From contig NC_086099.1 in NCBI RefSeq assembly GCF_963921235.1, forward strand, positions 45,632,001-45,696,000: a DNA stretch of 64,000 nt, given 5' to 3'. Made by a program: the position numbers and the translations under genes. Below the pieces are notes generated by a model. That model had not been told where the DNA came from. It searched no databases and worked only from the letters and a program-made list of their open reading frames with translations. Below are positions 1 through 64,000 of this stretch, in pieces (position 1 is the first letter of the stretch; each line of letters opens with the position of its first letter). This DNA comes from Mobula hypostoma (Eukaryota).

Positions 1-2510
1 CACATGAGACTGCTCCAGTATAATTTTCTTATCTTTGGCGTCACACCAGCTCCAGCAATTTGGCAAAGAGCGATGGACCAAGTGCTCCAAGATAACCCAG
101 GAACACAATGTTATCTTGATGACATCGTTGTGACCGGCAAAATTGATGAAGAGCACCTCCAGAACCTTGGTAAAGTGGTTACCAGGCTGACTGAGTATGG
201 GCTGTGTGCAGAGAGAAATGTGTTACCTACTACCACAGGTTTCTCCCAAACATTACTATAGTGCTGCACCCATTGAATGCACTGTTAGAGACAGGAGCGA
301 AGTGGGAATGGTCAGAAAGATATGAAAGAGCGTTCAGGGAAACAAAGAGACTAATAACATCCAATGAACTGCTCTCCCATTATGATTCAACCCTGCCCAT
401 CAGACTGGTGTGCAATGTGTTCCTTTATGGAATTGGAGCTATTTTGTCACTCATTATGAAAGATGGATCTGAACACCCAATTGCATTTGCTTCAAGATCA
501 CTGATGAGCGCAGAAAGCAATACACACAGATTGACCAAGAGGCCCTTAGTGTAGTATGGTGAACGACGAGTTCCACTGCCACTTCTATGATAAAAGTTTA
601 CTCTAGTGACAGACCACCAGCCCCTTGCGTCTATATTCAATCCCAGGAAGGGAATTCCAGTGATGACTGCTACCCAGTTACAACATTGGGCGCTGCTCCT
701 AGGAGCTCACACTTATGACATAGAGTTCAAGGTGCCAAACAACACAGCAACACTGATGGCTTGTCACATCTTCCAGTATTGGCAACTGAAGAAGAGAAGT
801 CTTCATACTGTGACCCAGCAGAAGTGTTCCACAGCGCATTGGTGGACCAGCTGCTGGTAATCAATTCCAAAATACAAAGGGAAATGAGGAAGGACCCGTT
901 GTCAAAAGTCTATGAAATCACCATAGCAAGCTCAGGGTAATCCTTTGTCTCCAGAGTTCTCACCAAAATGAGACCAACTGTCAGTATGTCACTGATGTCT
1001 GGATCTTGTGTTGTAGTTCCCTCTAAACTGCACACCACAGTGTTAGAAAATCTGCATGAAAGACACCTGGGTACAGTCAAGATGAAGAGTCTTGTCTGGA
1101 GCTACATGTGATGGGCCACGAACAGATAAGCAGATTGAAAACTTGGCCAAAGGCTGTTTGGGATGCCAAAAAGTTCAAAATGCATCTCCATGGCCACTGT
1201 TACACCTGTGGAACTGGCCGTCTTCACCATAGCAGAATATATATTGACTTTGCTGGGCCATTCATGGACTCCATTCTGTGATTGCTGTGGTTACTCATTC
1301 GATGTGGCCTAAGGTTACAGCAATGAAGCCAACCACCTCAGCAAAGACTGTCTCTGCTCTGAGGACCATCTTCACCAGAAACGGCTTACCAGAACAAATT
1401 GTGAGTGATAACGGACCACAATACACGTCAGATGCATTCTGACTGCTCATGAAGGAAAATCATATCAAACAGTTCAAGTCAGCTCCTCACCACCCAGCAA
1501 TGAATGGGTTAGCTGAGTGGTTTATCCAAACCTTCAAGAAGTCCATTAAAGTGATGGACGAGGAGGACATTTCTCTACCTCATAAGGTGGACAACTTCCT
1601 TTTTGTGTATCAGAACTCTGTTCATGCAACGACAAATCGAACACTTGCAATTGTGTTCATGAGCAGGAATCTGAGATCTTGCATAGACCTCCTGAAACCA
1701 GACCTCTGGAGGGAAGTGCAGTATAAACAGCTCAGCCAGTTGCCAAGTGAAGCAGCAAGGAGCTTCCAGATTGGACAAGCACGTGATTACCAAGAAGACA
1801 AGTGGACACCCGGAAGGATAGCTACAAGAACAGGGTCACTGATGTACACAGTGGATGTTGGAGGTCAGATATGGAGACGTTATTTGGACCAGATTCTGAA
1901 TGCACAACCGAAGAACACTCCTGAGTTGATTATATCCAACAAGATGGACACATTAAAGTCACCTGATTTATCTCCCAGTGACAATTACGTCACTGATAGC
2001 AATGTGACAAAGGAAACCGAGAACGTCGTCTTAGACAACACCCTACCAAACCCGATGCCATTCCATAGATCCAGAGGTGTGATGAGAACGTTATTGTTGA
2101 CAAGACACCTGCCAAACTTGATGCCACTCCACAGGTCCGGAGGTGCTGTCCTGAAAGGAAAAGAGCACCACCCAAAAGATTGAATCTTCAGAACTGTGAA
2201 GCTAGTTATGGACTGTTATTGTAAAAGCATCTTTATTTGGAATACAAGTTTATGAAAGGGAAATTAATCTTTAGTACATATACAGTTTTATGCTGCATTA
2301 ATCTAAAGGGGGATGAAGAGTAATGCATGGATCTATTTCTTTTGGAACAATGATCCCCACCCCCCCCAGCACCACGTATTGATATGTTGTCTACGCATGC
2401 ACATTGTTCTCTCTTTCTCTCTCTCACTGCAATGCGAATACACCAGCTAAAGCCATCTCCCTCGTGCATGCTTTTATTGAATAGATGCATAGTTGTTCAC
2501 AGGCACAACA
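1..2510 (+). mobile_element. Degenerate Gypsy/Ty3 LTR retrotransposon (pol: RT, RNase H, integrase) with polypurine tract and 3' LTR; its 5' part lies outside the window
   Basis: Frameshifted ORFs 4-261 (FGVTPAPAIWQR, YLDD), 204-554 (RNase H, GIGAILS, PIAFASRSL), 606-860 (TDHQPL) and 1449-2183 (integrase, SAPHHPAMNGLAE, WTPG). Purine tract AAAGGGGGATGAAG at about 2305-2318. Confidence 0.92.
2319..2510 (+). repeat. Short 3' LTR of the Gypsy element
   Basis: Starts right after the purine tract (AGTAATG, expected TGTAATG) and ends ...CACAACA at 2510, where Penelope sequence begins abruptly. Confidence 0.65.
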
Positions 2511-3720
2511 TCCCCCTTCTTCTCTTCCATCATTAATGCAGCCCTCACCTGCATCTCCTCCATTTCCCAGATATTCGTCCTCAAACCATCTTCCCACCGC
2601 CGTAACAGAGATACCATCCACGAGCCTCTGCAGCCAGTATGTTATTTTATGCAACTTCCGCCATCTTCTACGGGGCCCTACTACCAAACACACCTTCACC
2701 TCCCTCCACTTTTGTCAGGGATTGCTCCCTCCATGATTCCCTTGTCCATTCATCCCTCCCCACTAATCTCTCTCCTGGGACTTATTCCTGCAAGTAGAAG
2801 TGTACACCTGCCTACTCACCTCCTCCACCATCTCCATTTAGGATGCCAAACCCTCCTTCCAGGGGAGGCAACACTTTACCTGTGAATCTGTTGGAGTTGT
2901 CTAGTGTACCTGGTGCTCTTGATGTGGCCACCTCTAATTTGGTAATACCGGCATAGATCGTGGGGAACTGTTTCATCGAGCACCTTCACTCCATCTGTAA
3001 ATAGCAGGATTTTCCCAGTGGCCAACTATTTTAATTCCTCTACTGCCTCGATGAGGCCACTCTCAGATTAGAGGTGCAACTAGGTGGAACTAGAGGTCAC
3101 CTAGGTGGCCTCCAACCTGATGACATGAGCATTGATTTCCCCAATTTCAAGTAATTTTTGCTGCTCACCATTCCCTCTTCTTTTATTCCCTACTCTTACC
3201 TCTTCTCCTCACCTCCTCTTGGTGCCTTTCATCCTTCCTTTTCTCCGATGACCTACTGTCTTCTATCAGATTCCTTCTTCTCCCTATCAGATCTGCCCCC
3301 TCCATCGACTCTTTTAAATCCAGGCTCAAAACTTACCTTTATTCACTAGCGTTTGAATCCTCCTGATGTGGCTGATTTTTGGCTTGTGCCTAGGCCCTTG
3401 TGTTCTTTCTTTTGTGCCTATAAGCTGTTTGCCTTGTTGGTTATGCCTGTGTTTCTCGTATTTGTGATTTTATCTATCTGCTCTGATCTGTACAGCACTT
3501 TGGTCAACGTGCGTTGTTTTTAAATGTGCTATATAAATAAATTTGACTTGACTTGACTTACTTTTTCTACCTATCACCTCCCTGCTTCCAACTTCACCCC
3601 CCTCCCCCACCTACCAGGCTTCACCTATCAACTTCGAGCTTGTACTTGTTCCCCTCCCTCATTTTCTTATTCTGGCTTCTTCCTCTTTCCTTTCCAGTCC
3701 CGATAAGGGACTTCTACTAA
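2511..3720 (+). mobile_element. Old Penelope-like element remnant (RT thumb/GIY-YIG region plus pseudo-LTR); target of the Gypsy and L2 insertions
   Basis: Colinear with the younger Penelope copy at 39110-40504. ORF end GATTTCCCCAATTTCAAGTAA at about 3153, then a pyrimidine-rich pseudo-LTR with a decayed hammerhead (CAGTCCCGATAAGGG, about 3695-3710). Confidence 0.8.
3284..3560 (+). mobile_element. 5'-truncated L2-clade LINE 3' end
   Basis: ORF2 C-terminus (TTTAAATCCAGGCTCAAAACTTACCTT = FKSRLKTYL), 3' motif GTACAGCACTTTGGTCAAC...GTTGTTTTTAAATGTGCTATATAAATAAA and a (TTGAC)n tail. Confidence 0.75.
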
Positions 3721-4167
3721 GCAGTTGGCAGAATTAAGTTTAGAGTAAGAGAATGGTGGGATGACTTACGCTAGCTGCAAACTTTCCTTAAATGCCTGGG
3801 AGTAGCAAATCTGACCCTCAAGGGAACTCAAACACTTAATTCTAAACTTACTTCTTGGCCTTGTTCTGCCCCAGGAATCAGCTCTCTGCTGGTTTTCCCT
3901 AGATATCGCTTTGCTGTTGTAGATGTTCTATTCAAAATGCCAGATGAGTGTAGCAGTGTGGTGTGGGTGACTCATTATCTCAGTCATCCCTCCCCTATCA
4001 GTTCACCCCAGAAACAGAGACTTGCTTAAAATTAGGCTAAAGATTACCATGGTGAAGTTGCAATCTACTCACCTTGGATGCAGACCATCATTCATTTTGT
4101 TGTTCCACAGGAAGTGGAATGGTTCTTCATATTAAATCTAGTACTTGAATAATATACATCTCTCACA

Positions 4168-4440
4168 ACACAAACAAAACACTGGAGTAACTCAGAAGGT
4201 CAGACAGCATATGTAGAGTGAAATAAATAGTTGACATTTCCCACCTGTTTCCCTTTCTTCCATGGTCCACTGTCCCTCCTATTAGATTTCTTCTTCTTCA
4301 GTCCTATACTTCTTCCACCTATCATCTCCCAGCTTCTCACATCAACCCTTCCCCCATCTTCCCCCTCACCTGGTTTCAACTATCACCTGTTACCTTCTAG
4401 CCCTTCCCCCACCTTATTATGCTGATATCTCCCTTCTTCC
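4168..4440. mobile_element. Old inverted Penelope pseudo-LTR remnant (minus arm, then plus arm)
   Basis: 4168-4240 is the reverse complement of the pseudo-LTR 3' end, ending in a hammerhead remnant (GTTGACATTTC). 4241-4440 is pseudo-LTR sense sequence. Confidence 0.6.
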
Positions 4441-4942
4441 TCAAATTATACCCAAATCCATCCTTTCTGTTAATCCTATTCACCCTGCATGGCTGGAGGA
4501 ATTAGAACTTCCACCACCAACCTCCACTAAGATAATCTTACAGCCAGGTATTGAAAGGTAAAAGTGAATAATCTGAAAGGCCAGTCCCTTATGCAAGCAG
4601 AAAAATGCTTTTGCTCCTTTTCAAAATTGTTGCCCTACGGAGATTTGTGGGCAGCAATATATGGAGGCAGCTTGTAGCCACTTTGAAACAGAAGTGTGCA
4701 TTCTGTACTTTAGTGTAAGAGGTACAGATATTTCTATTTATGCAATGAATCAAACATGTTTATATTCTGTGTGTCTTCTCTGACAATATTTAAATAATTG
4801 CATAAAGGCTAAAGTTTATACTGTTAAAAAACTGTAGATTTCAAAACCCTAATCGGAACAGACATAACAATTTGAAACTCCATTGGGTTAATTCCAGCTG
4901 TACGAAACTTCAGTGAATTGCACCACACCTGCACCAATTCAC

Positions 4943-4972
4943 CTTTTACTGCACCATTCTGAAGTCAGTCAA
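4943..4972 (-). other. Candidate 30-nt micro-exon of a minus-strand transcript
   Basis: Acceptor TTTCTTGTTATATCCCTATTGTAG and donor AAG|GTGAAT. Sequence signals only. Confidence 0.3.
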
Positions 4973-5155
4973 CTACAATAGGGATATAACAAGAAACTGC
5001 AGCCTAAACATTAAATGAAAGACATGAATGAAATTGATATACTCATCAATATCTGTTTGTAACATTAGATATATTTTTAGCTGCATTTGTGATGGAGCAT
5101 GCTACTGATTGAGATTATAATTTGAGCAGAGGGAGTATCAACATTCATAACTTAC

Positions 5156-5244
5156 ATCTTGACCAGGAGTTATGTAATCATTAATATTTAAGTTGCTTTC
5201 AATTATACAACAGCAGTGCTCTCAAGGTCTTGCGCAATGGGTTG
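5156..5244 (-). other. Candidate exon (probably 5' UTR or non-coding) of an unidentified minus-strand transcript
   Basis: Strong acceptor TTTTTTTTTGTTTCAG and donor GAT|GTAAGT, in non-repetitive sequence. Confidence 0.55.
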
Positions 5245-5711
5245 CTGAAACAAAAAAAAACTGCTAACACACAACATAAAATATGTATAAGGTATAGAAT
5301 AATTAATTCTTCAACAACTAGAAATGTTATATCCAATATTTTTAATTTCAATTAATATTACATCTTACTTCAGTGCTTCACTTACATAATGTTATGGTAG
5401 AAATTCTGAATAACTTTAAACTGAAGGGGTTAAACCATTTTTGGCTTTTGGTATATTTATGGCATAAGCAATTTTCTCGTTATAAAATATAAAAATGTTG
5501 TATCATCTAAGCTTTCATATGAATTCGATTTGGACCTAAATCTGAACTTAATGCTGTATCTTGAACAGTTAAAGCTCCTTTACAAATTTTGACTGATGAA
5601 TAGAAAAAAACTGTTGACAAACAAATCCAACCTGCCTATAAACAAAACTTGATCAAGTGAAGCTGGTCTAAATGTTACCAGTTTTTTTTTAAACAGTTAA
5701 TACATACATAC

Positions 5712-5815
5712 TTATCACTGTGAAGGGAAATGTAGTCTACTGCCCCATGCATCTTGCCAGACAAATATTCAGAAAAGTTTCTCCCCCCAAGTTGACCAGA
5801 CGCTTTTTCAAACAA
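5712..5815 (-). other. Candidate 104-nt exon of the same transcript
   Basis: Acceptor TTTTTAATCTGCCAG and donor AA|GTATGT. More GC-rich than its flanks. One open frame (LFEKASGQLGGRNFSEYLSGKMHGAVDYISLHSD) that I do not recognise. Confidence 0.5.
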
Positions 5816-6224
5816 CTGGCAGATTAAAAATATTACTTTATTAGAAGGAACTTAGTTTTTCTCAGAAATAGTTTATGCAAAAATCTTTTTTTGGTTTGAT
5901 TAACATTGTCCAGTGCAAGATATATCAGGCAACAGAGTTTATCTTTATACAGATTAATAGCCATTCTCTCAGTTCACTGACTCTGCCAACAGTAACAGTG
6001 GACTTTGTGGGAAGGGGAAAATCACCATGATACTTACTTTGAAATATCATTTTTATAGTCTTTCTGATTATTGTTAGGCAACAGACTTTAAAATACTTCT
6101 ATACTCATATTCCAAATTCTTTGTGGTTTAACCCTTAATAGCTGTGTCTTTTTTGCTATTTACCTTTGTTTTCATGTACATTTAACATTTGTTAATTAAC
6201 TTCATAAGAGGTTTAAAAGATATA

Positions 6225-6777
6225 CAGTCAGTGGCTACTTCATCAGGCACATCTGCACATCTTGAAAAAGGAAATATTTAATCATCCCATCATGCGGAAG
6301 CAACTCAATGCATACAAGCATGCAGATGTAGTCAAGAGGTTCAGTTGTTGCTCAGGCCAACCATCAGAATGGGGAAGAAATGTGATCTAAGTGACTTTGA
6401 CTGTGAAATGATTGTAGGTACCAAACAGGATGGTTTGGGTATCTTAGAAACTGCTGATCTGGTGATTTTCATGCACAACAGTCTCTATAGTTTACAGAGA
6501 GTGGTGTGAAAAACAAAAAAAACCCACATCCAGTGAGCAGCAGTTCAGTGGGCAAAAGCACCTTGTTAATGAGGGAGATCAGAGGAGAATGTCCAAACTG
6601 GTTCAAGCTGACAAGAAGGTGACAGTAACTCAAATAACCAGGTGTTACAACAGTAGAGTGCAGAAGAAGCACATCATGTCAAACCTTGAAGTGGACAGGC
6701 AGCAGAAGACCACAAATGTATACACAGTGGCCAGTTTATTAGGTAGAGGAGGTACCTAATAAAGTGGCCTCTGTGTG
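6225..6777 (+). mobile_element. Non-autonomous Tc1/mariner element (internally deleted)
   Basis: TA on both flanks. Ends CAGTCAGTGGCTACTT... and ...CCTAATAAAGTGGCCTCTGTGTG. Remnant of a Tc1 N-terminal HTH (ATGGGGAAGAAATGTGATCTAAGTGACTTTGAC). Confidence 0.8.
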
Positions 6778-7034
6778 TATATTGATGTTATGGCATGTTA
6801 TCTATCACCTATCAAGAAGTTGAGAAAAATATAGTAACCTCACAGCCATGGCCTACAATCATCTTCAAAGGGTAATCCAGAATAGAATTCAATAATGGCC
6901 CTACCAACAAAGCCCACATTCCATTTTTTTGAGAAATATCATTAAACAAGATACCTTGGCAAATGTGTTCATCTTGAGTAACATTAAGTACAATGGGGTT
7001 AAATTAGAGGGAGGGAAATTTACTAACCACAAGG

Positions 7035-8035
7035 GTGTGTGCTTAGTCTCCTGCTCTACTCACTTTACATTTATGACTGTGTGGCTAAGCCATTGCCATA
7101 TTTAAGTTTGCTGACAACACCACTGTTGTAGGCTGAATCAAATGTGGTGATGAATCAACTTACAAGAGAGCAATTTAAAAACTCACAGAGTGGTGCCACA
7201 ATAACCTCTTACTCAATGTCAGCAAGATCAAGGAGCTGATTATTGACTTCAGGAGGAGGAAACTCCATGAGCCAGTACTTATCAAGGTGGAATGGGTCAG
7301 CAACTTTAAATTCCTCAGTGTCATCAATTCAGAACATCTGTCCTAAGCCCAGTATGTAAGTGCAATTACAAAATAAAGCACACCAGCTCCTTAGGAGTTT
7401 GCTCATGATTCGGCATGACATCTAAAACTTTGACAAACTTCTATAGATATGTGGTGGAAAGTACACTGACTGGCTGCATCACAGCCTGGTCTGGAATCAC
7501 CAATGCTCTTGAATGGGGAATCCTACAAAAATTAGTGGATACAGCCCAGTCCGTCACGGGTAAAGCCCTCCCTTCCTCTGAGCACATCTACACAGAGTGC
7601 TGTCACAGGAAACAGCACCCATTATCAGGCTCCCAGGTCATGCTGTCTTTTTGCTGCTGCCATCAGGAAGAAGGTACTCAGGACTCACAGCACCAGGTTT
7701 AGGAACAGTTACTACCCCTCAAACATCAGGCTCTTAAATTAGAAGGGATAACTTCACTCAGCTCATCACTGATCTATTCCCATAACCTATGAACTCACTT
7801 TCAAAGACTTTTCATCTCATGTTCTGGATATTTAATGCTTATTTATTTATTTATTTGCTTATTTTAAATTTTGTATTTGTAGTTTGCTGTCTTTAGCTCA
7901 TTGTTGGGTCTGTCCTGTTGGGTGTGGTCTTTTATTGATTATAGTATGTTCCTTGGACCCCACAAGAAAATGAATCTCAGGCTTGTATGTGGTGATATAC
8001 ATGTACTTTGATAATAAATTTACTTTGAACTTTGA
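7035..8035 (+). mobile_element. Rex1/Babar-type LINE 3' portion (degenerate)
   Basis: RT remnants (AAGTTTGCTGACAACACC = KFADNT; LTNFYRYVVESTLTGCITAW in ORF 7415-7702). 3' end AATAAATTTACTTTGAACTTTGA. Confidence 0.8.
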
Positions 8036-8989
8036 TTTTTCCCTTCTTGTTCTTGTAATTATAGAAATAATAAACAGCCTTTTTTTTCCCTTCATCCTTT
8101 ATTGTTATATAAGCAGGTGGGTGCCAGTGCTAGTAATCTGAAATAAGTGCAAAGTTAATTGTAGGATTACTGTACATTTAAGTTTCCATTTCTAATGATT
8201 TTTAAAATAATAATCCAAGTAGACCTAATTTATTATGCACTGGATAATAAGACTCTCACTGTAACACTGAAACAGTGCTCTTGGGGATTATAGTAGTTAC
8301 AAGGCAGCTTCAACCCTGCAGGACAAGAATATAGCACCCATATATGTTGTTAAGGGCACATTTAATTTGCGAAGTTATCTAGAAACTTTTACAGAAAATA
8401 TAAAATATTATGCATTTTTAAAAATTGAATTGCATACGCTACACATTTCCAGTTTATCTACAAAATGCAAATTTAAACCAATGCTCTGCCTACCTATTCA
8501 GTAGTGTTACGGATGTCATAGCACAACAGGGAGCAGGAATTGTCCGCAGCTATCTACTGTCAATTTTCCTTCAGTCTACTATTGACATTCAATCATGTAT
8601 CTCAATGCTATTTGTGCCAAATTATTCCGGACGAAATAGTTCTCATACATAATACATAATAAAAGATTTCATTAGGTAAACACATCAACACTGAAATATG
8701 CAACTTCCACTCTTTTATGCCCAAGTTCTTAATCTTTAATACATGGGAGAATTAGGTCGACTCAGTAACAGAAAGTCACCAAGAAAGGTATGCACCGAGG
8801 CAAAGCAATTTTACGTATTCCTTCCAGCGGGTTTTGGGCAAGTGGGGTGACGTGAAAAGCACAATGAATTCACAAATGATTCTTATTTTTTTCCTCCTGC
8901 TGAAGGATGTGGAGTTCCTATACGTGAAAAGAAACAATCTACAGGGGTGGTGGGGATGAGTTTTGCAGCTAGAGACTTCACGAACTTTT

Positions 8990-9860
8990 CCAGCAACCTA
9001 CCGGAGGGTCAAAACATGAACCAAGGGCAGACTGGGGAACTGCGAGTGCTCTGCACTCGAGCAGGGGTGGAAAGCCGGGATCACGCACCGACTTCCCATG
9101 TTCAACCAGGAAACAAGGCGGTAAGAACGTCGAGGCTAAGAGCAGCGTGTAAAAGAAACGTTACCCGGAGTAGTCGGAGGTCCTCAGGGAGCTGGTAGAT
9201 CGCGACCGCGGTTTCAACACAATGTGGCTCATGCTGAAGTGTACAGATCCCGCCAGGATCCTGGCGCCGGCTCGCCTCCTTTTCCCTTCTTCACATCTTA
9301 TTTCCTTGTCTGATCACCTCGTCTGAAAGATGGCTCTGGCCGGCTCACCCCTTTCGATAGCTTGTTTCTTCACACGAGCCCGAATTACTCAAGCTTCAAC
9401 TGTTCGGAAGTGACAGCGCGTCCTCCCTCCCTCCCTCCCTCGCCGCTCTGCTGGCGTCTGTCTGTTCTGGCTCAGCGTTGGGACCGGCTGCACTCTCCGA
9501 GGGCGGGCAGCCGATCGCCGCTCCCGGACGAGGAGAGAAGCGCCAGTGTCCAGCGACCCCCTCCGCCTCTGTATGGGCACGCTGCCGGCGATCACATCCT
9601 TTTTTGCCGGCGAACAGATGTAGTGTTTCCCGGCTTACCCGCCACCTGCCGCCACTCTCTTGCTGCCTTGTTCTCAACCACCTCTTTTCACCTCCCCATC
9701 TGATACCTTGGAGTATCAAATACCCCGGGCCCCAGCACTCTCTCACTGCCCGCACCTCTTGATGTAGACTGACCCCCCGCCCCCCGCCAGACTGTAAAAG
9801 TTTTTCGTCGGGAAGCCACGCTGAGGTTTCGGCGGCTTAGTGCGGGGACATACATTGCTG
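8990..9860. promoter_or_regulatory. CpG-island promoter with candidate first exons on both strands
   Basis: The largest GC- and CpG-rich non-repeat block in the window. ETS/GABP motifs (CGGAAGTG about 9405, CGGGAAG about 9809) and a GC box (CCCCGCCCC about 9775). Minus-strand donors CGG|GTAAGC (exon ends 9639) and GGG|GTGAGC (exon ends 9349). Plus-strand donor GCG|GTAAGA (exon ends 9120). Confidence 0.8.
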
Positions 9861-10694
9861 TACTTCCAGGAGGTGATTTTTGCTTCTCCCGAGGGCAGTT
9901 TTGGAGTTTTGTTTACTTCCAACTGAGATATCAGGGGCTGTGGATGTGGGGGGAAAGTTTTCATTGCTGGAATGTTCATTGTCGTGGACAGTCATACCCA
10001 ACGTGTAAATGTCATGAAAACTAGCTCTCCGCAGCAGCAGCAGAGTATATTACTAACATGGCAAACATAAATTACATTAACTTAAAGTAATTAGTTATTC
10101 ATAACATGCCATAAAAGAAAAATAAATTTAACAACATTAGTGTGCAAATTGAGAGAAATATAGTCTGGAGATAGAATTAGGGTTTTCAGGTCGGCAGTCA
10201 GCACCAAGGTTACTGGAGTGCATAACTTCACTCCTGTATATTGTACACTACAGTGTATTTACTGCTGTATTTATTACTGTACTACCATGTGTAATCTTTG
10301 CTCTGCGAACCTCACACAAGCAAGGAATTTCATTGGCTGTATATGACAATAATCTATTCTGAATCTGAATCTATCAGTGATTTCTTTCCAATGCTTTGCT
10401 CCACATTATTATTATTCACATCTCGCACATGTTAATAAAATATTCTGCCAGCAATGAATAAGCTTTCAATTACATTCACTAGACATGGCTACAGAGCACC
10501 CAAGCCAAATGTTTCTAGGACTGTTCCACTTGATGTAGTTGTCATCATTTAACATTAACTTAGTTTGAGCTGTAATGTGCAGAGTGCTGTGCATCTCCCC
10601 ACACCGCGGGCCCAGGATTCCGCCTCACATCACTTTGATTTCTCTACATCTCCTATACGAACATACAACAGCAAGAAAAAAAAAGGCCTTTCAG

Positions 10695-10779
10695 GATATC
10701 TGGAGTGGAGATGGCATCAGAAAGCTACTAAAAAGTGATCTTGCTCAGTCTCTTAATGTCACCTCATACTCCTGGCCTG
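10695..10779 (+). other. Candidate exon of a plus-strand (divergent or antisense) transcript
   Basis: Acceptor CCTTTCAG (short pyrimidine tract) and strong donor CTG|GTGAGT. Confidence 0.3.
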
Positions 10780-10863
10780 GTGAGTGTTTTTGTTACAATC
10801 TCTTTGCATCTGTCAGGTGAAATATGGAAACTTTATATAATCCATTGAAAGGAAATCACAAAC

Positions 10864-13711
10864 TGTACCAATGTTACAAATATTTTGCAGTGAAAACAGC
10901 AGTAAAGCATCTTGCCGGAAAAATAGCTTTCATTTTATGCACACGCACAGTTAAAGATGAAAGTCCAGAATACACTATCAATTGACTGGAAATTGTAGTC
11001 TGTCCTTTATTGGTACACTAAATGTGTACAGTCTATTGCACAGATGCCCAATCAGGTATACCAAAAGAAATCTGAAAATTTGCTAAAAACAGATCAAAAG
11101 CAACATAATGGCATGTGGTAGGTGGAATCACATACTAAAACAGGACCTCTATTCCTGACAGGAGATAACAAAAAGCTCCCAGCTGCTGCCTTGGCCATGC
11201 TGATCACTAGGTAGAGCTTGGAGCTCAGCCTCTTAACACATACATACATACATAAGCACTGTGTGTGAGCTGCCACTCCGAGGTTCAGAGACCCAGAAGG
11301 AGGCAACACAACTTTGACCATCAAACAGTACAGCAAAGGAGCAGCCCCTCTAGCACACAATATGGTGCTGAGCTAATTCGTAATCAAGTGCCCAACTAAA
11401 CCAGGGTCTGAAATGACTGAGGCACCCATTCTCCAGGATATTAATCTTAAATGTACCGACAGTTGGCTGATGAGCACCACTGAGGCAGACTTTCATCCAA
11501 CCCAGGTCCAGTCATTGGGCATAAGGTGCATCATGTCAATGTGCATGAATGGTGTCTCTGCCAAGCAAGAAGAGAATCTGAACAGAAGGGTCAAGTGGGG
11601 GAATCATGTCACCAATGGACTTAAGATGTGAATGATCGCGTGCTGCTTCAGGAGTTGGGACTTCATCCCTGTTGTTTGGAATATGTTAGCACTCAATGAG
11701 GATTGGCAAGGGTAAAGAGACCTCCAATCCTGTTGTCTTCATAACAAATCCACTGGCTCTTCTTCCGGCAACTGCTGATGATCCTGAACTTGCCTTTACA
11801 GTATATGGGAAAACAGAACTTTGGATACTGAATGTGTCAAAGAATGTTGATTTTGCCGAAGGCAGATTGTTGTGATCATCTAATATCACGTGGGCCTTTA
11901 GTTTTTGCTCAGCATGTCCTTTCAGGTAGATATTGACAGACATATTTAGAGCAGGAGGCCTTTCCCGCATTCCTTGGTGCACGAGGAAGTGGCTCTATCT
12001 GATGGATACTCAGCCGGCTCCTCACCGTGCACTTCTATGGGTGTGCTGGAACCGGTTGTCGCCCAAGGTGCTGCTCTGAATGAAGTGCTGATACAGCATG
12101 TGCTGTTCACTGCTGTGCTCAGTGCAGTGTATGATAGGTTTACAATCTTTGGCTTGGTGTGCTATGGAAGCACAACATATTGAGTGCTCCTTTAGAAACT
12201 GTCTGCAGTATGCACACAATTTTTCTCTGAATCCTCTGCATTTCCTGAAGGGATGAGGTTTCTTATGGACAGGGTATTTATTATGGTTCATGTAGAATTT
12301 TCTACTTCAGCTTTGCTGACCGTGATAGGGTTTTGGTTGCAGGAGACCTCTTTTTCAATGAGGTATTATTGAAAGTTGAGAGCATATAACTAGGATCATT
12401 TCACATTTCTGTGTGAGGGCATATGACTCCACAAAGAATGAAAATAGTGGATGGAGGGTATGATGCTTTGTTTTATATTTGAACCCTTCGATTATCCACT
12501 GTTCTTGCATGTTGTTCTGTAGTTGTTCTCTATAGGGTTTATTCCTTTTGCTGTATCCGAGAAGCTCTCCTAGTAGGTAACCCTTGCTTTTTGTGGCTTG
12601 CAGTTCCAACATCAGATCTGCAAGCTCCTGTAACTTCTGCGGTTCCTTGTGTGAGAACTTCAGAAAATTACAAATCTACTGAAGAGGGATTCTTCAATTG
12701 CCTTTGGAGAGCGTAGCATTTGCTTAACCTCTTTCACAGCATCTGCCAAACCTCTGTCACAGCATCTGCAAATTCATAGCTGGACTATTACTGCTCTAAC
12801 CCTTCTTACATGTTGCAGTGATTCCCTATCAAGTCACTCACAGAGAAGGTCTAGCTCTTCACAGGGTTTGAGACACAGTTCTTCCATGGTATTATGAAAG
12901 CTTTAGTTCCTGTTGAGCCTAGGTATTGATGAGCCAGATACCAACCCAAATCTAATGCACCTACAGCTTCTGAATGAGAGCACTGCAGAGACTGGTTTGC
13001 CAAATGTATGTCCTGGGATGGATGGATGGAAGTTCATTCTGTCCTTGTCTCTGCAGATGGGATTGTCATCAGCAGCATTATTTGACTAAGGTCTTTGCTG
13101 TGGTCGAATGGGGAGTTGTGGGTCTCTGCTGCTCTGGACCTTGACTGTCAATACCTGTGCTATGTGAGTGACATGCTGGCTGAGTAGTGCAGACGTCTCC
13201 GTGGAGAGCTGGAATACTGTCTGTTTTATAGCCAAAATGTGTTTGGATATATTCTTCAGTAAGATGCATTGGTTGTTGTGACAGCAAGGCATGACTGGTT
13301 CTGGTAATAGACTCACAGATGTCTAAATCAGATGCTGCTTCATACACCTCTGCCCATGCTGAGGCAGCCTCAGCTTCACGCTTTTCCTTGAGCACACTTA
13401 ATTTAGACTGTACATGTGCTCACTCCATATCCACACATAATTTCTCCATTTGTATCACAACTTCACACTTAGCATAAGCCGTTCTCATTCTTATCGCTTC
13501 AGCTCTGGTGAGGGGGTTGCGATGCAGCTATGCTAGTTGTAGCTTTGTTCAATCATTGCAAAGGCATCGATACTGAGCCACACTCTGACCTGATTTCCAG
13601 GTGTTTGTGATCGATGTCGCTCTGGACAAATGCTAACATTGTCATCAGCGGCATTTAAACACGTCTCCAATCAGCAGGCGAAGTCTTTGAAGATGAATCA
13701 TCCTTTCACTC
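10864..13711 (-). mobile_element. Degenerate BEL/Pao LTR retrotransposon: gag and protease, most of pol deleted, probable 3' LTR at about 10864-11260
   Basis: Gag coiled coil (EKREAEAASAWAEVYEAA, 13078-13395), BEL-type Cys/His knuckles (PVHKKPHPFRKC...CCASIAHQAKDC, 12022-12291) and an aspartic-protease-like segment (KAHVILDDHNN...GRRASGF...LPILIEC, 11686-11982). A pol-end-like peptide at about 11300-11360 is followed by a segment containing AATAAA and ending GGTACA. The LTR boundaries are approximate. Confidence 0.8.
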
Positions 13712-13729
13712 TAGAAACGTCATCTCTTA

Positions 13730-14531
13730 CCTCTTTCAATATATAGAGGTATATCTAATCAGGATTTGGTGAGTTATCCATCTTAATGTTCTTTAACAGA
13801 CCCAGCACTACTTTCTTCTTCATCTTCAAATGCCCCAGCAAATTAGCACCCTCCACAGTGATCTCTTTATTCTCATGTTCTTCTCCTTGGGAAATACAAA
13901 CACCAAGTACTCATTTAGGACCTCATCCACATCTTCTACTGCCAAGCACTTGTTCCCTCCTTTATCCTTGGAGGTCCTACCTCCTCCTTAGTTATCCTCT
14001 TCCTCCTGATGTATGTATAAAATGCCTTTGGATGCTCTTTAATTTTACTTGCCAATAATTTTTCATGCCCCATACAGGCTTTCTTGAGTTCTTTTCTGGT
14101 GTCTTTAAAGGGATCTGTTTTATTTTAGTTTCCTAAACCTTATATATATTTAAGTTCCCTTCTTGACTAAATTCTTCTCCTCTCTTGACCTTCAAGGTTC
14201 TCTTACCCTGGATATTTTCCTTCCTTCTTACCTGCCCTGTATTCTGTGCAATTGGCTGTACGGCTGTTCCCAATAAAGTCTCTATTGTTCCTACACTATT
14301 TTCTCATAATTTCCCCTGTTCCAGTTTAATACTTTCCTATAAGGTTCACACTTAAACTTATCTAGCTAGACTCATTACTGAAAACCAGGTCCAGTATGGC
14401 CACTTCTCTAGGACTGTACATATTGTTTGAAGAAACCCTCTTGGGTGCACATAACAAATTCTGCCGTCTAAACCTCTTGCACTGCAGAGGTCCCAGTCTA
14501 TGCTAGGGAAGTTGAAGTCACCCACTACAAC
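13730..14531 (-). mobile_element. CR1 LINE internal fragment (APE endonuclease end and linker)
   Basis: Minus-strand VVVGDFNFPSIDW at about 14490-14531, followed by degenerate ORF2. Confidence 0.7.
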
Positions 14532-15189
14532 GTGTAAGTTGTAGTGGGTGACTTAAACTGATGTTGAATTACAACTTAAGTTGAACAATTTGCCACTTAT
14601 CCTCTAAATCAGCTCCGCACATAAGGAATTTCATGGGGAACAGTTGCATTATTGATGACAGAAAGTAAATGAATGAACTGTGTGACACTGGTTTACACCA
14701 AGACTGAATCTATTATGGACCCACTGGTTAAGATTGCAGCTTGCATGCTATCATTAAACAATGGCTAACGTACAAGAACAGCCATTGTTTTGTTGAATTG
14801 GTGCAACAGGGGCTGAATGACCAACTCTTGCTGTTATCGATTATGTGCTGATGTTCAATAGTTCCTCCAGATGAATAGAATCAACATTACATTTGAGGAG
14901 GGCTCTTTTAAAAAGTGGGAGCACTCCTCTCAGAGCTCCATCATGGAAGGAACTACCAGATTGTTAGGAGAAACAATTCAAGTTAATTATGATGCTTTAC
15001 TGATTCTTGTCAGCTCAAAATGGAGGAGTATTCAGGATAGCAGAGAGAGGGAGCAAGTTCTTTGTTCTTTGCTGTCTTTCTTTGTACATTCTTACTTACA
15101 ACAGGCTGGTTACTGTTAATTCTTTGTTTTGAACATTTGATAAAACAGCTCTAACCACAAGAGTTACATCTCATTTTTGACTTCAAAAT

Positions 15190-15720
15190 ATTATCTCCAG
15201 ATCCAACACCATATTGAGCTGTATAACACTCGGACTATTATGTGCAATTTGGCTGCCCAATTACAGGAAAGAGGTTTTAGAAGTGGCACAGAAGAAATTT
15301 ACCCAGAAGCTGTCTGGATTAGAGAATGAGTTATAAAGAGAGGTTGAGCAAACTTTTCTTTGGAGTATTGGAGTTTAAAGGGATATCTTGTAGACATTTA
15401 TAAAACTATGAGAAGCATACAAAGGGTGGACAGTCAGAATCTTTTTCCAAGGGCAGAAATGTCAAATACTGAAGGGTATACATTGGCGTGAGGGCGTAAA
15501 TTTGAACGAGCAGGGCAAGTTATTCTTACACACAGGGTAAAGTGAATGGGCTGACATGGATATTAGTGGAAGCAGATTGTGGCATCTAATAGACACATGA
15601 CTATGCAAGGACTGGGGGGATATGGGTCATGCACTGACAGAAGAGATTTAGTTTGATTTATCATTGAGTTTGGCACAAATTTTGTGGGCTGAAGGGCCTG
15701 TTTCTGTGCTCTACGTGTTT
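15190..15720 (+). mobile_element. CR1 LINE 3' end
   Basis: RT C-terminal remnants and tail GGGCTGAAGGGCCTGTTTCTGTGCTCTA. Confidence 0.75.
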
Positions 15721-16119
15721 TTCTTTATCTTCTATGTATGTTATTCCATGGTAGTCACGGAAATGCATAATGACATACATTAAGAATGCTGGAGGGAGGG
15801 TTTGGTGAACTTCTGGGTGTTTTGATTTGATGAATCACACAATGATTCAGTCCTATACCACATACGGCTTGAAGGGACTACAAGATGTGGGGTGACCACT
15901 GAGGCAGAGTCCACAACACAAACAAGAGAAAATATGCAGATCCTGGGAATCCAAGCAACACACACACACAAAATGCTAGAGGAACATATAGCTCCAAGAC
16001 AAATTGTATAAAATGGCTGTTTCCAGTAATGGAGCAACCCATCACAAGGCATCAGTCACCCTAAGTACTAACCGTGTCCAGTGCTGTGTGCCAAACACCA
16101 CTGTCACATTGGATATTGC

Positions 16120-16570
16120 AGCAGAATGCCTTTTTGAAACTTAATGACAATTATTGGTTCTAACCAAAAGGAAGGAAGCGGCACACCGTTTATGACATCA
16201 CTAGCTGCATAACTGATGTCTGGAAAGCAGCAAATGTAAGGTGCATCATGTGTCTAATATTTCCGGCCAATATTTCCTTACTGTGACCTCACCCAGAAAT
16301 GATAGCAATTGTAATAAAATTGCTTATTAGAAACAGACAGTAATTGATCCAATTTTCAGGATCCTAAATCTTCGAGTAAATGTACGAAATCAGTGATGAG
16401 ATGCTGATCTAGCTGACAGATTTTAATGGAAAATGTTGTTAAGCAATTATACTTTGTTGCATTGTAAGTTAATTGTAATATGAATTGTTACCAAGATTAC
16501 AAAGAACAACATACCATGCGCGACAGCAATCTATTTCATTTGGTACGCCAACATTTCCTCCGCCATCAGC
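16120..16570. promoter_or_regulatory. Candidate conserved non-coding element (enhancer)
   Basis: Complex non-repeat sequence with retained CpGs and clustered motifs: TTTATGAC (Hox/Cdx), CCGGCCAAT (NF-Y), TAATTG (homeobox), TGACAG (Meis). Conservation was not tested. Confidence 0.45.
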
Positions 16571-16599
16571 ACACACTGTTTGCAGCTTTTTTTACAAAT

Positions 16600-16925
16600 G
16601 AGCTGCAAAGTAAGCCTACTCACTCAACAGTACACATCACATCACAGCAACACATCAACACGTCACCAATCCACAACTTCTTCACAACTATGGACAAAGA
16701 CAGCACAGGCATATGAACACCTGAAAATTTATTTTCAAATCATAGACCGGTTTGACTTGGAAATTTATTAATGTTACTTCATTGTCAAAGGCTCTAAATC
16801 CATGAAGTCCCTTCCTAATGCACAATGTAAGTACCAGCACCAGGAGAAATGCAGCTGTTCAAAGTGGTACCACACCATCACTTTCTCAAGGCAAATTTGG
16901 GATGGGCAATAAATACTGGCCGCCT
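16600..16925 (+). mobile_element. Ancient LINE 3' end (CR1/L2-like)
   Basis: Tail TTCTCAAGGCAAATTTGGGATGGGCAATAAATACTGGCC. Related remnants at about 6830-6930 and 46790-47110. Confidence 0.5.
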
Positions 16926-18869
16926 TCTCTCAACAAGGTTAAAATTACAAGGTTCTGCCTCCGATCTACACATATTAAAAGTTGCATTTCACTCCATAGT
17001 GACTCAATCACCGATATAAAGTAGAAATACTTTTACTATATCTTTTTAAAAACTGAAGTGAAAAGAAATATCCCATTGCCTCATCAGGTCTATTTCATTG
17101 TTACTCACTTGCACCATTGTGTGCATCCATAAAAAAAAACAGCTAAAATACTCTTTAAAGGTGCAGTTCAATTTTTAAAAATGTAACTTTCAAATCAATC
17201 TTCTGTTGGACAAATACAGATTTTTCAAATGCTTTATTTGCTAAATTAATAGTACCATACAAAAGGAAGCTGCTATTACTGTAGGTGTATCAATCAGTCC
17301 TAGAAAAACTTAAAAGTCAAGCTTAATCTCACATACACAACTACAGGTATGTACAAGTCCAAGGAAAAACTTACATGAAGTGGTTTCACAGATACATAGC
17401 ATCAGATACAGAACATTCATAAGAAAAATTAAACATAAATGCTACTAGGTTATTTCTATTTTTCCTGCTTTCAGATAGAAACTATGCTCAACCTGACATC
17501 TACTACATGTGTTTTGCAGACTGTATGCTTGGGAAGCTGATTCGAACATGGCATAAAATTAAAATTTAAAGAAAAACTACAGATCTGGATATCTGAAATA
17601 AAAGCAGAAAATGTGGAGACATTCCACAGGTCGTGCAGCATCTGAGGAATCAGAAACAGTGAACATTTCAAGTCTGGGTAACTTCACTGTAAAAGGCAAA
17701 GATAGAAAACAAGTTAGTTGAGGAAGTAGAAAAGGAATAGTTGGGAATGTGTACAACAAGGCAACACATCTTCAGTGGTGTGAGCCCAGATGACCTAATG
17801 TGACAGTTATGATCTGGTAAAGCTTCTTTAACCTTGGACTGTGTTGCCAGTGGTAATGGTGTGGGACGTTCCCAGCCACTCTATACAGACATGGCTAGAT
17901 GGAAAAGGTGATTTTTTTTTCCCCCTTCAAATAACATTAGTTTGTTAGTTAATCTTTTTTTTTTTGCTTTCAGAGGAAGCAAACTCACTTGTAATTCCAA
18001 AATTTCCAAAGAGAGAAAGGACAAATTTGTAGAAACTTGCCTGGAACAGTACCGCAAACTGGCTAGCTTTTGCTTCATCTGTCTGTTTTGGACTTGATCA
18101 GATATACATCTCTGCTGAAGTCAACAAAACTGAAAACTGGTAGAGGTGTATAATCGATGAATAGGTTGGTTATTGACAATAACTATGCATGAGCGTGCAA
18201 GATACATTTCCATCTGATAGGTTTTACGAGTACATAGGATTCATTTCTAAATTTGAATCTAAAGTATTTTGACCCTCCAGAATAGGGGTGAATTGGCATG
18301 ATATGAAATTTGACAATGTCCCTCTGACACAGTTATGCAAATTACTTCATGAGTTAGATTCCCATGAACACCAGCTCCACTTTAAATTCCACAATAACTG
18401 GTGATTGCTATTTCCTCCAGAGGAAAGTAGCAAATTAATCTCTTGGCCCTGATTTTATTTTTCTCAAGAGGTTCAAACCACTCGCAATAACAAATTCCTC
18501 CCATTTTGTTACATACACAAAGTCCTTAATTCTTATTTTGCAGAAGTGGAGAACAATTTCTCTGCTTCTACTGAAAATTTACTTCATGTTTCCTAACTCA
18601 ACTGTCAGCCCAATGCCATCATAACTCTGCAAATGCAATAATCTTGAACTGATTTAACGTGAAACAAAGAAGTTTTTCTCTCATAACAATCACAGCATTT
18701 TAAAGTAATTTCAGTTAAGGTCTGTTGCTGACATGATAAGGCAACACGTGATTCATGTTCTTTTTCTGTTGTTTTATTTACTTTAAATAATGACCACAAT
18801 ATACAACAGAGTGACTCAATGCCAACAGCAGAGGTCAGTGTTTATGAATGAATAGTAGCTCTCAAAATA

Positions 18870-19330
18870 GAATGGGGAGTTCACAAGTTTGTGGGAAAAC
18901 GAGCTGTGAAGAGGACACAAAGTATTGAAAGAGAGACTAAATGGATCAGTGAGTAACAAGCAGATGACAGGTGGATTGAATTGTAAGAAAATGTGAAATT
19001 TTCACATTGGTAGTAATAATAGAAAAACAAAATCCTTTTTTAAATAGGGTGAAACTCATCTGCATTGGGATATAAAGGGAATTTGACAGTTGGCTCACAT
19101 GACAGAGAAAGTAATCATGCAGCTACAATAGGCATTTGTGAAAGTATGTGGCATACTGGCCTTTACCATTAATGGACTGGAACACAAAAGTAAAGACATG
19201 CTGCTACCATGGGCATAGAGAACTTTGGTCAGGCGTAATTTGGAGTACTCTGTACCTAAATGTTATACTTAACCTGGAGTCTGAACAGTGTGAATTGTCT
19301 GGATCAAGACATTTGTCCCACTGGAGGACT
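18870..19330 (+). mobile_element. Old CR1 RT fragment
   Basis: Degenerate similarity to the CR1 RT C-terminus at 50050-50600. Confidence 0.6.
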
Positions 19331-19509
19331 GCATTCACTGGAGATTAAACACATCAGCTGAGGCATCATCAAGGCAAGCAAAGTTTTACAGTGTTAAAGG
19401 CAAAGAAAACTGCAGATGTTGGAGACCAAAACAAAAACAGGATGCTAGAAGACCTGAGTGGATCTGTGGATGCCAAATGTGTATGCTGGAGTGGAAACTA
19501 CAGAGGATG

Positions 19510-20263
19510 AAGAGAGAGAGGGAGGGGAGAGAGAGGGAGGGGAGAGAGGGAGAGAGAGGGGAGAGAAAGGGGAGAGAGGGGAGAGAAAGGGGAGNNNNNN
19601 NNNNNNNNNNNNNNNNNNNNNNNNNNNNNNNNNNNNNNNNNNNNNNNNNNNNNNNNNNNNNNNNNNNNNNNNNNNNNNNNNNNNNNNNNNNNNNNNNNNN
19701 NNNNNNNNNNNNNNNNNNNNNNNGAGAGAGGNNNNNNNNNNNNNNNNNNNNNNNNNNNNNNNNNNNNNNNNNNNNNNNNNNNNNNNNNNNNNNNNNNNNN
19801 NNNNNNNNNNNNNNNNNNNNNNNNNNNNNNNNNNNNNNNNNNNNNNNNNNNNNNNNNNNNNNNNNNNNNNNNNNNNNNNNNNNNNNNNNNNNNNNNNNNN
19901 NNNNNNNNNNNNNNNNNNNNNNNNNNNNNNNNNNNNNNNNNNNNNNNNNNNNNNNNNNNNNNNNNNNNNNNNNNNNNNNNNNNNNNNNNNNNNNNNNNNN
20001 NNNNNNNNNNNNNNNNNNNNNNNNNNNNNNNNNNNNNNNNNNNNNNNNNNNNNNNNNNNNNNNNNNNNNNNNNNNNNNNNNNNNNNNNNNNNNNNNNNNN
20101 NNNNNNNNNNNNNNNNNNNNNNNNNNNNNNNNNNNNNNNNNNNNNNNNNNNNNNNNNNNNNNNNNNNNNNNNNNNNNNNNNNNNNNNNNNNNNNNNNNNN
20201 NNNNNNNNNNNNNNNNNNNNNNNNNNNNNNNNNNNNNNNNNNNNNNNNNNNNNNNNNNNNNNN
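19510..20263. repeat. GA-rich microsatellite running into assembly gaps (N at 19595-19723 and 19732-20263)
   Basis: Direct sequence: GGGAGAGA-like repeats flanking the N runs. Confidence 0.95.
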
Positions 20264-20442
20264 TGGTAAATAGTCAAAGAATAATTCAAAGTGGGTATAT
20301 CTTGAAAGGAATTCTCAGTAGAGTGGAGCATGAGGACAAAAGTCCTGCTGGATCTGGAACAAAAACAGAATACTGGAGGGTCTCAGAGGTCAAGCAGCAT
20401 CTGTGGAGGCATTTATTACTTAACCTGCTGAGTTCTTACAGC

Positions 20443-20583
20443 TGAGATAGTCCTAATGAAGGGCTTCAGCCTGAAGCATTGACTGTTAATTCCTGTCCAC
20501 AGATGTTGCCTGACTTGCTGAGTTCCTCCAGCCTTTTCTGTATGTTGCTCAAGATTTCCAGCATCTGCAGACTCTTGTGTTTA
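20443..20583 (+). mobile_element. 141-bp Penelope pseudo-LTR fragment (degenerate hammerhead plus 3' hairpin), inserted in an older inverted pseudo-LTR copy
   Basis: 14-bp TSD TGAGTTCTTACAGC at 20429-20442 and 20584-20597. Confidence 0.8.
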
Positions 20584-20833
20584 TGAGTTCTTACAGCATT
20601 GTGTTTATTTGTTTTAAGAATTTTGACTTGGTAGAGGCTCTTCCCTCTAACTGGAGGTTAGAAAGGAAAGAGTATTGTCTCAAAATGTGGGATCAATCAT
20701 TCCATTTCGGAGTGCATTGTACTTCCTAGGGCTCTATCACTGAGAGTTTTCAAAGATGACATCAATGAAATGGTGTGCACAAAAGGAATCATAGGATGTG
20801 GGAAGGACAACAAAACAACTTGAAATATAGCAA

Positions 20834-21490
20834 ACAACAGGAATACTGCAGATGCTGGAAATTCAAGCAACACACATCAAAGTTGCTGGTGAACGCAGCA
20901 GGCCAGGCAGCACCTATAGGAAGAGGTACAGTCGACGTTTCAGGCTGAGACCCTTCGTCAGGACTAACTGAAGGAAGAGCTAGTAAGAGATTTGAAAGTG
21001 GGAGGGGGAGGGGGAGATCCAAAATGATAGGAGAAGACAGGAGGGGGAGGGATGGAGCCAAGAGCTGGACAGGTGATTGGCAAAAGGGATATGAGAGGAT
21101 CATGGGACAGGAGGTCCAGGGAGAAAGACAAAGCGGGGGGGAACCAGAGGATGGGCGAGGGGTATAGTCAGAGGGACAGAGGGAGAAAAAGGAGAGTGAG
21201 AGAAAGAATGTGTGTATAAAAATAAATAACGGATGGGGTACGAGGGGGAGGTGGGGCATTAGCGGAAGTTAGAGAAGTCAATGTTCATGCCATCAGGTTG
21301 GAGGCTACCCAACCTTCTTATCCCCTTTGCCAATCACTTGTCCAGCTCTTGGCTCCATCCCTCCCCCTCCTATCTTCTCCTATCATTTTAGATCTCCCCC
21401 TCCCCCTCCCACTTTCAAATCTCTTACTAACTCTTCCTTCAGTTAGTCTTGATGAAGGGTCTCGGCCTGAAACGTTGACTGTACCTCTTC
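20834..21490. mobile_element. Two-armed inverted Penelope insertion (minus arm 20834-21311, plus arm about 21313-21490)
   Basis: 15-bp TSD CTTGAAATATAGCAA at 20819-20833 and 21491-21505. The arms are reverse-complementary pseudo-LTR sequence, and the minus arm includes the GIY-YIG ORF end. Confidence 0.9.
20929..20966 (-). ncRNA. Minimal type-I hammerhead ribozyme (intact core)
   Basis: UAGUC-CUGACGA-AGG(7-nt loop)CCU-GAAAC-GUC/GACUG. Confidence 0.8.
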
Positions 21491-21659
21491 CTTGAAATAT
21501 AGCAAGCCATATATATCAGTAAGACCATCCTGCCTTAGTGATTCTGTCACAAATTCAAATATTCATGCAAATCAAAATAAAAGGCACAATTGAGAAAATC
21601 CAAGGAGTTATTAAAATACAAAGAAAAAGAACTAAGCAACAATGGAGCACTGGAGGCAA

Positions 21660-22290
21660 AAAAATTCAGCATGACCCTCACCAATTTTTATAGATGCATT
21701 ATAGACCGCATTCTATCCAGATATATTACAGCTTGGTAAGACAAGTGCTCTGCCCAGGTCTGAAAAAAGTTATAGAAAGTTGAGAACACAACCCAGTCTA
21801 TCACAGAAATCAGTCTCCCTTCCACAACTCTGTCTACACTTTGCATTGCCTTGGGAGAGCAGCCAACGTAATCAAAGACTCCTCCCATCCTAGTTATTTT
21901 CTCTTTATCCCCATGCATTAGGCAGAAGAAACAAAAGATTGAAAACAAGCGCCACCTTGCTCAAAACAGATTCTAACACACTGCTACATACATCAAAGTT
22001 GCTGGTGAACGCAGCAGGCCAAGCAGCATCTATAGGAAGAGGCGCAGTCGACGTTTCAGGCCGAGACCCTTCGTCAGGACTAACTGAAGGAAGAGTGAGT
22101 AAGGGATTCTAACACACTGCTATAAGACTCTTGATCAGACCTCATATATGATAAGAACCTCACAATCTACTCCATAAAAGCTGTTGCACTTTATTTGTCT
22201 ACCTGCAGTGCATTTTCCTGTGTATGTGTAATATCATATTCTACATTATGTTATTGTGTTTCCCTTTGTACTACTTCAATGTATTTATTT
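21660..22290 (+). mobile_element. Rex1/Babar-type LINE 3' end, interrupted by a Penelope fragment
   Basis: Same family as 32100-32920 (ACCCTCACCAATTTTTATAGATGCATTATAGA...). Confidence 0.7.
21987..22104 (-). mobile_element. 118-bp Penelope pseudo-LTR fragment with an intact hammerhead (22045-22082)
   Basis: 18-bp duplication GATTCTAACACACTGCTA at 21969-21986 and 22105-22122. Confidence 0.9.
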
Positions 22291-22324
22291 CAGAATCAAA
22301 ATCAGATTTATTGTTACTGACTGA

Positions 22325-22847
22325 CACTCTGTGGCCACTTTATTAGGTACAGGCGTGAAACCCCGTGTGGTTTTCTGTTGCTGTCATCCATCCACTTCAG
22401 CATTTGATGTGTTGTGTGTTCAGAGATGCTCTTCTGCACACCACTGTTGCAACACGTGGTTAGTTGAGTCACCGCTGTCTTTTCGGTCAGCTTGAACCAG
22501 TCTAGCCATTTGCCTCTGACCTCTCTTATTAACAAGCTGTTTTCACCCATAGAACTGGGGCTTCCTGGATGTTTTAGCTTATTGCACCATTGTCCGTAAA
22601 CTCTAGAGACCGTGTATGTGAAAATCCCAGGAGATCAGCAGTTTCTGAGATACTCAAACCACCCATCTGGCACCAACAATTATTCTGTGGTCAAAGTCAC
22701 TTCCCCATTCGGATGCTTGGTCTGAACAGAAACTGAACCTCTTGACTGTGTCTGTATGCTTTTATGCACTGAGTTGCTGCCACGTGATTGGCTGATTGGA
22801 TACTTGCATTACCAAAAAGGTGTACCTTGTAAAGTAGCCACTGAGTG
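22325..22847 (-). mobile_element. Non-autonomous Tc1/mariner element, same family as 6225-6777
   Basis: Terminal inverted repeats (TIRs) CACTCTGTGGCCACTTTATTAGG and AAAGTAGCCACTGAGTG. The body is the reverse complement of 6225-6710. Confidence 0.8.
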
Positions 22848-23820
22848 CATGTTGTGAAATCTGTTATTTTGTGGCAGCAATACAGTGCAAGATATAAAAC
22901 GTTACTATGTTACAATTAAAGTAAATAAATTAATAGTTCAAAAAAGGAATAGTAATTTAGTATTCATGAGATCATAAACCGTATCTTGGTACATGTGACA
23001 ATAACAAACTAATTTCAAGGCACTTTGTTCAAAATGATTTATTGCATTGTGTCACATTTCGGGGTTCAGAGTTTCCTTCCAAAAAGTGCACAGTGAACAG
23101 AAATTTGCAGGAGTGTTTAGATGCTTTACAGCGTTGCAGTGATATTTGAGCAGTCTTTGAAATACATTCAGCTGTTCTATAGAGTTTCAAGCAAACAGGC
23201 CATTTGTCCACAATGTCTTGTTCACAATGCAGGAAACATCTAGCACCTCAACAGCCTCATTTAATAATCTTAAGAGGCATTTGAAGAACACAAGTATCAC
23301 AATGAATGAAGGCATCAGAAACAGAAGCTATCAGCACAGAAAACGTACCAGAGTCGTCAGCTATACTTTAAAGGTGAGGAATCACCAAGCAGATTCACAG
23401 AATGGGTTTACTAGTATTCTTGTGCATCACTGAAAGGCTTTTGTTAGATTGTAAAGACAGTATGCAATGGTCACCAATCTGAAGAAATAGTGACACATGC
23501 TTCTCAAATTCAGCTGTCAATGGACGTTCATCTCAACCCCATATTTGCTCCATTATGGTGTGTAAGCCATGATATGTGCATGTTGTACAGCAATACCTTC
23601 ACTTGTAAAGACCAGTGTCATCACTACCTTAAGAGTTTTTCCAGTCTTTCTTCCACAATCTTATATCTTATCTCCACCAAAGTTCATATAGTAGTTGAGC
23701 AAATTTTCAGAATTAATGGGAAACTGTCCATGTGTCCATAGCACAGAATCAAGGTAACTTCAGCTTCAAGATTCAAGCCACAGTACGCAAATGAAACTTG
23801 TGTTTGGGTATGGTCAGAAG

Positions 23821-26165
23821 ACCATAAGACATAGAAGCAGAATTAGGTCATCTGACCCATCGAGTCTGCTCTACCATTCAATCATGGCTGATCCTTTTTT
23901 TTTATCTCCTCAACCCCAGTTCCCAGCCTTCTCCCCATAACCTTTGATGCCATGTCCAGTCAACAACCTAAATACACCCAATGACCTGGCCTCCACAGCT
24001 GCATGTGGCAATAAATCCCACAAATTCACCACCCTTTGGCTAAAGAAATTACTCTGCATCTCTGATTTGAAAGGGCACCCCTCTATCCTGAGGCTGTGCC
24101 CTCTTGTCCTAGACCAGGGGTCGGCAATTTTTTTGCCTCTGTGGGCCGGATCGCATATTAATGAGTGGACGGTGGACCAGATAAATGCCATAAAAAAACT
24201 TGAAATATGGCAATTATCCATTTAAATACATCTAGTTATGTTTTGCCTCAAATTAGTGAATAACACATGCTCGAAAATCATTTGTGCTTAACCAAGGATG
24301 CCAATTAGTAATCAAAGAACTCAGTTTAGTTGCAATTTATTTCAATCAAGGCATCTTTTGAATCTATTAAAAGGACACAAAGAATCTTTAAACATGTATG
24401 AACATGATGCATTGAATGGTGGTAAATTAAGTATAATTTTTTTAATGCAAACAGTTGATAAATCAACGTGAAACTTGATGCTGTTCGTTGCTTGAAAGCT
24501 TCTCAGTATTGGGTGTCAGACTTGTTGATGCCAAGAGCAAGACATTATCCAGATGGGCATCAGCCAGTCTTGTTCTCAAAGGGTTCTTGGTGTGCTTCAG
24601 TTTTGAAAATAATTGCTCACACAGATAAGTGCTGCCAAACAATGATGCCATCTTTTTTGCATGGTCCACTAAGTTAGGACACTTCCCACTTGGATGAATA
24701 TATTTTCTATAGAAGTCAAGCACTGAGACATCTTCAGAATAAAATTTCGATCTCGATACGTCATCACACTGCATCTCAATCAATTCCATTTGAAAAATTT
24801 CTGATGCGGTGTCCACTTCCACATCAAATGGAGTAGCAAACAGCTTGAACTCATTTGCATGCAAATGAAAATCAGCAAAACAAAATGAAAACTCTTTTCT
24901 CAATTCTTGGACCATATTCACAAAAATGCCTGGATCTTGTGCTTTACTTTTTTGAAAAGTGGGAAAAGGTGAACAATTTCCTTTTTGAAGCTGGTACTCC
25001 CACAATTGCAGCTTTCTTTCAAAGGCCGCAGTATCACCATACATCTCATGTATCAGCTGATTTTTTTCCTTGAAGTTGTAAATTCAAGTTATTTAAATGA
25101 GATGTAATGTCCACAAGAAATGCCAAGGCTGCAAGCCAATCAGGATCACGAAAATGTGAAACATCCTCATTTTTGCTTTCAAGGAATATTGCCACCTCTT
25201 CATGCAATGCAAATACTCTTTCCAGCATTGACCCTCGGCTAAGCCAGCGTACATTGCAGAAATTAGCCAGGTCCCCATATTCTGCCTCCGTATCCAACCT
25301 TCCTGCGTTTTGCATTCATTGCCATTGGATTTTTTTCTTCAATTTCAACAAGTATCATAGCACATGTAAATATCTGGATATTTAGCATGGATTTCTTGTT
25401 AAAACACAGTGATGCTGTTTCTGTTTACAAATTTAAATGATCCCATCTGAAAACCTGTGCGCGCACGGAGAGTATCTAATACATATTAATAAGGTAGTCT
25501 GCCTTCCCGTCATTTGTATATACCAGTGTTCGGTTTGGAACAAAACTGAACCTGGGGCCAGTGTAACAAGCCGCCATGCATGTCCATCAGTGTGGTCGTA
25601 TGAAACACTCAGAATAAGGAAAAATCGTTCGCGGGCCAGAAAAGCATAGTATCCCAATATTTGCTCGCGGGCCGGTCAAAATACCTTTGTGGGCCGGATC
25701 TGACTGGTGAGCCGTAGGTTGCCTACCCCTGTCTGAGACTCTCCCGCCATGGGAAACATCCTTTCCATATCTGCTCTGTCTAGGCCTTTCAATATTCGAA
25801 AGGTTTCAATGAGATCCCCCCCTCATCCTTGCGAATTCCAGTGAGTACAGACCCAGAGCCATCAAAACTTCCTCATATGATAACCCTTTCATTCCTGGAA
25901 ACCTCCTCTGGACCCTCTCCAAACCCAGCACATACTTTCTAAGATGACAGGCCCTAAACTGTTCACAATACTCAAAGTGAGGCCTCATCAATGCCTTATA
26001 AAGCCTCAGCATCACATCCTTGCTCTTGTATTCTAGACCTCTTGAAATGAATGCTAACATGGCATTTGCCTTCCTCACCATCGACTCAACCTGCAAGTTA
26101 ACCTTTAGGGTGTTCTGTACAAGGACTCCCAAGTCCCTCTGCATCTCAGATTCCTGGATTTTCTC
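23821..26165 (-). mobile_element. CR1 LINE 3' end split by a hAT insertion
   Basis: ORFs 25806-26144 (QRDLGVLV...KANAMLAFISRG...LERVQRRF) and 23910-24221 (SRTRGHSLRI...FFSQRVVNLW). Tail ...TATGTCTTATGGT at 23821. Confidence 0.9.
24115..25731 (-). mobile_element. Internally deleted hAT (Charlie/SPIN, GTF2IRD2-like) DNA transposon retaining the C-terminal half of the transposase
   Basis: TIRs CAGGGGTCGGCAA and CAGGGGTAGGCAA (12/13). 8-bp TSD TCCTAGAC/TCTGAGAC (6/8). Subterminal GGGCCG motifs. Frameshifted ORFs 25046-25315 (VRWLSRG, LAFLVDI, LNLQLQG) and 24463-25044 (FGSTYLCEQLFS). Confidence 0.92.
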
Positions 26166-26169
26166 CAGA

Positions 26170-27060
26170 AAGCTCAGCTTTTAAACAAGGTGAAGTACAT
26201 GAGGGGATGTGTTTTCACTTAACATCAATAAGACTAAGGTCCTCTTCTTGCCTGCTTCTGCTATACCATGCTGCCACCTATAGTAAAAGTCCACAATGAG
26301 ATTTGGGAAAATATGGACCACTTCCCATATTTCAGGAGCCACCCCTCAGTAAAGGCAGATATTGATGCTGGAATTCACCACCACCTCCAGTAAATACAGT
26401 AGCACATCCTTTGATTGACTGGGGAAAATATAATTGAAGATCAAGACCTCAGATTTGGCACTAAACTAATGTGCTATTGGGCAAAGTAATATCTACTCTT
26501 CTTTATAGTTCTGAGACCGGGGGCTGTATACGACATGCATTGAGAAAATCTCACCACATTTCTGCGAAATTCTCCAAATTCACTAGAAAGGTATGTGCCC
26601 TCTCCCAATCTAAAATTTTTAATTTTGAAGCCCTATTTATTTTTGATGGCTATGTGTCATTTGTGTGTCTGACACCAGACTCCAGAGGAAACATTTTATT
26701 CTGTGTGCTGCCATGGAAGGAGGTTTCCAAGCAAACACAGGAAAGAATTTGAAGCTTCAATGCTTCCTTGAGGAAATGCATCCTCCTCACCAATTCCTGA
26801 GAACCTCTGGAGCTGGAGAAAAAGAATGCTAGATGGTGTTGACAACCTCAAGGCCATCCACCAAGGGTGTGCAGAAGACCTGCAAAAATGTTGGAAGGTG
26901 CACAAAACCTTAGAAACTGCACAACGTTCATCCTGTTCCCCACCTTTCTTGCCTTAGCTCTGGAAGTATGTGCTGTTCCCACACTGGCCTCATTACCCAA
27001 AAAAACCAATGAGAACTAAGTCATCCTCAACCCTGAGGGACCGCTTAAGATAGAGAGATA
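26170..27060 (+). mobile_element. Degenerate RTE-clade LINE 3' part
   Basis: RT C-terminal remnants (CTTAACATCAATAAGACTAAGGTC = LNINKTKV; GACCACTTCCCATAT = DHFPY; LLYSSET). Confidence 0.6.
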
Positions 27061-27800
27061 GAGAGTGACAACACATGCCATTGATTGGACCAGGAATTTT
27101 GTAACATTCAGTCAGCAACAATCCATTGGAGGAACTCAGCGGGTTGAGCAGCATCTGTGGGAGAAAATGAATTGTGGACATTTCTGGTCAAAGACCCCCG
27201 TCAGGACCTGAAACATCAACCACTCCTTTCCCCTCAGAAATCCTGCACAATAGGTTGTGTGTTGCTCCAACTTTTGTAGTCTTTCGTTTCTCCACTGCTA
27301 TACTGTGTTTTACATACTTTTAATCTACTATGGAATAAAGCAGTTTATGGTCTAAATCTTCCTAAATCTTCCTAGTAACGTCCAAATTTGGAGGAACAGG
27401 AAAAGATACCGACACAAGGAAACTACGCAGGTCTCAAGGAGGGAAGTTCTTGCTCACGCTATATTATTGTCAGTAAAATAATAAGTATTTTACAATAAAA
27501 TGCAAGTATTGTAGATGCCAGAAGTTTAAATAGAGAAGCAGAGAACACTGGAAATATACAGCATCTCTGGAGAATGAAGTAAAGCTGATGCATGGATTGC
27601 GCTGGACCATTTAGAATTGTTGATTGTTGACAGACGTAGCTGCATGGTCTGAATGGTGACTGAGATACAGTCTGTTCAGTGCAGAGATAAAACTTCTGAA
27701 ATATCTTGGTATGAGTTAACACAAATCAAACCTGAGAAGCAACACACATAAAAGTTGCTGGTGAACGCAGCAGGCCAGGCAGCATCTCTAGGAAGAGGTG

Positions 27801-27838
27801 CAGTCGACGTTTCAGGCCGAGACCCTTCGTCAGGACTA
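27801..27838 (-). ncRNA. Minimal type-I hammerhead ribozyme (intact core)
   Basis: Exact reverse complement of 28990-29027. Confidence 0.8.
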
Positions 27839-28989
27839 ACTGAAGGAAGAGTGAGTAAGGGATTTGAAAGTTGGAGGGGGAGGGAGAGATGCAAAATGAT
27901 AGGAGAAGACAGGAGGGGGAGGGATGGAGCCAAGAGCTGGACAGGTGATAGGCAAAAGGGATACGAGAGGATCATGGGACAGGAGGTCCGGGAAGAAAGG
28001 CAAGGGGGGGGGACCCAGAGGATGGGCAAGGGGTATATTCAGAGGGACAGAGGGAGAAAAAGGAGAGTGAGAGAAAGAATGTGTGTATAAAAATAAGTAA
28101 CAGATGGGGTACAAGGAGGAGGTGGGGCATTAGCGGAAGTTAGAGAGGTCGATGTTCATGCCATCAGGTTGGAGGCTACCCAGACGGAATATAAGGTGTT
28201 GTTCCTCCAACCTGAGTGTGGCTTCATCTTTACAGTAGAGGAGGCCGTGGATAGACATGTCAGAATGGGAATGGGATGTGGAATTAAAATGTGTGGCCAC
28301 TGGGAGATCCTGCTTTCTCTGGCGGACAGAGCGTAGGTGTTCAGCAAAGCGGTCTCCCAGTCTGCGTCGGGTCTCCCCAATATATAAAAGGCCACATCGG
28401 GAGCACCGGACGCCGTATATCACCCCAGTCGACTCACAGGTGAAGTGTTGCCTCACCTGGAAGGACTGTTTGGGGCCCTGAATGGTGGTAAGGGAGGAAG
28501 TGTAAGGGCATGTGTAGCACTTGTTCCGCTTGTGGCCACACATTTTAATTCCACATCCCATTCCCATTCTGACATGTCTATCCACGGCCTCCTCTACTGT
28601 AAAGATGAAGCCACACTCAGGTTGGAGGAGCAACACCTTATATTCTGTCTGGGTAGCCTCCAACCTGATAGCATGAACATCGACTTCTCTAACTTCCGCT
28701 AATGCCCCACCTCCCTCTCGTACCCCATCTGTTATTTTTATACACACATTCTTTCTCTCACTCTTCTTTTTCTCCCTCTGTCCCTCTGAATATACCTCTT
28801 GCCCATCCTCTGGTTCCCCCCCCCCGTCTTTCTTCCCGGACCTCCTGTCCCATGATCCTCTCATATCCCCTTTTGCCTATCACCTGTCCAGCTCTTGGCT
28901 CCATCCCTCCCCCTCCTGTCTTCTCCTATCATTTTGGATCTCCCCCTCCCTCTCCAACTTTCAAATCCCTTACTCACTCTTCCTTCAGT

Positions 28990-29027
28990 TAGTCCTGACG
29001 AAGGGTCTCGGCCTGAAACGTCGACTG
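28990..29027 (+). ncRNA. Minimal type-I hammerhead ribozyme (intact core; predicted cleavage after 29022)
   Basis: Stem I UAGUC/GACUG, core CUGACGA, stem II AGG/CCU, GAAAC, GUC triplet. Stem III is reduced to the loopless palindrome ACGU. Confidence 0.85.
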
Positions 29028-29911
29028 CACCTCTTCCTACAGATGCTGCCTGGCCTGCTGCGTTCACCAGCAACTTTGATGTGTGTTGCTTGAATTTCCA
29101 GCATCTGCAGAATTCCTGTTGTTTGCGTTTTCAAACCTGAGAACATTGCTTTGCCTTCTGCTGAATATCGTTTAGTTCAAGATACTTCAAGCATCACTGA
29201 ATTTTAAAAATGATTGGAACTGAAGGAGAGTAAATAAAAAATTTAAAAATAAAGAAAGTTAATTTTAAAAATGTGAAAGGCATTAAAATAATTAAAATGC
29301 ATTAAGCTAAAGGAAAATTATGCTTTAAAAGATGTGATTTCCCTTCTGTCTGCAGTCCCAAAATACCAATTGATTCAAACAGTTTGGCACTTCTAACCTG
29401 GCATAAGATTCAGGTGGCAATTCCCACTGTAATGGTAAGAAACTCAGTAAGGCTTGGCACTGCTGATGTACTCTCTGGAGATTCTAAGGACTGAGCATTG
29501 TGACAGATACGAGTGAAAAACAGAAAAAGTTGGGAAAACTCCTCAGGGTAGACCACATTGGCAGAAAGAGAAACATCTAACATTTTCAGTCAAGAATACT
29601 TTATCAAACAATCTGCCAGAGGAACTTAATGGACTGAGCTGGGTCTGTGGGAGAAAAGGATCGAAACCTGCTTGAAGGCTCCAGGAAATAGCTTCTAGCT
29701 CGAGATTCAAGAACTTGCAGTCTTATGTGTCTCCAGTTATGAATCCCCTTGCCCACCACCATCAATATATTCATCACTAAACTCAGAAATCTTGATACAT
29801 CCACACAAGTCTAGGACTTACTTCAATTGGAAGGCTAAACCTTACTGGGATTCAGTCAAATATTTCATGTGGATAACCTTTCATTGGAATAGTTACAGCA
29901 TTGGATTTTTA

Positions 29912-30830
29912 CAAACAGGAGAAACTCTGCAGATGCTCGAACTCAAAGCAACACACACGAAATGCTAGAGGAACTCAGCAGGACAGGCAGCATCTACGGA
30001 AAAGAGTAAACAGTCAATGTTTCAGGCCAAGACCCTTCATCTGGACTAGAAAAGAAGATGAGAAGTCAGAGCAATAAGGTGGGACAAGGGGAGGAAGAAC
30101 TACAAGGTGGTAGGTGATAAGTGACACTGGGAGAAGAGGAGGGGTGAAATAAAGAGTTGGGAAGTTGATTGGTGAAAAAGATAAAGGGCTAGAGAAGGGG
30201 GAATCTGATAGGAGAGGACAGAAGACCATGGAAGCAAGGATAGGAGGAGGAGCACCAGGTGATGGGCAGGTAAGGAGATAAGGTGAGAGAGGGAAAGAGG
30301 AATAGGTGAAGAGGGGGCAATTACTGGAAGTTTGAGAAATCGATGTTCATACCATCAGGTTGGAGGCTACCCAGATGGAATATAAGGTGTTGCTCCTCTA
30401 ACCTGAGTGTGGCCTCATTGTAGCAGTAGAGGAGGCCATGGAATGACATGTTGGAATGAGAATGGGCAGCAGAATTGAAAAAGGTGGCCACTGGGAAATC
30501 CCACTTTTTCTGGTGGATGGAGTGTAGGTCCTTGGTGAAGCGGTCTCCCACTCAAGGTCGGTTCTCACTGATAAACAGGAGGCCACACTGGAAGCACTGG
30601 ATACAGTAGATGGCCCCAAATGACTCACATGTGAAGTATCGCCTCACCTGGAAAGACTGTTTGGGGCCCTGAGTGGTAGTGAGGAAGGAGGTGGAGGGGT
30701 AGGTGTGGCACTTGTTCCACTTACAAGGAAAAGTATCTGGAGGGAGATCAGTGGAGAGAGATGAAAGTACAAGGGAGTCATGTAGGGAGTGATCCCCGTG
30801 GAAAGCAGAAAGTGGGGGGGGGTGGAGGGG
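29912..30830 (-). mobile_element. Older-subfamily Penelope 3' fragment (GIY-YIG plus pseudo-LTR with decayed hammerhead at 30011-30048)
   Basis: ORFs 30552-30890 (PCKWNKCH, GAIYCIQCFQCGLLFISE) and 30321-30551 (RLEEQHLIFHLGSLQPDGMNIDFSNF). Confidence 0.88.
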
Positions 30831-31319
30831 GAGAGAAAAAGGTTTTGTTGCTGTGATAGCTGATCCAGGCAACTGGAATTCAAATTCCATTTAGAGAAGG
30901 CAGTCACGCTTTTCATAGGAGCAAGCCCAATTTATCAATCACCACAGTTTTTGCTGCTCTGTTGTTGTTCCTGGCTATGCTTCACATTGTTTCAATATTC
31001 TTCCTCCTTTTTCAAATGCCCATGTAACCTAATAATCTCCTTCAGCCCAATAACTCACCAAAATACCTACATTAATCAATACAAACTGAGCATAATTATG
31101 ACAACACTGAAAGATGCCATTTGGCCCATTTACATCATGCCAGAAGAAAGCTAAAGCTGTAGTGAAAGAAAGTGGGGAAAAATTACTGTAGTCTAAAGTT
31201 CAGCTGTTCTGTTTTCATAGAGTTATATCACAATACAAGATGGATACAGACTGAGTCCATACTGACTATGGTGCCCACCCAGCTAGTCCAAATTTCCTGC
31301 TTTTGGCCCACATCCCTCT

Positions 31320-31750
31320 TAGTAGAAGGCATGGAAGAAAGGAAAGGAGGTGGGGAACCAGAGGGAGGTGATGGGCAAGACAGAGGAAGAGAAGGAGTGA
31401 GAGGATAACCAGAATGGGAAATGGAGAAAGAGTTAAAGAGCGAAGGAGGAGAAATTGATGTTTGTGTCATCACCTGTTAGATTCCTTCTTCTTTAGCCAT
31501 TTACCTCTTCCACCTATTTCCTCCCAGCCTCTTACTTCCCTCCCCTCTCCCCCCCCCCCATCCTCCTTCTCCCTCATCTGGTCTCACCAGGTTGTATTCC
31601 TTCCCCTCCCCCCACCTTCTACTTCTGGCTGCTTCCCCTTTCTTTTCAAATCCTACTGAGGGGCTTTGGTCCAAAATGTTGGCTGTTTTCCTCTCCATAG
31701 ATGCTGCCTGACTTGCTGAATTCTTCCAGCATTTTTATTTTGTGTGTTGT
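31320..31750. mobile_element. Old Penelope pseudo-LTR pieces in inverted arrangement
   Basis: Purine-rich minus piece 31320-31460, then a sense pseudo-LTR ending in a decayed hammerhead and the GATGCTGCCTGA...CCAGCAT segment. Confidence 0.6.
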
Positions 31751-32099
31751 TACAAAATTCATTGGTCTGGCATGTGATAAAGGATATTAAAAGCACTGCA
31801 TGTCTGGTTGTAGTGAGATAAGGAACAATAGGTCTAGTCTAAGATATCTCTGAATGGCACCCAAGGTCTCAGGTAACTGAACTAACATTTATATGAAACG
31901 GAACATTAGGAGAATTCAGTGGGCAAAAGCAACATCTGTGGAGGCAAGAAGTGTAAGCCAATGCTTTGGGTTGAAACCTAGCAGCAGACTAAACTAGCTG
32001 TTATCATGGTAATAAGAAAGATATACAGGCCTAGTTTAAGATAATGAAGTACCTATATAGTGATCAGTGATCATGATCTAGTAACATGTTGTCATGACA

Positions 32100-32920
32100 G
32101 CAATCTTTCCTTCAATGTCAGCAGAACAAAAGAGTTGGTCATTGACTTCAGGAAGGATGCAATACATAACCTCCTGTTTACATCAACAGTGCTTAGGTCA
32201 AGAGGGTTGAATACTTCAAGTTACTAGGAGTGAACATCACCAATATCCAATTTTGGTCCAATGATGCAGACATCAAGACCAAGAAAGCTTACCAGTGCCT
32301 CAACTTCCTTGGGAGGCGAAAGAAATTTAGCAAGTCCCCTTTGACCCTCACCAATTGTTATTGATGTACCATAGAAAGCATCCTGGACGGGTGTATCACA
32401 GCTAGGTATGGCAATTGCTTGGCATGTGACTGCAGGAAAATGCAGCTAATTGTGGACACAGTTCAATGCATCACAGAAACCAGTATCCCATCCATAGACA
32501 CCGTCTACACTTTTCACTGCCTTAGTAAAGCTGCCAATGTAATTAAAGACCCCTCCTGTATATTCTCTCCCTCACTCCCCCCACCCCCATCAAGAAGAAG
32601 ATACAGAAGTCTGAAGGCACATACAACTAGGTTCAAGAACAGCCTCTACTCCGCTCTTATAAGACTACTGAATGCTTCCCAAGTACGATAAGATGGACTC
32701 CTGATCTCAAATGTACCTTGCAAAGTTCTGCACTTTATTGTCTGCCTGCAGTACAGTTTTTACAAAATAAGGATAACAACTTATTCTGCATTCTGTTATT
32801 GTTTTCCCTGGTACTACATCAATGTATTGTTGTAATGAAATGATCTGTATGGATGGCAGATAAAATAAAGTTTTTCCACTGTACCTCAGTACATGTGACA
32901 TTAATCAACCAAATTACCAA
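32100..32920 (+). mobile_element. Rex1/Babar-type LINE 3' portion
   Basis: RT remnants (TKELVIDFRK, FKLLGVNI) and TTRFKNSLYSALIRLLN in ORF 32419-32691. 3' tail TTTTTCCACTGTACCTCAGTACATGTGACA. Confidence 0.8.
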
Positions 32921-34220
32921 CTTACCTGATCAAACACATGTGAGGTGTGAAATACTTGTCAGAATTGTCAGCAGCAGTCAGGTTTATACTTCTGTATATT
33001 TGATTGGCTCAGTACCAGTAACAGAGATGCAAACACAGTAGGCATCCCAGTTTAAAATGGAGGTGGATGTACAATCCAGTGGCAAAGGGACAAAGATTGA
33101 GGAAATGTGACAAGACTTTTGATGTGATACAATGCCATTGGAAGAGAACAGAAGCAAGGGGAGGGAGATGGGTCTTGGATCCTAAATCTTGGAACAGAAT
33201 GTGATCTCAGGGCCAAAATAAATAAAACTCAGCCAGAAGGAACCATAAGTATGTGACTCAGAACAAAGACAAACCACAAGTCCAAGACTGATCACCAAGC
33301 ATCTTGATTGATAGTATACTTTGCACATTATGAGTGCATGTAATTTGTCTTTGCAAGTAAGAGTTTGAATACATTTAAATTTATCAGTAATTGTCAGAGG
33401 TGTGCCTTGAACATAAATGTGCTTAGGCACAACAAATTTTTGATTATTTTGCCACTTTTACATGCTTTCCAGAACCTCTGGCCTTCATATAAGGCATTCA
33501 ACATTAAAGATATTAAGCTTTGGAATTTTTTTCTCAAAACTGAATTTATCTTTCTGCCTTCAAGGCATCACTTAAACATGCCCTAATATCTCCCCTGTGC
33601 TTTAATGTCAAATGTGATTGAATAAAGCATGTTTAATACTTCTTTGAACATTAAGGATTTGAAATAAATGTGTTGATTATATGCACAGTCTTCCCACTTA
33701 AATTCTACATCATGGAAAATCAGAGGTTAAATGGTTAAACTTTTATTCATGGAAACAATCGTCTTTTGCAACATAAATAAGGTAACTGAAGTGATATGAA
33801 AAGAACACACTTAATACATATATGTTACATGAACACTTATGATTTGAGCATACAATTTATTGACTGTTATGAAAATGTTGCTAAATGAAAACTGCTTTTC
33901 ATAGGGGTAAAGAACAAGTACAGAAAAAATGTTTTGTTTCTAAATAGTAACTTTGAAGTGAACAACTGTAATTGTTTACATGAATGGACTACCTTCAAAT
34001 AGCTTGGAATATCAGATCCATTATGAAGTCCAAACTCTGCTCTGGATCTCTGACTTACAGAAATCCTGAGACCTCAATGATTTCAAATGGAATTATTGTG
34101 GGGGGGGCGGGAGGAGGGAAGCAAGTTTGCTGTTTAAAAATTCGTTTTGTTTAGTTTAATATTTTAAACTAAATGAATATATCTAATTCTCAGACATTGA
34201 AAATCTACAAATCATACTCA

Positions 34221-34402
34221 AAATGCTGAAGGACTCAGCAGGCCAGGCAGAATCTATGGAAAAGGGTACAAGAGATGTTTCAGGCCAAAACGCCGAAGGT
34301 ACTGTTTTACATAGATGTTGCCTGTCCTGCTGAGTTCCTCCAGCATTTTGTGTGCGTTGCTTGGATTTCCAGCATCTGCAGATTTTCTCTTGTTTGTGAT
34401 TG
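34221..34402. mobile_element. 182-bp inverted dimer of the Penelope pseudo-LTR 3' terminus
   Basis: 15-bp TSD TACAAATCATACTCA at 34206-34220 and 34403-34417. The arms meet within the hammerhead region (about 34290). Confidence 0.8.
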
Positions 34403-36328
34403 TACAAATCATACTCACTGCTTTTACAATTGACAACATTGGGTGAAGGTCTTTGCCAGTTGTCAAAGTTTTCATAGATTTTGAAGGGCAAGGTCACTTT
34501 ACTGCATTGCAAGAGGTCTTGCCACTGTCTAAACCACAATGGTGGGGCCTAAAACTAGGGTCGAGATTGTGCGCTGGATGAAAGTCATTGTCCATCTTTC
34601 TTTTTCAATCTTTTTATTAAGTTTCAAGATTAATAAACATAACAATAATAGTAATGATACATAGAGATCGGGATTACAATAGTAACAGTTAACATGTACA
34701 AGCGCAGATTCCAAGTAACAAATATAGTTTAACCTCCCAATCTCATAGTAACTGACCATGAGAAAGATATTTTATAAAGAGAGAAAAAAGAAACCCCCAA
34801 AACTAAAAAAACACAAGTAAACTGAAAAAAAGAAACAAAGCTTGGGCTGTCATATTACATCGGCTAAAATTATTATTTGTCGTTATCTCCGCTCCTCTAC
34901 ACCTGAACAAAAACTACTACAAGGGATTTTGAAAAGGTCAACTTACATCATATGAAAATATTGAATAAATGGCCTCCAAATTTCACCGAAGGATCCATAG
35001 TACCACTCCTAATTTTTTCCAAATTTAGGCATGCTGTCGTTTGGGAAAACCATTGCAATGTAGTGGGGGGATTAGAATCTTTCCATTTAAATAAAATGGA
35101 TCTTCTGGCTATTAACGTAACAAATGCAACTAGACGACAAGCTGACATAGATAAATGACTAGAGTCTATCATTGGTATTTCGAAAGTTACAGTAATAGGA
35201 TGAGGTTGAAAATCAATATGCAGAACTACTGAAATAATATCAAAAATATCTTTCCAATATTTTTCTAGAAGAGGACAAGACCAGAACACATGTGCCAAGG
35301 AAGCTACCTCAGAGTTACATCTATCACAAACAGGATTTATGTGGCAATAAAAACGAGCTAACTTATCCTTGGACATATGAGCTCTGTGAACCATCTTAAA
35401 CTGTATCAAGGCGTGTCTGGCACACATTGAGGAAGTATTGACTAATTGAAGAATTTTCTCCCATTTCTCTGCAGATAAAGATATTTGAAGTTCTCTTTCC
35501 CACTCATTCTTAATTTTATCAGATGTACCTAGATGTATTTTCGTAATCAGATCATAAATAATTGCTATTAAAGTCTTTCGATAGGGGTTTAAACCTAAAA
35601 TTTTTTCTGTAACTTCAATTTGATGCGATATCGGAAAGGTAGATAAAGTAGTGTTCAAAAAGTTTCTAATCTGTAAATATCTGAAAAAGTGTGATCTAGG
35701 CAAATTCTATTTATTAGACAACTGTTCAAAAGACATAAAACATTCACCCATGAATAAATCACAAAAACATGGTATTCCCTTTGTTTTCCATAGAAGAAAA
35801 GCTTGATCAATTCTAGATGGTTGAAAGAAAAAATTAGATATAACTTGACAGGATAAATTTGTTCAATCCAAAGTATTTACAAAATTGAAACCATATTCGT
35901 ATCGTATGTTTAATTATTCGATTTATCATTTGTTTATTCAAGTTAGTAAGTGGAAAGGGAGGCGCAGCTCCTAGAATAGAAGCCAGTGAAAATCCCTGTA
36001 CAGACTCCCACTCGAGGTTCATCCATCGTGGACATTGAGTTTCATCCAGTTCTTGTGTCCAAAATGTTAAATATCGAATGTTAATTGCCCAGTAGTAAAA
36101 TCTAATATTCGGCAAAGCCAAACCGCCTTCCTTTTTTGATTTCTGTAAATATTTCTTACTTAACCTGGGATATATGAAGAAATTTTAGAATCAATAATAT
36201 CAAAAAAAGATTTAGGGATAAAAATTGATACCGCCTGACATAGATACAGAAATTTAGGTAAAATAATCATCTTAATAGTATTAATTCGACCAATCAAAGA
36301 TAAGGACAATGGGGACCATTTAGTAAAT

Positions 36329-38508
36329 TAGTGGTCACCAACCTTTTTAAGCCCAAGATCCCCTACCTCGACCTCAGTGAAAGGCAAGATCTACCTACTA
36401 AATCGTTTAGAGAAAACACAGCTCAGATTGTATTTCCAATTTGAGGCCTTTTATTTGGGCTATTTGCATTTGAATTACACAAAATACTATTGTCAAACTT
36501 TCAAATTAGTTCAAACAAGAAAACCCTGTAACTAGCATATCAAGCAGGCTATAGCTGTCATTCTTTAAGAATATTACAATACTTCACACCTTTAATTCTA
36601 AGTTTCATTATTTAGTTTTATTTCAACACGAAAAATAAATGAATAAAAATTGACTGTTGCACTCAGTGTGAAGACTGGGGCTGAATACTTTCTGCTAGTT
36701 CCCTGAAATTTGGCTCATAACTACAGAAAGCCAGTCTGAGACTGTCTGTGAGGTGTCTGTCAGTAAGAGAACTCCTGTACTTAGATTTATTAATTTTCAT
36801 CTGTGAAAATGCAATTTCACATAGATAAGTTGACCCAAAGTAGGCACTGACTTTTAGTGAACATGTGGTGAGATGAGGAAACTTCTCCCTGCTGACAAGC
36901 CCCCAAAAGTCACCGTCTCTCGATCTTGCTTTAAGCTTGATGTCATTTTGCTTTCTTTCTTTCTTTCTTTCTTTCTTTTTAAATCTTTTTATTGAGTAAG
37001 TATACAAAAAAGGTAAGCCATATAAACATTAATACAATGTTAAAGTATAATAAAATTCCAAAAGATAACAATACCAAAAAGAAAATACTACAAACAATGT
37101 AATTTAAGCATAAGAAACCAAGATAACATAATAGTATACTAGATTTTATATATATCAATGGAAAAAAAGAAAAAAAAAACCCCAAAAAAAAAACCCACCG
37201 TGCAACTAACTAAAAGCAAAGCAAAGCAATGGGCTAACTTGAAACCAAACAGAGTTAAACTTAAAATCACGTCCTCAATCCCGACCTCCATTAAAACAGT
37301 GAAAAAAAAACAAGAAGGGTAAATATTACATTAAATGAAAATAACGAATAAAAGGTCCCCAAATCTGTTCAAATTTAAATGAAGAATCATAAAGGTTACG
37401 TCATTTTGCAAATTAATTATTTCCATTTCAGTATCACTTGGCACACCACATACTTGCTGGAATTTGGCTGCTATCTGTTCTATATCGATCGGCAGAAATG
37501 GGTTTGAAATAAATGCAGCAATATCTTTCATGACACTTAACTCCTCAAAATGCCGATTGAATTCTGTTGCCAGTTTGTCTAGGTGAGCACAGTACTGCTC
37601 AGGGCGAAAAGCATTTTTTTCCTTGATGGCCTGCAACATTTTTTCCAAGTTGGGAAAGTGTGTCAGCCTCCCATCCTTTAAATTTGAAATCCAAACACCG
37701 AGCTTGGCCTTAAATGCATTTACTGCGCTTATCATATGGGTTAGGTGTTGGTCTTTTCCCATGAGCTCTTTGTTAAAAGGCTTCTTGTGTTTAGCCAAAA
37801 GGTGACTTACAGGAATTGATGCTTCAATAGCAGCTTTATTTTGAGCAGCATGTTTTGTGAAAAACGATTGCTGGGCCTTCAACCCCAATTTCAGCTCAAC
37901 TTTCCAGGCACGAATTGCGTTCTTTGGGGGGTAGGTGTCTTTAAATTCTTGGTGGTTGGTGTTGTGGTGCCGCTCCAGATTCCCTCTTTTAGTCAGTGCT
38001 TGTGTTTGGTGGCACAACATACATACACACTTGTCTTTCACCAGGGTAAATAGAAATTCCTCTTCCCATTCTGGATGGAAATTGGATGTTTTTGCCTTCT
38101 TTCCTGGAGCCTCTGCCATGCTAGCTAGGTACCTTGCAGGATATCAGCAGCGAGTGCCGTATATTGATGTTTGCGACAGTCTGTACTCTTATCTAACCTA
38201 ATTGGTCACTTTGATGCAGCATAAGCTCTGCTGAAAATGCGATGCATGGCAGGGGAGCTACGCACACATGCGAGCTGGGCAGAAAGAACGGAACTAAAAC
38301 CCCACAACCCGGAAACAATCTCATGACAAATAGTTTTCAATAGCAAAAATATTGCTATATTACCATTGTCCTAATTAGTATTACTTACTTTTAAAATGCT
38401 CACATTACAACAGTATTTGTGTATTTATTTTTCATTTTTTTTCGGGATCTGCTGGGGAAGTCTCAAAGATCGACCTGTTGATCGCGATCGATGGGTTGGC
38501 AACCCCTA
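36329..38508 (-). mobile_element. hAT (GTF2IRD2/EPM2AIP1-like) transposon with an in-frame internal deletion, nested in L1
   Basis: Imperfect TIRs TAGTGGTCACCAACC and TAGGGGTTGCCAACC. 8-bp TSD TAGTAAAT (36321-36328)/TAGTAAAC (38509-38516). L1 reads QLFT|KWSP across it. BED-like finger CVCMLC...RHHNTNH and dimerisation motif FGSTYLCEIAFS. Confidence 0.93.
36952..37399 (-). mobile_element. Short L1 3' fragment of a second subfamily, nested in the hAT ORF
   Basis: 10-bp TSD GTCATTTTGC at 36942-36951 and 37400-37409. ORF2 end FKFEQIWGPFIRYFHLM*, T-rich 3' UTR and (GAAA)n tail. Confidence 0.9.
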
Positions 38509-39109
38509 TAGTAAACAGTTGTTTAACATGATCAATTAAGGGTAAAAAATTAACTTTAAATAGATCTTTATGCTTCTTAGTAATCTTAACACTTAAGTAA
38601 GTAAAATAATCAGTAACTAATCTAAATGGTGATTGTCTATAAATTGGAACTTGCATATTTAATGGGAAAAGCACACTCTTAGCAAGATTCAGTTTATAAT
38701 CTGAAAAACTGCTAAACTGAGCAAATAGTGTTATTACTGCAGGAGTGGATTTCTCTGGGTTAGAGATATATAGTAACAGGTCATCTGCATATAGTGATAC
38801 TTTATGCGTCTCATTCCCACGAATAATGCCAAATATATTAGGTGAATCATGAATAGCTATTGCCAAGGGCTCCAGGGCAATTTCAAAAAGTAAAGGGCTT
38901 AAAGGACAGCCCTGTCTAGTACTTCGAAATAGCCTAAAAAACGGGGATCTCTGATTATTGGTAAATACAACAGCCAGAGATGTACGAAATATCAATTGAA
39001 TCCAGGATATAAATTTTGAGCTGAAATTAAATTTCTCAAGTATATCAAGTAAATATTCCCATTTAAGTCTGTCAAATACCTTCTGGGCGTCAAGCGAAAT
39101 AACACATTC

Positions 39110-40504
39110 AACAGGAATTCTGCAGATGCTGGAAATTCAAGCAACACACATCAAAGTTGCTGGTGAACGCAGCAGGCCAGGCAGCATCTATAGGAAGAGG
39201 CGCAGTCGACGTTTCAGGCCGAGACCCTTCGTCAGGACTAACTGAAGGAAGAGTGAGTAAGGGATTTGAAAGCTGGAGGGGGAGGGGGAGATGCAAAATG
39301 ATAGGAGAAGACAGGAGGGGGAGGGATGGAGCCGAGAGCTGGACAGGTGATAGGCAGAAGGGGATACGAGAGGATCATGGGACAGGAGGTCCGGGAAGAA
39401 AGACGGGGGGGGGGGTGACCCAGAGGATGGGCAAGAGGTATATTCAGAGGGACAGAGGGAGAAAAAGGAGAGTGAGAGAAAGAATGTGTGCATAAAAAAG
39501 AGTAACAGATGGGGTACGAGGGGGAGGTGGGGCCTAGCGGAAGTTAGAGAAGTCAATGTTCATGCCATCAGGTTGGAGGCTACCCATACGGAATATAAGG
39601 TGTTGTTCCTCCAACCTGAGTGTGGCTTCATCTTTACAGTAGAGGAGGCCGTGGATAGACATGTCAGAATGGGAATGGGATGTGGAATTAAAATGTGTGA
39701 CCACTGGGAGATCCTGCTTTCTCTGGCGGACAGAGCGTAGATGTTCAGCAAAGCGGTCTCCCAGTCTGCGTCGGGTCTCACCAATATATAAAAGGCCACA
39801 TCGGGAGCACCGGACGCAGTATATCACCCCAGTCGAATCACAGGTGAAGTGATGCCTCACCTGGAAGGACTGTTTGGGGCCCTGAATGGTGGTAAGGGAG
39901 GAAGTGTAAGGGCATGTGTAGCACTTGTTCCGCTTACACGGATAAGTGCCAGGAGGGAGATCAGTGGGGAGGGATGGGGGGGGACGAATGGACAAGGGAG
40001 TTGTGTAGGGAGCGAACCCTGCGGAATGCAGAGAGGGGGGGGAGGGAAAGATATGCTTAGTGGTGGGATCCCGTTGGAGGTGGCGGAAGTTACGGAGAAT
40101 AATATGTTGGACCCGGAGGCTGGTGGGGTGGTAGGTGAGGACCAGGGGAACCCTATTCCTAGTGGGGTGGCGGGAGGATGGAGTGAGAGCAGATGTACGT
40201 GAAATGGGGGAGATGCGTTTAAGAGCAGAGTTGATAGTGGAGGAAGGGAAGCCCCTTTCTTTAAAAAATGAAGACATCTCCCTCGTCCTAGAATGAAAAG
40301 CCTCATCTTGAGAGCAGATGCGGCGGAGACGGAGGAATTGCGAGAAGGGGATGGCATTTTTGCAAGAGACAGGGTGAGAAGAGGAATAGTCCAGATAGCT
40401 GTGAGAGTCAGTAGGCTTATAGTAGACATCAGTGGATAAGCTGTCTCCAGAGACAGAGACAGAAAGATCTAGAAAGGGGAGGGAGGTGTCGGAAATGGAC
40501 CAGG
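39110..40504 (-). mobile_element. 5'-truncated Neptune-type Penelope element (RT C-terminus/thumb, Cys linker, GIY-YIG, pseudo-LTR with intact hammerhead at 39203-39240), nested in the L1 RT
   Basis: 10-bp TSD TAACACATTC at 39100-39109 and 40505-40514. Motifs LPFLDL, YYKPTD, SQFLRLRRICS, CKRNKCYTC and GVIYCVRCSRCGLLYIGET. Confidence 0.95.
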
Positions 40505-41357
40505 TAACACATTCTGGAGTTTTAACTGAAGTAGTGTATACAATGTTCATTAGCCTCCTAACATTAAAATGTGAATAACGATTTTTAATAAATCCTGTCT
40601 GATCTTCGGAGACAATTTGTGGTAGTACATTCCCTATTCTAATTTCTAATATTTTGGAAAAGATTTTAGAATCCACATTCAACAAAGATATAGGTCTATA
40701 AGATGCACATTCAGTGGGATCTTTATCTTTTTTAGGAATTAATGAGATAGATGCTTCATAAAAGGATTGTGGTAATTTACCTACAGATAAGGCATCTTTA
40801 AAAATTCTACGTAACCAGGGAGAAAGTACGTCTGAAAAAGATTTATAAAATTCAACTGTATACCCATCCGGGCCAGGTGCTTTACCAGAATTCATCGAAA
40901 AAATTGCTTTCTTTATTTCTTCTTCAGTAATGGGTGCATCTAAAGTTAAACGCTCATCAGCTGGTAATTTCAGAATATTTAGTTTCCTTAAAAATTCATA
41001 CATTATGGTAGGATCATCAGGAAATTCTGATTGATATAAATTGGTATAAAATTCTTGAAAAGGTTTATTAATTTCATCATGGTCAACTGTCAAATTACCA
41101 TCCCGTCTACGAACTTTAATAATGTGACGTTTCGCCAAAGCAGCTTTCAATTGATTAGCCAGTAGTTTACCCGATTTATCACCATGTATGTAAAATTGAC
41201 TCTTAGTTTTAAGTAATTGATTTTCCAATCGGGCTGTTAATAACAAACTATGTTGCATCTGAACTTCAACTCTCTCTTTATTAAGCTCCAAGTTAGGAGC
41301 AACAGAATATTTTTTATCAATTTCGTTAATCTTTATCAGCCAATGTACGTATTTCAC
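39534..41357 (-). pseudogene. 607-aa chimeric ORF: L1 ORF2 N-terminal RT segment fused in frame to the Penelope thumb and GIY-YIG nuclease; lacks the RT catalytic core
   Basis: The junction ...KTPECV|TWSISD... coincides with the TSD at 40505-40514. The YADD motif lies outside it, in ORF 38432-38995. Confidence 0.85.
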
Positions 41358-42744
41358 TATTAATACGTTTTTTCACTCCAACAGAGTATGAAATAATTTG
41401 CCCACGGATTTATACTTTAAAGGTGTCCCATAATATCCCACTAGAAATTTCTTCCGTTGAGTTAGATGAAAAGAAAAATGCCATCTGTTCTTTAATAAAA
41501 TTATCAACATTTAAATTCTGAAGTAAAATAGAATTGAACCGCCTTGTCCATCTTTCTTACTATGCCCCACATAAGGAAGAATTGTGAGGGGGAAAAAATT
41601 AATTTCTGGAATTTTAAATGACTTGTCCAGTTCACCCAGAGGAGATTAAGAGTAAAGTCAAAGCTAAAGTATACTGGCACTTTAACAATAAATTAATGTG
41701 GAAAATAATATTACCATAATCTAAAGTCAGCTGTTCTGCTTTTCCAGCAGCCTTAAATAAAACTTCAAGGATAAATATCAAAATGTTATTCTGAATACTT
41801 TGGTTCTGAAACTAGTCCCAATGATGGGAAAACATCTGATTTACTTATAAAATGCAACTAAACTATATGGGAACAAGATTACATGCTGTTCCCATGCACA
41901 TCTGTGTGGCTCATATACAGTTCCGAGCCGGTTTTCATTGAAATGAGTTTTGTTTTTAATGAGTCTCATTCAGGAAGGGAATTTACATGGAACCAAAACT
42001 CAAGGAAAAATGTTTCAATTTGCTATCTGCAGCATGACTGGAATTGCAGAGAAAGATGTTTGGTGATTATCTAACCATAATTTCATTGAAGTTCATGTGA
42101 CATTGCTGAGTTCAATTTGCATATAATATTTGCTATGATTCATATTTTGAACGTATTTGGCTGCACTGTGCCTTGAGTGATTCAAAGGTCATGCAAAGAA
42201 CTATATGAAGTCTTTGCTGTGGTTTTCATCATCCAAAATTGTAAAACTTGTTGGCTAAGAAGAATAGACTCTGGGTGGGTGTCTCTTCAGGTGGGTTGAG
42301 CAATTGTTCAGTCAATACCAACATACAACAACGTTAATGTAGTAATGTCTTCTCAAGGTATTTCATAGGAGCATTATTATGCAAGGCATCACACCAATTC
42401 TCACAGGACCTTTTCTGGTATAAACAAAAAGAAAAATCTAAGTTTTAAAGTCTGGAAATAGAAAAGGAAAAGAGAAAGGCAGTTGGATTTGGGACAGGAT
42501 TCTCCCAATTGAACCCATGTCATTGGTGCTGGGCTAGTTTGTCCCAGCAATGGTCTGAAGACCATAACTGGAGGTATATAGATTGCTCAGATGTATAAGG
42601 CTATTGGAGGACTCAGCAGATATAGGGACACAAGAAAAGGCTGGGGGGGGGGTGGGGGGGAGGGTTGGAAGGTTTGGAGGGGAAGGTAAGGAAGGGATAA
42701 GAAATTTAAAATAAAGCTGAGATTAGCATTCTATCAATGCACAG

Positions 42745-43230
42745 AAATTGGTAAATTAGTTTATTATTGTCACATGTACTATGGTATGGTGAAAAAATTT
42801 GAATTAATCTTATCATACTAGGGGACCATTTATTAGTCTTGCAACTTCCTTGAGCCTGGTCATTCGTGCTTTCAGGCTCTTGAGTCTTCTACCCAATTGG
42901 GAGGGGGAAGAAGAAACAATATCTGGGGTAGGTGGGGATTTTAATTATGCTGGCTGCTTTACTGAGGTAGCAGAAGTACAGACAGAGCCCATGGAGGGGA
43001 GATTTGTTTCCTTAATGTGTGGAGCAGTGTCCACAACACTCCACTGTTTCTTGAGGTCATGCCAAGCCATGATGAAATCCAGATAGGGCACTTTCTATAA
43101 TGCACAGGTAAAACATTGGTGAGGGCCAAAAGGGATATGTCAAATTTCTTGTGCCTCCTCAGAAAGTAGAAGCACTGATGAACTTTCTTTGCCATGGTGT
43201 CTATGCAGTTGGACAAGGACTTGCTACTGT
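42745..43230 (-). mobile_element. Rex1/Babar-type LINE 3' fragment
   Basis: ORF 42959-43216 (AKKVHQCFYFLRR...LTN). Tail ACCATAGTACATGTGACAATAATAAAC on the minus strand. Confidence 0.7.
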
Positions 43231-44070
43231 GATATCTACTCTAAATCTCATCTGTTGATTTGAGCTATAACACGAGTTCCAAAAGGGTCACAACATGAGA
43301 GAATGATCAACCATGAATTAGAAATAATCAATCTTTGAATATAAAGCAAAGATGGTCACAGTTTGAAAGATTAAGCATCAACAAGATATTGAGAGGAGAG
43401 GAATAACAGAGATACAGCAATAATATGCAAAGATATAACAGAGAACAAAAACTGGTGTTAGAAAAGTTATAAGAGCATATTTGAAAAGAGGAGCACAGAA
43501 AAAGAGGGAAAGGATATTCTAAAATATTACTATGATTGTGTGGGGGGAGGGTTTGAATCAGAATGGGAATTTAATCATAAGTGCAATGCAAACAGCTAAG
43601 ACAGCAGGAGGTGCTTTTCATGGTTACTGTGAAATTAGAGGGGGAGAGAGAAGAAAAATGAGCATTCAAAGTGTGATCTTTAGAAGTTGGACCCAATGGC
43701 ATGACAGGAGGGAAGGAAATTGATGAAGTGGGTAATTGTCAACAGGACTGAAATCATGCACCCCTTGCTATTACTTTTGGAAGTTACAGGATACAAAACA
43801 TGGAAGGGGGAGGTCTGAGTAATTCAGAATGATCTGGGAATATTGTAGTTTTCACAGTTGATGGTGGGAGCCAAAAGTGTTTCCTTTGATCAAATCAAAT
43901 CATGGGGTGAGTGATTACACCTGTTCAAGTCTCCTTCCTTTGGACTTCAGGAAATGGAGGTGAAGAATTAAGTGTGGGGGTTTAATGATGACCAGGACAT
44001 CAACAACAGAGGGGATGCCATGCTTGAGCAAATGAGTAGAGGATTGAAATCCTGAATATTGAGATAAATA

Positions 44071-45682
44071 CAGTGCCTTGAAAATGTATTCAGTCCTCAC
44101 AACTATTTTGACAATTTCCTGTCTGATTTTCTAAATTTAAAATATATTGAAGAAGGATTTTGAGCCAATCTAAAAGATATTGTACAGCAAATCAAATCAA
44201 AAGAAAAATTCCACCAAATTACTAAAAATTAAAAACCAAAGTTGTGAGGATGAAAAAGTATTCATCTCTTTTACTAGGCTTACCAGGCTAACTTTCCTCA
44301 GGTGCAGTTCTCTACATTACCTACCAACTCACCCAATTTGTGATGTAGAAAACTGGAGGATGACCTAATTTCAATTAATTCATAAGAATAAGTACCACCC
44401 ACCACCCCCCTCCACCTCTGTAAGGTCCAACAGTATGGTTGATTTTCAAAGGACCAAACAAAAATAAAGACAAAAGAACATTCAAAACAAGTAAGGAAAA
44501 TGATAATAGCAAAGCACAAATCTGGGGAAGGGTACAAGACTATCTCAAAGGCACTGAAGAGACCTCAGAGGTCACTGCAGTTCATTGTGAAAAGTGGAAA
44601 AAATAGGAAGCCACAGCCACACTGCCCAGGTCAGGCCACCCCTCTAAACTTATTCACCGGAGAAGAATGGCACTTGTAAGAGAGGCTACTATGATGTAAC
44701 AGTCACTCCGAGTGAGTTGCAGAAGTCTGTGGCTGCAACTGGAGATTCAGTTTATGGCACCACAATCTGTAAGGCCTTGTGAAAAAGGATACTATTGGAA
44801 GAATTGCAAGGAAGAAATTCTGGTTGAAAGTAAAGCAAATCCTTACCCGTAAAGACATTGCAAAGTGTCACCTAAAAGATACTGTAAAGATGTGGAAGGA
44901 GATCTTGTGGTTGCATGAGACTAAACTGGCACTTTTTGGCCTCAACACTAAGTGATACATGTGGCTTAAATTGAATACTGGACATCAGCTAGGTAACACA
45001 ATTCACACTCTAAAGTATGGTGGAGGTAGCATCATACGAAGGGGATCCTTTTCAGCAGCAGGGACTGGAAATCTGGCCAGGATTGATGGAAAGACAAATG
45101 CTGCTAAATACAGAGAGATCCCGGATAAAAACAGGCTAGCCTCTGCCAGAAAGCTTAAACTGGGGAGGAAATTCATCTTTGGGCTGGACAATGACCCAAA
45201 GCACACTGACAGGGCTTCAAATAAAGAAAATTGATCTCTTTGAGTGGTCCAGTCAGAATCCTGATATTAACCCAAATGAGCATCTCTGGCAAGGCTTCAA
45301 GATTGCTGCCCACCGCCGCTCCCCAAATAACCTTGCACAGCTTGAGCAATTTTGCAAGGAGGAATGGGCAAACCTTGCTCGTCATGTTGTGCAAAACTAT
45401 TAAAACTTACACAAAAAGACTACTGATTAGTAACAGCTGCGAGAGGTCGTTCAACTAATACTGATCAAAGGGGGATGAATACTTCTGAACTGCTGACTTG
45501 CTAATTTTTAAATTTTTAGTTTTCATGCTTTATAATTTTCCCTATTTTTGGGCTCTACTGTGGAAAAAAAAGGAGCATGTGATTCATAAATAAAAATTCA
45601 GGTAAATTGATCAAAATCCCTCGTTGTAATACTCATTTATGTGAGCAAAGGGTTGTGGGCTGAATATTTTTTCAAGGCATTG
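44071..45682 (+). mobile_element. Near-full-length degenerate Tc1 transposon (IR/DR type)
   Basis: Left TA, right CA. TIRs CAGTGCCTTGAAAATGTATTCAG and CAATGCCTTGAAAAAATATTCAG. Inner repeats at about 44253 and 45470. Transposase remnants KTKEHSKQVRKMIIAKHKSGEGYKTISKAL, LKYGGGSI, DNDPKH and NPDINPNEHLW, with stops and frameshifts. Confidence 0.93.
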
Positions 45683-46099
45683 CAGTAGCTCAAGCAGAGA
45701 TGGTGCTGGGATAAGTGAGGTATGTGTGAAGCAGGAATAGAGACAAATCTACTGACCACATATACATTTACCAGAGATTGAAGATACATCTGTCCTATGG
45801 GAGTGACTACCGGACAATTATTGCAGAAATAATAACTAGAGATACTCTCCATTATATTGTGTGACACTGCTACCGTGCTAATGGATTAGACCCAGATCAA
45901 GCTTGGCTTTGCAAAATTGGGCATCTATGGTGTCCTAGGCCAGGCACAGTAGTAGAAGAGTATCCCAGGACAATCTGTAACCTCACAACTGGCCATAAAT
46001 ATAATTTTACCAGTACCATCAAGCCCTGGACCAACCCTGGTTCACTGAGGAAGGGCTTGCCAGCAGAAACACCAGTGATACGGAGAAATAACATAGAAA

Positions 46100-46640
46100 G
46101 TGAGCAGTTTTGAGCCCCTTACCTAAGAAAGGATTTGCTAGCATTGGAGAAGGTCCAGAGGAGGTTCATGAGAATAATCCCAATATTGAAATGGCTAATG
46201 TATGAGGAGCATTTGATGGCTCTGGGTCTGTACTCGTTGGAGTTTAGAAGACTGGGGGAGGGGGAGGAATTACATTGAAACCTATCAAATATTGAATGGA
46301 TTTGATAGAGTGGATACGAGGAGGGCATTTCCTATGGTGAATGAGTCTAAGACCAGAGGGAACAGCCTCAGAATACAAGGATGTCCCTTTAGATCAGCGA
46401 TGAGGAGGAATTTCTTTAGCGAGCGTGTAGTGAATCTCTGTAATTCATTGCCACAGATGCTGTGGAGGCCAAGTAATTGGGTATATTTAAAGCAGAGGTT
46501 AATAGGTTCTTGATTAGTAAGTGTGTCAAAGGTTAAAGGAGAAGGCAGGAAAATGGGATTGAGAAGGAAAATAAATAAGCCATGATAGAATTGCAGAGCA
46601 GACAAAATTGGCCTAACTCTGCTGTTATGTCTTATGGCCT
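46100..46640 (+). mobile_element. CR1 LINE 3' end
   Basis: SKTRGNSLRI...FFSERVVNL and tail TGTCTTATGG. Confidence 0.85.
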
Positions 46641-47229
46641 TGTAGTCTTAAAAGGCATGAAATGCCCGTGGAAAAACTAATATTAATTGGATTCAAATGG
46701 AAAATACTTAACTGGTTGTCATAATTTTAAGAATGTTAAATGGTTTTGGTTGTTGGATGTCAAAAATTATTCCCATGGTACCATTGCAGGCAATTGCAGG
46801 GCAAGGTTGTAGGCTCAGTCATCTTCAAGGTTTCAACCACAACATTCCATTCTTCATGATATCAGATGTTAACCGATGATTGCAAACTTCCCTTTGTAAG
46901 ACTTTGCAATCCACAAGATTTAAACAACATTTGGACTGACAAGTGGCAAGCAATAATCATATCACACATGTGGCAGGCAAGACCATCTCCCAAAAAAAGA
47001 AAGTCGAAGCACCTGCTATTGACATTCAATAGCATTATTATCACTAAACCTTCACCGTCAATATCCTGGAGTATGTCTTCGGTGAGTAGCTTAACTGGAC
47101 AAATAATGTAAGTGTTCTAGTTAAAAAAAAGCAGTGCATCTTTATCCTAGATCCATTATCTCTCCATCAATCCTCACATGGCAGCTTATTAAATGGGTTT
47201 TTAAGATTTAGATATGTGCTTTATGCCAG

Positions 47230-47640
47230 ACAACCTAGTTGAAATCTTAAAGGTATACTTCTTATCTGTACTCAGGATGGAGAAAGAATATTGTAGTTGG
47301 AAAATTCAGGGAGGTGAACATCAGAATCTTAGAGTAAATTGTCATCAGAAAGGAGAAAGTATGAGATATCTTCATGGGTTTAATGGTGGATAAATTCCCA
47401 GAGCTTGATGAAATGTATTCCATACTGCTGAAGAAGACAATAGACTTGACAGAAACTTTCAAATCTTCTCTGACCACCACAGAAGAGGTGCTTGATGATG
47501 GAATACAGTGAATGTAGCTCTTATTCAAGAAGGGCAGCAGAGGTAAGATATTTAGAACAAACTAGTCGTTATAACATCAGTGGAAATCATTGCAAACATT
47601 TTTGAAAGACCCAATTAATCTGCATTTGTATATGTAGGAA
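47230..47640 (+). mobile_element. Old CR1 RT N-terminal fragment
   Basis: Degenerate match to the CR1 region at 49300-49680. Confidence 0.55.
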
Positions 47641-48162
47641 TTATCAAGAATACTCAATTACTAATGTATTAGTTTCCAACTTCACTGCTTATACTTCTAG
47701 AAAAACTCAAGTAGATTTACCAAATGCTATTTTAATTTATCTGTTGTCATTTCCTTAATAATGGATTCAAGGATTTTCCTGGCAACTGATGTCAGGCTCA
47801 GGGTTCGACAGCATTCAGTGCACTTTCTCTCTTCCCTAAAATAATGGAGTTATATTAGCCTTTTTTCTAGTCACTTGATTTAATTCAGCATATAAACAAC
47901 TTTGAAAGGCCAGTACCAGAAGTGTAAGACAAGAACTCGAAGGAATTTTTTGGTCCAAAATAACTTCTTCAGCATCTTTTGTTCCGTAAGTGTATCACTC
48001 TTCTTAGATCAGCGATTCCTTTTTTATTATATAATTTTTATACTTTTCTATGTACTATATTCCTTTAATGGAAAGCAATATCCTTAATTCCACATTAAAA
48101 TTCAGCTAATTGCTTCCAAGATATTCACTGTACCTTCAATAATCTCCTCCCCTCTTGTACAT

Positions 48163-50993
48163 GTGAAGGTGCTGCATTTAAATGCACGTAGCATTCAGAA
48201 TAAGGTGGACGAACTTGTGGCACAGTTAGAGATTGGTCAGTATGACATTGTGGGCATCACTGAGTCGTGGCTGAAAGAAGGCCATAGTTGGGAGCTTAAC
48301 ATCAAAGGATATACTTTGTATCGAAAGGACAGGCAGGAAGGCATAGGCAATGCTGTGGCTCTGTTGGTAAGAGATGGAATTACATCTTTAGAAAGAGGTG
48401 ACATAGGGTCAGAGAATGGTGAATTTTTGTGGGTGGAGTTAAGAAATTGCAAGGGCAAAAGAAACCATTATGGGAATCATATGTAGGCCTCCAAATAGCA
48501 GCCTAGATGTGTTGTGATTGCTGAGGAAGCTGGAAGAGGCATGTAATAAGGGTAATGACACAATTATAATGGGGTACTTCAATATGGGGGGGGTATTGGA
48601 AAAATCAGGTTAGTGTCAGCTCGCAAGAGAGGAAATCTGTTGAACGCCTATGAGATGGATTTTTAGAGCAGCTTCTGCTTGAGCCTACTTGGTGAAAGCA
48701 ATCTTAGATTGGGCGTTGTGTAATAACCCAAATCTTATTAGGGAGCTTAACGTAAAGGAACCCTTAGGAGGTATAATATGATTGAATTCAAACTGCAATT
48801 TGAGAGGGAGAAGCATAACTCACATGTATCTGTATCGCAATGGAATAAAGGGAATTACAGAGGCATGAGAGAGGAGCTTGCCCAGGTGGATTGGCAGAGC
48901 AGAGATGGCTGAAGTTTCTGGGAATAGGTCACAAGGTGCAGATAGATATGTCTCACAGAGGAAGAAGTTCTCAAATGGCAGGGCTAGGCAACTGTGGCTG
49001 ACAAAGGAAGTTAAGGACTTCATAAAAGCCAAGGAAAGGGCATATAAGCTAGCAAGAGTGAGTGGGAAGTTGGATGATTGGGAAGCTTTTAAAATCCAAC
49101 AGAAGGCAACTAAAAAGCTATAAGAAGGGAAAAGATGAAATATGAAAGCAGACTAATGAATAATATAAAGCAGGATACCAAAAGATTTTTCAGTTATATA
49201 GAGTAAAAGGGAGGTGAGAGTTGATATTGGACCACTGGAAAATGATACTGGTGAGGTAGTAATTGGGTGCATAGAAATGGCAAATGAACGTAATGGCTAC
49301 TTTACATCTGCCTTCTCTGTGGAAGACACTGGAAGTGTGCCAGAGGTCTGTGAGTGTCAGGGAGCAAGAGTGAGTGCCATTGCTGTTACAAAGGGAAAAG
49401 GCAAACTCAAAGGTCTTAAGTCACTTGGACCAGATGGACTACATCCTGGAGTCATGAGAGAGCTTGCTGAAAAGATAACCAATGCATTGGTCATCATCTT
49501 TCAAGAATCGCTTGATTCTGGCATGGTCCTGGAGGACTGGAAAATTGCAAATGTCACTCCACTTTTTAAGAAGGGAGGAAGGCAAAAGAAAGGAAATCAT
49601 AGACTAGTTAGCCTAACCTCAGTGGTTAGGAAAGTGTTGGAATTTATAATTAAGGATGAGGTTTCAAGGTAGTTGGAGACTAATGATAAAATAAGTCAAA
49701 GTCTGCATGATTTCTCTAGAGGGAAATCTTGCCTGAATAATCTGTTACAGTTCTTTGAGCAAATAACAAGCAGCTTGGACAAAGGATAGGCAGTGGATGT
49801 CATTTACTTGGATTTTCAGAAGGCAGTTAATAAGGTGCCACACATAAGGCTGCTAAACAGGATAAAATCTTATGGCATTACAGGAAGGATCCTGGCATGG
49901 ATAGAGGAATGACTGACAGGCAGGAGGCAGTGAGTGGGAATAAAAGGGGCTTTTCTGGTTGGCTGCCAGTGATTACTGGGGTTCCTTAGGGGTCAGTATT
50001 GGGACCGCTTTTTTCACATTGTTTGTCAGTGACTTAGATAATGGAATTGATGGCTTTGTGGCAAAGTCTGCAGATGATATGAAGATAGGTGGAGGAGTAG
50101 GTAGTGCTGAGGAAGCAATACGATTGCAGCAGTGGTTAGAAAAATTGGAAGAATGGGCAAAAAAAAGGCAGATGGAATACAGTATTGGTAAATGTATGAT
50201 AATGCATTTGCAAAAAGGAAAAATAGTGCGAACTATTATCTAAATGAGGAAAAGGTTCTAACATCAGAGGTGCAGAGGGACTTAGGAGTCCTCTTGCAAG
50301 ACTCCCAAGACTCCCAGAAGGTTCACTTACAGGTTGAGTCTCTGGTAAAGAAGGCAAATACAGTGTTGGCATTTATTTCAAGGAAAAAATAGAATATAAA
50401 AGCAAGGAGATAATGCAGAGCCTTTGTAAAACTCTAGTCAGGTCACACTTAGAGTGTTGTCAACAGTTTTGGGCCCCATATCTCAGAAAGGATGTGTTAT
50501 CATTGGAGAGATTCCAGAGGAGTTTCACGAGGATGCTTCCAGGAATGAAGGGGTTAACATATGTGAAGCATTTGGCAGCTTTGGGCCTGTACTCACTGGA
50601 ATTTAGAAGAATGCAAGGGGATCTCATTGAAATCTACCAAATGTTGAAAGGCCTGGATAGGGTGGATGTGGAGAGGATTTTTCCTATGGTGGGGGTATTG
50701 AGAACTAGACAGCATAGTCTCAAAATCGAGGCGTGACCCTTTAGAACAGAGGTAAGGAGGATTTTTTTTTTTAGCCAGAGAATAGTAAATCTGTGGAATT
50801 CTCTACCAGAGACTGCGGTGGAAGCCAAGTCCATGCATATATTTAAGGCAGAAGTTGATCGTTTCTTGATGGGAATATGGCAAGAAGGCAGGTGTACGTG
50901 GTTGAGTGCGATCTGGGATCAGACATGATGGAATGGCGGAGATGACTCGATAGGCTGAATTGCCTAATTCTGCTCCTATGTCTTATGGTCTTA
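48163..50993 (+). mobile_element. CR1 LINE with nearly complete but disrupted ORF2 (APE endonuclease and RT)
   Basis: KVLHLNARSI...GITESWL, GPDGLHP, WKIANVTPLFKKG, AKSADDMK. Tail (TCTTATGG)n. 7-bp TSD TGTACAT at 48156-48162 and 50994-51000. Confidence 0.95.
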
Positions 50994-51759
50994 TGTACAT
51001 TTTAAAAAATATATTTCTTGCTTTACATTCAGATTATATTCTTATACCTAACAGTTTTATGGTCTTTCAATTGGCTTCCATACCTCTCAATCCTCAGTTA
51101 TTACTTCTCTTAGTAATATTACTAGAACCTCTGAATCTAATAGTATTCTTTTCTATTAAATTTTTATTTCTCAATCAAGTTTCTATTCATTGGGGGTTAT
51201 CAAGTAGTTCATTAAATTGTTGAAAATGTTGAGTAAGCTTATTTCCAACCTTCCTTAGCCAACTTGCCCTTCAATCCTATGGAACTAGCTTTAGTTTAAT
51301 GCTAGTTTTACACTCACTCTTTCTGCTGAACAGTTCTATGATGAAGGTAAGGAAACTGAAGGCATTCTATGGACTTGTACTGCAAATTAATTCCATCAAC
51401 TTAACTTGTTTCGTCTACACAAAAGATTAGAGACACCCAGGATTACTTGGCTATTTTTGTTATGGTCTCTTCTTAGTTCTTAATTTATACGTTGCCTAAC
51501 AATATAGAGGACCTTTAAGTTAAAACTTTTAGGACTCTTATAAAACCTATTGTGATTTTGTTTTACTTCATTAGGCATTATTTTCACCTATACTGATACT
51601 ACATCCCATTTCACTCAGCCATTCCTTATTACCTCTTGCCTTCCTTTATTGTCAGCTCCATATTAAGCCCAGATTTTCCCAGGATGTATGATGTTTTGAA
51701 TCTTCAGGCAACTTATATGTAGTCAACAGCATAATAGCTAAGCAATCATTTGTAAATGA

Positions 51760-52165
51760 TTGAGGGGGGATCTCATAGAAACATTCTGGATGTTAAAAGG
51801 CCTGAACAGATTAGATATGGCAAAATTATTTCCCATGGTAGGAAAGTCTAGGACAAGAGGGCATGATTTCAGGATTGAAGGACATTCATTTAGAACAGAG
51901 ATGTGGAGAAATTACTTTAGTCAGAGGGTGGTAAATCTGTGGAATTTGTTGCCACAGTGGCTGTGGAGGCCAAGCCATTGAGTGCATTTAAGGCAGGGAT
52001 AGATAGTTTCTTGATTAGCCAGGGCATCAAAGGGTATGAGGAGAAGGCAGGGGAGCGGAGATGACTGGAAGAATTGGATCAGCCCATGATTGAATGACGG
52101 AGCAAACTTGATGGGCCAAATGGCCTACTTCTGCTCCTATATCTTATGGTCTTATGGCTTATGGT
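51760..52165 (+). mobile_element. CR1 LINE 3' end
   Basis: RGDLIETF...SRTRGH...FSQRVVNLWN and tail CTTATGGTCTTATGG. Confidence 0.88.
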
Positions 52166-52724
52166 AAATAACAGCAATACTAGCTTAATTATCAAGCTTA
52201 ATTGTCTGCAGTAGCTTATCTACCTTGTCACAATCATTTCCAATAAACCGATAAAATGTCTTAAGTTGAAACATTTTCTCTGATTTAACCTAATTCACTG
52301 ATTTCTTATCATTAATTTCACCTTCCCTTCAGACTGCACTTCATTACCAAATCACCATACTGTTCAATGCCTATTTATGATAAAGCATTCCATAATCCTG
52401 TTACTGAATTTACCATGCACTGATACCACACTTGTTTAAGGGATCCGTTCCCTCTCGCATCTACGCGAAATGTAGTTTGTTTTGATTCATCCAGTCAAAC
52501 ATTTAAATCACCATAAACACAAGAGATTTTTCAGATGCTGGAAATCCAGAGCAAAACACACAGAATATTAGAGGAAGCTGGCAGGTCAGACAGCATCAGT
52601 GGAAATGAATAAACAGACAACAAATCAGGCCGAAACCATTCATCAGCACTCTGATAAATAACTATCCTACTTGGCTCAGTCCAATTTGCACGTGGCTCAG
52701 ATAAAAATTCAGAAGTTAAAAGTC

Positions 52725-52945
52725 TGCGGCGGGGTAACCGAGCTGTTGCTATGACGGTGCCAGCGGCCAGGATTTAGTTCCGCCACTGTTTCCCCATGAC
52801 TTCGTGGGTTTTCTATAGATGCTCCAGTTCCCTCCCACATTTCAAAGATGTACAAGTTAGTAAGTTAATTGGTCATGTGTGTAATTGGGCAGCACAGTCT
52901 CATTGAGCCATAAGGGGCTGTTACCATGCCATACCTCCAAACAAG
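52725..52945 (+). mobile_element. HE1-like V-SINE
   Basis: Degenerate tRNA-like head, V-domain-like core (TTCCCCATGACTTCGTGGGTTTTC...GCTCCAGTTCCCTCCCACATTTCAAAGATGT) and CR1-derived tail. Confidence 0.65.
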
Positions 52946-54599
52946 TAAATGAAACCTGTGACTTCTACATTGCAGTTTGACTCTTTTGGCAGAACCTCAT
53001 TACTAGTTCTGACTATGGCAGTCACCTCTACATAGATCTTCTCATGGAAACTGGATACCAATCCTTTTTTAAAAAAAAAGTTCTGCTACAGCATCATGGA
53101 ACTGTCTTTCACATGGACACAGGGCAAACAATACAGCCTTTAGAATTCTGTTCAGTGATGCAAAGAAAGTGTGACTTTTCCATCTTTTCTCCTAATTTTT
53201 CAAAGCCCAACCACAGAGAATGCTATTTTCACTCCCCATATTTTACCATTTAAAATTCAGAATTGCTTTGGAGTTGCAGCCTTTACTTTCTATTAATTGC
53301 ATCATAGGATAAATGGTAACAATAATAAAATGGTTTTCAGTTGTCAAAACTTTTCCCATGTTAAATAATTGAAAAGGTATAATTTTGCCATTACATAATT
53401 TGTTTTCATAAGCTAAGTATGTTTGCGTTTACCATGACTGAATATAAAAGTTCCCACAAGTTATGGAACATTGAAAATGTTACTCTGTCTATTTGCCACA
53501 GTGACCAGAAGCACAATTTAATGTCCAAAAATAAGTTTTGAAATTATTAACTAAAGAAAGGCTCCAATTTGAAAAACAACTTGTATATAAATGGGTGTTA
53601 TTGACCCATAGTACAACCATTGGTTTAGTTAGCACTGAAACAATTTCTATCACAAAAGCAAATTGTCCATAGACATGCCTTGGCAATAAAATCACATGGA
53701 ATTTCTGCTTTCACTTGTTCAAATTGGAAATTATACCTTTGCCACACAGAATAATGATAGATTAAACATAACTATAAGTTCGGGAAAAACTAAATTCAAA
53801 TGACTTAACTGGATACCAACAATAATGAGTTCATCAAAATTAAGTTCAAGATCTTTCATGGGAAAACAGAAATAATAAACTATAATTGAGAATAAATCGT
53901 ATTCTAGTATTCCAGTTTAAAATGTGCCAGGATATTTGAAATCAGCAATAAACATGACTTTATTTCATGTTCTTGGCTTACGGAAGAACCATATATAACC
54001 AAACAAAGTTTTTAAAAAAAAATCTTGTCACTCTCCATACTCTCTGCTGGAAATCCTATCTGAAAAGGAAGGAATGGTGTCTTCAAACAAATGGGAAAAA
54101 AATACCTGAAACAACCCTTGTTTTTGAAAACAAAGTGAGAAAAGAGTTCTTGATGATTGAGGAACAGAATAACTTCAATAAATATCCTGATGTTGGGGAC
54201 AATCTAATCACCTATTTAGCACAACTAAATGATGGACTATGAAAAGTTTTGATTTCTTTCTTTCATATCTGTTTAATCTGCACCGAACTCAACTTTAATT
54301 TTATTGGTGCTTTACAGCACCGGGCCTGGAGATAGACCAAGTGCAGTATGGTAGTTTTCAGCTAAATGAGCGAGATGACAGAAATTGACTCTAACAAATT
54401 TTCAACTTTCATTCTTTCAGACACCAAAAATGAAGATGTGAAATTACTGAGAGTTTCATCTGTCAGTTTTCACATCCATTGTTAATGAATATCCTGTTGT
54501 ACAATGGGTATGGCCCAGAATGGCAGCATTTGTCAACAGCATCCTATTACTTTAGAATGGTATTATCATCCAGGATAAAAATAGGATCCTGATTCTGAA

Positions 54600-55642
54600 A
54601 CAGGAGGAAATCTGCAGATGCTGGAATTTCAAGCAACACACATAAAAGTTGCTGGTGAACGCAGCAGCCCAGGCAGCATCTCTAGGAAGAGGTACAGTCA
54701 ACGATTCGGGCCAAGACCCTTCGTCAGGACTAACTGAAAGAAGAGCTAGTGAGAGATTTGAAAGTGGGAGGGAGAGGGAGAGATCTGAAATGATAGGAGA
54801 AGACAGGAGGGGGAGGGATGGAGCCAAAAGCTGGACAGTTGATTGGCAACAGGGATATGAGAGGATTATTGTTACGCTTCCCCCCTCACTACCTTTCAGG
54901 GCACCAGACAGTCCTTCCAGGTGAGGCGACACTTCACCTGTGAGTCGGCTGGGGTGATATACTGCATCTGGTGCTCCCGATGTGGCCTTCTATATATTAG
55001 CGAGACCTGACGCAGACTGGGAGATCGTTTTGCTGAACACCTATGCTCTGTCCGCCAGAGAAAGCAGGATCTCCCAGTGGCCACACATTTTAATTCCATG
55101 CCCCATTCCCATTCTGATATGTCTATCCAAGGCCTCTTCTCCTGTCAAGATGAAGCCACACTCAGGTTGGAGGAACAACACCTTATATTCCGTCTGGGTA
55201 GCCTCCAACCTGATGGCATGAACACTGACTTCTCTAACTTCCGCTAATGCCCCACCTCCCCATCGTACCCCATCTGTTATTTATTTATATACACACATTC
55301 TTTTTCTGTCTCTCCTTTTTCTCCCTCTGTCCCTCTCACTATACCCCTTGCCCATCCTCCGGTTTTCCCCCCTCCCCCTTTTCTTTCTCTCTGGACCTCC
55401 TGTCCCATGATCCTCTCATATCCCTTTTGCCAATCAACTGTCCAGCTTTTGGCTTCATCCCTCCCCCTCATCTTCTCCTATCATTTCGGATCTCCCCCTC
55501 CTCCTCCCACTTTCAAATCTCTTACTAGCTCTTCTTTCAGTTAGTCCTGACAAAGGGTCTCGGCCCAAAACATCGACTGTACCTCTTCCTAGAGATGCTG
55601 CCTGGCCTGCTGCGTTCACCAGCAACTTCTATGTGTGTTTCT
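54600..55642. mobile_element. Two-armed inverted Penelope insertion (minus arm 54600-54867, plus arm 54872-55642 with GIY-YIG)
   Basis: 10-bp TSD TGATTCTGAA at 54590-54599 and 55643-55652. The hammerheads at 54695-54732 (minus) and 55542-55579 (plus) have core mutations. Confidence 0.9.
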
Positions 55643-56356
55643 TGATTCTGAATGCCAAGTTCAGTTTAACATAAGCATTCCCATTTTCCTGTTAAATGCC
55701 CCAAGCCATCTTGCGCAGACTCTGATTGTACCATGATTCCACTATTCCTTTCTTCATATAGCCTTTCTTGACAGTACACGTGCATAGGTACATCAAGGAC
55801 AGGCAGACAGTTTCCCAATGTTCATATTTGCATATATTCCAGAAAGAATTAATTGTCAAAATAAAGTTGAGGGTCTTGGTTATTTAGGTGAAAATTCAGG
55901 CAAGGAATTGCTTCACGGATATCCAAAAAGAATAGCCTAGATTGAGCTGCGTCACCTTTAGATTTACAAAAGAGACACCTTGCTGCCCAGCTAAATATTG
56001 AAGTGCAGCAAAATAGATTTCCAGAAGGGAAATCATGTTTCACAAGCTAATAACTTTTCTTGCATTTGTAGGGGAAATTTGAGAAAAGAATACAGTCAGC
56101 TTCTCAGAAAGCCTTTCATAAAGTCCTGCATAAAAGTGCAGCATGAAAATTAAAATGCATTGTCTTAGAAGTAACACATTAGCTTGGATTGAAAATTGTT
56201 TGACAGATAGGAAACAGACTGGAATAAATAGGTCTCTTTTACCAGTAGGATTTTGTAAGATTCAGGGTTCGTGCAACAGCTGTTCATCAAATATGTTAAC
56301 ATGTATTTCATAATTTTCCGCAAGGATCAGTGCTGGGACCTCTGTTGTTTGTAATA

Positions 56357-57117
56357 CAGTGGATTCTGGTTAATTGTGCCACTGGTTGAGCGGGGCTGCC
56401 GCTTATTTGGACAACTCTACAAGAACAAAAACTGATGGAGAAAATAGCCAGAATTCCCTTTGTTTATATGGGACACTATGCCACTTAATTGGGGCAGGAG
56501 ACTTTTGTTTAACAGTTACTAACTAGCGTCAGATGCGTGCACTTATATGGCCTTTCAACACTACACCATGCTTACAGCGAACGTATTTTAAATAGCGTCA
56601 GTTGTTTCTGTTTGAGTTCAAGAAGCAGTGACTTTTGGCACGGATAGTTGGAGGGAAATAAGCAATAAAATAATTCGAAACTGTGTTGCTCACTGCAGTT
56701 TCAAGTACTGAGGCTTAGAGATGCCAGAAATGGCTGGGAGTGTAAATGAAACAAATTTGAAAGTATTGACAATCATCTTGAATATTACCATGAAAATGAA
56801 TAATTGGAAAATGCAATCATCGATAGCATTATATGAAGGCAGTCAATTATCTACACTGGGTGTTGGCACTGATTTCGTTTATTTACAGTGAATTAAAAGA
56901 ATGTGTACAACGGATTAATTCCCTCATCAATAAAAATTAGGAACGAATACATAGATTTATAGTACTGTAGTAGTACTGGTAATATTCTAATTTGTTCTGT
57001 ATTTCATTTAAATACATAATTTGTTACTTAGTTAAACAGTAGGTTGCGTTTTATACCTTTTAAAGTATTTCCATGAAACTTTGGCTAACTGGGGCAGCCA
57101 CTTACTTGGGCCAAAAT
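56357..57117 (+). mobile_element. Tigger/pogo-like non-autonomous element (right end missing), inside CR1 remnants
   Basis: Starts TA|CAGTGGATTCTGGTTAATTG with repeated CTTAATTGGG motifs. C-terminal remnant KIIRNCVAHCSF. Confidence 0.55.
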
Positions 57118-57119
57118 AG

Positions 57120-58270
57120 ATGTGGAAACTGAGGAGAAGTTGTGGAAAAGGTTTACCAGAAAGTTGCCTGAATTCTAGGGTATGAGCTAAAAGAAAAGAT
57201 TAGACAAACTTGAGTTGTTTTATCTAGGGCATTGGAGGTTGACAGCATGTCTGACAGAGGTATTATGACAGGCATAGATAGAGTAGAGAATCAGAATCTT
57301 TACTCCAGCTTAGACATGTCAAATAGTAGGGACATGCTTTTAAGTTTAGTTAGGTGGGGTGTAAGTCTAAAGATGATGTAAGGGGCAAATATTTTTGTTA
57401 TACAGAGTGGTGGGTGCCTGGGGTAGCTTACCAGCATTAGTAGTGGAAACAGACAGATTGGTGGAGTTTATGGAGGTTTGAGATAGACACATGAATATGA
57501 AAGGAATGGAGGAATAAGGATGATACACACAAAGAGGACATTTAATATAAATTGGCATCAAAATTGGCATAACATCATGGGCCAAATGGTGAAATGATCT
57601 GTTCTATACATTTGCAATTTGGATGAATAAACTAAGCATAATAGTTTCAAGTTTGCTGACAGTACTAAACTATATATGACTGTGAAACATGGGGAGGATG
57701 CAAGGAGGCTTCTAGGCATTTAACACTCTGAGTGCATGAGAAAAATACAAGGCTAACGTGGGACAATGTGGATAAAATTGAAGATATCCACCTTGGTAGG
57801 GAAAACAGTAAGACAGTAGACTATTTAAATGTTATTAAATTAGGAACTGACCATAGATAAAGAGAACAATGTTTCTGAACATGCATCATTGAAAACAAAT
57901 ATGCAGGTAAAGAACAGTGATACAGGAAGACGGCAGCTGCTGAAAATGTGAACCAACACACTAACACAAAATGCTGCAGGAAATCAGGCAGCAAGAATGG
58001 AGGGAAATGAACAGTCTATATTTTGGGCTAAGACCCTTCATCAGGACTTCTTCATTTTGCGCATGTTGCATTCAGGTATTGGCCTCCATGGTAAGAAGAC
58101 TTGAATGTAAAAGCAATGACATTTTATTCGAATTGAATAGAACACTAGAGAGACTACATTTGGAGCACTGTGCATGACTTTGGTCACTTTACAAAAAATA
58201 TATACTTGCAGTCATAAGTGTGTAGCTAAGGCCCACCAGATTGATTCTTGAAAATTCAGTACAGTTGCAT
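57120..58270 (+). mobile_element. Old CR1 fragments with an embedded pseudo-LTR piece (about 57935-58047)
   Basis: CR1 3' end at 57120-57610 and an RT fragment (AAGTTTGCTGACAGTACTAAA) from about 57640. Confidence 0.6.
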
Positions 58271-58289
58271 GAGGAAAGATTGATTCATA

Positions 58290-59240
58290 GAGCTGATGAC
58301 ACGACAGTGGTGGGCTTATCACCAACAAGATGAGATAGCATAAAGAGAGGAAGTGGAAGAGTGAGTTCAAGTCCTGTGGCCAAGCAAATAACCTCTTCTT
58401 CAACGTCAACAAGACAAAGGAGATGGTTATCAACTTCAAGAGAACTTGCATCACTCACACCCTTCTTTACATCGGCAGCACCGCAATGGAAACTGCGAGC
58501 AGCTTCAAACTCCTGGGCGTGCAGGTCTAGCGGAAACTCCCATGGTCCTGAACACATTATATACAATCAGGAAAACTCAACAACGCCTCTACTTTCTGAG
58601 GAGGCCGAACAAAGCTGGACTAGGTACATCTATGCTCATGTCATTCTAGAGGTGCACAGTAGAGAGCACCCTAGCAAGCTGCATCACTGCATGGTAGGAA
58701 ACTGCACAAAGGGTAGTTAAAACTGCCCAGTGCATCACTGGCACCAGCCTACTCGCAATCAAAGACATATATACCAAAAGGGCTAGTAACGTGAAGAAGG
58801 ATCCCACCCACCCTGATCATGGACTGTTTGTCCTACTCCCATCTGGGAGGAGGCGACATAGCATCTGTACCAGGACCACTCAAAAACAGTTACTTTTGTC
58901 AAGTATTAAAAGCTGATCAACATCTCCACCCACCGGGCCGCACCCCCAGACACCACTACTTTAACATTTCCTGTCAGTCACCTCACTTTATGAGCTTTCA
59001 ATCAATATATATAAGTTATCAATATTTATCGCTTATTTATTTATCTCAATATTTATCTGAAATAATAATATCTTCTTATTATTACTTTTTTCTCTTATTT
59101 TGTACTTGCACAGATTGTTGTCTTTTGCACAATGGTTGTTTGTCTGTATTTATTGTGAATGCCACAAGAAAATGAATCTCAGCATAGTATATGGTAACAT
59201 ATATGTACTTTGATAGTAAATTTACTTCACTTTGAACTTG
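58290..59240 (+). mobile_element. Rex1/Babar-type LINE fragments
   Basis: ADDTTVVGLI, NVNKTKEMVINF and QQRLYFLRR. Tail AAATTTACTTCACTTTGAACTT. Confidence 0.75.
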
Positions 59241-59244
59241 GAAA

Positions 59245-59460
59245 TTGTAACAGGCTTTTCCAGTCCAATGAGCCTACAACACCCAATTATACTTATGTGA
59301 CCAACTAACCTGTTAACTTGTACGTGGGAGGATACCAGAACACCCAGAGGAAATCCATGTGGTCACATACAGACTCCTTACAGACAGTGGCAGAATTGGA
59401 CCTGGCTCGCCGGCAATGTAATAGTTTTATGCTAACTACTCTGCTACCATGCTGCCCTGT
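59245..59460 (-). mobile_element. HE1-like V-SINE
   Basis: Minus-strand head CAGGGCAGCATGGTAGCAGAGTAGTTAGC (A-box-like) and the same core as 52725-52945. Confidence 0.7.
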
Positions 59461-60000
59461 TGTGCTTGGATTTATGGTAACACTTAGCTTTGGATAGCTG
59501 GACAAAATCAGAGGCAAAAGAGGACAGCACCTAACCTCTGACCTTTCCAAATTTCTGTCAAGTAAATTGCCTAAGTTTGCTAAATTTCTTCTTCTCTTTG
59601 AAAGCTGATGGGCTAGTGCTATTTGAGCTACACCACAGCTCCTATTCACTCTCTTCTCTGCTGCTCGGGATGTCAATTACATATTTGGCTTCAGAAAGCG
59701 AGTGGTTTTGTTCTGCAGGACGCCTCTAATGCAAGATCTGTGAAAGAAACTCTGTAAAAGAATGAAGAGCTCAGTGGAAATTCAACATTTGACAGATTTG
59801 TAGGCTTTTGTTATCTAATACAAATTGAGTGTGAGTCACTTTCTCCACTGTTCCTGGCAAGCTTGAACTTACAGCATCAAACTTTCTTTTTTATTATCAT
59901 TGACATACATCATGAAATTTGTTGTTGTGAGGAAGTAGTACAGAGCAAGAATAAAACAATTGTTATAACTTACAATAAAAAAATAAATAATGCAAAAGAG

Positions 60001-60212
60001 CAACATACATCAAAGTTGCTGGTGAACGCAGCAGGCCAAGCAGCATCTGTAGGAAGAGGCGCAGTCGACGTTTCAGGCCGAGACCCTTCGTCAGGACTAA
60101 CTGAAGGAAGAGTGAGTAAGGGATTTGAAAGCTGGAGGGGGAGGGGGAGATGCAAAATGATAGGAGAAGACAGGAGGGGGAGGGATAGAGCCGAGATGTT
60201 AATGCAAACTGT
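60001..60212 (-). mobile_element. Penelope pseudo-LTR fragment of about 200 bp with an intact hammerhead (60062-60099) and templated filler
   Basis: 13-bp TSD TAATGCAAAAGAG at 59988-60000 and 60213-60225. Filler TGTTAATGCAAACTGT at 60197-60212. Confidence 0.88.
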
Positions 60213-62214
60213 TAATGCAAAAGAGGTTGTGTTCATGGCCCAGTCAGAATTTGGTACAACTGAAAGTGTGGCCCAGATACCAGCTGATGACTGGTTCAGG
60301 TGCTGAAGTAAATGGTACAGTAAACAGGACAACTAGGTTTTGTATTCACTTAAGCATAAAAGCATGAACGGTGGGAAATAAATTAACAAAATTCTGACAG
60401 GGCCGGACTGACTGGATATGGGGAGAATGATTGCTCTGACTAGGTGTTGAGAATGAGGAGTCACAATCACAGGTTATGGGGCAAAAGGTTTAGAAATCTC
60501 TTCAATCAATGGTGCAGAACCTTCAGAATTTGCTATCCTAGAGAGTTGGATAGATAAAATCAACGTGTATATGAAAGAAGGAGGTTTATTCATTTATAGA
60601 TTTTAAAAAGCACCTAAGAGTATGAAGGGAGAACAGAATATGGTATGGAGATTGTTTATCAACTCCATGTTTTAATTTAATAATTTGATTAAAATTACTG
60701 AAAAGTACTTATATACAAACCATTTTTTCCAGCTTCGTAATAGATTATACCTAGAAATTGTGTGCAGTTATGTTTTTCTTAAGCCTGGTCTGCAAACTTT
60801 TCCAGGGACTTTTCCTTAGATAATTTTAATCTCTAAAAAGAGAGATGTTAATGCCTGAAAATTTTCTTACCAAAACAAGTTCTTTTAAGTTTTCTTTGAT
60901 TCCCCACCCCCCCCAAAGATGTATATATACAAAGAAGACATGGTAAAATATTGAGACATGAACCAGGACATGACAAAAAGTTCTGAAACATAACAGTCAT
61001 AATTTCTGGAACTGTAAATTTGAAGCTGAACAGTTCATGTTATGTTGCCTTAGAAATTGCTCTAAAACACACAAGCTCAAATAATTAACTGCCAACAAAT
61101 TGTAACACAATTCAAAAATCAAACCACATTCAAGTCACAGATATTATAGCATATGTAAACATTCTATGAATTTTTAGATAGTTAAATATCTCTGACCGTA
61201 ATGTAGTTTGAAATATGAAATGATTATTTCTCCTTAGTTCTCTTTTGTATAACACAAATAAAAATATTAATGGTAATGAATATTGCATTACATGGTGGCT
61301 CCTTTTAAAGTAAGCAAATGAATTACAGCACAAATATTTGCTAGCTTTTCACAGCTATCATTTACAATAAAATGACCTTAAGAGTACATTTTCTGGCAAA
61401 CTGTTAGTGCAGTTATTCAACATTACTTCTGAGCTGGTCATGAAAGCCAAATAGTGTTCTTGGGAATAAGCAACGCAAAGATCAAAGCTCAATTATAATA
61501 AGAAATATGTTTATTGATACAAGTAGTTGAGTCCCTTACTACTTCCTTTGTTGGAGTTTGTGAAGGGCTTGTCATGGGAGTAAGGTTAGTCTTGCTTGGG
61601 CTGTAATGCAAACAAATAAACTGGAAGACTACACCTTGTTCAATAATCTTTTCAGTTGAATAAACATCCTAAGAGCTGAGAAGTACAAATAAACTAAATG
61701 CATTTTACAGCAGTATGAACACTATTGATATATATTGAACATAATGAGCACATCCTCACATGTTGTAATGTTTTATGATTTCTCAGAAGTAGCAGGAATA
61801 TAAATAAGTTCGCAGCAATTCGATTTTGGCTACAGTTCTTCACAGATGCATTTGAAGCAAAGGTGTTCATACAACGTGCACAAAATATGATATCTGAGAT
61901 TTGAACTACAAATTTTCATTTTGTTCCAAAAGTTCTGATCTTCCGGAAGCTTAAGGCTTAACACGTTCCTTATTTCAAAATTAACTCATATACACATAAA
62001 AAGTTGGTGTGCAAAATTATGGCTCCCGAGACTGGGGAAGTACATTGACATTCATTGGTCAACAGACAGGACATAAAGAGTAGGAATAAATGGGAGTTTC
62101 TCAGGGTTGCAGCAATGGCCTTCTGGATCAGTGCTTGGGCCCCAGCTTTTCAAAATACATCCCAATGGCTTGGATGAAGGAAATAAATGTAATATTTCTA
62201 AATTTGTTTTTCAG

Positions 62215-64000
62215 GACATTCAGACATTGGAGCATATTTAGGTCATTTGGCCCACTGAGTCTGCTCTGCTATTCAATCATGGATGATTTATTATCCCTCT
62301 CAACCCTATTCTCCTGCTTTCTCCCTTCAACCTTAGATGACCTAACTAATCAAGAACCTATCAACCTCCATTTTAAATATACCTAATGACTGGCATCCAC
62401 AGCTGCCCACGTCAATGAATTCCATAGTTTCACTACCCTCTGTCTAAAGAAATTCCACTTTATCTCAGTGCTAAATGGATATCCTATTCTGATGCTGTGC
62501 TCTCAGGTCCTAGACTCCACTACTATAGGAAACATCCTCTTAAATATTCAAAAGATTTCAATGACACACCCCTCATCCTTCTAAACTCCAACAAGTACAG
62601 GCCCAGAGTTATCAAATGCTTTTCATACATTAACCCTTTCATTCCTGGAATAATTCTCATGAACCTCCTCTGCACCATCTCCAATGTCAAAACATTTTTT
62701 CTTAGATAAAGGCCTCAAAACTGTTCACAATATGCCAAGTGTAGACTGACCAATGCCTTATAAAACCTTGGCATTACATCCTTGCTTTTATATTCTAGTC
62801 CTCTCAAAATATATGCAAACATTTTATATGCCGTCTATACCACTTTGGCACCTTCGATTTTTGAATTTTCTCCCCATTTAGAAAATTTTCTGTGCCTTTA
62901 TTCCTTGTACCAAAGTGATGACCATACACTGCCCTACATTATATTCCATCTGTCATTTACTTGCCCATTCTCCCATTCTGTCTGAGTCCTTTAGCAGACT
63001 CCCTGCTTTCCCAACCTATCTTTATACCATCCACAAACTTAGCTACAAAGCCATTAATTCCGTCATCCAAATCATTGACCTATAACGTGAAAAGAAGTAG
63101 TCCTAACACCAACCCCTGCATAACACTAGTCACTGGCATCCAACCAGAAAAGGCTCCCTTTATTCCTACTCTTTGTCTCCTGCCAATCACCCAATCTCCT
63201 ATCTATGCTGGTATCTTTCCTGTAATACCATGTGCTCTTGCTCAGTTATGCAGCTTCATGTGCGGTACCTTATCAAAGCCCTTCTGAAAATCCAAGTATA
63301 CAACATCCACTGACTCTTCTTTGTCTATCCTGTTTGTTACTTCCTCAAAGAATTCCAACAGATTTGAAGGGGAAGATTTCCCCTCAAGGACATTGTGCTG
63401 ACTTTGGCCAATTTTGTCATATGCCTCCAAGTACCTCAAAACCTCTTCCTTAATAATGCACTCCAAAATTTTCCAAACCATTGAAGTCATGCTAATCATG
63501 CTACAATTTCCTTACTTTTGCCTCCCTCCCTTCTTAAAGAGTGGAGTGACATTTGCGAATTTCATGTCCTCTGGAACCATTCGAGGATCTAATGATTCTT
63601 GAAAGATCACTACAAGTGCCTCCGTAATTTTGTATGCTATCTCTTTCAGAACTCCGGGGTGTAGTCCATCTGGTCGAAGTGACTTATCTACCTGCAGACC
63701 TTTCAGCTTCCCAAGTACCTTCTCCTTAGTAATACCAACTAAGCAACTACACTCACTTCTGCTCCCTGATACTCTTGAATTTCTGGTATACTTCTAGTGA
63801 TACCACAGTGCAGCCAGACACAAATTGATTATTAAAGTTGTTTGCTATTTCATTACCTCCTAATACTACCTCTCCAGTGTCATTTTCGAGCAGTCTGATA
63901 TCCATTCTCACCTCTCTTATATGTATCTGAAAAAAACTTCTGTAACCTATTTTATATTATTGGCTAGCTTACCTTCATATTTCACCTATTCTCTCATTGT
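62215..64000 (-). mobile_element. CR1 LINE (RT to 3' end), continuing beyond the window
   Basis: ORF 63242-63499 (NLLEFFEEVT...VDVVYLDFQKGFDKVPH). 3' end near 62220. Confidence 0.9.

Follow-up and report, generated by a model that had tools for sequence, protein, structure and literature searches.

Several structural features are known from Penelope-like elements (PLEs), including a main copy accompanied by an adjacent one that is inverted and 5'-truncated, with one target site duplication (TSD) of variable length around the unit (PMC8557442, PMC3846280), and a one-sided tail, which is a standard PLE feature (PMC8557442, PMC3846280). It is acknowledged that the origin of tandem and inverted PLE insertions has yet to be explained (PMC8557442, PMC11167929). 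Frangieh et al. (2024) reported that the purified PLE protein PAc, from Poseidon of Anolis carolinensis, nicks and extends both target strands in vitro (PMC11167929). This protein, which is predicted to be a dimer, initiates reverse transcription beside a stem-loop and uses two adjacent internal start sites, the interval between them being the tail, with the same start-site choice for both strands in vitro (PMC11167929). The question of whether one or two RNAs serve as template is not addressed in that paper (PMC11167929).

The focal insertion of this study, located at 27726-29143 of a 64-kb window (the whole stretch of DNA analysed), represents a single integration event of a PLE and is typical of PLEs, the host family being new. 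Inverted segments inside one TSD also arise by L1 twin priming, reportedly described by Ostertag and Kazazian in 2001. In this process, the second primer pairs with an internal site of the same RNA, which leaves the inverted part more 5' and the 3' end unduplicated. The focal insertion shares with it the inverted segment and, if both nicks were primed, the use of the second target strand as a primer, but differs in that the same 3' region is present in both arms. L1 twin priming was ruled out as an explanation, as the alignments of both arms cover the same 3'-terminal ~560 nt of the element. In young Alu and L1 subfamilies, mosaic diagnostic sites, which are attributed to gene conversion or template switching, likewise mix alleles that define different subfamilies within single copies. 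In the focal insertion the mixture is instead found between two arms of one event, which provides an internal control that ordinary copies lack.

Like published PLEs (PMC3846280; Craig et al., 2021, PMC8557442), the insertions analysed here combine an inverted truncated copy with one TSD (9-14 bp here), extensive 5' truncation, a 30-40-nt tail restricted to one end and a terminal-region motif that resembles a hammerhead. In contrast to these, both arms are short 3' fragments without a full ORF and without a direct pseudo-LTR, and the copy number in the devil ray is very high. Nicking and extension of both target strands, tail-bracketing start sites and initiation next to a stem-loop would be shared with PAc (PMC11167929). 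As the layout and the priming from both nicks have already been published, the new part is the occurrence of arm differences at positions that are variable family-wide, which hints at two non-identical templates but does not prove them.

Anatomy and identity of the focal insertion

The 3' ends of both focal arms face outward inside one perfect 13-bp TSD (Table 1), and TSD and alignment agree with the earlier note, made from the sequence alone, which had described a 13-bp TSD around two outward-facing copies of an element 3' end. The minus-strand left arm runs unbroken through the end of the GIY-YIG ORF (...GVIYCVRCSRCGLLYIGETRRRLGDRF...SNFR*), followed by ~430 nt of 3' UTR, ends with ...GTGTGTTGC without a tail, and shares 96% identity with the single-arm copy at 39110-40505. 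The right arm including its tail comprises 599 nt (28532-29130, plus strand) and meets the left arm at a blunt internal junction (28531/28532). The focal tail sequence is also present in the copies at 39110, 20834 and 54600 and corresponds to the published PLE tail (PMC8557442, PMC11167929).

The element is an endonuclease-containing PLE. Its ORF end, which is retained in the focal left arm, carries GVIY-CVRCSRC-GLLYIG, i.e., the GIY...YIG motifs with cysteines between them, and matches Pfam PF01541 (GIY-YIG) with an E value of 2e-4 and 22.0 bits, just below the cutoff of 22.6. Homologues of the element ORF carry PF26215, PF01541 (GIY-YIG) and PF00078 (RVT_1), with RVT_1 and the C-terminal domains occurring together only in the more distant homologues P0015 and P0050. 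All element copies in the window are 5'-truncated before the reverse transcriptase (RT) core, and among annotated proteins, an 'uncharacterized protein' of Mobula hypostoma is the closest (90% identity). The 3' UTR contains a hammerhead-like core (CTGAYGA...GAAAC) followed by the palindromic GTCGAC, with 10 matches in the window versus 0 expected. Searches against Rfam yielded chance matches only, with no hammerhead model among them at the gathering threshold or at E<=10, and the ribozyme is considered putative. The tailless end lies directly 3' of a predicted hairpin (GCAAC-N10-GUUGC). The element 3' end is very abundant, with ~22 HMM hits per 64 kb and ~268,000 contigs mapped in one run.

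Table 1. Positions of the two-armed insertions, the single-arm reference copy and variant sites at which the focal arms differ
Feature	Position	Strand	Details
Focal TSD, left copy	27726-27738		13 bp, TCAAACCTGAGAA; direct-repeat comparison, 100% identical to right copy
Focal long left arm	27739-28531	-	793 nt of element 3' end (GIY-YIG ORF end and 3' UTR); alignment
Hammerhead-like core, left arm	27809-27833	-	CTGACGAAGGGTCTCGGCCTGAAAC; motif search
Focal short right arm	28532-29091	+	last 560 nt of same element region, 5'-truncated within GIY-YIG ORF; alignment
Hammerhead-like core, right arm	28995-29019	+	motif search
Tail, right arm only	29092-29130	+	39-nt extension; alignment
Focal TSD, right copy	29131-29143		13 bp, TCAAACCTGAGAA; direct-repeat comparison
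Second two-armed insertion	20834-21491		minus arm 20834-21311 with tail; plus arm 21313-21491 tailless
TSD of second insertion	20820-20833 and 21492-21505		14 bp, TTGAAATATAGCAA
Third two-armed insertion, divergent family	34220-34402		left arm tailless, right arm with tail
TSD of third insertion	34206-34219 and 34403-34416		14 bp, TACAAATCATACTC
Fourth two-armed insertion	54600-55642		minus arm 54600-54869 with tail; plus arm 54872-55642 tailless
TSD of fourth insertion	54590-54599 and 55643-55652		10 bp, TGATTCTGAA
Two-armed copy in Mobula hypostoma locus L001	L001:1657-3414		TSD TACCTGCAA; left arm with tail
Single-arm reference copy (C39)	39110-40505	-	with tail, 5'-truncated; TSD GAATGTGTT at 39101-39109 and 40506-40514
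Variant site	C39 position 39152		G/T, 71/29% in the window's species; focal arms carry opposite alleles
Variant site	C39 position 39190		T/G and third allele C; G 34% in the window's species; focal arms differ
Variant site	C39 position 39293		C/G, 22/78% in the window's species; focal arms opposite
Variant site	C39 position 39405		CpG site, two common alleles; focal arms opposite
Variant site	C39 position 39436		T/C, 40/60%; focal arms opposite

Recurrence of the two-armed layout

Two arms within one TSD of 9-14 bp were found in four cases in the window and in one further case in L001, a Mobula hypostoma DNA locus outside the window that encodes the homologue P0001. The same design had been noted before at 20834, 34221 and 54600, and three more TSD-enclosed inverted pairs are indeed read there; the TSD length of 10 bp given for 54600 is correct, while the 15 bp given for the other two has to be revised to 14 bp in both. 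The eroded cases suspected near 4168, 27120 and 31320 fared less well, as only 27131-27268 reads as an old short two-armed copy. The sequence at 4168 is one single old element end, and a search for inverted repeats near 4168, 27120 and 31320 found none.

The arms are of unequal length (793/599, 478/179, 270/771 and about 1080/690 nt), and the plus arm of the second insertion ends ~50 nt early. The element coordinate of the internal junction differs among all four cases analysed, and the junctions are blunt or contain 1-2 nt of filler, with the exception of ~7 nt of microhomology in L001. Identical junctions at many loci, which had been named as a sign of a pre-formed palindromic master, were not seen, and the unequal arms and varying junctions argue against such a master as well as against the simple unfolding of a hairpin. 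One internal junction common to four loci was considered and rejected, as the 231-nt 'centre' proved to be the upstream continuation of the long arm. Junction-spanning words were found in organism B, a sister species, for 0 of 2 sampled, both occurring only in the probable source sample, a number too small (n=2) to be evidence of absence. Organism B contains 0.68 of the words of the locus.

In locus L001, a divergent PLE family has also left a small insertion with two arms (L001:11735-11950), in which no clear TSD is readable. It follows a 1.4-kb single-arm copy of the main family, the tail of which lies ~200 bp further upstream.

Differences between the arms and the number of templates

The focal arms differ at 25 of 568 alignment columns, comprising 19 substitutions (3.4%) and additional indels. 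About 12-13 of these differences are private to a single arm, in line with decay. The earlier note had listed three transversions between the arms together with their matches in other copies; all of these are correct by alignment, although they form a subset of the 25 differing columns rather than the total. For family-wide alleles, the single-arm copy (39080-39960) served as the reference on which Logan contigs of four runs, covering the window's species and three relatives, were mapped. Allele shares are depth-weighted over contigs and do not represent copy counts, and the best 40 of 138 variant rows were used. The three transversions correspond to 39152, 39190 and 39293 (Table 1), all of which are sites with common alternative alleles family-wide.

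Five of the 19 focal substitutions fall on the 20 common-variant sites (from the best 40 of 138 rows) among 557 aligned positions, and the placement is non-random (P = 0.0003 for random placement). In the three other arm pairs, which are about twice as diverged (7.6-7.9%), only 3 of 66 differences fall on such sites (Fisher P = 0.012 versus the focal pair). Common-variant sites are thus not simply mutation hotspots, and hypermutable sites were rejected as the cause because these older arm pairs show no enrichment. The number of common-variant sites that differ between the focal arms (five) compares with 3-5 between unrelated copies of the same subfamily, i.e., the two arms of the focal insertion are as unlike as unrelated copies, and no state is unique to both focal arms together. 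Given the many young copies in this ray genome, the arms of one event can be compared at family-polymorphic positions.

Position 39190 (alignment column 775; CCTA[T/G/C]AGATG), which corresponds to 27788, 29043, 20916 and 21484, is tri-allelic across the family and located ~50 nt from the tailless start site. The arms differ at this position in two of four two-armed insertions (G/C in the focal copy, T/G in the 20.8-kb copy).

The combination 775G+813T (alignment columns) of the focal left arm is also present in the L001 single copy and in the 54.6-kb arms, and the combination 775C+813G of the right arm is found in the 60-kb copy. Three informative sites group the left arm with the L001 single copy and the right arm with C39, and one groups the arms together. 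The left-arm allele 39293C conflicts with other markers, which requires at least one recurrence or recombination under any model. Placing the arms on a tree, as the earlier note had envisaged, gave a mixed result: in the maximum likelihood (ML) tree the focal right arm groups with C39 and C60 and not with the left arm, but an approximately unbiased (AU) test gave p = 0.14 for a tree with the focal arms as sisters, which is thus not rejected, and the 54.6-kb arms are sisters (81/76), as are, weakly, the L001 arms.

The focal arms may have been copied from two non-identical template sequences, a reading that we favour over the alternatives at about even odds and for which the statistical support derives from sequence comparison of the focal copy, one of four analysable pairs. 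The claim of the earlier note that the arms were copied from separate RNAs accordingly holds up in part: site placement, shared allele combinations and the ML tree favour it for the focal copy, whereas the AU test and the private differences of the other pairs do not. As templates, either two separate RNA molecules or two units within a single tandem read-through RNA are conceivable, between which the data cannot distinguish. With the arms of one event as the object, 'one RNA or two?' becomes a countable genomic test, in which the single informative case leans to two non-identical templates.

It is possible, although we regard it as rather doubtful, that both nicks were primed on one RNA, or on two identical RNAs of one source, and that the arms diverged later by mutation and short-tract ectopic gene conversion. 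The decay-like private differences would be expected in this case, as would the CpG transitions at 39405 and 39367, the homopolymer indels at 39363 and 39415, the exclusively private differences of the other pairs and a sister relationship of the focal arms, which the AU test left standing. As the family is very abundant, conversion donors are plentiful, and swapped common alleles could realistically stem from ectopic gene conversion; gene conversion is classically invoked for the mosaic diagnostic sites of human Alu. The same arm pattern would result from such conversion or from a tandem transcript of which two units served as templates. However, random mutation alone is poorly compatible with the placement of the differences (P = 0.0003, as above), and the focal pair is the least diverged yet holds the most common-variant differences, while older pairs should hold more conversions. 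Furthermore, the swapped alleles alternate between the arms over 17-100 nt, and at least four separate short conversion tracts would thus be needed in the youngest pair, with almost none in the older ones.

Proposed priming of both strands, tails and single-arm copies

The anatomy of the focal copy is compatible with the following sequence of steps. The GIY-YIG nuclease of the element would cut both target strands 13 bp apart, as judged by the TSD, and each freed 3' end would prime reverse transcription at the 3' initiation region of the element. One cDNA would start downstream of the tail and the second one directly 3' of the GCAAC...GUUGC hairpin, and only one arm would carry a tail because the start sites differ. 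Both cDNAs would then stop early at different points (793 and 599 nt), and the two inner ends would be joined without homology. Priming from both nicks, as already proposed in the earlier note, fits the single TSD, the unequal arms and the blunt or 1-2-nt-filled, locus-specific junctions and leans on the published in vitro data; it is not a new concept.

Two other routes to a second arm appear far less probable. A fold-back origin, in which the cDNA snapped back and self-primed or a palindromic master was copied, so that the second arm is a copy of the first, has a precedent in the self-priming proposed for rotifer Penelope copies with palindromes at the inverted junction (PMC3846280). It is largely refuted here by the unequal arms in every case and the locus-specific junctions, which lack a palindrome and vary in element position from locus to locus, and it also disagrees with the restriction of the tail to one arm and with the focal arm differences at family-variable sites; we consider it very improbable. 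Two independent insertions, the second landing exactly at the 5' end of an older copy, would trivially explain different templates, and PLE proteins can target their own sequence (PMC11167929), but with one perfect TSD around both arms, neither arm having its own, and the same precise layout with 0-2 bases between the arms recurring in five cases, this is the least credible of the alternatives.

Exactly one arm has a tail (~35-40 nt) in all five clear two-armed copies, four in the window and one in L001, an asymmetry within each pair that is absent from the earlier note. Single-arm copies with their own TSD occur both with a tail (39110-40505 and L001:10142-11534) and without (21983-22108 and 59999-60196), i.e., two of each. 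If start-site choice were independent, five tail-discordant pairs out of five would be expected with P ~0.03. This strict pairing of one tailed with one tailless arm suggests that the two primings are coupled, although for PAc the start-site choice in vitro is the same for both strands, and it represents a second constraint on any integration model. One RNA with two adjacent start sites would predict the strict tail pairing, which is thus also in line with a single template, but would predict identical arms as well.

With regard to two non-identical templates, we tentatively propose that two RNA molecules are present in a Penelope integration complex and that the two nicked strands are primed on different ones, each with a start site, tailed or tailless, of its own. 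In the literature searched, a model with two RNAs for the Penelope arms was neither stated nor tested. If true, young two-armed insertions would be a fossil record of co-loaded template pairs, and genome data could be used to measure co-loading and trans-mobilisation in a class of elements with an unsolved integration cycle.

The single-arm copies display several additional features. The reference copy at 39110-40505 is inserted in the RT ORF of an L1-like LINE (39101-41357, minus strand) and is in frame by chance, giving rise to a 607-aa chimeric ORF that consists of the N-terminal part of the LINE RT and the C-terminal part of the PLE; the LINE reading frame picks up again right after the PLE tail (ISLDAQKVFDRLKW...). 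The tailless copy at 21983-22108 is a 126-nt mini-insertion with a 16-bp TSD (TTCTAACACACTGCTA) that is almost confined to the hammerhead-like core and the tailless 3' end. The 60-kb single-arm copy has a partial extra target copy (ATGTTAATGCAAACTGT) at its 5' junction (60180-60225), between the truncated element and the TSD (TAATGCAAAAGA). The alleles of the 39-, 22- and 60-kb copies at 39201, 39273, 39293, 39334 and 39357 account for 22-44% of the word depth in the window's species and for <=2.5% in the sister species, which suggests a young subfamily whose expansion postdates the split of the two species.
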